Assembly (NCBI GenBank): GCA_029567195.1 | Contig: JAKQLJ010000017.1 | Location: 1-49,443 of the forward strand | Source: a bacterium | Lineage (GTDB): Bacteria > Patescibacteriota > Minisyncoccia > Moranbacterales > UBA2206 | DNA length: 49,443 nucleotides | Direction of reading: 5' to 3' | Part shown: positions 1 to 49,443 of the stretch, piece by piece | How positions within the stretch are numbered: the stretch's first letter is position 1 | Layout of the letters: each line of letters begins with the position of its first letter | Position numbers and translations under genes: made by a program | Notes under the pieces: model-generated | Database searches by the model: none | Told to the model about the DNA's origin: nothing | Seen by the model: the letters and a program-made list of their open reading frames with translations, nothing else

Positions 1-150
1 AAAAAATAAAAGAAAAATAAAATTATTTGGCCAGTATGATAAAGAATACTCAAGCAATAAGCATTGTTTGTATTTGACCGAATTTTAATAAAACTTCATA
101 ATGGGGAATAATAAAGAGGAATATGCATTAAAATTAACCGAACAATACCG

Positions 151-807
151 ATGCTAAACGACACTGCTTCAAAAAATGAAAAAAGCAGATCGGAAGTTAC
201 CGAAGAAAAAAAAGAAAAAAGAAACAGAGAAGGGATTATTGATAATGAATTGGTAAGGATGGTGAAGGAAGAAAATCAGGAAAAATATGCGGAAATCATC
301 GAAAGGTATCGAGGCAAACTTTTTGCCTATTTGTATCGTTTAATTGGAGAAAAAGAGGAGGCGGAAGATCTGCTTCAGGATGTTTTTATCAAAGCTTATC
401 GTAATCTTTCCAGCTACGATGCCAACAGAAGATTTTCTTCTTGGATTTATCGCATAGCTCACAATGAAGCGGTCAATCATATAAAGAAAAAATCACTGAG
501 AAAATTCATTCCTATTGATAACATTGTTTCTACCAAAGATAAGCTTAATTTTTCCAGTAATGAGGAAGATGCGCAAACCTCTTGGATCAGGAAGGAAACC
601 AATAAGGAGCTGGATGATGCCATCAACAAGCTGCCCCTAAAATACAAACAGGTCTTGGTATTACGTTATTATTCGGACAAGTCTTATGAAGAAATAGGCG
701 AAATATTAGGCAAGCCGGTAAATACCATAGGAACGCTTATTAAAAGGGCAAAAAACAGATTGTCATTGGAATTAAGCAATCCAAATAGCAGAGGATTGGG
801 GGATTGA
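151..807 (+). CDS. ECF-type sigma-70 RNA polymerase sigma factor (SigW/RpoE-like)
   Basis: Region 2 motif AEDLLQDVFIKAY...FSSWIYRIAHN and region 4 LPLKYKQVLVLRYY..SYEEIGEILG.PVNTIGTLIKRAK. Confidence 0.93.
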   Translation: MLNDTASKNEKSRSEVTEEKKEKRNREGIIDNELVRMVKEENQEKYAEIIERYRGKLFAYLYRLIGEKEEAEDLLQDVFIKAYRNLSSYDANRRFSSWIYRIAHNEAVNHIKKKSLRKFIPIDNIVSTKDKLNFSSNEEDAQTSWIRKETNKELDDAINKLPLKYKQVLVLRYYSDKSYEEIGEILGKPVNTIGTLIKRAKNRLSLELSNPNSRGLGD

Positions 808-897
808 TTATTTTTTTTCTTTATGCTAATATCTTCTTGTTGATTAAAAAAGTGCTTTTTGGCACTTCTTTAATTAAATTTAAAAGTTTAAATTATC

Positions 898-969
898 GGC
901 CTCATCGTCTATCGGTTAGGACATCAGGTTTTCATCCTGAAAAGAGGGGTTCGACTCCCCTTGAGGCTA
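898..969 (+). tRNA. tRNA-Glu(TTC)
   Basis: Acceptor GGCCTCA/TGAGGCT, anticodon arm TCAGG-TTTTCAT-CCTGA, T-loop GGTTCGACT. Confidence 0.95.
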
Positions 970-1129
970 CACACTAAAATGAGGTTAATTCAAATCCTTG
1001 TTTTTTGTTGCCTTTGGTGAAGGCTGGAACTTTTTGATCGTTGATTTTTTTTAACTTGCAATTATTAATTTTTAATGATTTAATAAATTGCCAACTTCTT
1101 TAACAACCAACTAAAAGGAGATTATAGAT

Positions 1130-1351
1130 ATGGAAATCAGGGTGGAAGTCGAAATCAACAGTTGTAGCGATTGTAATAAACATTATCTCTACACATGCGA
1201 AGGTTCATTTTGCAAACACCCTAGAATACAGGAATTACTTGGGGGAAAAAACGGTCTGATCAGTAATGGCTTCGTTGGTAAAGGATTTCCTGCATGGTGT
1301 CCTCTCAAGCCTGAAAATGAAAATACTGATTTGAGAAAGTATCTGAAGTAA
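1130..1351 (+). CDS. Small Cys/His-rich hypothetical protein (possible zinc binding)
   Basis: AAAGGAG RBS; CSDC...C...CKHP...FPAWCPL; followed by a terminator. Confidence 0.7.
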   Translation: MEIRVEVEINSCSDCNKHYLYTCEGSFCKHPRIQELLGGKNGLISNGFVGKGFPAWCPLKPENENTDLRKYLK

Positions 1352-1385
1352 TAGCCAAATAGGTATTGTGATAAATATCTATAGG

Positions 1386-1415
1386 AACGGTCGAGATTAA
1401 TCCCTTGGCCGTTTT
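1386..1415 (+). terminator. Intrinsic terminator
   Basis: AACGGTCGAG/CTTGGCCGTT stem plus T run. Confidence 0.6.
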
Positions 1416-1617
1416 AAATTTTAATTAAAACACAACATTGAAATTCTTTGACTTCCTTCCACTTATATTAATGTGTTCTATCCTCTAATGGCAGATATAA
1501 TAATGATATTTAAGCGATATTTTCTGTATATTTCATTTGTTTTCCGAATAATTGCCACTCTTTTAGTTCCGTAATAAGCTGGTTCCAAGAGTTTCCAACT
1601 TAGGCTACGAATTTACG

Positions 1618-1644
1618 AAAAATGGCTACAGTCAGCCATTTTTT
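1618..1644 (+). terminator. Terminator hairpin just after att core 1602-1608
   Basis: AAAAATGGCT-acagtc-AGCCATTTTT. Confidence 0.6.
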
Positions 1645-1810
1645 GTTTATGCTATTGACTTATATTAGTTTTTATGATAAGCTTTTTTGTTGATGAAGTT
1701 CTTTCACATGTCGAGTTGCCAATCATAAATTTGATTTTTTGAATTTATATTTAGCGACTCAAGTTAAAGAAATTATATGCATATAACCAGATGAAAAAAG
1801 GAGGTTGGAT

Positions 1811-2416
1811 ATGTATTACAGGAGCAAGACTTTTGATAATATAAATGTGAAGTTCGGATGTCTTCCTAACGGTCTGCCCGGGAAGATAATATCTCTCAGG
1901 GGAATCGGAAAAACAATGGTATTTCCAAGCTCAGGGTTTAACCCTATGATAGGGAAAAGTTATTGCTGTTTTCTGGTAATAGCAAATACCCAATACATAG
2001 AAGGAAGTAATTGTTTTCCGGTTGCGCATGCAACTGCTTACAGTGATGACGAAGCTGGCTCGGGAGAAGGTTTCACCCATACTTGGAAAAATCGTCACAG
2101 AGAGGTAGGAACTTCTTTGGCTGATTTGGCCATCGGTCTGGCTGGCATTCGTGAGCAACTTCCTGATCAGCGAAAGATCGTGAACCTCGTCGCTGTGCGG
2201 GATTATAAGAGGGCGGTGGTTGTTTTCGCTCCTCAATACCCTGGTCGTGATCCTGTGGTCGATAACTTGCCGTCGATGAGGTTTTTCTACACCAAGGACA
2301 AGCAAGAACTCATTCCTGGAAAGAAATACCGGGCTGAAGAAATTTCAGCCGTTCGCACCGGCAGAAGAAATGCAAGAAATGTGGAAATTGTGGAGGTTGT
2401 TGTAAGGATTTTGTAA
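1811..2416 (+). CDS. Hypothetical protein (island cargo)
   Basis: GGAGG RBS at 1800-1804, ATG at 1811, 201 aa ORF; family not recognised. Confidence 0.7.
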   Translation: MYYRSKTFDNINVKFGCLPNGLPGKIISLRGIGKTMVFPSSGFNPMIGKSYCCFLVIANTQYIEGSNCFPVAHATAYSDDEAGSGEGFTHTWKNRHREVGTSLADLAIGLAGIREQLPDQRKIVNLVAVRDYKRAVVVFAPQYPGRDPVVDNLPSMRFFYTKDKQELIPGKKYRAEEISAVRTGRRNARNVEIVEVVVRIL

Positions 2417-2471
2417 ATGCCTTCACGTTCTTTTCGTGCATCAAGTTATTCTCGATTAGTGGTGCATTGTG

Positions 2472-2503
2472 AGGCGGGAGAGTTTTAAGCTTCCGCCTTT
2501 TTT
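2472..2503 (+). terminator. Intrinsic terminator
   Basis: AGGCGGGAG/CTTCCGCCT plus T run. Confidence 0.7.
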
Positions 2504-2688
2504 ATTTTTAATACTAAAAAGTAGTTTTCAATTTCTCCCAACCTCTTAATTCCGCCATAATCTGGTTCCAACTATTGAGCAAGCAGGCTACTTTTCAAGC
2601 AAAAAACAACTTTCTGCTGTTTTTTGCTTAATTTGCGGATTTTTTAAGCCATTTGCATAAAAACAAGGAAGTTATTATCATTAATGAT

Positions 2689-3510
2689 ATGGTTAAAAAG
2701 CTTTACAAGAAAGTAAAAAGCGTTATTTTCGCCAATCCGTCGTTGCTATATAAAGAAGAGATCCATCTTACTAATAAACCTTTCTTTTTTCAAGGAACAA
2801 ACGGAGAGGCGATTTTGCTTATTCATGGTTGGACATCGACACCCTACGAAGTAAGGCGGCTGGGTATATATCTGAACGAAAATGGCTATACTGTTTCCGG
2901 TCCGATGCTTTCTGGTCACGGAACCGTGCCGAAAGATCTGGAAAATATAAAGTGGAGCAATTGGATGATGGATATCAAAAAAGCTTACGGAGAGCTTAAG
3001 GAAAATCACGAAAAAGTTTATGTTGGGGGAACTTCTATAGGCGCCAGTCTGGCTATCATGTTGGCTAAAGAAAAAGAGGAAATTCCGGGACTGATTTTGA
3101 TGGCTGCTCCGTATAAGGTAAAATTTGAATTTTTGTCCATTCTTTTCGCCAAAATATTCAGTTTGTTTTTTCGATACAATAAAAAATATTATCCGCCGAC
3201 TTTTGGAGTTTCTACCACCATCACTCGCCTTATTGCTTATCAGACATATCCTGTTTCCAGTGCTTTGGAAACCTTCTCCCTCATTAAAATCGCCCGAAAA
3301 AAATTGGAAAAGATAAAAATGCCGGCGTTTTTAATTCAGTCCAAAAGCGATCATATAGTTTCCAAAAACAGCATGGAAAAAATTTATGACAAAATAGGAT
3401 CAAGAATAAAGAAGAAAAAATATATTCACCGTGCTTACCACACCTTTATTTCTGATATAAAAAACGAAAGCGTTTTTGAAGAAATATTGGATTTTATAAA
3501 AAGCAATTAA
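2689..3510 (+). CDS. Alpha/beta-hydrolase carboxylesterase / monoacylglycerol lipase-like
   Basis: LLIHGW oxyanion motif, GHGT, nucleophile motif GTSIG, Asp in SKSDHIV, His in AYHT. Confidence 0.88.
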   Translation: MVKKLYKKVKSVIFANPSLLYKEEIHLTNKPFFFQGTNGEAILLIHGWTSTPYEVRRLGIYLNENGYTVSGPMLSGHGTVPKDLENIKWSNWMMDIKKAYGELKENHEKVYVGGTSIGASLAIMLAKEKEEIPGLILMAAPYKVKFEFLSILFAKIFSLFFRYNKKYYPPTFGVSTTITRLIAYQTYPVSSALETFSLIKIARKKLEKIKMPAFLIQSKSDHIVSKNSMEKIYDKIGSRIKKKKYIHRAYHTFISDIKNESVFEEILDFIKSN

Positions 3511-3548
3511 ATTATCATTACGGCGAGTCTTTATTTGTGGTGAATGAT

Positions 3549-4715
3549 ATGAAAATAGCTATTTTCACCAACAATTATCTTCCCAATCCTTATGGCGTTT
3601 CAGCTTCCATTGAAACTTTTCGCCATGAGTTGGAACGTCTGGGTCATACTGTTTTTATTTTCGCTCCCAAATGGCCGGGATATACTGATGAAAATAAAAA
3701 CGTTTTTCGTTATCCGGCCATCGATATAGAAATTAAAATCCGGTTTCCCATAGCCATCCCGTATTCTCTAAAAATCAGTAAAATTATTAAAAAGCTAGAT
3801 ATTGATGTGATTCATGCCCAGCATCCCAATCTTTTGGGAGGGGCAGCCATGAAATGGGCGAGAAAGCTTGCCCGCCGACGAGGCGGGAAAAAAATTCCCC
3901 TGGTCTTCACCTGGCACACTCTCTATGACCAATATACAAACTTCGTGCCTTTTTTGCCGTCTAAACTTTCCGCTTGGTACATCATCAAAAAGGCGGTTAA
4001 TTTTGCCAACAAAGCTGACGCTGTTGTAGCGCCGACTGACTCCATTATTCCTGTTTTGAAAAAATGGGGGGTAAAAAAAGAAATTGTTCCCGTAGCCACG
4101 GGGGTGATGGAAAAAGAATTCGAAAATCCCGATCGAAAATTAATCAGAGACAAATTCAATATAGCAGATGATGAAATTCTGTTGCTTTTGATTTCCCGTT
4201 TAACTAGTGAAAAAAACGTGGAGTTCGTTCTTGCCTCCATAAAAGACATTTTGAAAAACCGCCAAAATGCGAAATTATTGATTTCTGGTGGCGGATATCT
4301 GGTGCCAAAAATAAAAGAATTCATCAAGCAGGAAAAATTAGAAGAAAAAATTATTCTTACCGGAGTGGTGGAAAGGAAGGAAATTAAAAATGTTTTTGCT
4401 GCCGGAGATATTTTTGTTTATGGCTCGAAATCGGAAACCCAGGGAATGATTTTGACGGAAGCCATGTATTCCGGACTTCCTGTGGTGGCTGTCAACGCTA
4501 CCGGCTCCAATAGCTTGGTGTTAAATAATGCCAGCGGTTTTTTAGTGAAAGAAGACAAAAAAGAGTTTGGAAATGCCGTGGAAAAATTGATAAACGACAA
4601 AGATTTACGCCAAAGGTTCGGCGAAGCAGGCAAAAAAATCGCCCAGGATAATTTTACCAGCGCCATTTGCGCCAAAAAGATGCTGGGGGTGTATGAAAAG
4701 TGTCTGAACCACTGA
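3549..4715 (+). CDS. Glycosyltransferase family 4 (diacylglycerol glucosyltransferase-like)
   Basis: MKIAIFTNNYLP..GV, HTLY, SRL..EKN and ETQGMILTEAM motifs. Confidence 0.9.
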   Translation: MKIAIFTNNYLPNPYGVSASIETFRHELERLGHTVFIFAPKWPGYTDENKNVFRYPAIDIEIKIRFPIAIPYSLKISKIIKKLDIDVIHAQHPNLLGGAAMKWARKLARRRGGKKIPLVFTWHTLYDQYTNFVPFLPSKLSAWYIIKKAVNFANKADAVVAPTDSIIPVLKKWGVKKEIVPVATGVMEKEFENPDRKLIRDKFNIADDEILLLLISRLTSEKNVEFVLASIKDILKNRQNAKLLISGGGYLVPKIKEFIKQEKLEEKIILTGVVERKEIKNVFAAGDIFVYGSKSETQGMILTEAMYSGLPVVAVNATGSNSLVLNNASGFLVKEDKKEFGNAVEKLINDKDLRQRFGEAGKKIAQDNFTSAICAKKMLGVYEKCLNH

Positions 4716-5184
4716 TTAGCACTGATGGGCACATGATGACACTTGATTTAAGAAAATGGAAAAATATATAAACAAAAATTATTATAAATCAGATATAACT
4801 GCAAAAATAATCGGTTGTGCCCAAAAAGTTCATCGGCAACTTGGCAACGGTTTTCAGGAAGTGATTTACCAAAGATCTCTAGAAATAGAATTCGAGAAGG
4901 AAAAATTAAAATTTGAAAGAGAGAAAGAAATGGATATATTTTATGAAGATAAGTTAATTGGCAATAGAAGAGTGGATTTTCTTGTTGATAAGGATATTAT
5001 GGTTGAATTGAAAGCAATAACGAAATTAGAAGATGTGAATATTGCGCAACTCATAAATTATATCGAAGCTTATAAAGTTAAAGTTGGTTTACTTATTAAT
5101 TTCGGAACAAAAAGCCTGCAAGTAAAAAGATACATAAAATAATTTCAGTGAAATCACGTGTGCTCAGGTGATAATCAGCGGTTC
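4706..5184. repeat. About 40-bp imperfect inverted repeats (4706-4746 and 5144-5184) flanking the GxxExxY gene
   Basis: GAACCACTGATTAGCAC... versus reverse complement of the right flank GAACCGCTGATTATCAC... Confidence 0.7.
4756..5142 (+). CDS. GxxExxY protein (PD-(D/E)xK nuclease-like)
   Basis: LGNGFQEVIY, RVDFLV..IMVELKA, AQLINY, GLLINFG. Confidence 0.92.
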   Translation: MEKYINKNYYKSDITAKIIGCAQKVHRQLGNGFQEVIYQRSLEIEFEKEKLKFEREKEMDIFYEDKLIGNRRVDFLVDKDIMVELKAITKLEDVNIAQLINYIEAYKVKVGLLINFGTKSLQVKRYIK

Positions 5185-5188
5185 TGAT

Positions 5189-7321
5189 TTATTCCAAATG
5201 AATATGTTTTGAAAACCTTTCAAGTTCGTCTGCCAAAAGCGGATGTTTTTTTAATCGGGGATCAAGATGCATGATGCTTTGCGCTTCTTCACGGGCGCAC
5301 TTAACAAGTCGGATATTGGTAAGATTTTCCATAGTGATGTCAGGCAAACCTGATTGCAGAGTCCCAAAAAATTGTCCGGGACCCCTAAGCTCAAGATCGA
5401 TTTTGGAAATTTCGAAGCCGTCATTGGTTTTTTCCATTGCCTTGAGCCGGGAAACGGATTTTGTAGAAGAATTTTCCGTGAAAAGAAAACAATACGACTG
5501 ATGTTCTCCTCGGCCGACGCGGCCGCGGAATTGATGAAGCTGAGACAGGCCAAACCTCTCGGCATTTTCAATGATCATTACAGTGGCATTAGGGATATCA
5601 ATTCCGACTTCTACGACTGAAGTAGAAACCAGGATTTGAGTTTTTTTGTTTTTAAATTCCTTCATAATCTTTTCTTTTTCTTTGGCTTTTAACCGGCCAT
5701 GCATAAGACCGATTTTAAATTCGGAAAATATTTCAGATAATTTTTTATACTCTTCAGTGGCGGCCTTGACTTCAGACAAGACTTTTGATTCCTCAACCAG
5801 CGGAAAAATAACAAAAATCTGCCGACCAGAAGCAATCTCATGCCGGATAAAATTATAAATTTCTTTTCGTCCGGCCGGAGTGACGATCTTAGTGACGATC
5901 GGTTTTCTGTTGCGCGGCATTTCATCGAGAATCGAGAGGTCCAGACTGCCAAAAAAGGCAATAGCCAAAGTTCTTGGAATAGGGGTGGCGGTCATAGTGA
6001 GGAGATGGGGAATGGTATTATTTTTACCGTCACTTATATGCATAGTTTCACCCTGAAGCATAGCGCGTTGAGCGACACCGAAACGATGTTGCTCATCGAT
6101 AATAACCAAGGCTAAATTTTTGAATTTCACGTCTTTTTGAATCAGGGCGTGAGTGCCGATAACCAGATTTGTTTGGCCGGTGGATATTTTTTGGAGAAGA
6201 CCACTTCTCTTTTTATCATTCTTATGAAAGCGAGAATCCAGACTGGATCCCCGATCAGGTCGGGGATGACAATTAATAAGTTTATACGAATTAGTCAGCA
6301 ATGCAATATTAAAATCATAATTTTCAAACAGCTTACAAAAGCTTTCAAAATGCTGGCGTGCCAAAACTTCCGTCGGCGCCATAATAGCCACCTGAAAACC
6401 TGAAGAAATAGCCTGGAGAGATGAAATGGCGGCGACAATAGTCTTTCCCGAGCCAACGTCTCCTTCCAACAGCCGGTTCATCGGTTTGGATTTTTCCAGA
6501 TCCTTTAAGATTTCAAAGGAAGCTTTTCTTTGGGCGTCGGTTAATTTGAATGGCAGACGGGACACAAAATTTTTAATGAGCTCTTCCTCGAATGATATTC
6601 TTATGGAATTATTTTTATCCCATTGGTTTTTTATTTCCAGAGCCTTAAGCTGAACCAGGAACATTTCCTGGAAGGCGAATCGTTTTTGCGCTCTGATAAG
6701 CTTTTCTTTAGAATCGGGAAAATGAATTTGACTTAGGGCGGTATGAATATCATAAAGGTTAAATTTTTTCCTGATTTCAACCGGTAGGACATCGGGAATT
6801 TCACGGGCTGAAATGAGAAGCGGTTTTATCTGCCAACGGATCCATTTGGAAGAAATACCCGAGGTTTCGCTATAGATCGGAACCAGCCTGCCGGTGTTGG
6901 TTGCGTCCCGCGAAGCTTTTTCCCAAGCAGGACTGTTCATTGAAAAATATTTTCCGCGAATTTCCAATTTTCCTGACAATCTGACAATCGCTCTTTCCTT
7001 AAGGCTTTCCAAAATAAAAGGCTGGTTGAACCAAACGGCTTTTAGAGGTGTGCCGTTCTTATCTTGTAAAGTAATTTCAACAACGGTCATTCTGCGCTTA
7101 AAAATACGATTCAACTTCGTTTTTGTTATTTCTCCTTCAACTGTCACGCTTTCACCCAGATGGTCCTGGCTCAGTTCGACGGTTTTAGAAAAATCATCAT
7201 AACGAAAGGGGAAATAAAAAAGGAGATCCCGAACCGTCAGAAGGCCCATTTTTTCTAAAACCTTCTGGTATTTGGGAGTTATTTTGGGAATGGATTTTAG
7301 GGGGGAATCTGGACGAATCAT
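5189..7321 (-). CDS. recG: ATP-dependent DNA helicase RecG
   Basis: Wedge domain, MNRLLEGDVGSGKT, DEQHRFGV, MTATPIPRTL, QFRGRVGRG, DLELRGPG. Confidence 0.97.
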   Translation of the reverse strand: MIRPDSPLKSIPKITPKYQKVLEKMGLLTVRDLLFYFPFRYDDFSKTVELSQDHLGESVTVEGEITKTKLNRIFKRRMTVVEITLQDKNGTPLKAVWFNQPFILESLKERAIVRLSGKLEIRGKYFSMNSPAWEKASRDATNTGRLVPIYSETSGISSKWIRWQIKPLLISAREIPDVLPVEIRKKFNLYDIHTALSQIHFPDSKEKLIRAQKRFAFQEMFLVQLKALEIKNQWDKNNSIRISFEEELIKNFVSRLPFKLTDAQRKASFEILKDLEKSKPMNRLLEGDVGSGKTIVAAISSLQAISSGFQVAIMAPTEVLARQHFESFCKLFENYDFNIALLTNSYKLINCHPRPDRGSSLDSRFHKNDKKRSGLLQKISTGQTNLVIGTHALIQKDVKFKNLALVIIDEQHRFGVAQRAMLQGETMHISDGKNNTIPHLLTMTATPIPRTLAIAFFGSLDLSILDEMPRNRKPIVTKIVTPAGRKEIYNFIRHEIASGRQIFVIFPLVEESKVLSEVKAATEEYKKLSEIFSEFKIGLMHGRLKAKEKEKIMKEFKNKKTQILVSTSVVEVGIDIPNATVMIIENAERFGLSQLHQFRGRVGRGEHQSYCFLFTENSSTKSVSRLKAMEKTNDGFEISKIDLELRGPGQFFGTLQSGLPDITMENLTNIRLVKCAREEAQSIMHLDPRLKKHPLLADELERFSKHIHLE
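6215..6270. repeat. dRS3/RPE-like palindromic element inserted in frame in recG
   Basis: ATCATTC..GAATCCAG-a-CTGGATCCCCGATCAGGTCGGGGATGAC; encodes CHPRPDRGSSLDSRFHKND. Confidence 0.75.
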
Positions 7322-7414
7322 ATATTATTTAGTATAAGGTATTATGTATAATGTATAAAGCGGCGTAAAATATTAAGGATGGCATCAGGGTAAAAATTTG
7401 TAATATAAAAAACT

Positions 7415-8233
7415 ATGGCTGGTAAAAAATCAATCGGCATTTTTGATTCCGGATTTGGCGGACTCAGTGTTATGAAGGGCATTTTGAAAGAATTGCCCCA
7501 ATATGATTATGTTTATCTTGGCGATACCGCCCGAGTGCCTTATGGCACGCGTTCAAAAAATACAATCTACCGATTTACCAGACAGGCGGTGGATTTTTTA
7601 TCACAGAAAAATTGCGGACTTATCATTTTGGCTTGTAACACTGTTTCCAGCGAGGCTTTGTGGAAAATTCAACACGAATATGTTCCTCAAAAACATGGAG
7701 GCGAGAAAGTTCTTGGCGTTCTTATTCCGGCAATAGAGGAGGCGCTGAAAAAAACAAAAAACGGAAAAATAGGCATTATGGCGACGAACGCTACCGTAAA
7801 ATCAAAAGCTTTTTTTAAAAAAACCAAAAAAATTGATTCGCGAATGAAAATTTTTCAGGTGGCTTGTCCGGCTTTAGTGCCGCTGATTGAAGCGGGGAGA
7901 TACAACAGCCCGGAAATGGACGAGGCACTAAGGAAATATTTGAAACTTTTGTCCGGCAAGGAAATAGACACCTTGATTTTGGGCTGCACTCATTATGGAA
8001 TAATTGAGGGAAAGATAAGGAAGATAATCGGCCAGCGCTTAAGTGTAATTTCCCAATCAAAAATAATAGCCGGAAAATTGAAAAATTACCTGGATAGGCA
8101 TCCGGAGATAGAAAAAAGTCTCAGGAAAAATAAACGCCGGGTTTTTTATTCCACCGATCCGACTGATAATTTTGGGAATTTAGGAAGTAAATTTTTAGGG
8201 GAAAAAATAAAAGTGCAGAAAGCACTTTTGTGA
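7415..8233 (+). CDS. murI: Glutamate racemase
   Basis: IGIFDSGFGGLSV, PYG, ACNT, LGCTHY. Confidence 0.96.
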   Translation: MAGKKSIGIFDSGFGGLSVMKGILKELPQYDYVYLGDTARVPYGTRSKNTIYRFTRQAVDFLSQKNCGLIILACNTVSSEALWKIQHEYVPQKHGGEKVLGVLIPAIEEALKKTKNGKIGIMATNATVKSKAFFKKTKKIDSRMKIFQVACPALVPLIEAGRYNSPEMDEALRKYLKLLSGKEIDTLILGCTHYGIIEGKIRKIIGQRLSVISQSKIIAGKLKNYLDRHPEIEKSLRKNKRRVFYSTDPTDNFGNLGSKFLGEKIKVQKALL

Positions 8234-8243
8234 TATAATCTCG

Positions 8244-8316
8244 TGCGCTTAGCAGGAATTGAACCTGCGACCTTCTGGACCGCAACCAGACGCTCTATCC
8301 ACTGAGCTATAAGCGC
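8244..8316 (-). tRNA. tRNA-Arg(GCG)
   Basis: Reverse complement reads GCGCTTATAGCTCAGTGGATAGAGCG-TCTGG-TTGCGGT-CCAGA-AGGTCGCAGGTTCAATTCCTGCTAAGCGCA. Confidence 0.93.
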
Positions 8317-8362
8317 TTTTTATTTTTGTAAATCAACGGGATTTATCCGCCTCTGGCAAAAT

Positions 8363-8544
8363 CTTCTGGACCCGTCTGCTTCGCGATTCAACTTATTAAT
8401 GGAATAATTTTAAACTTTATTGTTTATTAATGATATATCAATTAAATAGTTAACTCTTGCTGGCAGGCCGCAACCAGACGCTCCCTGCCTGCATGCCTAA
8501 CGGCATGTAAACCGGCAGGCAGGTATCCACTGAGCTATAAGCGC
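8363..8544 (-). pseudogene. Fragmented duplicate of tRNA-Arg(GCG) interrupted by palindromic insertions at 8372-8468 and 8484-8523
   Basis: Exact tRNA segments cttctggac, cgcaaccagacgctc and tatccactgagctataagcgc separated by hairpin elements. Confidence 0.85.
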
Positions 8545-8637
8545 TTTTATTAAACAATATAAGATATAAAAGATAATATAGCAAGAGAAAAAACACGCAC
8601 TTTGTCGGTCGCGTGTTTTTGATAAATTATCCGAAGA

Positions 8638-9252
8638 TCACAAGCGCAAAAGCCTTTCCATCACTTCCATCATTCCTTCTTCCTGTTTTTTTTCCGGCAA
8701 GAAATCCAAAAGAATTTCCCTGATGTGCACCGGATCTTCTTCATGAATGGGAATGTGAACATAAGGAAGGAGGTAGCTTTTGTTTTTAAGGCTCAAAATT
8801 TTCATATGCGGCGGCTCATAAAAAATCCAGAACGATTCAATATTGTCAAAATCATACATCTCTTTCCCGGCTACCACGCCGTCATAGGTCAAGATGAAAT
8901 CGAGAATTCTCGGCTCTTTTTGGATATAAATATAGCCTACCATGCCGATAAGAATAAAAGTGATGGCCATTATCAGGCTATCGGAATAAAGTGCCCAAAC
9001 AACAATAGCGCCTAAAATTACAGTTATCCAGATATACCATTTTCTATCTCGCTCGTATTCTTCGAATTCTGGCGCTTTCCAATGGGCAAGGACGTCTGTG
9101 GAATGTTCCGGAATCATTTTTTCTTCTGCCGGTTCCAAAAGCGGCTTTTCATTGGAGCCATATAAAAAATTGTCTATTTTTCTTTCTCTTGCATCATCAT
9201 GGCGCATATTGGCGTTAATGCTGTTTTTTTGACCCTGTTTTTCTATATACAT
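8638..9252 (-). CDS. Conserved CPR-type two-TM membrane protein (DUF5673-like)
   Basis: W.APEF..YER..KWY, two TM helices, then FWIFYEPP. Confidence 0.7.
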   Translation of the reverse strand: MYIEKQGQKNSINANMRHDDARERKIDNFLYGSNEKPLLEPAEEKMIPEHSTDVLAHWKAPEFEEYERDRKWYIWITVILGAIVVWALYSDSLIMAITFILIGMVGYIYIQKEPRILDFILTYDGVVAGKEMYDFDNIESFWIFYEPPHMKILSLKNKSYLLPYVHIPIHEEDPVHIREILLDFLPEKKQEEGMMEVMERLLRL

Positions 9253-9383
9253 TTTTTTGATTTTATTCTAGCTAAATATTATCACAGTTGAATTTAAATG
9301 ACTAATTAATAAAATCCGGGGTTTACAAAGACCCTTATAATTGGTAATATGATGCTTATGGGATTAAGCCAAAGCGGGTTTTT

Positions 9384-9470
9384 GGAAGGGTGGCTGAGTG
9401 GCTGAAAGCAGCACACTGCTAATGTGTTGACCTCGAAAGGGGTCCGTGGGTTCGAATCCCACCCCTTCCG
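9384..9470 (+). tRNA. tRNA-Ser(GCT)
   Basis: Acceptor GGAAGGG/CCCTTCC, anticodon loop CTGCTAA, long variable arm. Confidence 0.94.
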
Positions 9471-9608
9471 CCTTCAATCCGTCATATTGGATTTTCGGTT
9501 TGACAAAGTTCGCAGTAGTTTTGCGAAGACGACCAAGCGATCTCGGCGTAATATATCAAAATTTTTTGGGGGCATGTGAGTGTTTGTATTTTAGTTCTGT
9601 AGAAAAGC

Positions 9609-9695
9609 GGAGGAGTGCCCGAGTGGTTTAAGGGAACAGTCTTGAAAACTGTCGTATCGGAAACGGTACCGTGAGTTCGAATCTCACCTCCTCCG
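9609..9695 (+). tRNA. tRNA-Ser(TGA)
   Basis: Acceptor GGAGGAG/CTCCTCC, ACAGT-CTTGAAA-ACTGT, long variable arm. Confidence 0.94.
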
Positions 9696-9760
9696 CATCA
9701 AGCTTGCGTTATCGAGCAAGACCCGAGAGCCACAAGGGTCGCTCAATAAGAAAGAACGCT

Positions 9761-9783
9761 AAGACCGCCTTATGGGCGGTTTT
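9761..9783 (+). terminator. Terminator downstream of the tRNA-Ser pair
   Basis: AAGACCGCC-ttatg-GGCGGTTTT. Confidence 0.65.
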
Positions 9784-9843
9784 GAAGTTTCTCTGGCAGA
9801 TATTTACATGGTTATAATTATGTAAAAATGGTATAATAGAGCT

Positions 9844-11016
9844 ATGGAAAACGACCAAAAACATCTTAACTATAATGACACTATCAATCTCGGTTCTTAT
9901 TATACACCAGAGGTTATTGTGGATTTGGCTTATTCCATTTTGCAAAAAAATATTCCAAACATTAAATATTTTACAATTTTAGATTCGTCTTGCGGATACG
10001 GTTCATTTTTAGCAAAAAAAGATATTGCAAAAAGATGGGTTGGAGCAGATATTGATCAAGAGGCTATTTCTGAAGCCAAGAAAATAATTGGCGATATTGA
10101 TTATATCCATCTAAATTCACTCTCAAATGTTTGCCGCAAAAATCTTACAATTAGAAATGATGAAAAACTTATAGTCATAGGCAATCCGCCATATAATGAC
10201 ACCACATCCATAATTAGGAATTCTATAAAAGATGTTTCTATCCAAGACAAGATTGATACTGACATAAAAACCAGAGACTTGGGAATGTCGTTTTTGCTTT
10301 CTTACGATAAGCTCAAAGCAGATTATATTTGTGTTTTGCATCCCTTATCGTATCTAATTAAAAAAGCAAATTTTTCGTTACTTTCAAAATTTTCCAGAAA
10401 CTATAAATTAATTGACGGAATAATTATAAGCAGTCATGAGTTTTCTAATACCTCTCGAGGCATGGCCTTTCCCATCCTAGTAGCTTTTTACAAAAGAGAT
10501 CAGAGGGGAATGACTTATGATCATATTCAAAATTATAAATTTAAGGTTAAAGATGATGGCTCTTTCTGTTTGAATGATTTCGACACCATAGTTAATTATG
10601 TCCAAAAATATCCAAATAAAAAATATTTGAATAAAAACGACAAGCCAGTCGCAAAATTTTGGACGCTGAGAGATATAAACGCACTCAAGCGCAATCGTAC
10701 TTTTATTGATTCTGATACCTATAACACCGTTTATGTATTAATGGAAAAACTCCCTTATTATTGTTATATTGATGTTTTCAAGCAATACGCAGATAGGATG
10801 CCATATTTTATTGGAAATTGTGATGTAATAATTGATAACAAAAAATTTAATGAGATAAAAGAATGCTTTGTTGCGCAAAGTATTCACACAAATCCCATTT
10901 TAAAAAATAAATTTAAATTTAGGGAAATTCCTAATGCTAAATTAAAAATAGAAAAATATTTTAAGGAATTATTAGGTAGTAAATTAGGTGAAAAATATGC
11001 CAAAAATTTTAATTAA
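9844..11016 (+). CDS. N6-adenine DNA methyltransferase (M.PabI-like)
   Basis: GSYYTP, SAM-binding ILDSSCGYGSF, catalytic GNPPY; overlaps the downstream restriction gene. Confidence 0.88.
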   Translation: MENDQKHLNYNDTINLGSYYTPEVIVDLAYSILQKNIPNIKYFTILDSSCGYGSFLAKKDIAKRWVGADIDQEAISEAKKIIGDIDYIHLNSLSNVCRKNLTIRNDEKLIVIGNPPYNDTTSIIRNSIKDVSIQDKIDTDIKTRDLGMSFLLSYDKLKADYICVLHPLSYLIKKANFSLLSKFSRNYKLIDGIIISSHEFSNTSRGMAFPILVAFYKRDQRGMTYDHIQNYKFKVKDDGSFCLNDFDTIVNYVQKYPNKKYLNKNDKPVAKFWTLRDINALKRNRTFIDSDTYNTVYVLMEKLPYYCYIDVFKQYADRMPYFIGNCDVIIDNKKFNEIKECFVAQSIHTNPILKNKFKFREIPNAKLKIEKYFKELLGSKLGEKYAKNFN

Positions 11017-11758
11017 AGAAAGGGAGCGTAAAATTGAAGTGCCAATACTGTTAACTGCTGTTAGCGGAAAAATTCGTGTTAAAAAACGCTCGATTGTGAA
11101 TGAATATGGAACGCCAGTTGCGGTTAGACGAGATGGATTTTCTTTGAACAATTATGTAGAATGGCAAATTGGTTATGATGTTGTTAAGAAAGAAACTGAA
11201 AAGCTTGCGGAGTCATCTTTACCAGACACAGAGTTTATTGGTGCAAACGGGAAGACTAAAGCACTTTATGAATTATCAGAATATATTTGGTATTTTTATA
11301 AATGGAATATTGTGTCAAAAACAGATCTAGAGAATATTATCGATTATCTGAGTTTGATGCCAGGTAATAATTTAATTGATAATAATTCCGAGTTACAAAT
11401 TGATCGTAGCCATCCAACGACCAAAAATATAAACGGATTTGATTTTGAATATACTCAAGTCAAATATCCTCTTCTGATCTATAAATTTAACGGATATGAA
11501 ATTGTCACTGAAATAAAGATTACTGAGAAGCAATATGCTATTGGCACCCAACCCATGTTATATTTATGTTTCCCGATTACAGAGCTAAAATCGGAAACCA
11601 ATTTAGTTGGACGAACTGCCAATGCAAAAGAAATTGCCCATTTTGAAATCTCAGAGAGCAATATTAAAGTGTTTTTGGAGATGTTAAAAATGTTTGGTAT
11701 TTTGTCAAAAAATCACAAACACGACATTCTACAGATTATCAATACGATTATAAATTAG
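10997..11758 (+). CDS. R.PabI-family restriction enzyme (adenine DNA glycosylase, HALFPIPE fold)
   Basis: SGKIRVKKR, YVEWQIGYD, LYELSE and KQYAIGTQPMLY motifs recalled from the R.PabI family; adjacent methyltransferase. Confidence 0.78.
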   Translation: MPKILIKERERKIEVPILLTAVSGKIRVKKRSIVNEYGTPVAVRRDGFSLNNYVEWQIGYDVVKKETEKLAESSLPDTEFIGANGKTKALYELSEYIWYFYKWNIVSKTDLENIIDYLSLMPGNNLIDNNSELQIDRSHPTTKNINGFDFEYTQVKYPLLIYKFNGYEIVTEIKITEKQYAIGTQPMLYLCFPITELKSETNLVGRTANAKEIAHFEISESNIKVFLEMLKMFGILSKNHKHDILQIINTIIN

Positions 11759-12059
11759 GCGGCGCGCCAGTCTCACTGGCACGAAATTCGGCGGTGGCGA
11801 AAGCGAGGGCGGGTAAAAATTCCTTCCCACCAACTTCCTTCCTTTTTGCCTGCTCGAGTGATTAGATTTCAAAATTTGCAATCCGGATTTTCATCAAAAA
11901 AGGTTCGGATTTTAACCAAAAGGCACTGCCAAGTTTTGCATTACCTATTTTTATGATAAACTATAAGCAATAAAAAACCAGTCAGGTTATGAAAAAGATT
12001 ATGAAAAAAACAAACAGAAAATAATTCTTAAGAAGTCAGTTTTAAGCGTTAGTCAAAGA

Positions 12060-14207
12060 ATGTTTTTTAGTTTTCTTTTGGTTTTTATTTTTGGTTTTTG
12101 CTTTGGAGCAAGGGCCAGCGCAACGACATATTATGTTAGTCAAAGCGCTACTAATGGATACAATATAGGAGTTGATACCAATAGCGGACAGACAAAGGAA
12201 CTCCCGTTTCTTACTGTGGGGAAAGCGGTCAGTACTTATAGCGCCGGCGATACTATTGTGCTAAATGACGGAACATATTTAACAACCGCTGGAGGATCCG
12301 GAGCTGCATATCTGACATTGACAAAAGCAGTTACGATAAATGCTGAAACTACTCTCGGAGCTACAATAACATCAACCTCGGCATCTTATACCATCTATAT
12401 AAATCCATCAGCAACGGGAACCTATACATTTGGAAGTTTAATTTTAAATTCTAATAACGTTTCTTATACATCTCTAACATTAGCCAACTCGGCATATAAT
12501 CCAACTCTTGTTTTAAACGGAACCAGAATATTAAATCCCACCTTACGGGGGATAATAGTTACAGAAGGCAATCCCGCCTTAATTGATGTAAATGATGCTT
12601 CTATTTACATATCCAGTCTTAGCAATGCCGGAACGATATTTGATTTGTCTTATCTGGCGGCTGGGAACGTAGAGATAGATGGACTGACATTAAATGTTAC
12701 CACAGCGGCTGGCGCGGCAAGCGTTGAAGGTATTAAGATAGTTTCTTCGACCGGAACAGGCTCAACAGTGAGCGTAAAAAATGTTACCGGCAGTGTTTCC
12801 AGTGCTGTTGGAAATGTGAATCCCGGAGTAATTTCAATAAACAATATTCCTTCGGCTGAAGTTTCAGATTTCGATATCACTCTAACCGCTGCCGGAACAT
12901 ATGGCATCAACATCATAACAGGAAGTGGCGCTAGCATTCACGACGGAACGATTAACTATAACGCTCCTGCTGGATATGCCATTTATTCCAATGCTCCGTC
13001 AATAAGCATTTATGGAAATACGGTTAGTAATAATAACACGGATCAGTCGAAAACTCCCCACGGAATAGCTATTTATAATACGACCGGCGGCCATGTCTAT
13101 CAAAATAGCGTTTCTGGTTTTTGTCCTGCTTATCTTGCTGCCCTTACAGATGCCACGACAATGTTTGATTATAATATAGTTATGAATCCTTATGGGAATT
13201 ATCAGCTCTATGCGAAAGGAGCCACAGGTTCGAAGTTTTATAACAACACGGTCTATGCCAGGACGGGATATAACGGAGTTTGTATGGGAATGCAGGACAA
13301 TGGAGTAACCCATAGCACAGGAGTGGAATATAAAAACAATATTTGCTATGACTCATCGACAAGTCCTAAGTTTTTATTTACTGATGCGAATCAAACCGCA
13401 ACATTTTCAAATAATCTCTATTATTCTCCCGAGGCATTAATAGCCACGTCTTGGCAATATGGAGGTTCAAATTATAGCACTTTTGCGAATTGGCAATCCG
13501 CAGAGGCTTCGGCAATATGGGGAGATCCGCTTTTTGTTTCTTCTTCCGACTATAATCTTCAATCTACTTCTCCTGCTATCAATGCCGGAATAGATGTTTC
13601 TCTTACTGCTGATTATGCGGGCAATCCAATTTGCGGTCTTCCTGATGTTGGCGCTTACGAAAATTGTGTTAGTGAGGAGGAGGAAGAAGAAGAAAACGAT
13701 CTTAATGTTCATTCCGTTAAACTGACATCCACTGAAAACTCAGTTACTCTCAAATGGAAAACTGACAATAATACTAAATCAATCGTAAAATATGGGATAA
13801 ATAAAAATATTAGAAAAAATAAAAAAGATAATGATAAGGAAAAAAATCACAAAATGACCATAAAAAATCTTCTTCCTAACACTCAATACTACTTTAAGAT
13901 AAAAGCCAAGGATAGTGAAAATAATGAGGATTCCAGTCGGGTTCATTCTATAAAAACATTGCCAAGGACAGTGATTGCCCGAACAGTCTTGTCATCTCAG
14001 AAAGAAAATCAAGCCAAGAACGAAACCGCACCTAACGCTTGCTCGTATGTCGTAGAGCCCGGCGATGCCTTATGGAGTATTGCTAAAAAAATATACGGCG
14101 ATCCCACAGCTTACTTGTTGATCATTGAGAAAAATAAAAATAATTATCCGAATATCGGATCAAAACTGTTAGTCGGGCAAAAATTAACTTTTGATTGCGA
14201 TAATTAG
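12060..14207 (+). CDS. Secreted parallel beta-helix protein with FN3 and C-terminal LysM domains
   Basis: Signal peptide ending ASA-TTYYVS, beta-helix repeats, DPLFV..DYNLQSTSPAINAG...DVGAYE, FN3 (LLPNTQYYFKI), LysM (YVVEPGDALWSIA). Confidence 0.8.
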   Translation: MFFSFLLVFIFGFCFGARASATTYYVSQSATNGYNIGVDTNSGQTKELPFLTVGKAVSTYSAGDTIVLNDGTYLTTAGGSGAAYLTLTKAVTINAETTLGATITSTSASYTIYINPSATGTYTFGSLILNSNNVSYTSLTLANSAYNPTLVLNGTRILNPTLRGIIVTEGNPALIDVNDASIYISSLSNAGTIFDLSYLAAGNVEIDGLTLNVTTAAGAASVEGIKIVSSTGTGSTVSVKNVTGSVSSAVGNVNPGVISINNIPSAEVSDFDITLTAAGTYGINIITGSGASIHDGTINYNAPAGYAIYSNAPSISIYGNTVSNNNTDQSKTPHGIAIYNTTGGHVYQNSVSGFCPAYLAALTDATTMFDYNIVMNPYGNYQLYAKGATGSKFYNNTVYARTGYNGVCMGMQDNGVTHSTGVEYKNNICYDSSTSPKFLFTDANQTATFSNNLYYSPEALIATSWQYGGSNYSTFANWQSAEASAIWGDPLFVSSSDYNLQSTSPAINAGIDVSLTADYAGNPICGLPDVGAYENCVSEEEEEEENDLNVHSVKLTSTENSVTLKWKTDNNTKSIVKYGINKNIRKNKKDNDKEKNHKMTIKNLLPNTQYYFKIKAKDSENNEDSSRVHSIKTLPRTVIARTVLSSQKENQAKNETAPNACSYVVEPGDALWSIAKKIYGDPTAYLLIIEKNKNNYPNIGSKLLVGQKLTFDCDN

Positions 14208-14310
14208 TAAAATTAATATAATCATTATCTAAAATATTTTTATAAATTTCTATCACCGACGATTTACTTTTCCGGCCGACTGTGCTAAAATACGAATAAA
14301 GAAGGAATTT

Positions 14311-15057
14311 ATGCTGGAACAAGAACTGCAAAAATTGGGATTGTCGGATAAAGAGGCGAGAATATACCTAGCTTCGCTTCAGCTTGGCAAATCGCCGGTT
14401 CAGGAGATTGCCGAGCAGGCGAAAGTTAATCGTGGAACGGCTTATGATATCATCCGGTCTTTAATGAATAAGGGTCTAATGAGCTCATTTGATCAAGGCA
14501 AAAAAACCTATTTCACGGCCGAATCGCCGGAGCGGCTTTCTAGTCTCATAAAAATCCAAGGAGAAGAACTAAAGCTTAAGGAAAAGGAATTTTCCAAATA
14601 TCTACCGGAGCTGCGTTCGATGTATGGATCGGCGGATAATAAGCCTAAAGTGAAGTATTATGAAGGCAGAGAAGGCATACTTGCTATTCAGGAGGAATGT
14701 CTTAAGGTGAAAACAAAAAATATATATGGGATTACATGCCTTGATACAGTTGCTAATTTGTTTCCCGAAACATTTAAATATTATTCACCAAAAAGAATAT
14801 CCAAAGGAATACAATCAAAAGTTATTTATACGACAATAAATGTGCCCCCGCTTAACCATGAGGATGACAAAATATCTCTTCGCGAAATGAAGCACATTCC
14901 TCATGAAGAATTTCCTTTTTCTATAGATATAACGATTTTTGATAATAAAGTTGCTTTTAGGTCATTAAATGAGGAAAAACCAGGCGGAGTTATTATAGAA
15001 GATAAACAGATTGCTGAATCTATGGTGGCAATATTTAACCGACTTTGGGAAAAATGA
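14311..15057 (+). CDS. TrmB-family HTH transcriptional regulator
   Basis: LGLSDKEARIYLASL...EIAEQAKVNRGTAYDII..L.NKGL; C-terminal YYEGREGI and IFDNKVAF. Confidence 0.88.
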   Translation: MLEQELQKLGLSDKEARIYLASLQLGKSPVQEIAEQAKVNRGTAYDIIRSLMNKGLMSSFDQGKKTYFTAESPERLSSLIKIQGEELKLKEKEFSKYLPELRSMYGSADNKPKVKYYEGREGILAIQEECLKVKTKNIYGITCLDTVANLFPETFKYYSPKRISKGIQSKVIYTTINVPPLNHEDDKISLREMKHIPHEEFPFSIDITIFDNKVAFRSLNEEKPGGVIIEDKQIAESMVAIFNRLWEK

Positions 15058-15142
15058 TTAGAGTTTCTTCTACATTTATTGAAGAGTGAAATGCCTATAA
15101 TAAGGGCATTTTTTGATATAATTGGAGTTTCGTAGATATAGA

Positions 15143-15171
15143 TTGACAAAATCAGAAATAGGTGCTATACT
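15143..15171 (+). promoter_or_regulatory. Consensus sigma-70 promoter P1
   Basis: TTGACA-17 bp-TATACT with TG extension. Confidence 0.8.
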
Positions 15172-15440
15172 TCCTGCAGTTGGTTTATTATAGCAGAAAG
15201 GAGGTAAAATACAGTGGGCGGATTCTAGCTGAAAAAGCTTCATTAACAGAAAGGATTGTGTAGATGCGGCGATTTTATCGGATTTAGGTTAAGAATGGCT
15301 AAAATGAGCGATTTATTGTTATGATCGCCAGCGTCCGCAAAAGGCAAGGGAGTTGTACTGTTTATTCAAGAAGGCAGGGAGAACACTTTGACACCCTGCA
15401 ACCGCGGGAAAACGCTTGAAACCCGCGGCGTAATATGACA

Positions 15441-15490
15441 AGGCGCTCGCTGATCTTCCCAAAGAGGACGACACGAGCGCCTCTTTTTTT
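15441..15490 (+). terminator. Intrinsic terminator ending the P1 transcript
   Basis: AGGCGCTCG...CGAGCGCCT followed by CTTTTTTT. Confidence 0.75.
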
Positions 15491-15627
15491 ATCTATTTTT
15501 TATGTTTTCAAAAGCTTGAAAAAACACGGATAAAAAATAATAGGCATAAGTCTGCTAAATTATAATACTAAAATAAGGCTTAAATAGTGTATAAAACAAC
15601 AATGACAAAAAATAATGTAGAAAAGAC

Positions 15628-15656
15628 TTGACAAAATTTCAGTCGTTTGCTATACT
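15628..15656 (+). promoter_or_regulatory. Consensus sigma-70 promoter P2 upstream of the hairpin-repeat array
   Basis: TTGACA-17 bp-TATACT with TG extension; shares TTGACAAAAT and TGCTATACT with P1. Confidence 0.8.
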
Positions 15657-15944
15657 CCCAAAGTCAAGCTAAAAGATAGATTCGTCTGGCGCTGGTTATA
15701 AGTAATATATTTTGAACCAGAAATAAAGATGAATCACTTATCTGTTTGATAAGATAAAAAATACGGTGAATATCAGGCCCTTTGACAACTTACCCTCACT
15801 TTTCTTCGCAAATTAGCTTTGTTGGGAGAAGTGAGGGAGTTATATCACATTCAACTTTTACCCGATTTGTAAATAGTTCTAAATTTTTAGAGGGAAAAAC
15901 ATTGGGTTTTTTCAATCAAATCACTCTTGCTTAGGGAGGTTACA

Positions 15945-16256
15945 ATGATCAAGAAACACAAGATCTTTCAAGTAATCCAGGAGGGAGTAATCCCGAATGG
16001 AGGCAGGGTCGAACGCTGGAAAAGCTGCAACGGAGAGTTCCATGTGGACTTTCTGATTGAGCTTTTCTTCGAGGAGAATGGTGAGGTCGCATTTGCCAGG
16101 CAACTTTTAGAAATAGAAGTCGGCCAGTGCGATTGTCAAATCATTCTCAAATACACTTTCCCTTTTTCCCAGGATGAATCCGATGAATTTGACTGGGACG
16201 ATGATCTACTAGCTGCAATGGAGGCTGGTAGATTAGAAAACTTCGCTACTCTCTAA
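15945..16256 (+). CDS. Small acidic hypothetical protein (array cassette A)
   Basis: GGGAGGT RBS, ATG at 15945; stop codon lies inside the repeat stem; paralog of the next ORF. Confidence 0.75.
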   Translation: MIKKHKIFQVIQEGVIPNGGRVERWKSCNGEFHVDFLIELFFEENGEVAFARQLLEIEVGQCDCQIILKYTFPFSQDESDEFDWDDDLLAAMEAGRLENFATL

Positions 16257-16341
16257 AAGTTTGTAAATAGTTATAAATTTTTAGAGGGAAAAACATTGGG
16301 TTTTTCCGATTGTCCTTTCGCTTTATTATAGGAGGCATACC

Positions 16342-16660
16342 ATGCGCGACTGCTGCTATATAATTTTCGAAACCGTCGAAGAAGGAACCACCCTCGATGG
16401 CGGCGTGGTTTTGCGGTCAAAAGGCTGCAATGGAGAAAATCATATGGATTTTCTTCATACGGTCTGTTATGACCAAGACGGGGGAGTTGAATGGTCCGAT
16501 GAGTTAGCTTATATCAATCGGGGCCGTTGTGATCATGGATGGTTTACTACATCCCGCCGTCTTTGCTGATAACTCCTTCCCGGATGAATATCATTGTCCG
16601 GTCGCACAGCTACCAGCTGGAATGAGGGCTGGTAGATTAAAAAACTTCGCAACTCTCTAA
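16342..16660 (+). pseudogene. Frameshifted paralog of cassette A (ORF 16342-16569; +1 frame continues to 16660)
   Basis: AGGAGG RBS; shares IF.V.EG...GG.V.R.K.CNGE.H.DFL; the shifted frame ends AGRLKNFATL* versus AGRLENFATL*. Confidence 0.65.
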
Positions 16661-17060
16661 GACATCTTTATTTACTAATGTGAGTCGAGATGTCTTAGAG
16701 GGGATTTGTTTTCCTCTTGCACTCTGCAAGATTTACCTCTGCACCATTTCTACGTCGATTATTTTTGAAGAAATAATTTAATTAGAAATGGTGCGGGGTG
16801 GGACAAAATTTTTACCTGCGAAGTTTTTATTTTGTTTAAAATCTCATCGAGATGATCTTGTGGAGTCCAAGAGGGAAGCAAATTATTCTCGCAGTAGTTT
16901 TGCTAGTTTCTTCAGAGTAAAAAACTAGCCTACGGCGTAGCTGAAACGTCGTGGAACACGGAATTATTTCGTGGCCGGAAAGATTTCGGGTTTCCTGGGA
17001 ACCTACTTATCTTTTCAGCAAGGATCAGAGAAGGGGAGAACTGGTCTAAATCAGCGATTA
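16640..17060 (+). ncRNA. Putative structured non-coding unit within the array
   Basis: No ORF of 60 aa or more; many hairpins, e.g. CTGCACCATTTCTA/TAGAAATGGTGCGG; TGCGAAGTTTTT at 16817 is complementary to the repeat motif. Confidence 0.4.
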
Positions 17061-17151
17061 TAAACTTCGCTTCCCTTAAAAAATTTTTATTTGAAAAGAA
17101 ATTTTTTAAGGGAAATAAAAACTAAAACAATCAGACTGCCGTGGAGGGGTT

Positions 17152-17343
17152 ATGGCAGATCAAATCATTCGTATTTCCGGCCAGTATCGTACTTACTCTT
17201 GGACAAGAGGTCTTGCACCTCAACGTCCGGTGCGGTCGCTGGAAGAAGAGGCTCGGAGAAATCCGCAGGCCGTTATCTTCCGCCTTCTCAATGAGGGTCG
17301 TGAAGATGAGGCTGAGAATTTTTTCCAACGCTTCGTCCAGTAA
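17152..17343 (+). CDS. Small hypothetical protein (array cassette)
   Basis: GGAGGGG RBS immediately upstream; 63 aa between repeats. Confidence 0.6.
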   Translation: MADQIIRISGQYRTYSWTRGLAPQRPVRSLEEEARRNPQAVIFRLLNEGREDEAENFFQRFVQ

Positions 17344-17649
17344 GGCCACTGCTTATCCCATAGCAGAATATAAAATGGGCGTAATACTCCGGGGAAGCAC
17401 CGGGGCGCGAGATGCCTGTCTCCCGCGTACAATCAAGTTTTAGCGGACAGGAAAAATGAGAGTGATAAAAACTTCGCACTCTCTAAAAGATTATTTTTCT
17501 AAGTAATTTTTTAGAGGGAAAAAACTTCGCAAATGATTTGCGGGGTTTTTCATTCCAAAACAATTTAAAGGGAGTGAGACATGCCAATTATCGAACGTTA
17601 TGGAGAAAGAACACCGTGGCTGGAATCCAAGCATATAGAGGAGGAAAAA

Positions 17650-17982
17650 ATGAAAAAAGTGTTGTGGTTTTCAAGGCATGAGTTGTCTCCGGAGCAGTTG
17701 GCCGATCTCAAGCGGATTTTTGGGGAGGTTGAAGTAAATCAGATCAACCAAACCATCAATCACGCCTCTGAGATCAAGGCAGACATCGAAGCAGCCGATG
17801 TTATCGCCATTGTCGCCCCGCTGCCTCTCCAGCAGGAATTCTTGCAACTGTCTGGAGTGAAGCCTGTAATATTCTGCAAGAACGCCCGTATTGTCGACCC
17901 GGTGGACAATACTAAGGTAACGTTCCAGCACACCGGGTGGTTCCGGATTAAGGAGATAAAAGTGGTTTTTGAGCCGCTCTAA
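17650..17982 (+). CDS. Hypothetical Rossmann-like protein resembling the Csx16/Csx20 family (alternative start 17581)
   Basis: GAGGAGG RBS; motifs LWFSRHELSPEQ, DVIAIVAPL and FQHTGWFR; family resemblance is from memory only. Confidence 0.6.
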   Translation: MKKVLWFSRHELSPEQLADLKRIFGEVEVNQINQTINHASEIKADIEAADVIAIVAPLPLQQEFLQLSGVKPVIFCKNARIVDPVDNTKVTFQHTGWFRIKEIKVVFEPL

Positions 17983-18127
17983 TCCTGAAACGGACCAAGA
18001 CGGAGAGTGTAAAAACTTCGCTCTCCTATAAAAATATTCTTTGAGAAGAATATTTTTATAGGAGCAGTGGGATATGGCAGTGGTTTCCACGCATACCCGT
18101 GGTGAGAGATCAAAAAAAGAGGCACAC

Positions 18128-18379
18128 ATGCCAGTTTATGAAGGTGGTGATATTCCGATGAATCATTGTGAACAAAACGAAGAACCCAAAAATAAGGAAA
18201 AAGAAATGGAAGAAAAAAAGAGTTCATTGCTGGTAATTAGAGGAATTGTTGTAGTTGCAGAGAGTGGCCGCGGTGCCGAGGAACTTATGCAGTCGGCACT
18301 CGTGCGTTTGGCAAAAATCTTAACAGAAGGAGAAAGGAATGAAAAAGAAAAAAGTTCTCAAGCCCCGCCTCCCGCGTGA
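18128..18379 (+). CDS. Small hypothetical protein (array cassette; start uncertain, 18074-18206)
   Basis: ORF track frame with AAGAGG RBS before ATG 18128. Confidence 0.45.
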   Translation: MPVYEGGDIPMNHCEQNEEPKNKEKEMEEKKSSLLVIRGIVVVAESGRGAEELMQSALVRLAKILTEGERNEKEKSSQAPPPA

Positions 18380-18470
18380 GGCGCAGGAAGTGCTTCGCCA
18401 CCGCGGCGGAGCACATAGCCAGAACGGATACGACCACGCCAAAGAAAGGAGAAAGAATAAGGTGCGGTGA
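18339..18470 (+). CDS. 43-aa basic peptide MKKKKVLKPRLPREAQEVLRHRGGAHSQNGYDHAKERRKNKVR (below the ORF-track cutoff)
   Basis: AAGGAG RBS upstream; translated by hand; stops just before the repeat at 18491. Confidence 0.55.
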   Translation: MKKKKVLKPRLPREAQEVLRHRGGAHSQNGYDHAKERRKNKVR

Positions 18471-18674
18471 AGAAAGTGGAGGGCACAATAAAAACTTCGC
18501 GCTCTCTAAAAGATAATATCAAAATAAAAATGATTAATATTATTTTTTAGAGGGAAAATATTTCATCAATTAACAACGAAAACGTAAAAGGAGAGAAGCA
18601 TGTATACGGTAAAAGACAATGGGTTGCGTCACGGATTGCTTCATAATTCCGGTCAAGGACAACTGATTTAGGAA

Positions 18675-19136
18675 ATGGAAGAAAAGTTCATGAATACTGG
18701 CGAGGAACAAGTTTTCATAACGCACATTGAAGAATCCGAGGGTTTTATGGAACCTAAAGACATTTACGAGGTGACTTGCACCCTTAAAGTACGGGATGAA
18801 GTGAATAGGGTGGGTTATTGGACATATCGGAAAAACAAATTTACTAACAGGAGGCAAGCCATGAGATTCAAAGGTAATCCGTTCCAAAAGACCAGCTACA
18901 ACGATTCAAAAACTCCCCGTAATCTACTCGAAGTTGTTGCTGTTGCCGCTCGTGATCTCAAGCTCGATCTGGTTAATGGTTGCTGTCACAACATCTGGCT
19001 AGAAGCTCGCTCTCGCTCTGCCGAAAGGCGCATCCTCGCTCATGCTGAAACTCTCTCGGAAAAAGATCCTCGCATTCTCGCTACAGTTGAGTCGTTCAAA
19101 ATCGCTCTCCGCTCATATGTTTGTTCCTTCCGTTAA
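18675..19136 (+). CDS. Hypothetical protein (array cassette; internal GGAGG + ATG 18861 suggests a second start)
   Basis: 153 aa ORF between the repeats at 18491 and 19205. Confidence 0.6.
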   Translation: MEEKFMNTGEEQVFITHIEESEGFMEPKDIYEVTCTLKVRDEVNRVGYWTYRKNKFTNRRQAMRFKGNPFQKTSYNDSKTPRNLLEVVAVAARDLKLDLVNGCCHNIWLEARSRSAERRILAHAETLSEKDPRILATVESFKIALRSYVCSFR

Positions 19137-19326
19137 TTCACCTCAAAGGCTTATGCTTGAGCCTAGTAATAGAATCAAGCAACGTGAAAAAATTTCGCAA
19201 TCAAAAAACTTCGTGCTCTCTAAAATAATTTTTATTTAAGAATTATTTTAGAGGGAATTTGAAAAAACAACCGAAGTCTATGTTCAAATTTTTTTTGGGG
19301 CCAATTAGATAAAATATTTTTATAAA

Positions 19327-19359
19327 AAAATCGCCAAAAGTTTCTTATTTGGCGATTTT
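19327..19359. terminator. Terminator hairpin closing the array
   Basis: AAAATCGCCAAA...TTTGGCGATTTT. Confidence 0.65.
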
Positions 19360-19376
19360 GTGTTATAATAAAACAA

Positions 19377-20039
19377 ATGAAAAAAAGTAAAAATAAAAAT
19401 ATGAAAAAAAATAAAAAAGATATAAGTGTCGGCCTTTTTTATCCATGGAAAATTTTTCTGATTTTTTCTATCGCTTTTTTAAACCTGCTTACTTATTTTT
19501 TAGTTCTTCATTTTAAAATCCCGCTTTTTCTTGATACTTGGGCGACGGCCTTAGGAACGCTTCTTGGCGGTCTTCCGGTCGGAATTATCGGAGGTGTCCT
19601 GTATAACGTGGTTTTGTCTTCTGTAACCGGAGGTCCGGTTTCCATTATCTGGGCGCTATCCAGCATTCTTATAGCGATAATGACCTGGGTTTTCTGGGAA
19701 AGGGGATGGATGGATATTAAAAAACCAAAAATGGTTTTAGTTTCAGGGCTTATTACCGGATTTTTTAACGGCATGCTTACTCTTCTCATCAGCTTTGCTT
19801 TTTTTGACGGACTGCCTACTTTTGAGCCAACGGCGGTGATTTGGGAAAAATGTTATAATCTTTTCGGCGGTAATATCGTGGCAGCCGGACTTTTTGAGCA
19901 TATGGGGGTGGAAATTGTCGATAAAACCTTGGTTTTTTTCATTGCCGCGTTTTTGCTTGATCTTCTAACAAGAAACAGAAAAAAAAGAAAAAACAAAAAA
20001 CCTGCCTTGATCAAGAAAAAAGCGCTCCGGAAGAAGTAG
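19377..20039 (+). CDS. Multi-TM membrane protein, ECF transporter S-component-like
   Basis: PLFLDT..T....LLGG...G...G motif, about 6 TM helices, E.VDK near the C-terminus. Confidence 0.65.
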   Translation: MKKSKNKNMKKNKKDISVGLFYPWKIFLIFSIAFLNLLTYFLVLHFKIPLFLDTWATALGTLLGGLPVGIIGGVLYNVVLSSVTGGPVSIIWALSSILIAIMTWVFWERGWMDIKKPKMVLVSGLITGFFNGMLTLLISFAFFDGLPTFEPTAVIWEKCYNLFGGNIVAAGLFEHMGVEIVDKTLVFFIAAFLLDLLTRNRKKRKNKKPALIKKKALRKK

Positions 20040-20208
20040 TTTATTTTTGTAAAATTTTTTTGTGTGCCATAAACGCGTCTTTTTTTGAGCGCGTTTTAAT
20101 TTATTGGCTGTCTTGACAAAATCTTTTTTTCATCTTAAATTAACAGGAAAGCGTTTTGAGGCGTCAAGTTAATTTATCCCGTTATAAACCAAAGGAGGAG
20201 GGTAGCTA

Positions 20209-20850
20209 ATGAAATCGGGATTTTTTATTTTTCTGTCTTTCATCGCGCTTGTTTTTTTGACAGTTCCTTCAAATGTGGTTGCGCAAAGCGCTGTTCAAGG
20301 TCCAAAAGAAGTAGTGGCGGCGGCATCAAGCGAATTTATTTCAGTCATGGAAAAGAACATTTCCCAAAAGGAAAAGAAAGCGGAATTGGGATGGCTAGTC
20401 GACCAATATTTCGACTTGGTGGAAATGGGAAGGAGATCTTTGGGTCCGGTTTTTAAGCGGATAGGGGAAAAAGAACGCTCCCGTTTTCTAGATTTATTCC
20501 CTAAGGCTTTTTCCAAAACCAACGATTTTGTCAAAAAGATATTCGATTTTCAGGATGAAAAAATACGAATAATCAAGGAAGAAACAAAAGACAATGTAGC
20601 GGTGGTTTATACAAATGTCATAGGCAGCCGGATGAAGGATGATGGCGTAAGCGTGAACTACCGGCTTATTCTGAAAGATGGAAAGTGGAAGATTTACGAC
20701 ATTCTCATTGAAGACATCAATTGGAGCTGCATTTTGTCGTATAAGGATGAATTTTCAATAGGAGAGAGAATAAGAGGCGATTCGATCTCCGGCCTGCTGG
20801 CGTATCTGGAAGAAAAAATAAACAAGGAAGAGCAATCTCTTTCGAACTAA
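20209..20850 (+). CDS. MlaC/Ttg2D-family periplasmic phospholipid-binding-like protein
   Basis: Signal peptide; YFDLVEMGRRSLG...ERSRFLDLF; VNYRL...GKWKIYDILIEDI..Y..EF. Confidence 0.75.
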   Translation: MKSGFFIFLSFIALVFLTVPSNVVAQSAVQGPKEVVAAASSEFISVMEKNISQKEKKAELGWLVDQYFDLVEMGRRSLGPVFKRIGEKERSRFLDLFPKAFSKTNDFVKKIFDFQDEKIRIIKEETKDNVAVVYTNVIGSRMKDDGVSVNYRLILKDGKWKIYDILIEDINWSCILSYKDEFSIGERIRGDSISGLLAYLEEKINKEEQSLSN

Positions 20851-20855
20851 ATACG

Positions 20856-20888
20856 GGAACCCCCAAAGGGGTTCCTCTTTTTCTTTTC
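20856..20888 (+). terminator. Intrinsic terminator
   Basis: GGAACCCC-caaa-GGGGTTCC plus T-rich tail. Confidence 0.75.
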
Positions 20889-20936
20889 AAAAAAATAATT
20901 TTGTTGTTATAATAAACCAGGGAAAATAAATTTTAC

Positions 20937-21007
20937 CGGGGCATAGTATACCGGTAGTACGCACCCATGGGGTGGGCGTAGACTGGGTTCGATTCCCAGT
21001 GCCCCGA
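20937..21007 (+). tRNA. tRNA-Pro(GGG)
   Basis: Acceptor CGGGGCA/TGCCCCG, anticodon loop ATGGGGT (one stem mismatch), GGTTCGATT. Confidence 0.85.
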
Positions 21008-21178
21008 CATTCTGAGGCGAGCGATTTTTTTGAATTCCTGCCGGCTGACGGGCAGGCAGACAGAAATTGCCGGTATCCTGACTGGTAAAGACTTTGATAA
21101 AAGCTAAAAAATAGATTTTTTTAGTTACAGATCGAACAATAATTTTAAATATAAAATCAGTTTCAAAAGACAAAAAAC

Positions 21179-21198
21179 GGGAACCCTGATGGGTTCCC
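21179..21198 (-). terminator. Terminator for the 21198-21485 gene
   Basis: GGGAACCC-tgat-GGGTTCCC preceded by an A run. Confidence 0.65.
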
Positions 21199-21485
21199 TA
21201 GTCTTCGGTATAAGGAAGATGTTTTCTCTCGTGAGCTCTTGATTGAGCTATGAGAGATCGGAGAAGTTTCCGAGAAAAAACCGGCTTGGTTTTTTCCACA
21301 ACAAATCCTTCATTTTGCAGCGCTTTTTTTACCGCGCGGCTATAAGGTTTGTAACTGTCATTTTCCAAATTTACCTCTCTGGCGGCGGCGCAGAAAGCTG
21401 TGTAAAATTCGGCTTCTTTATGGGGCCTGCCCGCTTCTCCTAAAATTTCTTTTGTTCTTGCGGTCAATCCTTCTAAGTTGGCCAT
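21198..21485 (-). CDS. Hypothetical protein
   Basis: AAGGAGG RBS on the minus strand, 95 aa, terminator at the stop. Confidence 0.7.
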   Translation of the reverse strand: MANLEGLTARTKEILGEAGRPHKEAEFYTAFCAAAREVNLENDSYKPYSRAVKKALQNEGFVVEKTKPVFSRKLLRSLIAQSRAHERKHLPYTED

Positions 21486-21577
21486 TTTTCCCTCCTTTTA
21501 GGGAAAAAAAGGTTAATAATAAGGAACTGATACTAACTTAATATTATAGCACGATTTATCCTATTTTGCAAGTGCCA

Positions 21578-22345
21578 TCAACTGTCCATTTCTTGTCTGG
21601 CTATCACCACGCTCAATACCGATGAAGCGCCGTGGAATTTTAAAACTTTTCCGCACTCAAACATAGTGGCGCCGGTGGTAGAAATATCATCCACCAGAAG
21701 CACTTTTTTATCTTTCAAAATATTTTTTTCCGTATTTTTCTCATTAAAACGGAACATATTTTTGATATTTTTCTTGCGTTCCTGATAGTTTTTTATTTTC
21801 ATCTGAGGCGAAGTATGTTTTTTTCTTTCCAAAACATCGGAAAAAACGGGAATAGAAAAGCCTGGTGCAAGGTTCTGGCTGATGAAACGGGATAAAAGTT
21901 CCGCCTGATTGAACCCCCGCCAGCGCAATCGCCTTTTATGAAGGGGGACGGGGATGATGGCATCGGGAAGAGGCAGGTTATTTTTGAGGATAGCTGAGAC
22001 AAGAATTTTTCCCAATGTCTGGGAAAGCTCGCTGATGAAATTATATTTATAAGCATAAACCAAGCGGGAAATATTGTTTTCCTTATATTTGGTGGCGCAT
22101 ATCAGGGCGTCAATGGGAATGATAATGCTTTTGGCTAAAAATAATTGGCGGCATTTTTGGCAAAGGCGGCCGCTGTCGGTTATTTCTTTTTCACAATAAG
22201 GGCAGACCTGAAAATCGAGAAGAACTATTTTTTCATTGCATTCCGGACATAACCACTCCGAACCTTTCCTGCAAAAAAGACAGGAAACGGGGAAGAGCGT
22301 GTCCAGAATTAACTTTTTAACAGGTTTTGCAATTAAAAATTCGAT
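21578..22345 (-). CDS. comF: ComF-family competence protein (double zinc ribbon + phosphoribosyltransferase); start codon uncertain
   Basis: Frame open to 22360: LDTLFPVSCLFC..CPEC..CPYC..CQKC, PVPLH..R..WRGFNQA, VLLVDDISTTGAT. Confidence 0.88.
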   Translation of the reverse strand: MEFLIAKPVKKLILDTLFPVSCLFCRKGSEWLCPECNEKIVLLDFQVCPYCEKEITDSGRLCQKCRQLFLAKSIIIPIDALICATKYKENNISRLVYAYKYNFISELSQTLGKILVSAILKNNLPLPDAIIPVPLHKRRLRWRGFNQAELLSRFISQNLAPGFSIPVFSDVLERKKHTSPQMKIKNYQERKKNIKNMFRFNEKNTEKNILKDKKVLLVDDISTTGATMFECGKVLKFHGASSVLSVVIARQEMDS

Positions 22346-22355
22346 AAGATTAAAA

Positions 22356-24926
22356 TTATTTTAGGATAATTTTATTATCTTTTGCGGCAATAACGATTTT
22401 ATTCTTCTTCACTTCGTCTTTCATTATCATTTTGGCTATTTTATCCTCGATCATTTCCTGAATATTTTTTCTGATAAGTCTGGCTCCCTGATTTTTGGCC
22501 GAAGCTTTCTTGGCGATAATTTTAAAAACGCCCTTTCTAATTTCCAAAGTTAAATTCTGTTTTTGAAGCCTGCGTCTAAGATTTTCCGTTTCTGTCCGGG
22601 CTATTTTTTCCATCGCCGAAGGGGAGAGCGGACTGAATACCAAAATATGATCCAGGCGGTTCAAGAGCTCCGGACGGATTTTTTCTTCCAGCTCCTTTAG
22701 GGCCGATTCTTTGGTCAGGGCAATTGTTTTTCCTTTGGAGGATGTTTTTTTATCAGAAAATCCCAAAGGAGACGAAGAAATTTCATTAAATTCCCTGGTG
22801 CCGATATTGGTAGTGAGGATAATAATGGTATTTTTGAAATTTACCTCCAATCCTTGGGCATCAGTCAGTATTCCTTCTTCTAAAATTTGCAAAAGAATAT
22901 TAAAAATATCACTGTGGGCTTTTTCTATCTCATCAAAAAGAACCACGGAATATGGCTGGCGGCGAATTTTTTCCGTCAGTCTTCCGCCTTCGCCATAACC
23001 GACGTATCCGGCCGGCGAACCGATAAGGCCGGAAACGTTATGGCGCTCCATAAATTCGCTCATATCAATCCGAACCAAGTTTTTTTCGTTTTCAAAAAAT
23101 TCTTTGGCCAAAACTTTGGCAGTCAGGGTTTTTCCCACTCCAGTGGGTCCGAGAAAAAGAAATGAACCCAGCGGCCGGTCAGGGCTGGAAATGCCGAATT
23201 GCGATCTGGTAAGAACGCTGGATATTTTTTCCACCGCCTCTTTTTGTCCGATTATTTTTTCATTCAGAACTTTGGAAATCTTCTTTATTTTTTGGTTTTT
23301 TGCCCGGGCTATTTTTTCCATCGGAATGCCGGAAATTTTAGCGACCGTTTCCATAATATCTTCTTTTTGAATGATGACGCTTTTTTCTTTTTCCTGCTTT
23401 TCCTGGTTGTTTTTGAGAAAAGTGATTTTTGCCTCCATTTCTTTTTCCAGATCTTTGAGGCCGATGGCGTTTTCATATTTTTCTTTGGTGATATGCAATT
23501 CTTTTTCTTTCATTATTTCCTGTTTCTGCCTTTCTAATAATCGTATTTTTCTGTTCATATCGGAAATTCCCTGCTTTGACCGCAATTGGGAAGCGGCTTC
23601 ATCGATAATGTCGATGGCCTTGTCAGGTAAAAATCTTTCCTGGATATAGCGGCAGCTGAGATCGACGGCCAGTCCGACAGCCTCGTCAGTTATGGAGATA
23701 TTGTGGAAAACTTCGTAGTCATTTTTAATTCCTAACAGGATTTTTTTAGTTTCTTCTTTCCCCGGCTCTTTGATATGAACCAATTGGAATCTTCGATCCA
23801 AGGCGGCATCTTTTTCTATGTGCTGTTTGTATTCTTTCAAAGTAGTGGCCCCGATAAGCCGCACCTCTCCTCGGGAAAGTGCCGGCTTTATGATGTTGGC
23901 CAGGTCCAGGCTTCCGGCGATGTTTCCCGCTCCGACAATATTATGGATTTCATCGATAAAAAGAATGATGTCCTTATTTTGGGAAACTTCTTTTATTATT
24001 TCCTTTAATCTCATTTCAAATTCTCCCCGGAAGCTCGTTCCGGCAATAAGGGCGGCGACATCCAGATTCATTATTTTTTTGCCGAAAAGGAAAGGAGGAA
24101 CCAGATCATTATTTATAAGTTGGGCGAGTTTGCCCACGATGGCTGTTTTTCCTACTCCCGGCTGGCCGATAAGGAGAGGATTGTTTTTGTTTTTTCTCCC
24201 CAAAATATTTATAATTCTGGCTACTTCCTTGTCTCTGCCTATAATCGATTCATTTTTGGACGATATTTCTTCATTGAGATTCAGGCAAAATTTATTCAAA
24301 TAGGGAGTTTTCTCTAAATCGGGAGAATTGATATTTTTTACTCCGGTGCTTATTTCAGGAAACATCGGCATATCCGGAAATCCAGACAGCATATCTTTGA
24401 GTCCGGAAAGAAGCTCTTTGGGATCAGAAAAAATAATGTCCTCTGAAGGGATTTTTTTAATGGAAGGTTTTTTAAAATTTTGGCGGTTTTTTCTGGTTAT
24501 CTTTGGAACGGAAGAGATGATTTTTTTTATTTTTCCGTCAGGATTGTTTAACAGGGCATAAGTCAGATGTTCCGTTCCTACATAAGAATAATTGAGATTT
24601 TTAGCGATAGAAAAAGCCTTAACCAGCACATTTTTAGTTTCCGGAGAAAGAAAAAATTTTTCTCTTCTGCCGGATTTTTTGCTGTTTTTTTTGTTTGGTG
24701 CCAGTATTTTTTTGAAATTTTCCTTTTTTATGCCCATATCTTTCAAAATGGTGGATCCCAGACTGCCTTTTTCCAAAAAAACAGAATAAAAAACATGAAT
24801 ATTTTCTACTTTTAGGGAATTTTGCTTCTGAGCCACATATTGGGCGCGAAGAAGAGTATTTTTGGCATGAGCCGTCAATTTTTGGCCGGCTTTTTTTTGA
24901 GCTAAGAAATCAAAAGAATTTGTCAT
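22356..24926 (-). CDS. clpC: ATP-dependent Clp protease ATP-binding subunit ClpC
   Basis: Clp N repeats (YVGTEHL), two AAA+ modules (GQPGVGKT; GPTGVGKT), UVR-like coil. Confidence 0.92.
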   Translation of the reverse strand: MTNSFDFLAQKKAGQKLTAHAKNTLLRAQYVAQKQNSLKVENIHVFYSVFLEKGSLGSTILKDMGIKKENFKKILAPNKKNSKKSGRREKFFLSPETKNVLVKAFSIAKNLNYSYVGTEHLTYALLNNPDGKIKKIISSVPKITRKNRQNFKKPSIKKIPSEDIIFSDPKELLSGLKDMLSGFPDMPMFPEISTGVKNINSPDLEKTPYLNKFCLNLNEEISSKNESIIGRDKEVARIINILGRKNKNNPLLIGQPGVGKTAIVGKLAQLINNDLVPPFLFGKKIMNLDVAALIAGTSFRGEFEMRLKEIIKEVSQNKDIILFIDEIHNIVGAGNIAGSLDLANIIKPALSRGEVRLIGATTLKEYKQHIEKDAALDRRFQLVHIKEPGKEETKKILLGIKNDYEVFHNISITDEAVGLAVDLSCRYIQERFLPDKAIDIIDEAASQLRSKQGISDMNRKIRLLERQKQEIMKEKELHITKEKYENAIGLKDLEKEMEAKITFLKNNQEKQEKEKSVIIQKEDIMETVAKISGIPMEKIARAKNQKIKKISKVLNEKIIGQKEAVEKISSVLTRSQFGISSPDRPLGSFLFLGPTGVGKTLTAKVLAKEFFENEKNLVRIDMSEFMERHNVSGLIGSPAGYVGYGEGGRLTEKIRRQPYSVVLFDEIEKAHSDIFNILLQILEEGILTDAQGLEVNFKNTIIILTTNIGTREFNEISSSPLGFSDKKTSSKGKTIALTKESALKELEEKIRPELLNRLDHILVFSPLSPSAMEKIARTETENLRRRLQKQNLTLEIRKGVFKIIAKKASAKNQGARLIRKNIQEMIEDKIAKMIMKDEVKKNKIVIAAKDNKIILK

Positions 24927-25118
24927 AAAAATATAGCTAGTCAGTTTACTTATTACTTAGTCTATTTTTAAAAAGGATCAATGTCAAATAAGGGTAAAAA
25001 AAGTGTTTTTTCGGGTGTGGATAACTTTTTAGGACACGTTGCATAGTTTATAATTCAAAAATGTGTTATAATTATTTTGCGATAATATTTTTTTAAGAAA
25101 AATCAATACAAAGATAAA

Positions 25119-26231
25119 ATGTTTGGACTGAATTTTGGTAAAAACACGTTTGTTGGAATTGACATTGGCACTTCCGCTATTAAGGCAATGGAGATAAAAG
25201 TTTCCGGTGGAAAACCTGTTCTTTCCAATTATGCCTGGGCGGCCATTCCTGAATTTTCCGGGCGTGATGATATCGGCTCCTCCTATTTCGAAACAGCATT
25301 TCCCCAATATTTGCAAAGGCTGATGAAGGAGTCGAAAATGGACAGTGGTAATATTTATATTTCCGTCCCGGCTTTTGGCGGTCTCATTACTTTTATAGAA
25401 TTTCCCCAGATGAACGAGGGCGATATGGAGCAGGCGATAAAATTTGAAGCGCACAAATATATTCCCACTTCGCTCGATGAAGTGGTTCTCAGCTGGGATA
25501 TTATTGGAAAAACGGAAAATGGAAATGAAAAAAAAGAAGGAGCGGAAGCAGGTTTGGAAGAAACAAAAAGAATGAATAGGGGCAACGTTCAGGTTCTTTT
25601 GGTAGCGGCTTCAAAAGCCAGGGTCATGCGGTATGAAAAAGTGGTTTACGGGGCGGGAATGAAAATAAAGTCTATTGAGTTGGAAAGTTTTTCCCTTGTC
25701 CGTTCGCTTGTCGGCAATGATCCGGGTCGATTCGTTATTATTGACATAGGCTCGAGAGTGTGCAATATGGTTTTGGTGGACAAGGGAATCATCAGGTCCA
25801 ACAGGAATATTGATGCTGGCGGAAGAGATATGACAAAAATGATAGCCAAAAGCATGGGAATAGACTTTGAAAGGGCGGAGAAAATGAAAATTTCAGGAAA
25901 AGATTTTTTTGCCAAAGACTCTTATATCAACTTTTCTGTTTTGGAAATGATTTCCGGGGAAGTTAGGCGGATGATCAGCTCCTGTTACAAAAATCAGGAA
26001 AATGTGCGAATGGACGGAATAATTCTTTCCGGCGGTTCGGCTAATTTGTATGGCTTGGAGAATTATTTTACCAATTCTTTGGGAATCAAAACATTAATGG
26101 GCAATCCTTTCGGCAGGATCAATTATGACAAAAAACTGGAGCCGATAATAAAAAATATTCAGGCGAAATTTGCCGTTTCTGCGGGGCTGGCTCTTCAGGG
26201 GGCGGATAACTTTTTAAATAATAAAAAATAA
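25119..26231 (+). CDS. pilM: Type IV pilus assembly protein PilM
   Basis: VGIDIGTSAIK, EAHKYIP, IDIG and ILSGGSA actin-like motifs. Confidence 0.92.
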   Translation: MFGLNFGKNTFVGIDIGTSAIKAMEIKVSGGKPVLSNYAWAAIPEFSGRDDIGSSYFETAFPQYLQRLMKESKMDSGNIYISVPAFGGLITFIEFPQMNEGDMEQAIKFEAHKYIPTSLDEVVLSWDIIGKTENGNEKKEGAEAGLEETKRMNRGNVQVLLVAASKARVMRYEKVVYGAGMKIKSIELESFSLVRSLVGNDPGRFVIIDIGSRVCNMVLVDKGIIRSNRNIDAGGRDMTKMIAKSMGIDFERAEKMKISGKDFFAKDSYINFSVLEMISGEVRRMISSCYKNQENVRMDGIILSGGSANLYGLENYFTNSLGIKTLMGNPFGRINYDKKLEPIIKNIQAKFAVSAGLALQGADNFLNNKK

Positions 26232-26284
26232 AAAATTAAATAAATTTAGAACTGCTGAATAAGGTGGTTCGTAAAAACAAAAAT

Positions 26285-26809
26285 ATGGCAAATATAAATT
26301 TGGTTACGGAGCCGGAAAAGCAAAAAAGCAAAATAGCCGAGGGCGGCTTGGCGATAATAACTCTGGTGTTTGTCCTGATAATGCTGCTTTATGCCGGGCT
26401 GGTTTTTTATAACAAAACCTTGACGGGCAAAATTAGCAATGTCAAGGCCCAATATGAGTCAAAATATCAGGAGATGGTTTCCGGAGAATCCACCAAAACC
26501 GTTTTGGATTTTAATAACAGAATAACCATTTCCAAAGAATCTTTGAAACAGGAAAAAAACATGGTTGAGGATTTGGCCCAGATTGAAAAATCAATAATTT
26601 CCGGAGTCTTCCTTGATTCTTACGAATATGATCAAAAGGGCAATGCCATAACTCTGAATTGCATGGGAGACAACTACAACAAGGTAGCCAAGCAGATAGT
26701 CAATTTTAAAAGCAATGAATATTTTCCCAATGTTACTTCCGGTGAAACCACATTGGACAAAGAAAAGGGAAAAATTAGTTTTAAAATAATTCTTTCTTTA
26801 AATAAGTAA
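26285..26809 (+). CDS. pilN: PilN-like protein
   Basis: N-terminal INL motif, single TM, coiled coil; follows pilM. Confidence 0.72.
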   Translation: MANINLVTEPEKQKSKIAEGGLAIITLVFVLIMLLYAGLVFYNKTLTGKISNVKAQYESKYQEMVSGESTKTVLDFNNRITISKESLKQEKNMVEDLAQIEKSIISGVFLDSYEYDQKGNAITLNCMGDNYNKVAKQIVNFKSNEYFPNVTSGETTLDKEKGKISFKIILSLNK

Positions 26810-26862
26810 CTTCTAATGCAGGGTAGAGTTTTAAAAATTTACCCGTATTAGCAAAAATAAAT

Positions 26863-27630
26863 ATGAAATTAAAAATATTACTTCCCCCGCTACTTATCGT
26901 AGGCATTATAATAGTCGCCATCTGGATGGTTTATCCGGCCTATACCAACGGGGCGGATGGCTTCAAGGAAAAAAGGGCGGAGCTGAAAGCGGAAGAGGAA
27001 AAACTGACCAATGTGGAGAATAAGATTGAGAATGTAAAGAAGCTTTCCGCTCAACTTTCTTCCATTACTGATAAAAAAGAAGAAATTGTTTCCTACATTC
27101 CGGAAACTATAAAAGAGGAACAAATAATCGACAATGTCAATTTTATTGCCGGAGAAGAAGGGTTGTCTGTCAAGAATATTTCCGTTGTCCAGCCTAAAGC
27201 CAAAGCCGTTGATACGGAGATGACGGACGAAGAGCTGGAAGCTTCCGGTCTTGAAGTGCCGGCAATAAAGAAACCGGAAGCCACCCTTTTTGATGTCGAG
27301 GTTTCTATGGTGGGGAATTATGATAAGATAAAAAACTTTTTGGACAAAGTTCATCGTTTTCATCGCTTTAAACGTTTTGATACGATAGAGATAAAAAAAT
27401 ATGCTTCTGAAAAAGAAGGAGATACGGTTTCTGGCTTACAATTGGACGCCGTTCTTAGTTTTAATTTTTACAAAAAATCAAATAAACCGGCGGATATGGA
27501 AGATCCGGTCTTTGCCAATGGCAACTTCAGCGGATTGCAAATTGTTGATGATATAAAAAACAAGAAAAATATCAGCATGTTGAAAATGGAAGCCGAGCAA
27601 GCCGGTCGAGTTGATCCATTTTCTCCCTAA
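26863..27630 (+). CDS. pilO: PilO-like protein
   Basis: N-terminal TM, coiled coil, GNYDKIKNFLDKV..F.R, C-terminal GRVDPF. Confidence 0.75.
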   Translation: MKLKILLPPLLIVGIIIVAIWMVYPAYTNGADGFKEKRAELKAEEEKLTNVENKIENVKKLSAQLSSITDKKEEIVSYIPETIKEEQIIDNVNFIAGEEGLSVKNISVVQPKAKAVDTEMTDEELEASGLEVPAIKKPEATLFDVEVSMVGNYDKIKNFLDKVHRFHRFKRFDTIEIKKYASEKEGDTVSGLQLDAVLSFNFYKKSNKPADMEDPVFANGNFSGLQIVDDIKNKKNISMLKMEAEQAGRVDPFSP

Positions 27631-27633
27631 TTA

Positions 27634-29370
27634 ATGATGAATAACGACAGCCAAAATACCAATAAGCAGAAAGACGATCCCGCTATTAGTGGAAAATCCA
27701 TTGCGGATGATTTTTCTGTTTCTCTGAAAAAGGAATCTGGAGCGGCAACAGAAAAAAATAAGGAAAAAAAAATTTCCATTGCCGTCCTGAACGAATTGCC
27801 GGCTAAAGTCAAAAACGACGTCATTAATCTTATCCCGGAAGAAGTAGCCAGGAAATATAAGATTGCCGCTTTTGAAAAAAAAGGGAATTTGGTGAAAATT
27901 GCGGCAGTAGATCCGCAGGATATAAACGCTCTCAACGCCTTGCGTTTTGTGGCGGAAAAGGAAGAAATTGAATTGGATATTTATCAAACCTCTGAAGGGA
28001 TTTTTGAAGACATTCTGAATTTTTATAGCGGTCCGAGCGAAATGATAAAAAAGGCGGTTACGTCTTTTAAACAGGGAAATGTTGATGACTTGGAAATAAC
28101 AGGGATAAAAAAAACTTCAGAAAAAGAAATATTAAAAGATGCCCCGCTGGCCAAATTGGTTCAGGTAGTAATCAGCCATGCCATTGAAGGAAAAGCCAGC
28201 GATATCCATATCGAACCGATGGAAGGGGATTACAGGGTGCGTTTCAGAGTGGATGGAATTTTGCATGTCAGCCTTGTTTTGCCCAAAGAAATTGGTCCGG
28301 CGGTAATTTCAAGAATTAAAATTCTGGCCAATCTGAAGATTGATGAAAAAAGGAAGCCGCAGGATGGACGTTTTCGGCTTAACAATGAAGGCAAGGATAT
28401 AGATTTTCGCGTTTCCACTTTGCCGGTCATAGACGGGGAGAAGGTGGTGATGAGAATTTTAGACAAGGAAGGCGGCGTGGCTAATATAGAATCTTTGGGA
28501 CTGGTCGGAGAAGCCCTGGAGAATATGAAGCTGGCTATCAGGGAAACTTACGGGATGATTTTGATAACCGGGCCGACCGGTAGTGGAAAATCAACCACGC
28601 TTTATGCTCTTTTGAAGATATTGAACAGCGAGGAAAGAAATATCGTAACTCTGGAAGATCCGATTGAATATAATATTGAAGGGCTGAACCAAAGCCAGAT
28701 AAAACCGGAAATAGGTTACACTTTCGCTTCCGGTCTGAGAACCATTCTTCGTCAGGATCCGAATGTCATAATGGTGGGAGAAATCAGAGATGCCGAGACG
28801 GCGGAATTGGCTGTTCACGCCGCGCTTACGGGGCATTTGATGTTTTCCACCCTCCATACCAATACGGCCATTGGCGCTATTCCGAGATTGATTGTTATGG
28901 GCATTGAGCCGTTTTTGCTCTCTTCATCTCTAAGGTTGGTAGTGGCACAAAGACTGGTGAGAAGAATTTGTGAAGACTGCAAGGAAAAAAAAGAAGTTCC
29001 GGATTCGGTCAAGAAAAAAGTAATGGAAGAAATTAGCCGTATTTCCAAGGAAGAATTAAAAAAACAAGGGCTGGATTTGGAAAAGGGCATTGATTTTTAT
29101 CACGGAAAAGGCTGTGACAAGTGCAACGGCACCGGGCTGAAAGGGCGAGTGGCTATTTATGAAGTGATTCCGGTTAATGAAAATGTAAAAAATATCATTA
29201 CTGAAAAAAGGGGGAATGAAGAATTGATAACCAAAGAAAGAGATGCTTTGGGAGTTCTGACGATAAAGCAAGACGGACTTATAAAAATAGTAAAAGGACT
29301 TACTACCATCGAAGAGGTGGAGCGAGTGACGGAAGGCAGTATCACTTTATCAGAAGAAAATGATGCTTAA
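27634..29370 (+). CDS. pilB: Type IV pilus extension ATPase PilB (GspE family)
   Basis: ASDIHIEP, GPTGSGKSTT, LRQDPNVIMVGEIRD, tetracysteine motif. Confidence 0.95.
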   Translation: MMNNDSQNTNKQKDDPAISGKSIADDFSVSLKKESGAATEKNKEKKISIAVLNELPAKVKNDVINLIPEEVARKYKIAAFEKKGNLVKIAAVDPQDINALNALRFVAEKEEIELDIYQTSEGIFEDILNFYSGPSEMIKKAVTSFKQGNVDDLEITGIKKTSEKEILKDAPLAKLVQVVISHAIEGKASDIHIEPMEGDYRVRFRVDGILHVSLVLPKEIGPAVISRIKILANLKIDEKRKPQDGRFRLNNEGKDIDFRVSTLPVIDGEKVVMRILDKEGGVANIESLGLVGEALENMKLAIRETYGMILITGPTGSGKSTTLYALLKILNSEERNIVTLEDPIEYNIEGLNQSQIKPEIGYTFASGLRTILRQDPNVIMVGEIRDAETAELAVHAALTGHLMFSTLHTNTAIGAIPRLIVMGIEPFLLSSSLRLVVAQRLVRRICEDCKEKKEVPDSVKKKVMEEISRISKEELKKQGLDLEKGIDFYHGKGCDKCNGTGLKGRVAIYEVIPVNENVKNIITEKRGNEELITKERDALGVLTIKQDGLIKIVKGLTTIEEVERVTEGSITLSEENDA

Positions 29371-29404
29371 TCAAATTTAATAATAAGGTAAGGAATAAAA
29401 AAGT

Positions 29405-29776
29405 ATGGCGCAAAGAATAATGGTGGTTGAAGACGATTCTTTTGTGATGGATATCTATCAGACCAAGTTAACCCAGGAAGGGTATGAAGTTATTTCTGCC
29501 AGCAATGGTATCGAGGCGATTAAGAAACTGGAAGAGAATAAAAAGCCCGAGCTTATCCTTTTGGATATAATTATGCCCTATATGGACGGCTTGGAAGTTC
29601 TGAGAAAAATAAAAAATAACAAAAATTGGAAAAAAATTCCGATCATTCTTTTGACTAATTTGAGCCAGAAAGAAGAAGTGCAGGAAGGCTTGAAGCTGGG
29701 AGCCAAGGATTATCTGATAAAATCCCACTTCACGCCATCAGAGGTTTTGGAAAAAATAAAAATAGCCTTAAAATAA
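29405..29776 (+). CDS. Single-domain response regulator (CheY-like receiver)
   Basis: VVEDD, LLDIIMPYMDG, LTN, DYLIK. Confidence 0.92.
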   Translation: MAQRIMVVEDDSFVMDIYQTKLTQEGYEVISASNGIEAIKKLEENKKPELILLDIIMPYMDGLEVLRKIKNNKNWKKIPIILLTNLSQKEEVQEGLKLGAKDYLIKSHFTPSEVLEKIKIALK

Positions 29777-29785
29777 AATAATTTT

Positions 29786-30856
29786 ATGATTCATGCCGAG
29801 CAAAAAATAAAAAACCTGTTGCGATTGGTGGCCCAGCAGGGAGCTTCCGATCTTCATCTGACTGTCGGACGCCATCCTACCTTTAGGATTGACGGCAAGC
29901 TGATTCCTTTTATGGAAGACGAAATATTGACGCCGGCCGTTACCAAGGAAATTTGCGGAGTGATTTTGAGCGAAGAAGGGCAAAAAAAACTTAATGCGGA
30001 GGGCCAAACAGATTTTTCTTATAATTTTGAGGATAAGGTGCGCTTCAGGGTTAACGCTTTTTTTCAACAAGGGTATATCAGCATTGCCTTTCGTCTTATT
30101 CCGCGGGAAATAAAAACTTTGCAAGAATTGAATATGCCGGAAGGGCTGTATGACTTTACCAAGTTTTCTCAAGGATTGTTTTTGGTAGTCGGTCCGGTGG
30201 GACACGGAAAATCCACCACGCTGGCGGCGATGATTAATGAAATAAACCACAACCAGGAAAAACACATCGTTACCATCGAAGACCCGATAGAATATGTTTA
30301 TGAGCAGGACAGGTGCATTATAAACCAGCGGGAAGTTTATCAGGATTCCCAGTCTTTTCAGGCCGCTCTCAAATCTGTTTTCCGGGAGGACGCCAATGTG
30401 GTTTTGGTTGGTGAAATGCGGGATCTCGATACCATAAGCACGGCCATTACGGCGGCGGAAACAGGACATTTGATTTTTGCCACTCTTCATACCAATGATT
30501 GTCCGCAAACTATAGACAGAATCATCGATGTTTTTCCGGCTCATCAGCAAAATCAGGTCAGGAGCCAGTTGGCCAATGTTCTTCTGGGGGTCATTTCCCA
30601 GCGTTTGATTTCCAGGATAGACGGGGGACGAGTGCCGGCGGTGGAGATAATGCTTAAAAATCATGCCGTAGAAAATTTGATACGAGAGAACAAGTCTTAT
30701 CAGATTGACAATGTGATCGAAACCAGTTCCGATCAGGGCATGATCAGCATGGATAAATCGCTGGCCAGCCTTGTCAAACAGGGGATAGTTTCCATCGATA
30801 GCGCAACTGCTTATGCCAAAGATCCGAAGAATTTCCAGTCGATGTTAAAAATATAG
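29786..30856 (+). CDS. pilT: Type IV pilus retraction ATPase PilT
   Basis: ASDLHL, GPVGHGKSTT, VFREDANVVLVGEMRD, AAETGHL. Confidence 0.94.
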   Translation: MIHAEQKIKNLLRLVAQQGASDLHLTVGRHPTFRIDGKLIPFMEDEILTPAVTKEICGVILSEEGQKKLNAEGQTDFSYNFEDKVRFRVNAFFQQGYISIAFRLIPREIKTLQELNMPEGLYDFTKFSQGLFLVVGPVGHGKSTTLAAMINEINHNQEKHIVTIEDPIEYVYEQDRCIINQREVYQDSQSFQAALKSVFREDANVVLVGEMRDLDTISTAITAAETGHLIFATLHTNDCPQTIDRIIDVFPAHQQNQVRSQLANVLLGVISQRLISRIDGGRVPAVEIMLKNHAVENLIRENKSYQIDNVIETSSDQGMISMDKSLASLVKQGIVSIDSATAYAKDPKNFQSMLKI

Positions 30857-30950
30857 ATGAAAAAAGTTTCTTAGAATGGTTGATTAGTTGGTTTTGTGTT
30901 AAAATAAAAATATACAAAATCGGGTAAAATTTTAAACTAACAAAAATAAA

Positions 30951-32162
30951 ATGAAATTTGTTTTTAAAGCCAAAGATAAAACGGGAAATTTACGGGAAGG
31001 AACAATCGAAGCGGCAAGCAACGAGGCGGCTCTTTCCGTTCTCCAAAAAAACGGCCTCTTTCCGGTCAGCATAGCGGAAGAAAAAGAGGGAGACTCATTT
31101 AAAAAAATAATTTTAAAATATTATGACCGGGTAACATCCAAGGAGCTGGCTATCTTTTTCAGGCAACTGGCCATCCTGATTGAAGCCCGGGTTCCCATTG
31201 TAGCTTCGATTACCGCCATCAGCGAACAGACAGTCAATCTCTATTTTAAAAAAATTCTCAAAGAAGCCATAAACGACATTGATGACGGCTTGGCTCTTTC
31301 TGACGCCCTGGCCAAACATGGCGATGTTTTTTCAACTCTTTCAATAAACATAATAAAAGCCGGGGAAACATCGGGAAATCTAAAAAAATCAGTGGAATAT
31401 GTGGCGGATAACATTGAAAAAAATAACGCCTTAACCAGCAGGGTTCGTTCCGCTCTGATGTATCCGGCTATCGTTTTGGTGGTTTTCTTCATCATTGGTT
31501 TTATCGCCGTTTCTTTTTTGATTCCCAAACTGACGGCTATCATTAAAGAGCTTAACGCCGATGTGCCTTGGTATACCCAGATAGTTATAACGGTCGGTGA
31601 TTTTATGTCTATGTATTGGTGGGCGGTGGCGATTGTTATTTTGGGGTTTTTCGGCGGAATCCTTTATTATATAAAAACCGAAGCAGGAAAAAAGGAGTGG
31701 GATCAGATAAAAATCAGACTGCCTATTGCGGGCGTGATTTTTCGGTATGTCTACATCACCCGTTTTGCTGAAAATCTGGCGGTTCTTCTCACCGGCGGCA
31801 TTCCTATTCTCAGAGCCTTGACCGTTGTCAGTTCGGTTATAAACAACACTGTCTATGAAGCCATTATCCTTCGGACAGCCGAGGAAGTGAAAGTGGGCGG
31901 CAATATGAGCGATGTTTTGAAACGCAGTCCGCTCATTCCGCCGGTTGTGTCGCATATGATAAAAATCGGAGAAGAATCCGGGCAAATAGACACCGTGCTT
32001 AATCATGTGGCGAAATTTTATGATCAGGAAACGGAGATGATGACCAAAAATCTCTCCACTCTTATTGAACCGGTGCTGATGGTCATTATCGGAATAGCAG
32101 TCGGATTTATGGCCTTTGCGATCCTGATGCCGATTTATAACATTGCCGGACAGATAAAATAA
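30951..32162 (+). CDS. pilC: Type IV pilus platform protein PilC (GspF family)
   Basis: FFRQLA, GETSGNL, ALMYP, GEESG, IEP...LMPIY. Confidence 0.94.
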   Translation: MKFVFKAKDKTGNLREGTIEAASNEAALSVLQKNGLFPVSIAEEKEGDSFKKIILKYYDRVTSKELAIFFRQLAILIEARVPIVASITAISEQTVNLYFKKILKEAINDIDDGLALSDALAKHGDVFSTLSINIIKAGETSGNLKKSVEYVADNIEKNNALTSRVRSALMYPAIVLVVFFIIGFIAVSFLIPKLTAIIKELNADVPWYTQIVITVGDFMSMYWWAVAIVILGFFGGILYYIKTEAGKKEWDQIKIRLPIAGVIFRYVYITRFAENLAVLLTGGIPILRALTVVSSVINNTVYEAIILRTAEEVKVGGNMSDVLKRSPLIPPVVSHMIKIGEESGQIDTVLNHVAKFYDQETEMMTKNLSTLIEPVLMVIIGIAVGFMAFAILMPIYNIAGQIK

Positions 32163-32271
32163 ACAAAGAGCAATGAACAAAGAACAATGATCAATGAACA
32201 ATGAACAGGGGACAAAGAACAATGAACAATGATCAATGAACAATAAATAAAGGACAAAGAGCAATGAACAA
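32161..32271. repeat. Degenerate heptamer tandem repeat (CAATGAA/CAAAGAA, about 15 units)
   Basis: Direct reading of the intergenic sequence. Confidence 0.85.
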
Positions 32272-32437
32272 AAAGGCAGAAGCGAAAGGATAGTCGTGAT
32301 TTATAAATTGATAAATGACCTTATTAAAGAAAATAATATTAAAATGAAGAATAGAAAAAAAGAGTCGGAAGCGCAATGAAAAATTTCTGCTTTCTGCTTC
32401 TTACTTCTTTCTTCTTACCTAGAGAGGCGGTGATATT

Positions 32438-32881
32438 ATGGCTAAAAAGAAAACTAAAAAGAAAAAAGGCTTTACTTTGATCGAACTTTTGATTGTTATC
32501 GCGATTATTGGAATTTTAGCTTCAATAGTTCTGGTAAGTTTAACTAGCGCACGAGAAAAAGCTAATATTGCGGCTTACAAATCGCAAGTGAGTTCTTTAG
32601 CCGCGGCTCTTGTCATTGAATGTGATACGAGAATTTTAGCAATTAATAATATTAATGCTATGCTACCTCCTGTAGCAAATAGAAAAGTTCAAGGCATTGT
32701 CATTTATGCTGGAAATACTGCCGCTAATTGTTCCAATACTGGAACTGGAGTTTTTGATGTAGGATTGAGATCTATTGAAATTGGTACTTCTGCAGCAGCG
32801 ACTGCTTGTGAAACAGCGCCTTCGGCAACTGAAGGAACCCATATTACTAATACCGGCGTTACTTTTCCCGCAGGCTGTTAA
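32438..32881 (+). CDS. Type IV major pilin (copy 1)
   Basis: [20 protein letters not shown] prepilin motif; C-terminal Cys. Confidence 0.92.
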
Positions 32882-32939
32882 TTTTCTGTGAAGATTATTT
32901 TTTGAATAAAAATAATTAATTTAGAACGGAGGTGATATT

Positions 32940-33359
32940 ATGGCTAAAAAGAAAACTAAAAAGAAAAAAGGCTTTACTTTGATCGAGCTTTTGATTGTTA
33001 TCGCGATCATTGGAATTTTAGCTTCAATAGTTTTGGTAAGTTTAACTAGCGCACGAGAAAAAGCTAATGTTGCTACCTACAAATCGCAAGTGAGTTCTTT
33101 AGCCGCGGCTCTTGTCATTGATTGTGATACTGATCTTTTAACTGATGCTATAATTACTACGCATATAGCTACTATGGGTACTAACAATAAAGTAACTCCT
33201 GGAGCTATATCTGAAAATTCCTGCGGATCGAGTGGAACAGGAGAATTTACGGTAGCAGTCAGTTCAATAGAATTAGGATCTTCTGCAGCAGCAACTGCTT
33301 GTGAAAGCGCTGGTGGATCCATAACAGAGTCAGGCGTAACATTTCCTGCTGGTTGCTAA
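32940..33359 (+). CDS. Type IV major pilin (copy 2)
   Basis: Same prepilin motif; N-terminus nearly identical to copy 1. Confidence 0.92.
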
Positions 33360-33471
33360 CGCACGTTTAATTTGAAAATTTTTATGCTTGCCAATGATAT
33401 GTATTTGGCAAGCAGGTATAGTTTTTAAACTAGTAAACGAGGAAGGGCAACGGAGTAAATCAATTATTAGG

Positions 33472-33813
33472 ATGAATCAGGGAATCAAGCATCTTATCAT
33501 ATTCTTATTCAACTTGGCGTTGCTTTTTGCAACGCTTTTTGTGCCTAGACAAGTTGATAACAAGGAGCAGATGAAAAATGTAAGACTGGGTTATCCTGTG
33601 GCGTTTGTTTCCCAGGATTTTTCTTATTATAATAAATATTTTTCTTTCTTTCCGAATTGGCAAAAATTTAATCCCCAAAATAAGAATTGCCCTTATAAAA
33701 TTATCCCTGTAAATCTCATTATATCAATGGCTACAGTTTTTGCTTTGCTTGAATTTTTTATTTGTATTATAGAAATTATTCATATTAAAATTTTTTTTAG
33801 AGAAGTTAACTGA
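33472..33813 (+). CDS. Small two-TM hypothetical membrane protein
   Basis: Two hydrophobic helices flanking a LGYPVAF loop. Confidence 0.6.
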   Translation: MNQGIKHLIIFLFNLALLFATLFVPRQVDNKEQMKNVRLGYPVAFVSQDFSYYNKYFSFFPNWQKFNPQNKNCPYKIIPVNLIISMATVFALLEFFICIIEIIHIKIFFREVN

Positions 33814-33873
33814 TTCTACAAATAGCAAAAAACTATTTTTTATGATATGATAAAGACATAAAATAAATCAAAA

Positions 33874-34671
33874 ATGACTAGTATCATATTTCTTTTGTTA
33901 GGACTTATTTTCGGAAGCTTTTTAAATGTGGTGGTTTACAGAATCGGCGTGGCGGAAGACATTCTGGGGCGATCGTATTGTCCAAAATGCAAGAAAAAAA
34001 TAAAATGGTATGATAACATTCCGGTTATCAGTTTTATCATGCTCAAATTCCAGTGCAGAGAATGTGGAAAAAAAATATCATGGCAATATCCGATGGTGGA
34101 AATTGCCACCGGCATCCTGTTTGCTCTGGTGGGAGCTAATTTTTTTTCCGCCATTGATCCTGCCACATGGATGCCGACTTTCTATTATCTGGGTATTGTC
34201 AGTTTTTTAATGGTTGTTTTGGTTTACGATTTTATACATATGGAAATTCCCTCCACTGTTCTTTGGGCCGGAATTGCCTGGACTGTTTTTTTCAATCTCA
34301 TTTTTGATTGGTATAGCCTTAGCTGGTCGGTTCCGTTGGAAAGCGCCATTTATTCCGGAGTGTTGGCGGCTTTTGTGTCATTCGTCTTCTTTTTTCTGAT
34401 GGTGGTTTTTTCGCGGGAAAAATGGATGGGTCTGGGGGATGCCTATCTGGTTATTTTTCTTGGAATGATAACCGGCTGGCCGGAGATATTATTGGCTCTT
34501 TTTTTGGCCTTTGCTATTGGCGCGATTTGTGGCATAATTCTAATAGGGATGAAGAAAAAGAAAATAAAAAGCCAAATTCCTTTTGCTCCTTTTTTGGCCT
34601 TGGGAACATTGATAACAATTTTTTTCTATCAGGCAATAGTTAATTGGTATTTTGGTCTGGTTGCTTTTTAA
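33874..34671 (+). CDS. pilD: Prepilin peptidase
   Basis: GSFLNVVVYR, RSYCPKC...CREC, YD and MGLGD aspartates, IPFAPFL. Confidence 0.95.
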   Translation: MTSIIFLLLGLIFGSFLNVVVYRIGVAEDILGRSYCPKCKKKIKWYDNIPVISFIMLKFQCRECGKKISWQYPMVEIATGILFALVGANFFSAIDPATWMPTFYYLGIVSFLMVVLVYDFIHMEIPSTVLWAGIAWTVFFNLIFDWYSLSWSVPLESAIYSGVLAAFVSFVFFFLMVVFSREKWMGLGDAYLVIFLGMITGWPEILLALFLAFAIGAICGIILIGMKKKKIKSQIPFAPFLALGTLITIFFYQAIVNWYFGLVAF

Positions 34672-34678
34672 ATAAATT

Positions 34679-35260
34679 ATGAAAAAAGATAAAAATAAAA
34701 ACAGAGGATTTACTCTTTTGGAGGTGATGATTGTTATCGCTATTGTCGGCATAATGTCGGCGTTGGTTTTAATTAACTTTAATTCTACAAAAAATAATGC
34801 GCGCGTAAAAGCATCGCAAAGAGAAGTGGCTTCCGCTATAAAGCTGGCGCATAGTTATGCCCTTCAAGGTAAAACCCAGCCCAGATGGGACGGGGAAATG
34901 GTTACTCCTTGCGGCTACGGAATATATTTCATTCCTGCTTCCGAAGGAGAAAATATAACACGATACAGATTATTCTATAATATGCCAGGCGGTGCTTCCT
35001 GTGATGATTTAAACAAACTTGCTAAGAATCGCAGGTTCATAGAAGGGGAATCAAAGACGGAAGAGATTCAAACTCTGGAAAGCGGCGTTTATTTAAGATT
35101 TTCTTCCGGCCGGCAAGTCTACTTTACTGTTCCCCATGGAGAAACATACAGCGGCGCCGGGGGTGCTCTTGGCTCTGCGGTAACTATGACGGTGAGAATT
35201 GGAAGCACTGAAAAAACCATAACCATTAATCCCGGCGGACTGGTAGAGGAAAGCGATTAA
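34679..35260 (+). CDS. Minor pilin (FimT/GspH-like)
   Basis: RGF-TLLEVMIVIAIVGIM. Confidence 0.85.
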   Translation: MKKDKNKNRGFTLLEVMIVIAIVGIMSALVLINFNSTKNNARVKASQREVASAIKLAHSYALQGKTQPRWDGEMVTPCGYGIYFIPASEGENITRYRLFYNMPGGASCDDLNKLAKNRRFIEGESKTEEIQTLESGVYLRFSSGRQVYFTVPHGETYSGAGGALGSAVTMTVRIGSTEKTITINPGGLVEESD

Positions 35261-35264
35261 AAAA

Positions 35265-35813
35265 ATGAAAATAGGAAAAATCAAAAACAAAAAAGGATTA
35301 TTTGCCGGCAAGCGAGGATTTTCTCTTCTGGAGGCCATACTTTCTGTTTTTATAGTAAGTGTAGGATTGGTAGCCGTCATGTCTCTTCTTACAGCCAGCA
35401 TAAAAGAAACTCTTGGTAGCCGTAGCCAGCAAGTGGCTTCTCTTTTGGCTCAAGAAGGAGTAGAGCTTGTCAGAAACATACGCGATAACAATTGGGCAAG
35501 GCAATTGGACGATAGTTTTAATGGCATTGATGCGGCCAATAATTGCACCATTGCTTATAACTCCACACTAAGTTGCAGTGGGGACTACAAACTTTCCCGA
35601 AATACAAGCGGATATTATGTCCACAACAGCAATCTTCCGGATACGAGATTTTCCAGAAAAATCATAATATCGGGAGGAGCCAACGTCAGAAGAATTATCA
35701 GCATGGTGGTCTGGGACAGGGATGATTTTCCCGGTAGTGTTGATGGATGCACAACAAAAAACAAATGCTCTTATGCGGAAATAACCTTAACCAAATGGGG
35801 AGGAAATGATTAA
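35265..35813 (+). CDS. Minor pilin (PilV-like)
   Basis: RGF-SLLEAILSVFI; A..LAQEGVELVRNIRD. Confidence 0.85.
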   Translation: MKIGKIKNKKGLFAGKRGFSLLEAILSVFIVSVGLVAVMSLLTASIKETLGSRSQQVASLLAQEGVELVRNIRDNNWARQLDDSFNGIDAANNCTIAYNSTLSCSGDYKLSRNTSGYYVHNSNLPDTRFSRKIIISGGANVRRIISMVVWDRDDFPGSVDGCTTKNKCSYAEITLTKWGGND

Positions 35814-36483
35814 TAATAAAAAAATGGTTAATTTCAGAAATATAAACAAAATAAAAAACAATAAGAAAAAAACAAGAACTGCGCCTGTCGGCAAGCGGGG
35901 ATTTTCACTTGTGGAAATGCTTGTCGCTCTTTTCATTTTTTCCTTGGTAATGATGACGGTTGTTTCTGTCTTTGCCTCTTTCGTTTCCAATAGAAAAAAA
36001 ATAGGAAATGTCCAACGTGATTTGGAAAACGGACGGACAGCCATAGAACTTATGGCTAAAAACATCCGAATGAGTTGCGGAGTAGGCATCGGATACGTTT
36101 CTTCCGGCGAGGAAACGACCGGCAGCGCCCTTTTTATGTATAATAACTCCCAAGGCAAGTGTTTAATTTACCAATTTCAAAACGGAAATTTGAAGAGTTC
36201 ATCGGCTCCTATTGAAGCCCCTCCAGGATCGGAAAATGAGCCTTGTCCATATGATTGCCGGCCGGTAAATGCAGGATATAGTAATTGGAAAACGCTAGTT
36301 TCCTCCAATATTCAAGCCGGAGAGTTCAGGATAGTAAAAACTGATCGCGAACCTGCCAGTGTTGACGGCGATCCACGAGTTGTTGGCAAGGCTACGATAT
36401 TAATGTCTATTGGCGCAGATATGCCGGTCACGCTTCAAACAACCGTGTCTCATCGTGACTATGAAGAATTGGCTCCTAATTAA
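35806..36483 (+). CDS. Minor pilin (PilW-like)
   Basis: RGF-SLVEMLVALFIF. Confidence 0.85.
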   Translation: MINNKKMVNFRNINKIKNNKKKTRTAPVGKRGFSLVEMLVALFIFSLVMMTVVSVFASFVSNRKKIGNVQRDLENGRTAIELMAKNIRMSCGVGIGYVSSGEETTGSALFMYNNSQGKCLIYQFQNGNLKSSSAPIEAPPGSENEPCPYDCRPVNAGYSNWKTLVSSNIQAGEFRIVKTDREPASVDGDPRVVGKATILMSIGADMPVTLQTTVSHRDYEELAPN

Positions 36484-36534
36484 TTTTGGGTTTAATTTAT
36501 CCCTCATCATCAAGGGGAAGGGGGAAACAAAAAA

Positions 36535-37251
36535 ATGAAAAAGCACAAAGCATCCATTCTGGTTGTATCTTTAATAATTTTGGGAGCGATTTTAGTTATT
36601 GCTCTTAGCATCTCTCTGGTCTCGATAAAGGAAAGAAAGGCATCCATCGGAGGCGGAAGAACCAATCTGGCTTACCAAGCGGCGGAAACCGGGGTGGAAA
36701 CGGTTTTGAATTATCTTACCAGTAATTCCTACGAATTAGTCAATAAATTGCCTAATTGCGATACTGAAACTGGAAAAATTTTTGATCCCAGCACTGATAA
36801 GAGATACGAAGTAGTTTTAAAAAATGATGATGGAGACATTGTTCCTTGTAACAGCGATGACACTGTCAAGGTGGGCGATATTACCAGTATCAAATCCACA
36901 GGATTAGTCGATCCTAATAACCGACGGGCGATTGAAGCGGCCGTGGCGGCGGGAAGTTTAAAATGCAGGAGAATTACTAAAGAATCTGAATCTAGCGGAG
37001 GTCTTGTAGCCAGTGCTGTTTGTGATACCGGGGAATTTGTTCTTACCGGTGGAGGACGGTGTGAAACAGGAACCAATTTTTGCGGAAGATCCGGTTCGGG
37101 TGTTGTCGGATCAATGAATTACAGCCGGCCATATAACAACTATCATGAATGGCGCGTTGATTGCAACGCTCAAGATGATACCGGAGAAGCTTGCGCCGAA
37201 GCTTTTGCTGTTTGTTGCCAAAGCAATCCGTTAGCCATCAGTTTTGAATAA
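36535..37251 (+). CDS. PilX-like minor pilin with Cys-rich C-terminal domain
   Basis: KAS-ILVVSLII, AYQAAETGVE, RAIEA. Confidence 0.75.
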   Translation: MKKHKASILVVSLIILGAILVIALSISLVSIKERKASIGGGRTNLAYQAAETGVETVLNYLTSNSYELVNKLPNCDTETGKIFDPSTDKRYEVVLKNDDGDIVPCNSDDTVKVGDITSIKSTGLVDPNNRRAIEAAVAAGSLKCRRITKESESSGGLVASAVCDTGEFVLTGGGRCETGTNFCGRSGSGVVGSMNYSRPYNNYHEWRVDCNAQDDTGEACAEAFAVCCQSNPLAISFE

Positions 37252-37269
37252 TTTTTTAAAAATAAAAAT

Positions 37270-37881
37270 ATGAAAAATAAAAATTACAAAGCATCTGCTT
37301 TGGCTGTGTCCCTTATAATCTTAAGCGTTGTTTTATTCATCGCTCTCAGTATTTCTTTGGTATCCTTAAAAGAAAGAAAGGCTTCTGTCGGATCATCCAA
37401 AAGCGGTATAGCCTTTCAAAATGCCGATTCCGGACTGGAAGTGGTTTTGAATAAGATTATGAATGACAATGATATTGAAAATGTGGGAGATTTATGCGAT
37501 AGCGGAATACTGAAAGGCGATAATTATCAGGCAGAAATAAAAAAAGAAAACGGAGATGTCATCAATTGTTCCGGAGATCGCAATCTTGGCTTGTCGGAAA
37601 TCGCGCTCTTGAAATCAACCGGGTTCAATGAAGACAAAACAGAACAAAGGGCAGTGGAGACTGCTGTGGCGGCCGAAGAAGAAGGAGACGTTATTTTTGA
37701 TGATTGCAAGTGGGTAGAAGGCAAGTCTATGGATAGCGGAGGAGTGAATTGCCGGTTTGATGAATTCGGAGCGGTGCGTGGCAAAGACGGTGAACAATTC
37801 AAGGGGGTAATGGCAGGAATCCAAATGCATGACAAGAACAATAAATTCGACGTCTTTTGTTGCAGGTTGAAAGTGAAATAA
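37270..37881 (+). CDS. PilX-like minor pilin (paralog)
   Basis: KAS-ALAVSLII, AFQNADSGLE, RAVET. Confidence 0.75.
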   Translation: MKNKNYKASALAVSLIILSVVLFIALSISLVSLKERKASVGSSKSGIAFQNADSGLEVVLNKIMNDNDIENVGDLCDSGILKGDNYQAEIKKENGDVINCSGDRNLGLSEIALLKSTGFNEDKTEQRAVETAVAAEEEGDVIFDDCKWVEGKSMDSGGVNCRFDEFGAVRGKDGEQFKGVMAGIQMHDKNNKFDVFCCRLKVK

Positions 37882-37957
37882 CGATAAACCAACTTTTTTA
37901 TATTTGAGCAGTGTTTTTAACATTGCTCTTTTTCTTTATTTTTCCCATTCTCTTTGA

Positions 37958-40149
<2,192 letters not shown>

Positions 40150-40156
40150 GGGGAGC

Positions 40157-40519
40157 ATGGCAGAATATTGCGGATATAAAAAATTGAATGTTTATATAAA
40201 AGCTAATGATTTAGTGATCGGTGTTTATGATATTACAAAAAGGTTTCCCAAAGAGGAGTTGTTCGGGTTGGTTTCTCAAATGAGAAGATGCGCTATATCA
40301 GTGGTAGCAAACATTGCAGAAGGTTATGGAAAAAATACCAAAAAAGATAAGCTAAATTTTTGTTACATTTCCAGGGGATCATTGACTGAAATTGAATATT
40401 ATATAGATCTTAGTTATCAGTTAAAATATATTTCTAAAGATCAATTTTTTAATTTAAAAGGAAAAAGAGACGAAGTGGGAAGGTTGTTGTTTGGATATAT
40501 GAGATCATTAGCTAAATAA
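40157..40519 (+). CDS. Four helix bundle protein (23S rRNA IVP / S23-like family)
   Basis: FPKEELFGLVSQMRRCAISVVANIAEG...ISRGSLTE. Confidence 0.92.
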   Translation: MAEYCGYKKLNVYIKANDLVIGVYDITKRFPKEELFGLVSQMRRCAISVVANIAEGYGKNTKKDKLNFCYISRGSLTEIEYYIDLSYQLKYISKDQFFNLKGKRDEVGRLLFGYMRSLAK

Positions 40520-40542
40520 CCTTGTCGCTTGTCACATATTAC

Positions 40543-40827
40543 ATGTTACTTAGAAATGATGAAGTAAAACACATAGCCGAACTGGCCAGGATCGGGTTGG
40601 ATGAGAAAGAGATCGAGAAATTCTCGACTGATTTGTCATCCATTTTGGATTTTGTCGAGCAGTTAAAAGAGGTGGACATAGATAAGGCGGAAGCAATGGC
40701 GCATATAACCGGGCTGGAAAATATTACGCGAGAAGATAAAAATCGTGATTTTGAAAATGTTTCCGGGATAAAAAAATTATTTCCGGAGGAGAAAGGTGGT
40801 TATGATAAGGTAAAAAGTGTCTTGTAA
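40543..40827 (+). CDS. gatC: Asp/Glu-tRNA amidotransferase subunit C
   Basis: EVKHIAELARI...ILDFVEQL.EVD...N.TRED. Confidence 0.92.
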   Translation: MLLRNDEVKHIAELARIGLDEKEIEKFSTDLSSILDFVEQLKEVDIDKAEAMAHITGLENITREDKNRDFENVSGIKKLFPEEKGGYDKVKSVL

Positions 40828-40943
40828 GTGACAAGGGACAAGTGACAAGGGACAAGGGACAAGGGACAAGTAACAAGGGACAAGTGACAAGGGACAAGCG
40901 GTAGGTTTTATTGCTTGTTACTTGTCACATATAACTTATTACT
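40826..40943. repeat. Heptamer tandem repeat (AAG(T/G)GAC, about 10 units) plus inverse units
   Basis: 40826-40898 tandem; 40914-40928 cttgttacttgtcac is complementary. Confidence 0.85.
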
Positions 40944-40950
40944 AGTGCTT

Positions 40951-42408
40951 ATGATTAGAGAACTGCATGAAAAATTAATAAAAGGAGAAATAACTTCAGT
41001 CGAACTTACTGAAAAGTATTTTGACGCGGTTGAAAAAAAGGATAAAGATCTGAATGCTTATCTGACTCTCACTAAGGATTTAGCGATGGAACAAGCCAAG
41101 AAAGTGGATGAAAAAATTAAAAACGGCGAAAAAATAGAATTACTCGAGGGTATTCCAGGAGCGATTAAAGACGTCCTATGCACAAAAGGAATAAGAACAA
41201 CCGCTGGGTCAAAAATTTTGGACAGCTATATCGCGCCTTTTGATGCGACAGCGATAAAAAAACTCAAAGAAAATGGAGCGGTAATCTTAGGAAAAACCAA
41301 TTTGGATGAATTTGCCATGGGATCTTCCACAGAAAACAGCGCTTATGGACCGACCAAAAATCCGCATGATTTGGAAAGAGTGCCTGGCGGCACTTCCGGC
41401 GGTTCGGCTGCGGCTATCGCCGCCGATATGGCTGCTTGGGCACTTGGATCTGATACAGGAGGTTCATGCAGGCAACCGGCATCGCTTTGCGGAGTGGTCG
41501 GCATGAAACCGACATACGGCCGGGTTTCGAGATATGGTCTCATTGCTGCCGCATCGAGCTTCGACCAGGTCGGCACTTTGACGCATAGCGTGGAAGATGC
41601 GGCTATCGTCCTTTCCGCTATATCTGGACAAGACAGGCATGATGCAACTTCTGCCCACAGCAGTGACAAAAAATTTGAAGATTATTTGGACGGTAAGATA
41701 AAAGGAGTGAAAATAGGAGTGGTAAAAGAATATTTGGAAGGACTTAAGGAGGATGTCAGAAAAGTTATGGAAGCGGTTGTAGAGAAATATAAAAAACTGG
41801 GAGCGGAAATTGTCTATATTGATATGCCATATAACAAATATGCCCTTCCTGCTTATTATATTATCCAGCCTTCGGAAGTCAGCTCGAATCTTGCCAGGTT
41901 TGACGGGGTGAAATACGGCTTACGCGCCGATGATGAGAAAGACAACCAAGCGGAAAATGAATTTGGCCTGCCCAAAACACTTTTGGAAACATATTTGGAT
42001 ACGCGCTGCTACGGGTTGGGAGCAGAAGCAAAAAGAAGAATAATGTTGGGAACCTATGCCTTGTCAGCCGGATATTATGAAGCTTTCTATGTTCGGGCGC
42101 AAAAAGTTCGAACGCTTATCAAAAAAGATTTTGAAAGAGTTTTTCAGGAAGTCGATGTGATATTGACGCCGACCACTACCGCTCCAGCTTTTAAGATTGG
42201 TGAAAAAGCCGATGACCCTTTGCAGATGTATCTCGAAGATATTTTTACAGTTACTGCCAATATTACCGGTGTGCCGGCTATTTCTGTGCCAGCAGGAACG
42301 GTAGAAAGAGAGGGTAAAAAGTTACCGATCGGATTCCAACTTATGGGCAAGTGGTTTGATGAAGAAGGGCTGTTTAGAGCCGCCCATGCTTATGAAATAA
42401 GCCAATAA
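40951..42408 (+). CDS. gatA: Asp/Glu-tRNA amidotransferase subunit A
   Basis: Amidase signature GKTNLDEFAMGSSTENS, GGTSGGS, GSDTGGS.RQPA, RRIMLGTYALSAGYY. Confidence 0.96.
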   Translation: MIRELHEKLIKGEITSVELTEKYFDAVEKKDKDLNAYLTLTKDLAMEQAKKVDEKIKNGEKIELLEGIPGAIKDVLCTKGIRTTAGSKILDSYIAPFDATAIKKLKENGAVILGKTNLDEFAMGSSTENSAYGPTKNPHDLERVPGGTSGGSAAAIAADMAAWALGSDTGGSCRQPASLCGVVGMKPTYGRVSRYGLIAAASSFDQVGTLTHSVEDAAIVLSAISGQDRHDATSAHSSDKKFEDYLDGKIKGVKIGVVKEYLEGLKEDVRKVMEAVVEKYKKLGAEIVYIDMPYNKYALPAYYIIQPSEVSSNLARFDGVKYGLRADDEKDNQAENEFGLPKTLLETYLDTRCYGLGAEAKRRIMLGTYALSAGYYEAFYVRAQKVRTLIKKDFERVFQEVDVILTPTTTAPAFKIGEKADDPLQMYLEDIFTVTANITGVPAISVPAGTVEREGKKLPIGFQLMGKWFDEEGLFRAAHAYEISQ

Positions 42409-42424
42409 ATTTAAAATAAAAAAT

Positions 42425-42967
42425 ATGAATAATCCCGACAATATTATATTAGTCGTGGTGGACGGCCTGATTAATTTTTATAACTCCACCACTTTTGCGG
42501 TTATTAAATTTATTTTGGGGATATACGCGGCTGTTCTTTTTGTGGATATTATACTTCTTCTTATCCAGCGAGGCCTGGGAGGCGACATCAAAGACACGTT
42601 TTTGGGTATGAATTTGCCCAGGGAATTTGTCAGAAAAAGGCCAAAAGATAAATTGAAAATTAAATGGGAAAAAATTAAAAGCAAACTGGATAACGACAAC
42701 AAAGCTGATTTAAAAATGGCGATTATTGAAGCGGATGATTTGATTGATGATTTGATAAAGAAAATGAAATATCCGGGAGATAATTTTGGCGAGAGATTGG
42801 AAAATATCAATCCCGGACAGATTGAAAATATAGAGGATCTCAAAAAATCTCATTTGATGAGAAATAGAATAATTCACGAAGAAAAATTTGAACTTACTAA
42901 AAAAGAAGCGGAAGAAATTCTGGCGTCTTATGAGGAATTTTTGAGAGCTTTTGAGGTGGTGGATTAA
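42425..42967 (+). CDS. Conserved CPR-type hypothetical membrane protein
   Basis: N-terminal TM; W..I....KMAIIEAD...GDNFGERL...H..RNRIIH. Confidence 0.7.
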   Translation: MNNPDNIILVVVDGLINFYNSTTFAVIKFILGIYAAVLFVDIILLLIQRGLGGDIKDTFLGMNLPREFVRKRPKDKLKIKWEKIKSKLDNDNKADLKMAIIEADDLIDDLIKKMKYPGDNFGERLENINPGQIENIEDLKKSHLMRNRIIHEEKFELTKKEAEEILASYEEFLRAFEVVD

Positions 42968-42991
42968 ACAAGAGGACTTTAATTTTTTGTT

Positions 42992-43127
42992 CGTCATTCT
43001 GAGTTCCGATTAGAAATCGGAAAGAAGAATCTGCCCAAAGTCAGGAAATTTTTACCCATAGATCAGCAGGCTTACAGGTTAAAATTGGCAGATCCTTCCC
43101 TCTCATAAATTCGAGCTCAGGATGACG
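42992..43127. mobile_element. REPIN/MITE-like palindromic element
   Basis: Terminal CGTCATTCTGAG/CTCAGGATGACG; inner GAAGAATCTGCC/GGCAGATCCTTC. Confidence 0.75.
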
Positions 43128-43206
43128 GCTATGATCGGTTTTTGTATAAATTACTATTGAAGACTTGTGGAAAAACTCAATGCGTTATTTATGAAGCCAG
43201 TGAAAG

Positions 43207-43235
43207 TTGACATAGGACCAGTCAAGCGCTAAAAT
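43207..43235 (+). promoter_or_regulatory. Sigma-70 promoter of the tRNA cluster
   Basis: TTGACA-17 bp-TAAAAT. Confidence 0.7.
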
Positions 43236-43261
43236 AAGGGATAGTTTTTATATATACATAT

Positions 43262-43347
43262 AGTGGGGTGGAGCAGTTCTGCCTAACGGCAGACAAGCTG
43301 TCTGACTCGCGTGGCTCACTTGCCTGCCGATAGGCAGGTAACCACGA
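43262..43347 (+). pseudogene. Interrupted 5' duplicate of initiator tRNA-Met
   Basis: agtggggtggagcagt[20-bp hairpin]ctg..ctcgcgtggctca[20-bp hairpin]taaccacga matches 43590-43634. Confidence 0.85.
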
Positions 43348-43361
43348 ATAAATAAAATATA

Positions 43362-43628
43362 ATGTATAAGATATATGTGTTGTTTTTTAATAAAAACGTT
43401 TATACCAGAATGACATCGGATTTAAGCAGAAGAACCAAAGAGCATCAGAGAGGTAAGGTAAGATCAACAAGAAACAAGGGGAAATTTGTTGCTAAAGTAA
43501 TAGAAGAGTGTGGAGACAGAAAAATAGCCAGGAAAAGAGAGAAATATTGGAAATCAGGTTGCGGGAAAGAAAAATTAAAAAAACTATATAGCGGGGTGGA
43601 GCAGTCTGGTAGCTCGCGTGGCTCATAA
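43362..43628 (+). CDS. GIY-YIG nuclease family protein (degenerate motif; runs into tRNA-fMet)
   Basis: YKIYVL...YTRMTSDLSRR.KEH..G...ST...ARKREKYWKSG.G. Confidence 0.75.
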   Translation: MYKIYVLFFNKNVYTRMTSDLSRRTKEHQRGKVRSTRNKGKFVAKVIEECGDRKIARKREKYWKSGCGKEKLKKLYSGVEQSGSSRGS

Positions 43629-43663
43629 CCACGAGGTCCTGGGTTCAAATCCCAGCCCCGCAA
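43590..43663 (+). tRNA. Initiator tRNA-fMet(CAT)
   Basis: A1/A72 mismatch, GCGGGG/CCCCGC, TGGAGCAG..GGTAGCTCG D-arm, loop CTCATAA. Confidence 0.9.
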
Positions 43664-43725
43664 CATTTTTATAAAATATAAAACATACGGTGTGTTTTTG
43701 TTTCTTTTTGCGTTACATAAAAAAT

Positions 43726-43777
43726 GCCGGCGTAGCTCAGTTTCGGCCATAGGCCGACCAGCCTATGGCTGGGGTTA
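43726..43777 (+). pseudogene. 5' fragment duplicate of the next tRNA with a double-hairpin insertion
   Basis: gccggcgtagctcagtt[tcggccataggccga ccagcctatggctgg]ggtta. Confidence 0.75.
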
Positions 43778-43791
43778 TAAATTTGTATAAT

Positions 43792-43865
43792 GCCGGCGTA
43801 GCTCAGTTGGTTAGAGCGATGGACTCATAAGCCATAGGTCAGAGGTTCAAATCCTCTCGCCGGTA
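43792..43865 (+). tRNA. tRNA with CAT anticodon (elongator Met or Ile2)
   Basis: Acceptor GCCGGCG/CGCCGGT, loop CTCATAA, GGTTCAAAT. Confidence 0.88.
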
Positions 43866-43877
43866 CTAAAATTTTTT

Positions 43878-44164
43878 AGGGGCGTAGCCCCGACGTAAAA
43901 ATTCTCTACCTGTCGGCAGACAGGCTTTGGAATTAACGGGACAAGCAGTTGATTGTGTATGGACTGGTAGCTCAGTTGGTTAGAGCGTCCGCCTGTCACG
44001 CGGAAGGTCGCGAGTTCGAGTCTCGTCCAGTCCGCGATTAACTGCTTGTCCCGTTAGTTGAGCAAAGTGAAACTTTACGGGGTCCATCTTAGCAGGTCGA
44101 GGGTTCCCTGCCCGCCAATGGCTTTGCCGAAGGCGAAGGCAGGCGGGGAGTCCCTTCGCTCCCG
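43878..44164 (+). pseudogene. Shattered tRNA remnant whose two halves surround intact tRNA-Asp
   Basis: GGGGCGTAGC...CAGTTG at left; AGGTCGAGGGTTC[hairpin 44107-44147]GAGTCCCTTCGCTCCC at right; acceptor halves are complementary. Confidence 0.6.
43961..44034 (+). tRNA. tRNA-Asp(GTC)
   Basis: Acceptor GGACTGG/CCAGTCC, TCCGC-CTGTCAC-GCGGA, GTTCGAGT. Confidence 0.95.
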
Positions 44165-44171
44165 CACAAAT

Positions 44172-44199
44172 AAAACAGCCTCAAAAAGGGCTGTTTTTT
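44172..44199 (+). terminator. Terminator of the tRNA cluster
   Basis: AAAACAGCC...GGCTGTTTTTT. Confidence 0.75.
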
Positions 44200-44298
44200 G
44201 ATCAGTAAAATCCTTGCAAAATGATGTCAGAAGAGCTATAATTATGTAGTAATCACGCCAAAAAAGACGGGATTAAAGGACGAAAATAAACAATAAAT

Positions 44299-44670
44299 AT
44301 GACATTGGGAGCTTACATTTGGGGAATGCGCCTCTTAGCTTTTTTATCCCTTTTGGCTTTTGGAGCAGTTCTGATTTATGTTAATCCGGAAGAAACAGGC
44401 GCCGGGGGGAAGGCTATTTTTTATTTAACTCTCGGATTATTTCTGGGCGGTTTTCTAAATATGTTTCTGTTGCTTCTGAGACGAAAAATGATTGGAAATG
44501 ATGTGGCCATAGAAAATGCCGGACTTAGTTTTCGGCAGGGGTTTCTTTTGTCTATTCTTGTTATCGGACTTTTGATTTTGCAAAGCTTCAGAATGCTGGT
44601 CTGGTGGGACGGTCTTTTGGCGGTAGCCGCCGTATTTTTAGTCGAATTATATTTTTTATCAAGAAGTTGA
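44299..44670 (+). CDS. Four-TM hypothetical membrane protein (CPR-type)
   Basis: VNPE, SFRQGFLLS..LQ..R and four hydrophobic helices. Confidence 0.75.
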   Translation: MTLGAYIWGMRLLAFLSLLAFGAVLIYVNPEETGAGGKAIFYLTLGLFLGGFLNMFLLLLRRKMIGNDVAIENAGLSFRQGFLLSILVIGLLILQSFRMLVWWDGLLAVAAVFLVELYFLSRS

Positions 44671-44696
44671 GACGTTAACAAGGTTTAATAGTTTAA

Positions 44697-46748
<2,052 letters not shown>

Positions 46749-46779
46749 AAATAATAAAATCAGATAGTCTTATCATACG

Positions 46780-46805
46780 AAAAACCCCGCTCAAGCGGGG
46801 TTTTT
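46780..46805 (+). terminator. gyrB terminator
   Basis: AAAAACCCCGCT-CA-AGCGGGGTTTTT. Confidence 0.8.
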
Positions 46806-46814
46806 AGCGCTTTC

Positions 46815-47091
46815 TTTATCTATATTTGATATCAAATATAGATAAAAATATATTATGAAAAAAGCTTTAAAAAAATAAATAGATCCAGGAAGGCAAGTAA
46901 GCGGCTCAGCATAAAAAATATGCCTAAGAACACCATTATTGTCTTTATGAATTGAGAAAAATTAGAGTTGATAATAATATAAAAAAATAAATAGCAAACA
47001 GTTGTGGATAACTTATAAATTTTTCTTGTTGACAACCGTTAAAAATGATATAATTTAACCAGAATTTAAGGAGATATTTGATATCAAATAT
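46815..47091. promoter_or_regulatory. Twin operator-like palindromes ATATTTGATATCAAATAT (46815-46846 and 47074-47091) with a DnaA-type box at 47003-47011
   Basis: Perfect 32-bp and 18-bp palindromes with an identical core; TGTGGATAA. Confidence 0.6.
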
Positions 47092-48196
47092 GAGCTTTAA
47101 TGAAGCTAAAAAAGAGACGAAAATAAATGATGAGCTCTTGCCTCTTTCTGAGGCCTCAAAAATATCCGGATACACTCCGGAATATTTAAATTCCCTTTCC
47201 CGAAAAGGGATGCTTAAGGCAAAAAAAATTGGGAGGAATTGGCATACCACTTTTCAGTGGCTGGATGACTATCTTGTATCCATCGGAAAGAAGGATAAGG
47301 CGGAGAAAAGTGGAGAGGTTTTCAGGGCCGATATTTCGGGAGAAAAATCCGTTCAGGAAACAGATCAAAAAGCCGTTTCGGAAATGGTCAATAAGGATAT
47401 TGAAGAAAAGAAATTTTTAACCGACAAGTCGGAAAAACTAAAAATTGCCGGATTGCCAAAAAAAGATAACCAAGGTTTTTTTATGAAAGTAATGGCCGGA
47501 TCATTTTCTGCCCTGGTGGTGGTTCCTCTGATTTTTATTTTCATTTACACAGCCAAAGTTTTCATAGACCAGAGAAATTTTAATTTGGAAAAATTGGCGC
47601 TGGTCAATGACAGTCCAAATGGAATAGTTTTTAACGAAAATACTTTGGATGGAAAAAATGGCAAAGAGGAATATTCGGGAGAAGTCCGGGGGGAAGAAAC
47701 TTCAGAAGCGGACGAGCAAGCAAAAAAATCCGGAATACTTTTGGCGAGTGAAAATTTCAAAGCCAACCAAGTGAGTCTTTCCGGAGCGGTGGTGCTGGCG
47801 GCGGAAGACGACAATCGGCCGCTGGAAATTTCCGACATCAAATCTGAATCATTTGTTTCTGCCAAAAAAGACAATGCCGGAGGTTCAGAGGAAGTGAAGC
47901 TGGTGGTTTCCTGGAAAACAAATAAGCTGGCAATGTCTGAAATTGAATATTCTAAAAATAACGGACAAGATACAAAAAATTTGAAAGAACAATCTTACGG
48001 ATTCAATCACGCCGTGGTTGTTACCAAAATCAATCCCAGAACTTCCTATACTTATTCCATAAAAGTTCGCGACCATTGGGGAAACGAAATCGACTCCGGC
48101 AGATATGGAGTGTTTACCACTTCCAAGCCTACTTCTATTTTTGATGTCATCTCGGAAGAAATAAATGAAATTTTCGGGTGGGCGATAAACAGATAA
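47090..48196 (+). CDS. N-terminal HTH (excisionase/MerR-like) + TM + FN3-like domain protein
   Basis: LSEASKISGYTPEYL..L.RKG.LKAKKIGRNW; one TM; VSWKTNK...HAV....PRTSYTYSIK. Confidence 0.75.
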   Translation: MSFNEAKKETKINDELLPLSEASKISGYTPEYLNSLSRKGMLKAKKIGRNWHTTFQWLDDYLVSIGKKDKAEKSGEVFRADISGEKSVQETDQKAVSEMVNKDIEEKKFLTDKSEKLKIAGLPKKDNQGFFMKVMAGSFSALVVVPLIFIFIYTAKVFIDQRNFNLEKLALVNDSPNGIVFNENTLDGKNGKEEYSGEVRGEETSEADEQAKKSGILLASENFKANQVSLSGAVVLAAEDDNRPLEISDIKSESFVSAKKDNAGGSEEVKLVVSWKTNKLAMSEIEYSKNNGQDTKNLKEQSYGFNHAVVVTKINPRTSYTYSIKVRDHWGNEIDSGRYGVFTTSKPTSIFDVISEEINEIFGWAINR

Positions 48197-48241
48197 AAAA
48201 GTTTTCATAAACCAACAAGGAAAAAAACAAAATCAAAAACC

Positions 48242-49443
48242 GTGAAAATAAATTTTCAAAATAAAATAATCACATTTATTTTCGCCCTGGTGGTGGCGCT
48301 TGAAGGTGCCAGCTTGCTTTTTGATTTTTCTCTGGCGCAAATTGTTCCCCTGGCCACTCCGAGAAAAATTGATATTTCCGCTCACATCATCAATAACGAA
48401 AACAGGGAAATCAGTAATGGGGAATATGAAATTCGTTTTGCTGTTTATAGCATCAACCGAGAAACAGTCGATCCGTATCCGTCAAACACCGATGCCCGCC
48501 TTTGGGAAGAAACCCAGACTGTGTTCATAAAAGACGGAATCCTGAGAGCATATCTTGGAACGGTTTCTCCTCTTCCCACTGGTTTGAATTTTTCCAGCGG
48601 AGAATATTATTTGGGAATCAGAATCGGCCAAGACAGCGAGATGGTGCCAAGAAAAAAAATCGGCGCTGTTCCCTTGGCGATTGACGCCCTGAGCATTGGC
48701 GGAGCGACAGTGGGAACGGCGGAAGGAAATCTGATAAAACTGGGCACCGGAGGCAAGGTGGACATCTCCATGTTGCCCACCGGAAAATCCGGAAAAAAAT
48801 TAGTTTTGGCCAATGATCCGCGGCTGGAAGAAAGCGAAGCAGAAATAGAAATTTCCGGAAGCTACAGCTACATTGACGCTTCCGGATCAGAATTGACACT
48901 GAATGCGATTAACCTAACCAGCGATGTGACTGGAATTTTAGGAATAGCCAATGGCGGAACGGGACTGAGTTCATATGCCGCCGGAGATATGACATATTAT
49001 TCTTCCGGAAATTCTTTTTCTAAAATTTCTATCGGAAACGTCGGAGAAGTTTTAACTATTGTTGGCGGTGTTCCTTCCTGGCAACCGTCAACTTCCGGAA
49101 TTTCCGGAACAGGAGTAGTCGGCCATATAACTTATTGGAGCGGAACTTCCGCTATAACTTATGATTCTAACGGCAGTTTTTATTGGGACTCAACCAATAA
49201 TCGTTTAGGCATCGGCACCACCAACCCAGTTCAAAAATTGGATGTTTCAGGAAAAATCGCCCTAAACGGCACAACAGTAGCTTATCTTCCAACCAATGTG
49301 ACAGGAACGCTGGTTTTGGGAAACGGCGGAACAAACTTATTAAGCGGGGCTAATTACAATACTTTTGTGGGACTAAATTCTGGAAGCGCCAACACCACCG
49401 GAAACAATAATATTGCTGTTGGCTATAATTCTCTTTATTCCAA
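48242..49443 (+). CDS. Large secreted surface/fiber-like protein, truncated by the window end
   Basis: GTG start, signal peptide, GEYEIRFAVY..WEETQ..YLGIRIG.D.EMVPR N-domain, then Gly/Thr-rich repeats (NGGTG; RLGIGTTNP); reads as open to the window end. Confidence 0.8.
   Translation, partial: MKINFQNKIITFIFALVVALEGASLLFDFSLAQIVPLATPRKIDISAHIINNENREISNGEYEIRFAVYSINRETVDPYPSNTDARLWEETQTVFIKDGILRAYLGTVSPLPTGLNFSSGEYYLGIRIGQDSEMVPRKKIGAVPLAIDALSIGGATVGTAEGNLIKLGTGGKVDISMLPTGKSGKKLVLANDPRLEESEAEIEISGSYSYIDASGSELTLNAINLTSDVTGILGIANGGTGLSSYAAGDMTYYSSGNSFSKISIGNVGEVLTIVGGVPSWQPSTSGISGTGVVGHITYWSGTSAITYDSNGSFYWDSTNNRLGIGTTNPVQKLDVSGKIALNGTTVAYLPTNVTGTLVLGNGGTNLLSGANYNTFVGLNSGSANTTGNNNIAVGYNSLYS

Follow-up and report, generated by a model that had tools for sequence, protein, structure and literature searches.

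The window, by which we mean the whole analysed stretch of 49,443 bases, carries a tRNA-Glu(UUC) gene on the plus strand (898–970, identified with ARAGORN), with GGTTC at 948–952 and the 3′ end AGGCTAC at 964–970 (core copy 0), next to which stands a B′-type flank. Behind it lie two units without a recombinase, unit 1 at 971–1608 (638 bp) and unit 2 at 1609–2591 (983 bp), each closed by a further AGGCTAC on the same strand. Past a hairpin that follows the second of these lies a conserved host gene for an alpha/beta hydrolase (2653–3510), and beyond the array the succession of hydrolase, GT4 and recG is syntenic with genome G018.

Counted on both strands, AGGCTAC occurs four times in the window against an expectation of 2.11, and at least four copies arose in 20 of 100 shuffled sequences. 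Three of the four, at 964, 1602 and 2585, are on the plus strand, and GGTTC (948–952, 1581–1585 and 2564–2568) lies 11, 16 and 16 nt before them, respectively. Each distal copy closes an element of about 70 nt, and the homology of the two exceeds the 7-mer, positions 1555–1588 and 2538–2571 being 79% identical over 34 nt. In minus-strand translation, both copies yield a short peptide, here called a relic, which is predicted to be the severed C-terminal tail of a large serine recombinase (LSR) and the P arm of an attR site. Relic 1 (1510–1608, core 1602–1608) reads VA*VGNSWNQLITELKEWQLFGKQMKYTENIA* from 1608 down to 1510, with an in-frame TAA at 1602–1600, and relic 2 (2514–2591, core 2585–2591) reads VACLLNSWNQIMAELRGWEKLKTTF* from 2591 down to 2514; a serine is kept between them through different codons, TCT and AGT. 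Both match the relic profile (HMM E-values 5.7e-17 and 7.3e-17), and tblastn with both peptides found no third copy in the genome from which the window comes. Judged from its reading frame, relic 1 is dead as a coding tail owing to the TAA, and relic 2 is predicted to be intact. The original prediction had described the recurrence of AGGCTAC, the 5-nt shift of GGTTC, the homologous minus-strand peptides, a hairpin after each distal core and the sizes of the two units, and all of these were confirmed.

Both units have a B′-type left end with a hairpin terminator and a P-type right end, and between these a strong Shine-Dalgarno sequence and a single ORF. Unit 1 begins with a module termed ‘D-like’ (971–1035, plus strand), in which a hairpin and T-run are followed by ..CTGGAACTTTTT; it is conserved across genera 3′ of tRNA-Glu or of relics, is 75% identical to the G018 locus and follows 5 of 37 relic junctions (in genomes G262 and G098). 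By eye, the attR flank of one complete element (L191) resembles this module. The TTGGAAC of the left-end module was considered as an inverted half-site and rejected as a general P′ or B′ motif, being present in only 5 of 37 relic flanks, at about +45–56 nt. Directly after core 1, a hairpin (1615–1627/1634–1646; 13 nt, 92%) between an A-run and a T-run is the B′-type flank that forms the left end of unit 2, and core 2 is followed by a perfect hairpin (2597–2608/2618–2629; 12 nt, 100%), again as a B′-type flank. Hairpins and T-runs of the same style were seen by eye at most of the listed relic junctions and at three of six attR junctions of complete elements (L193, L195 and L196).

The gene of unit 1, ORF73 (1130–1351, plus strand), encodes a Cys-rich orphan of 73 aa; GGAG is found 8–11 nt upstream, and a scan placed a terminator-like hairpin with T-run after it (hairpin 1384–1415, to 1425). 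Unit 2 carries ORF203 (1811–2416, plus strand), an orphan of 201 aa when read from the ATG at 1811, with the highest G+C content (0.45–0.49) within the first 8 kb. The GC hairpin and T-run that follow ORF203 (about 2473–2503) were read by eye and were not flagged by a simple scan. No Pfam, PHROGs or PADLOC family was found for either product. The Atlas clusters nearest to ORF73 are small, mostly viral hypotheticals, which we take as a lead only, and for ORF203 the Atlas likewise yielded leads and no family. Distant ORF203 homologues occur in 4 of the 318 other genomes of the order, in three families, with no relic or tRNA within ±1.5 kb of the four. That each unit is self-contained, as had been proposed, holds for the ribosome binding site, the single ORF and the terminator-like hairpin; its promoter and boxA-like motif are candidates at consensus level only, a scan giving 11 promoter-like sites against 5.8 expected. 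The ORF list, Pfam and tblastn with LSRs agree that both units lack a recombinase, and neither contains a P′ remnant. No serine recombinase, cognate LSR included, was found in the 87% complete genome either (tblastn and other searches), in keeping with the prediction of recombinase-less units; the genome has two tyrosine recombinase genes, Xer-sized with PF00589, which lie away from the array.

Large serine recombinases and the origin of the relics

The relics are homologous to the tails of intact LSRs. Among 1.84e9 representative proteins, a search gave 70 matches, of which P0067 (355 aa) is the sole one longer than 173 aa; this protein has PF07508 and PF13408 and is matched at its very C-terminal end. 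The full-length parents are LSRs of about 505–620 aa with resolvase catalytic, recombinase and zinc-ribbon domains, precomputed as PF00239, PF07508 and PF13408 on P0071–P0148, PF00239 and PF13408 on the P0150 series, and PF00239 and PF07508 on the LSR in locus L081. Their intact forms end in the relic peptide, and in most copies the tail is instead translated from the antisense strand of a tRNA, which represents the integrated form. Of 80 tails in the P0067 family, 3 are of the WN type, 42 are GIEP-type antisense-tRNA tails, 7 are otherwise antisense-like and 28 are different. Assigned by strict patterns, the tails of 87 longer relatives in the P0010 family comprise at least 19 intact WN tails, of almost the same style as the relics, and at least 29 antisense-tRNA tails, with 39 unclassified. 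In the wider clade, represented by relatives of P0081, an antisense tRNA was found at the LSR stop in 52 of 79 loci (Pro 34, Leu 6, Glu 4, Val 4, Gln 2, Ala 1 and Ile 1). [quoted passage not shown] For the LSR of genome G252, nothing closer than a 44% identical homologue was found in the rest of the order, and a metagenome scan with P0071 gave only two loci.

A comparison of loci with intact and with tRNA-fused LSR tails (L087 and L172 versus L088 and L171) bears out the claim that the recombinase gene spans attP. The intact L087 and its tRNA-Glu counterpart L088 have the core AGGGTCAC in common, with GGTTC 23 nt from the core end in the former and 18 nt in the latter. The same distances separate (G/A)GTTC from the core end in the left half-sites of every tRNA-Glu and tRNA-Ala pair listed, 18 nt in the tRNA and 23 nt in the relic; no definable motif is common to the right half-sites (B′ and P′). 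This shift of five, noted for the window in the original prediction, matches the published geometry, in which the motif for the zinc-ribbon domain is 5 bp nearer to the centre of attB than to that of attP (PMC3783163). Identity around the core extends over 4–8 nt, always including CTAC, GTAC or CCAC, and over 7 nt in the window. No terminal overlap was found in L172, an 8-kb contig.

Complete elements were recognized in six of eight regions with P0173-like LSRs, where 4.6–13.7 kb run from a tRNA with an antisense LSR through cargo to a relic; complete elements of the same order carry exactly one relic each. In these elements the LSR adjoins the tRNA and the relic closes the opposite end, which places attP within the LSR gene and makes the relics attR arms, as had been predicted for the sites in the window. 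In this family from small-genome (CPR-type) bacteria, sequence comparison thus places the predicted attP within the LSR’s own gene, about 25–35 codons before the stop. We conclude that the scars in the window are very probably severed LSR tails at attR; the severed C-terminus that had been proposed could be traced to P0067, P0076, P0081 and the P0010/P0173 family. After core copy 0, in contrast to the attL sequences of complete elements, no LSR-derived P′ arm is seen, and since the tRNA-Glu core is followed by a B′-type flank, the junction at 970 would be an unoccupied attB-type site. The region as a whole is therefore best read as a tRNA-Glu array with one attB-type and two attR-type junctions, the latter scars of an LSR with in-gene attP, to which we assign a probability of about 80%.

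The relic profile matches 122 of 319 genomes of the order (E ≤ 0.5), and among the matches listed there are 64 strong ones (E ≤ 1e-4) in 52 genomes. Nearly all matches begin at profile position 1 in short open frames, the homology breaks off at one constant codon, and no plausible ORF runs on upstream of the break at any locus examined. Tandem relic arrays are common, with up to five relics, as on contig C30 of G262, and units as small as 485–640 bp recur. A tRNA-Glu or tRNA-Ala(CGC) lies 485–10,614 nt upstream on the opposite strand in 16 of 37 sources, for most of which the locus covered only ±1.5 kb. The core co-varies with the tRNA end, being GTCCAC for Ala and G(G/T)CTAC for Glu, with GTAC in G262 and G145. 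In the related loci tested, Rfam found only tRNAs; a GGGGAATCGAAC.. motif 3′ of several junctions had been considered as tmRNA and was dropped, as neither ARAGORN nor Rfam supported it. Viral scans with two subgroup alignments gave nothing real: the second had zero matches, and six matches inside a tape-measure-like ORF of 1,826 aa were due to chance.

Proposed formation and movement of the units

In the proposed mechanism, the LSR of the free element ends in an amphipathic ..(N/R)SWNQ(I/L)IxEL(K/R)xWxxL.. tail, in which the DNA of the Trp-Asn codons, GGTTCCA, mimics the tRNA T-loop motif GGTTCGA and lies 5 bp further out from the crossover, where the zinc-ribbon-domain motif is expected in attP relative to attB. 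Crossover in the final four tRNA bases, here CTAC, would join the LSR body to the antisense tRNA, so that the protein acquires a short ..VAPRGIEP.. tail, and would leave the former tail behind as attR at the other end of the element. New units would enter at the tRNA and older ones would be pushed outward. Units without an LSR may be moved in cis by an LSR element that integrates transiently at the tRNA. Excising with the distal attR, such an element would capture the unit and adopt its relic as a new tail; a later excision with the inner attR would deposit the unit. This would need only the canonical attP × attB and attL × attR reactions. Capture and deposit in cis by way of alternative attR sites is the route that we tentatively favour, at somewhat less than even odds. 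A composite LSR element with an internal attR was not found among the complete elements examined, nor did their cargo show homology to that of LSR-less units in related genomes; both results count against this route, and the canonical reactions do not account for the origin of the first LSR-less unit. In six strong relic matches, including relic 1 of the window (stop at codon 3), the frame contains stops, so not every relic would be reusable as a tail.

A further reading, speculative and in our judgement somewhat unlikely, is that exchange of the LSR C-terminal helix for a tRNA-antisense tail acts as a switch of integration state and that the scars form a cassette-exchange platform under protein-level selection; the switch could act, for example, on directionality or stability, and a visiting LSR element could excise with any scar, pick up or leave single-gene units and adopt the scar as its tail. 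Consistent with their derivation from LSR genes, the relics bear a coding imprint, with a pN/pS of 0.446, the lowest among the six frames, and the highest entropy at third codon positions (1.17 versus 0.97 and 0.71). This imprint would also fit independent deposition from separate LSR genes, as expected if the units are immobile remnants of the 4.6–13.7 kb LSR elements from which the LSR and most other genes were deleted, each deletion restoring a usable tRNA-flank site for the next integration. Such decay is consistent with the complete one-relic elements in the same order, the small genomes and the stop codon in relic 1. Nor was mobilization seen in the contigs of four public sequencing runs, where neither a joint nor a circle junction turned up at 970, 1608 or 2591, a result of little weight at such low depth; one run (X1, possibly the source) covers the whole stretch, and runs of other studies (X2 and X5) contain pieces identical to parts of both units and to the junction between the tRNA and unit 1 (957–1290). 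Decay nevertheless predicts 3′ fragments of LSR genes beside the tRNA or older relics, and tblastn with nine LSRs against loci L001–L054, the window and its genome found none at E ≤ 0.01 in about 40 loci. The left ends of the cassettes, moreover, are unlike the conserved P′ arm TAAAGAGGATTTATCAG.. and start right at the core, and the recurrence of units of only 485–640 bp also argues against it. Further evidence comes from the comparison of two related genomes: G025 (5711–6763) and G217 (4946–5998) are 89.5% identical, and G025 has an extra LSR-less unit of 1,010 bp exactly between the tRNA-Ala and the segment common to both, bounded by the core on both sides. The window genome itself is the sole member of its genus among the collections searched, with no close relative for such a comparison. 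Taken together, we regard decay as an unlikely origin of the units.

Mobilization in trans, in which mini-circles with a relic-flank site are reinserted at the tRNA by an LSR encoded elsewhere, appears quite improbable. It would suit the discrete, core-bounded form of the units and the many genomes whose relic arrays have no cognate LSR on their contig, one being present at about 8 of the 64 strong relic places. A mini-circle would, however, bear a P–B′ (attR-type) site, and serine integrases have been reported to recombine only attP × attB, plus attL × attR with a directionality factor (PMC3783163). The cassette left ends share no P′-like motif, and a site that acts only as DNA would not retain protein-level conservation to about 90 nt from the core. 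That there is no att system here at all, and that the repeats are chance matches to the tRNA end, tRNA repeats of a tyrosine-integrase island or fragments of host genes, can practically be dismissed: the exact match to the tRNA is just 7 nt, AGGCTAC by itself is no rarer in the window than expected by chance and the genome has two tyrosine recombinase genes, but beyond the core the repeat is the tail of an LSR gene rather than a tRNA fragment, it marks the distal end of LSR elements that have integrated into the same tRNAs, and the core co-varies with the tRNA species.

Relation to known systems and implications

Integrons combine a tyrosine integrase gene adjoining attI with folded attC sites and cassettes that mostly lack promoters. 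The arrays described here resemble them in consisting of promoter-proximal single-gene units added at one end, and the integron-style accumulation of the original prediction stands as far as stacking and, from genome comparison, LSR-less insertion next to the tRNA are concerned; an integron integrase and attC sites are absent. No IntI or other recombinase was found in or beside the array, and the cassette ends are coding relics without an internal palindrome. In staphylococci, SCC and the ccr-less pseudo-SCC elements provide a case of serine-recombinase cassettes that stack at the 3′ end of rlmH, including recombinase-less ones. They differ from the present units in their protein-coding target, their two recombinases (CcrA/B) and the lack of a tail relic. 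The work of Pavlovic and colleagues on ICESt1 and ICESt3, from 2004, reportedly described units that lack a recombinase, have the att flanks of a related autonomous element and stack by site-specific integration, and is said to have shown experimentally that such units excise together with a neighbour through the distal att. As in elements of this cis-mobilizable (CIME) type, the units here lack a recombinase and related autonomous elements exist; ICESt1 and ICESt3 are conjugative elements that use a tyrosine integrase and the 3′ end of fda, and co-excision in the present case is only inferred.

Islands at ssrA in Dehalococcoides lie in tandem 3′ of the tRNA-like gene, are bounded by a short direct repeat and have a serine recombinase of about 540 aa on the reverse strand beside attL; 15 of them are devoid of the integration module and have been interpreted as cis-mobilizable elements moved by accretion (McMurdie et al. 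2011, PMC3146451). The likeness to the units described here extends to the tandem order beside a tRNA, the bounding short repeats and the integrase-less members. The Dehalococcoides repeat, however, consists of 20 bp of ssrA, and the parts of that paper available to us say nothing of an att site within the ORF of the recombinase (PMC3146451). Those islands are also large and need a second, small recombinase module, whereas the present units have 0.5–1.5 kb, a single gene and a coding relic, and occur in another group of hosts at ordinary tRNA targets. Tycheposons of Prochlorococcus are likewise tRNA-adjacent islands in which successive integrations push older elements outward and remnants are scattered; 910 of 937 have tyrosine recombinases, and a minority carries a large serine recombinase (bioRxiv 10.1101/2020.12.28.424599). 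Their repeats are partial tRNAs and their remnants include fragmented integrases, and the available portion of that account does not mention an in-gene attP.

A parallel to the split gene is found in the archaeal SSV-type ‘suicidal’ integrases, which have att inside the gene and tRNAs as targets, so that integration splits the gene; these are tyrosine recombinases, split nearer the N-terminus and, according to a review, exclusively archaeal (PMC8371274). Shared with the present family are the att site within the integrase gene, the piece of that gene at each element end and the tRNA target. The enzyme here, by contrast, is a bacterial serine recombinase, which loses its last 25–35 residues and gains about 10–15 antisense-tRNA residues. 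In-gene attP combined with a C-terminal swap parallels a feature that the review, published in 2021, calls exclusive to archaea (PMC8371274). Stacked serine-recombinase islands with integrase-less members are known already; the in-gene attP, the tail swap and the arrays of mini-cassettes appear to be new, and a full-text literature search, the scope of which excluded most subscription journals, found no published description of the system.

The severed LSR tail together with the tRNA-end core provides a marker, recognizable from sequence alone, that bounds acquired units to the base, and it is useful where most cargo cannot be annotated. The tRNA genes of these bacteria emerge as hot spots of serine rather than tyrosine integrases. 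The LSRs bring with them natural, precisely defined attB/attP pairs in tRNA genes, which can be put to direct use in work on site recognition by serine integrases. The C-terminal swap suggests a regulatory role for the tail. Since the arrays of G262 hold metabolic genes (dapB, a lysA-like decarboxylase, an aminotransferase and pyrF), the system may shape the metabolic repertoire of reduced genomes. If the scars do serve as an exchange platform, they would represent a serine-recombinase counterpart of archaeal suicidal integrases and of integrons.

Recombinase-like relics behind tRNA-Glu

ARAGORN placed a tRNA-Glu(UUC) at 898-970, and its terminal AGGCTAC (964-970) recurs at 1602-1608 and 2585-2591, at the predicted coordinates. 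The 7-mer alone is not rarer than chance, since both strands of the whole window hold one further copy besides these three (2.11 expected; four reached in 20 of 100 shuffles). Both downstream copies terminate a longer homologous element, 79% identical between 1555-1588 and 2538-2571. Translated from the 7-mer along the minus strand, these elements (hereafter relics) encode the related peptides VA*VGNSWNQLITELKEWQLFGKQMKYTENIA* and VACLLNSWNQIMAELRGWEKLKTTF*, in which one serine is retained via different codons (TCT versus AGT); the second is an uninterrupted tail and the first has a TAA at its third codon. The original prediction also held for GGTTC, whose distance to the following 7-mer is 11 nt in the tRNA and 16 nt at each downstream copy, and for a hairpin with flanking A and T runs about 6-10 nt past each junction.

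The two units (971-1608 and 1609-2591) carry one ORF each, of 73 aa (ORF73) and 201 aa (ORF203), both with a strong ribosome-binding site and a terminator-like hairpin and neither with a Pfam, PHROGs or PADLOC match; within the first 8 kb, GC content peaks at ORF203. They lie between a gene for a sigma-70 family factor upstream and genes for an alpha/beta hydrolase and a GT4 glycosyltransferase and recG downstream. The same arrangement occurs in contigs of at least two further studies, and contigs of four public runs contained no alternative junctions at contig level and low depth. As the source genome has no close relative for comparison, the units are assigned to a large serine recombinase (LSR) system by the homology of their ends rather than by an observed empty site. 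A search for a cognate integrase acting in trans, suggested in the original prediction, found no LSR in the 87%-complete source assembly. The assembly has two full Xer-sized PF00589 genes (contigs C38 and C20) and, at a contig end (C11, 4092-4181), a partial tyrosine-recombinase match (E 3.4e-4). A PD-(D/E)XK_3 family ORF (128 aa, 4756-5142) lies between the glycosyltransferase gene and recG; the syntenic locus of genome G018 has no space for it, because these genes (5251-6495 and 3086-5263) overlap there.

A DNA search of 40 relatives returned essentially tRNA matches, plus a few short weak ones, with the exception of G018, which belongs to another genus and is syntenic here; an unrelated 238-aa ORF follows its tRNA-Glu, and beyond this ORF, ~1.1 kb from the tRNA, lies a third element copy. 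A profile of these three peptides matched 122 of the 319 genomes of the order at E<=0.5 and, among the matches listed at E<=1e-4, 64 places in 52 genomes. Nearly all matches begin at profile position 1, in open frames of 20-95 aa, and no protein-like open frame lies upstream of the break in the loci examined. Several relics per genome are common, on the same strand and spaced 1-4 kb apart, with five on contig C30 of G262. An upstream tRNA-Glu or tRNA-Ala(CGC) on the opposite strand was found in 16 of 37 sources, most loci covering only +-1.5 kb. The bases at the break co-vary with the tRNA, reading ..GTCCAC at tRNA-Ala, ..G(G/T)CTAC at tRNA-Glu, and ..GTAC where tRNA-Glu terminates in GGTAC. 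Among 36 distinct relics, the proposed frame had the lowest pN/pS of the six (0.446) and the highest third-position variability, and conservation extends to the stop codon, ~90 nt from the break, which argues that the relic was shaped as coding sequence.

A parent recombinase with its attachment site inside the gene

A profile of 35 relics, searched against 1.84 billion representative proteins (E<=1e-3), matched 70, of which 69 are 30-173 aa long and, in the few inspected, resemble ORFs called across relics. The sole longer match is P0067 (355 aa, truncated N-terminally), whose last 23 residues are the matching part and which has the LSR-typical Recombinase and zinc-ribbon domains. Its family comprises 80 proteins, mostly of ~550-570 aa with PF00239, PF07508 and PF13408, ending in a WN-type tail (3), in ..MV(T/A)PRGIEP.., the translated antisense of a tRNA T-arm (42), in other antisense-like sequence (7) or otherwise (28). 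A second family, of the fragment P0010, has 87 longer relatives (505-622 aa) with tails of nearly the same style as this order's relics, e.g. ..LVHFMLNHWNQIITELKQWQELRESFCLAA. Strict patterns classed at least 19 of these as intact and at least 29 as tRNA-antisense, several of the 39 unclassified tails falling by eye into either class. BLAST coverage of P0010 was 88-95% in intact forms versus ~75% in swapped forms, which places the break at one constant residue. The point at which an intact gene (L087) and an 85% identical one (L088) part is exactly the end of AGGGTCAC, which also terminates tRNA-Glu(CUC); the L088 frame stops within antisense tRNA, and the pair L171/L172 repeats this pattern. 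From these comparisons we conclude, in line with the original prediction of a severed C-terminus from an integrase gene spanning attP, that the parent gene of the relics is an LSR with attP within its own 3' end. Many intact-tail LSRs (P0150, P0152-P0154, P0157, P0169, P0173) are recorded only on contigs of ~2.4-3.7 kb, which would fit very small free elements of an LSR plus ~1-2 kb. On the tail side of the intact-tail LSR P0081 (L087, 8867-14406) lie unknown ORFs and a 629-aa Toprim and AAA_25 primase/helicase-like protein, suggesting that the free element replicates.

Homologues of P0173 (E<=1e-60) occur in 18 of the 319 genomes, the source genome not among them. Six of eight fetched regions show the full predicted layout: tRNA-Glu or tRNA-Ala, an antisense LSR overlapping the tRNA end (tails e.g. 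..DKSSLVAPRGIEPLLPG), cargo and, at the distal end, one relic, over about 4.6, 5.0, 5.9, 6.6, 11.6 and 13.7 kb. The position of this relic bears out the prediction of attR sites, with the relics as their P arms. At the tRNA side (attL), the elements share a conserved P' arm, TAAAGAGGATTTATCAG.., that neither the window nor the LSR-less units examined contain. In the other two regions, the contig stops within the LSR (G129) or the locus is rearranged (G107). In the latter (L197, contig C22, 2897-10863), a 588-aa open frame carries the LSR across a degenerate tRNA fragment (..VAPRGIGPVAAKQ..), with relics in both orientations and an intact tRNA-Glu on the opposite side, possibly reflecting a site-specific inversion.

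Among relatives of P0081, an antisense tRNA lies at the LSR stop in 52 of 79 loci, from many small-genome lineages by record name (Pro 34, Leu 6, Glu 4, Val 4, Gln 2, Ala 1, Ile 1), and several of the other 27 likewise read into tRNA-like antisense. At four loci, 50 nt of LSR 3' coding sequence abut the tRNA (L193 ~10202-10252, L194 ~9960-10010, L195 ~9256-9306, L196 ~4556-4606). Right beside the tRNA end, the last codons (..INQ..DKSSLV) contain GATTTATCAG..CTGATTTATC, an inverted repeat of 11 bp, by which the integrated element may supply a hairpin in place of the native tRNA terminator.

The zinc-ribbon-domain motif of serine integrases is described as 5 bp nearer the centre in attB than in attP (Rutherford et al. 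2013, PMC3783163). In left half-sites, to which our comparison applies, the distance from the (G/A)GTTC T-loop motif to the core end is 18 nt in tRNAs versus 23 nt in relics, constant across all printed pairs, so that the predicted shift of five recurs in both tRNA classes and in L088 versus L087; no common motif was definable in right half-sites. In relics this motif is the codon pair for Trp-Asn, invariant in the peptide, so one stretch of DNA would serve as both coding sequence and putative binding motif.

Units without recombinase and other insertions

Relics lie 485-1,505 nt behind a tRNA in at least 13 distinct places, intervals without room for an LSR gene of 1.5 kb. In G217, tRNA-Ala is followed by a unit that recurs in G025 (89.5% identity over 1,055 nt), where an extra 1,010-nt unit precedes it, starting directly after the tRNA end and ending in its own relic; indels bounded by the core thus occur in related genomes. 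The tRNA-Glu loci of G202, G243 and G239 show comparable permutations, and together these loci indicate that new units differ at the tRNA-proximal position. Array junctions are of the B-B' type once and otherwise P-B', never B-P'. The cargo of the G262 array includes an aminotransferase, a lysA-like decarboxylase, dapB, an HD-domain protein and pyrF.

Insertions of tRNA-fragment type appear to coexist with the LSR system. Around tRNA-Glu of G018 (L013, contig C12) there are three copies (~8420-8480, 9565-9640 and 9800-9885) of a ~65-nt element made up of ..TTTCCGGTTTTTCAGCCAGAGGCTGACCACCCTCCGGGTGG and the 3' side of the tRNA anticodon arm. One splits a tRNA 5' half within the anticodon loop, another precedes a duplicated 3' half and the third comes after the relic, an arrangement suggestive of another, unrelated insertion system at this tRNA. 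Similarly, the intact tRNA-Ala of G025 (L053, contig C3) has 5' and 3' fragments from another tRNA-Ala allele on either side (4569-4603 and 4738-4772 in tRNA orientation). In G262 (L047, contig C30), a 195-nt segment (6107-6302) between tRNA-Glu and the first unit ends in tRNA-3'-end-like ..AATCCCATATGCGGTAC, matches no Rfam family and folds at -59 kcal/mol (z -3.97; 0 of 200 shuffles as good); its first 84 nt recur after the third relic (14566-14649). G202 (L033) has a comparable 140-nt segment terminating in an 18-nt tRNA fragment. A conserved 'D-like' module, AAAATGAGGC..GCCTTGTTTTTTGT..AGTTGGAACTTTTT, follows tRNAs or relics in several genera (window 971-1035; L013 ~9500-9565; L047 6305-6362, 7618-7666, 11457-11514, 15576-15642 and 16728-16784) and may be an ancestral tRNA-Glu terminator and promoter moved along with units.

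Origin of the units

Stacked islands are known from CIME and SCC systems. Serine-recombinase islands, integrase-less members included, are described as stacked at the tmRNA gene ssrA (PMC3146451), and tycheposons as stacked at tRNA genes (bioRxiv 10.1101/2020.12.28.424599). In the account of PMC8371274, an in-gene att site is known only from archaeal tyrosine 'suicidal' integrases. In the literature searched, mainly open-access full texts, we found no description of serine recombinases with in-gene attP, of the tRNA-antisense tail swap or of relic-marked mini-cassette arrays in these bacteria.

We give a probability of about 40% to capture and deposition in cis, corresponding to the accretion model cited for the Dehalococcoides ssrA islands in PMC3146451. 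A transient LSR element would integrate at the tRNA and, for excision, could use any of the attR sites downstream. With a distal one, the element would carry the intervening unit along and the LSR would gain that relic as its tail; with an inner one, used later, it would leave the unit behind. A composite element, which would prove this route, was not among the complete-element regions examined. Decay of full elements into LSR-less units seems unlikely to us; tblastn with nine LSRs (E<=0.01) found no fragment in loci L001-L054, the source genome or the window, whose units were correctly predicted to lack an integrase. Still more doubtful is mobilisation of mini-circles in trans, which would demand an attR-type site pairing with attB, a reaction reported in PMC3783163 not to occur for serine integrases. 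No canonical reaction accounts for how a first LSR-less unit arose. Capture and deposition in cis would require attP x attB and attL x attR reactions alone, and would explain the B'-type left ends, the tRNA-proximal addition of units, the absence of LSR debris and the sustained coding quality of the relics.

Follow-up and report, generated by a model that had tools for sequence, protein, structure and literature searches.

A putative TrmB-linked hypervariable small-gene operon whose cistrons are split by a candidate two-helix RNA module

Is the repeat which separates the small genes of one locus in a bacterium of the Moranbacterales (Patescibacteriota) a site in DNA, or is it part of an RNA? 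The order carries the label Moranbacteria in public records. For the window, which comprises all 49,443 nucleotides of contig JAKQLJ010000017.1, an initial annotation had read this locus either as an undescribed gene-cassette system or as a polycistron cut into per-gene RNAs at each hairpin. We give a probability of about one half to the reading that positions 15628-19368 are a single transcription unit, a TrmB-linked hypervariable small-gene operon whose cistrons are split by a two-helix RNA module. On that reading the module would be a new intercistronic element for RNA processing, stabilisation or switching, which also lends portable homology to the shuffling of cassettes. New relative to the initial annotation are the loop of the anti-motif, the hairpin variants formed in cis and the recurrence of the TrmB-anchored locus across the order.

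The locus is framed by the following features:

14311..15057, + strand: gene for a TrmB-family winged-helix regulator, the conserved anchor 5' of the locus (Pfam TrmB, E 2.4e-15)
15143..15490, + strand: second promoter (15143-15171; 11/12 match with TG) and ORF-less leader-like unit with a terminator-like hairpin at its end
15628..15656, + strand: array promoter (TTGACA-17-TATACT, 11/12, TG extension)
15657..15944, + strand: leader, with a conserved hairpin at ~15793-15837 and a 3' half-repeat at 15866-15916
19318..19368, + strand: terminator-like hairpin with T-run, which closes the unit (inverted repeat I12)

This type of locus, with a TrmB-family gene, a promoter, a structured leader and variable small ORFs, was found order-wide: the TrmB-family gene also lies upstream of the array in G127, G049, G272, G017 and the metagenome loci L204 and L202, and the downstream flanks differ from genome to genome. 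The near-consensus promoter annotated at 15628-15656 was confirmed and aligns with the array promoters of G127, G272 and G049, and a promoter scan found no internal + strand promoter above 9/12 in the array. The terminator said to close the array is present as a terminator-like inverted repeat, yet it was missing from the scan which scored the promoters. The unit at 15143..15490 has its promoter and a CTTTGACA box in common with array leaders, and its terminal hairpin and T-run were read from the sequence. Blocks of the leader are kept in three other arrays. Two degenerate repeat copies had been proposed in this leader and neither held up: that at ~15787 is another hairpin, which leaders of other arrays also have in conserved form, and that at 15853-15894 is merely the 3' half of a repeat, 94% identical to 16260-16310, with a fold which is not significant (z -1.0).

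The array itself contains these units, with ORFs taken from the ORF list:

15945..16256, + strand: ORF A, 103 aa, whose last codons enter repeat 1
16342..16660, + strand: ORF B, a paralogue of ORF A over two frames (16342-16569, 16529-16660; direct repeats D3, D4, D10)
16707..17055, + strand: non-coding unit, corresponding to the leader domain in other arrays, with a 24-nt-arm hairpin at 16741-16794 (inverted repeat I4)
17152..17343, + strand: ORF C, 63 aa
17345..17462, + strand: structured spacer, also conserved in G018 (17348-17519 is 75% identical to G018:C3)
17650..17982, + strand: ORF D, 110 aa from 17650, with an alternative upstream ATG possible at 17581 (69% identical to a G018:C1 gene)
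18074..18470, + strand: ORF E (18074-18379), overlapping the small basic ORF F (18339-18470)
18600..19136, + strand: ORF G/H (18600-18860) with an in-frame TAG at 18669-18671, continuing into ORF I (18861-19136)

The description of these as mostly unrelated small ORFs plus one non-coding unit was right about the latter, for which the ORF list holds no ORF with a ribosome-binding site, but ORFs A and B are paralogues (B being frameshifted). ORFs A and C had no match in Pfam, PHROG, NCBIfam or PADLOC; ORF D matched phrog_31280 (E 7.1e-7), with look-alike clusters which are partly viral; and ORF G/H, with its stop read as X, shares 58% identity with a gene of G018:C1. Rich in lysine and arginine, ORF F turns up again in the arrays of G000, G127, G049, G059, G272 and metagenomes. 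Its family of 71 proteins, all unnamed, is the only protein common to many arrays; it had no match among Pfam, NCBIfam and solved-structure families, and ORF F had none in the small G024 array (L026). The downstream gene, for which 'S-component' is a tentative label, had no significant Pfam match (DUF1412 was sub-threshold, E 0.062).

Each unit of the window is closed by one repeat, which consists of AAAACTTCG(C/T) followed by a 16-19 bp hairpin (P2). The scores below are for the repeat covariance model R1, which for use on the window was built from other copies:

16232..16292, + strand: repeat 1, motif and hairpin P2 (60.2 bits; fold -24.0 kcal/mol, z -4.75)
16636..16706, + strand: repeat 2 (47.6 bits; fold z -6.63)
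17056..17117, + strand: repeat 3, variant stem TTCCCTT/AAGGGAA (57.0 bits; fold z -6.23)
17463..17550, + strand: repeat 4 and an eighth motif copy at 17521 (78.8 bits; fold -36.1 kcal/mol, z -7.34)
18007..18068, + strand: repeat 5, variant stem with 19 perfect pairs (45.4 bits; inverted repeat I6, 100%)
18486..18558, + strand: repeat 6 (59.7 bits)
19200..19259, + strand: repeat 7, motif ending in T (72.0 bits)

The repeats start at 16237, 16641, 17061, 17468, 18012, 18491 and 19205, with the spacings of 404-714 bp originally given, and the covariance search suggested at that time recovered 7/7 of them at 45-79 bits. In the window we counted 12 copies of the core AAACTTCG, where 2.60 +/- 1.57 were expected (0/100 shuffles reach 12), including eight + strand copies between 16238 and 19213 and one - strand copy at 16819-16826. 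Across the genome (829,108 bases, 54 contigs) R1 had 11 matches, comprising the seven repeats and four reverse-strand echoes, every one within 16232-19266, and 7/7 copies of AAAACTTCGC and 5/5 copies of TTAGAGGGAA sit in the locus. The repeat is thus confined to the array and is not a generic scattered element, as the whole 829-kb genome has copies nowhere else. The eighth motif copy, which is absent from the initial annotation, provides the 5' arm of a hairpin which resembles a terminator and has a U-run after it. Hairpins of this kind, with their U-runs, are present after repeats 1 and 4 and after the half-repeat; most repeats have no terminator 3' of them, and the tract 3' of the module hairpin is A-rich with no U-run.

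The stem of P2 shows strong covariation. The + strand fold of every window hairpin was far below shuffles (z -4.75 to -7.34), and for 7/7 copies it beat that of the - strand (e.g. -36.1 vs -18.7 kcal/mol). Among 53 distinct copies from relatives and metagenomes, many of them from related arrays and hence non-independent, 96.7% of positions were paired, with compensatory change at 14/17 pairs and a covariation score reached by 0/500 shuffles. The base of the stem, CUCUCU/AGAGGG, is conserved with a fixed U.G wobble (pair 2 is U.G in 46/53 copies), and over 52 rows (884 cells) there were 113 G.U against 14 A.C cells, pair counts which are tilted towards structure because alignments A4 and A6 were fitted to models. 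Two earlier observations, that the stem varies in sequence while its pairing is kept and that the structure is strand-specific, are therefore upheld. Given this covariation and the strand specificity, the structure belongs to the sense strand and is most simply RNA.

Strand specificity alone would leave a role in DNA possible, since single-stranded DNA also tolerates G.T wobbles. Under the gene-cassette reading, the motif and hairpin of the top strand would be a single-stranded, integron-like site for a site-specific recombinase encoded elsewhere. The layout has much in common with integron attC arrays and CALINs: a single promoter at a conserved anchor (here the TrmB gene and leader), promoterless units of a few hundred bp with variable small ORFs, one imperfect palindrome per cassette at 404-714 bp spacing, a strand-specific fold, differing downstream flanks and content which varies between relatives. 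The unit 15866-16259 is duplicated in tandem, and related arrays are mosaics whose block ends often lie at or near repeats. L183 and L198 have flanks 97.6-99.6% identical around an exchanged middle of 700 vs 1079 nt; L189 and L204 have in common a unit, 92% identical, which begins at +1 of a repeat and ends at +27 of the following one; and the homologues of ORFs D and G/H are adjacent in G018:C1, where the window has repeat 5, ORFs E and F and repeat 6 between them. Of the non-edge block ends, 28/71 are within 30 nt of a repeat boundary. However, the other 43/71 are further off, and block ends scatter relative to the repeat (+1, +13, +17, +27, -1, about -120) with no fixed nucleotide. The comparison of this interval among relatives showed the anticipated cassette changes, with end points which vary, unlike those of integrons.

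The search for a recombinase also argues against a cassette system. As annotated, the window has no integrase or reverse transcriptase, and no Y1/HUH transposase either, so that the array lacks an adjacent or in-window integron integrase. The suggested co-occurrence of arrays with such genes did not exceed that in control genomes, and none of the three types was common to the array genomes beyond the controls: tyrosine recombinases were found in 5/5 array genomes and also in 14/14 control genomes, none near an array; Y1 transposase was found in 3/5 (weakly in G000) and reverse transcriptase in 1/5. G127, which has seven copies, has one tyrosine recombinase and neither of the others. The repeats were rightly held not to be attC sites, as their outer stem misfits the attC core consensus given in the initial annotation; furthermore, the stem is without bulged bases, its asymmetry coming from sense-strand U.G wobbles. 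The structured strand is the sense strand, joined repeat-to-repeat forms were not seen in the DNA contigs of 4 runs (contigs drop rare forms), and a DNA site would give no role to the arbitrary-sequence cis hairpins or the anti-motif loop described below. We therefore consider a dedicated cassette system very unlikely: the evolutionary pattern of mosaics with ends near repeats stands, without a fixed end nucleotide and with no dedicated recombinase found.

A parallel to the mosaics is offered by PeSLs of T4-type phages (PMC2839356, PMC4122927), in which conserved stem-loop repeats flank small ORFan genes in hyperplastic regions and mediate insertions, deletions and replacements through recombination between repeats. 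In both systems short regulatory stem-loop repeats flank small genes and recombine. As described in those sources, PeSLs combine promoter and terminator, whereas the array has an A-rich tract with no U-run after the hairpin and no internal promoter found, and PeSL mini-circles were shown, whereas none were seen for the array (contigs only). As for PeSLs, homologous recombination between conserved regulatory repeats is sufficient for the shuffling. In the array comparisons the repeats serve as portable homology, recombination between them having swapped, duplicated and deleted cassettes.

The RNA module which we favour appears to have a second helix, P1, directly 5' of P2. In some copies P1 is a local hairpin of arbitrary sequence: 19/19 motif-less copies (9/9 and 10/10 in two sets) fold a hairpin abutting P2 with a 0-2 nt junction, and 2/2 motif-type copies folded alongside are without one. 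The 3' strand of P1 is supplied in all seven copies of the window by the conserved motif AAAAACUUCGC, which is single-stranded. As the local hairpin takes the place of the motif in all 19 motif-less copies, the best interpretation is that the motif supplies one of the strands of a second helix, which forms in cis or in trans. A purine box in the upstream 35 nt can base-pair with the P2 foot in 29/47 copies (z < -2 vs shuffles), and variant stems come with matching variant boxes; a significant box is missing in 18/47 copies, including window repeats 1, 2 and 7.

The sole perfect partner of the window motif is encoded once per array, in the non-coding unit:

16793..16846, + strand: anti-motif hairpin, whose loop contains the motif in reverse complement (model R2, 45.9 bits, sole match in the genome)

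This loop is exactly complementary over 14-17 nt to repeats 4 and 6 (I15, I18). The anti-motif model matched 17 times (15 of the matches distinct), with a single match in each locus and without exception on the strand of the array; the loop is conserved and the stem covaries (score 0.661 vs 0.273 shuffled, 0/500). In the family scan it was found once per genome. R1 matched 6 genomes of the family at E below 1e-6, and in 5 of these the anti-motif is on the same contig and strand, while G271, the remaining one, carries a cis-hairpin copy in its place. In another family, too, the anti-motif lies alongside the arrays (G042, G091 and G092), and G049, whose repeats lack the motif, had no anti-motif match. 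The six best partners of the loop inside the transcript are motif copies (-15.0 to -17.5 kcal/mol), energies which are unexceptional window-wide, as other sites rich in A/U give values of -15 to -18 kcal/mol; pairing is weaker for repeats 3 and 7 (repeat 3: -12.4). It should also be noted that one anti-motif faces seven or more motifs, and that two window motif copies lie upstream of it. Read from sequence, the leader of other arrays has its own motif copy able to pair locally, so the loop may serve the leader's own fold and not the cassettes.

These patterns bear on two further explanations. The hairpins could be passive, as REP- or MITE-like palindromes or exonuclease roadblocks spread by duplication, with motif and anti-motif functionless. 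Intercistronic hairpins which only protect upstream mRNA are common and units here do duplicate in tandem, but the genome copies are confined to one locus and one orientation, motif and anti-motif co-occur, and different families of the order keep the motif, the anti-motif loop and the P2 foot, with stems which covary; we regard this as the least probable of the explanations weighed. Somewhat more plausible, if still unlikely, is a protein-binding RNA site, nut-like and without cleavage, at which ORF F or a host factor would bind box and hairpin for processive antitermination or translational control. The layout of box and hairpin, with its fixed U.G and its conserved stem foot, is one which proteins typically recognise, ORF F is basic and recurrent, and U-run hairpins stand after repeats 1, 4 and the half-repeat: since a motif copy is the 5' arm of the hairpin after repeat 4, pairing or binding there could prevent termination. 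However, terminators are absent after most repeats, seven or more sites per operon set the array apart from known nut and put systems, the small G024 array lacks ORF F, which matches no family searched, and cis P1 hairpins offer no conserved sequence for a protein to read.

Of the earlier readings, the polycistron cut at RNA hairpins fits best, agreeing with sense-strand pairing, one strong promoter and the presence of RNase III and RNase Y genes (each in 5/5 array genomes; RNase E/G in 0/5), with cleavage itself a prediction; among sequencing runs recorded as RNA, none was found to contain the locus. In the T7 early region, RNase III sites are sense-strand hairpins between the small genes of a polycistronic RNA with a strong promoter, as in the array, whose host also has an RNase III gene. 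Unlike T7 sites, the array module has two abutting helices, a conserved linear strand and a complementary loop elsewhere in the unit, and the locus is chromosomal, in a candidate-phylum bacterium and not a phage; R1 matched 0/28 viral loci. In type II CRISPR, tracrRNA is complementary to the repeat along the pre-crRNA and the duplex suits RNase III. The array resembles this, by analogy only, in having one segment complementary to a repeated sequence, the pairing of which would give an RNase III-suited duplex, but its 'spacers' are 400-700 nt mRNAs, it has no cas genes and its complementary segment is a hairpin loop in the same transcript. Structured RNA also marks processing points or protects mRNA ends in the tRNA punctuation of mitochondrial polycistrons and in REP/BIME intercistronic stabilisers; the array shares such elements between cistrons, but its modules are not tRNA-like (ARAGORN and Rfam gave no tRNA within 15000-19500) and, unlike REPs, are not scattered genome-wide.

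In the mechanism which we propose for the two-helix module, the anti-motif loop would pair with each motif and complete P1, stacked on P2, while the upstream purine box could alternatively pair with the P2 foot and hold the module in another fold, motif-type copies then being switchable versions of the static cis-type copies. The completed module may be an endonucleolytic cut site, a protected end or both; the enzyme might be RNase III, with the stacked helices as its target, or RNase Y, working at the junction. The outcome would be per-cassette mRNAs with a hairpin cap at both ends and with expression tied to the leader RNA. If true, this would be a new way to divide or control a multi-gene RNA, in which the same modules mark the sites of gene swaps between relatives.

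Seven full copies of a repeat, each consisting of a motif followed by a hairpin of 16–19 bp, lie between a promoter and a terminator in the window, as the initial annotation had proposed. Their starts were borne out both by our reading of the sequence and by a covariance model of the repeat (R1, built from eight copies in four genomes), which found 7/7 of the window repeats and gave zero matches elsewhere in the 829-kb genome (G000). The features of this operon, which we call the array, are:

15628-15656, + strand: array promoter, matching at 11/12 consensus positions, with TG extension
16237, 16641, 17061, 17468, 18012, 18491 and 19205 (starts), + strand: full repeats (n = 7), motif plus hairpin
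16793-16846, + strand: hairpin with the reverse complement of the motif in its loop (anti-motif hairpin), within the "non-coding unit" of the initial annotation; sole match in the genome to R2, the covariance model of this hairpin
19318-19368, + strand: terminator-like hairpin with T-run, at the end of the unit

No other + strand promoter matching at 10/12 or more positions was found within 15657-19326, and none inside the array exceeded 9/12. The window has 12 copies of the motif's 8-mer core against 2.6 expected (0/100 shuffles reached 12), and the eight copies on the + strand all lie within 16238-19213; the eighth, at 17521, forms the 5' arm of a terminator-like hairpin. Across the 829-kb assembly the 10-mer AAAACTTCGC was found in 7 copies and TTAGAGGGAA in 5 copies, every one of them at the array locus. 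Among Rfam 15 models, tRNAs alone reached the gathering score in the window, and the best E-value within 15000-19500 was 0.041, for an animal miRNA model, with a score well short of the gathering score. ARAGORN predicts a tRNA-Pro (GGG) at 20937-21008, which is absent from the list of the Rfam gathering scan.

R1 was also run on relatives and metagenome contigs, giving 58 matches, 53 of them distinct, in which the main hairpin (P2) was paired in 96.7% of cells. The covariation was strong, with two-sided changes at 14/17 pairs and 0/500 shuffles near the observed value, nor any slid register, although these pair counts overstate independence, since the copies were aligned by fitting to R1 and many of them are related. 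Wobble cells comprised 113 G.U and 14 A.C over 52 rows (row L026:6015-6073, a reverse-strand echo of the copy in G024, was left out), and a U.G wobble was fixed at the second pair (46/53 copies) and common at the sixteenth (40/53 copies). Because of this asymmetry and the fixed U.G wobbles, the structure is read on the ORF-carrying strand, and this direction is clear despite the alignment fitting and the kinship. The claim that the stem varies while its pairing is kept, in a strand-specific way, therefore stands. In the window, the + strand hairpins folded better than shuffled sequence (z = −4.75 to −7.34) and were at least as stable as their reverse complements (e.g. −36.1 vs −18.7 kcal/mol). 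The outer stem reads CTCTCT(A)AAA / TTT(T)AGAGGG in 5/7 window copies, and the foot, which is the conserved base of P2, is kept across the 53 copies. A stem with such a foot could be a protein-binding site, giving antitermination or acting as an operator, which we consider unlikely. It is highly improbable that the repeats are functionless: REP/MITE palindromes are scattered in both orientations, whereas the G000 copies are all confined to a single 3-kb locus and share one orientation, an array context which sets them apart from a generic repeat scattered genome-wide.

Two further sites had been described as degenerate repeats and were found to be something else: 15853-15894 represents a 3' half-repeat, part of the tandemly duplicated ORF A unit, and the element near 15787 is a leader hairpin in its own right, common to other arrays. 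The small ORFs between repeats (ORFs A to I) had been called mostly unrelated, which fails for ORFs A and B, as these are paralogues, with B frameshifted. The duplication (15866-16663) covers an entire unit, from the 3' half of a hairpin through leader, ORF and motif to the 5' half of a hairpin, with the frameshift in the second ORF copy, and the final codons of both ORFs run through the motif into the hairpin.

A gene for a TrmB-family regulator lies 5' of the array in the window, in the related genomes G127, G049 and G272 and in the metagenome loci L204 and L202, and was also read in G017. The promoter and several leader blocks could be aligned between four arrays, while the gene 3' of the array varies: it codes for TsaE in G127 and for a methyltransferase in G049, and in the window for a membrane protein without an identified family. 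Matches to R1 were found in 11/71 genomes of the family at E ≤ 0.01 and in 12 of the 151 genomes sampled from the order (E ≤ 1e-4), the latter representing six of twelve families with the window's own counted; in a sample of 151 genomes from the class, 1 other genome, from outside the order, had a match. The exact motif-hairpin pattern was present in 4/319 order genomes and 29 metagenome stretches. Scanning genome contigs for it mostly returned single chance matches, the real ones being from Patescibacteria only, among the matches listed. A viral origin was rejected, as the pattern occurred in 28 viral stretches of which 0/28 matched R1; ten of the 28 have one unrelated conserved sequence in common.

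The surroundings of the TrmB gene also contain other features. About 85 nt 3' of it, a second promoter (11/12, with TG) drives a stretch of ~320 nt without an ORF, which ends in a hairpin and T-run (15143-15490). This unit has its promoter and a CTTTGACA box in common with the array leaders, and might represent a small RNA of its own or a leftover leader. On the 5' side, 12060-14207 encodes a repeat-rich protein of 715 aa with an N-terminal hydrophobic segment and, judged by eye, a LysM-like C-terminus.

Some copies of the repeat in other arrays lack the motif. In 19/19 of the folded motif-less copies a hairpin of unrelated sequence, 6–15 bp long, forms in the motif's place, with its 3' strand meeting the main hairpin at a junction of 0–2 nt. 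All four repeats of G049 are of this type, and G049 has no R2 match; a copy with such a cis hairpin was also found in G271, the sixth family genome with R1 below E = 1e-6, and the arrays of G042, G091 and G092 mix motif-type and cis-type copies. Because the motif-less copies carry a local helix at this position, the conserved feature is a pair of abutting helices, P2 and a helix directly 5' of it (P1). In motif-type copies the motif takes up the position of the 3' strand of P1, the anti-motif loop being its only perfect partner nearby. A purine-rich box 5–12 nt 5' of the motif could pair with the P2 foot in 29/47 copies (z < −2 vs shuffles), and variant feet are matched by variant boxes; window repeats 1, 2 and 7 are without the box. 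Such pairing suggests an alternative fold which would place the motif in a loop.

The spacers 5' of the repeats have conserved elements of their own. The one at 17345-17462, 5' of repeat 4, has 75% identity over 172 nt to G018 (L027, G018:C3) and looks structured, with GC-rich segments that pair. Other arrays have further common spacer elements 5' of repeats, and a spacer hairpin between GCAAGCGGGG and CCUGGCAACAGAA occurs in L199, L187, L202 and L178.

Every array readable from its start has one anti-motif hairpin on the array strand, in which the loop is conserved and the stem varies between arrays yet stays paired. Over 30 loci R2 found 17 of these hairpins (15 distinct), with a single hairpin at most in any locus and all of them on the array strand, and the covariation score of the stem was 0.661 vs 0.273 for shuffles (0/500 as high). 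Full-length R1 matches were all 3' of the anti-motif hairpin in the 16 other loci that have one; the window differs in having two repeats upstream of it. R1 matches below E = 1e-6 were found in 6/71 family genomes; in 5/6 of these R2 matched as well, on the contig and strand of the R1 match, and the arrays of G042, G091 and G092, which belong to another family, carry the hairpin too. A duplex-energy scan with the whole hairpin was discarded because the stem sequences dominated the result. With the loop only, motif copies made up the six best partners within the transcript, at −15.0 to −17.5 kcal/mol, but A/U-rich sites elsewhere in the window pair equally well, so that the scan does not discriminate window-wide. 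We infer from position, conservation and co-occurrence, leaving energy aside, that the anti-motif loop pairs with the motif.

In our reading, to which we give a probability of about 0.5, a single long transcript spans the locus and a two-helix RNA module punctuates it. The initial annotation had offered a polycistron cut at the stems or a cassette system. The first fits best, with one promoter and sense-strand stems, and the cutting itself would be the predicted part; the second gains from the turnover of cassettes described below, but no dedicated recombinase was found for it. In the T7 early region, RNase III sites are intercistronic double-stranded RNA in a polycistron, and here seven sense-strand hairpins of 16–19 bp lie between ORFs behind one promoter. 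Genes for RNase III and RNase Y were each present in 5/5 array genomes, and RNase E/G in 0/5. The most likely use of the module would be endonucleolytic division of the transcript by a putative nuclease together with end protection of the per-cassette mRNAs. Motif-type copies may depend on, or be switched by, the loop encoded in the leader, and in this reading the repeats also serve as homology for cassette shuffling. A more tentative proposal is that the leader loop acts as a shared guide, pairing with the 11-nt motif before each cassette and so completing the two-helix module that would license cutting or switching of the mRNA; the operon would then be a regulator-anchored, integrase-free cassette store turning over small, partly phage-like proteins. 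Such a guide would amount to tracrRNA-like logic for operon expression.

We compared the repeats with known systems. The initial exclusion of CRISPR was upheld: spacers there are 25–50 nt and accompanied by cas genes, whereas the repeats here are 404–714 bp apart with ORFs occupying the intervals, and PADLOC found zero cas proteins among the ORFs. The TrmB gene has weak CasR/Csa3-type matches over residues 3-114, in the N-terminal region of the Pfam TrmB HTH match (residues 6-70). The repeats are not attC sites either, as had been stated, since their stem does not fit the outer-stem consensus quoted in the initial annotation (RYYYAAC / GTTRRRY). In attC the bottom strand folds and extrahelical bases give strand choice, whereas here the top (sense) strand is favoured and no conserved bulge was found among the 53 copies. 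In integrons intI adjoins the array; the Phage_integrase matches in G000 are on contigs C38, C20 and C11, with none on the window's contig (C16). CALINs are without intI and retain attC sites. PeSLs combine a sigma-70-like promoter with a terminator stem-loop, whereas the array has no comparable internal promoter and its hairpins are followed by GGGAAAA instead of a T-run. Like the array repeats, PeSL repeats do mark the limits of small ORFan genes that are inserted, deleted or replaced between relatives, and in T4-type phages they are described as homology for cassette shuffling (PMC2839356, PMC4122927).

The initial annotation had proposed that relatives be compared for cassette gain, loss or shuffling at the repeats. 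Related arrays proved to be mosaics, and several exchanged blocks end at repeats, so that neither a uniform gene order nor an absence of repeat-bounded indels was found. L183 and L198 have flanks of 97.6% and 99.6% identity around an exchanged middle (700 vs 1079 nt), and the nearest relatives of the exchanged segments are other arrays. A unit of 92% identity in L189 and L204, set in unrelated flanks, extends from the first base of one repeat to 27 nt inside the next, and a block of 91% identity in G127 and L199 begins 2 nt inside a repeat. By hand count 28/71 non-edge block ends fell ≤ 30 nt from a repeat boundary, which is an informal figure, as block ends are non-independent and conserved repeats stop BLAST blocks for trivial reasons. 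Nine more lie 120–136 nt 5' of a repeat, at the start of a longer conserved spacer, and the rest elsewhere. Repeat 5, ORFs E and F and repeat 6 lie between ORF D and ORF G/H in the window; in G018 the two homologues are adjacent. A site-specific DNA cassette system would account for such turnover, but the exchange end points vary, and we regard it as quite improbable; homologous recombination between repeats fits these variable end points better than a site-specific enzyme. The suggested co-occurrence with recombinase genes did not hold up: tyrosine recombinases were found in 5/5 array genomes and likewise in 14/14 control genomes, Y1 transposases in 3/5 array genomes (weak in G000) and reverse transcriptase in 1/5. 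That the TrmB-family protein might conceal a recombinase or nuclease was considered, and we make no such claim. Of the runs on record as RNA, none contained the locus. DNA contigs of four runs over 14300-20900 gave no rearranged form, contigs being unable to show rare forms, and a loose join (17488/16275) was rejected as a related array within the same sample.

ORFs A, B, C, E, F, G/H and I had no match with a meaningful E-value in Pfam, PHROGs, NCBIfam or PADLOC. ORF D is the only cassette ORF with a PHROG match, to a PHROG of unknown function; its family has phage members, and it is 69% identical to a gene of a second TrmB-linked cluster in G018. ORF F encodes a basic protein of 43 aa which recurs in the arrays of G127, G049, G059 and G272 and in metagenomes, in a family of 71 unnamed proteins. 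What we took to be a resemblance to ArfA raised the idea of a ribosome-rescue factor, which was abandoned as no Pfam, NCBIfam or solved-structure match was found up to E = 10. Several small cysteine-rich cassette proteins were found in other arrays. In L188, L004/L176, L200 and L177 the ORF F homologue is missing its usual stop and continues for 40–90 extra codons into the structured region. The ORF at 18600-18860, with 58% identity to a G018 gene, has an in-frame TAG at 18669-18671 and then stays open into the following ORF (18861-19136); 18600-19136 could thus be a pseudogene, a read-through or a fusion. The second cluster in G018 (L209, G018:C1:433500-441000, minus strand), where the ORF D and ORF G/H homologues are located, gave no R1 match with filters off. 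It has a different intercistronic repeat, seen by eye in two copies, and a nucleotidyltransferase/HEPN-like pair, named by eye from translations, between the small ORFs and the TrmB gene.

We found no description of this locus or module in full-text literature, supplements aside. Hairpins that process RNA between cistrons have precedents, as has cassette shuffling mediated by repeats. The apparent novelty lies in a helix which, at one architectural position, is completed in some copies locally and in others by a shared loop, within a regulator-anchored, variable operon found across an order of a candidate-phylum lineage. R1 and R2 can be used for annotating this locus type in metagenomes. To our knowledge the RNA biology of Patescibacteria is almost undescribed. 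Their genomes are ~1 Mb, and here 4–6 kb is given to a heavily structured transcript from a strong promoter, and close relatives differ in the genes it carries. The module offers a testable case of an RNA helix made in cis or in trans at one architectural position, and a handle on how polycistronic RNA may be divided or tuned in a minimal cell without RNase E. The cassette-style turnover of genes without an integron integrase also bears on the variable gene pool of reduced genomes.
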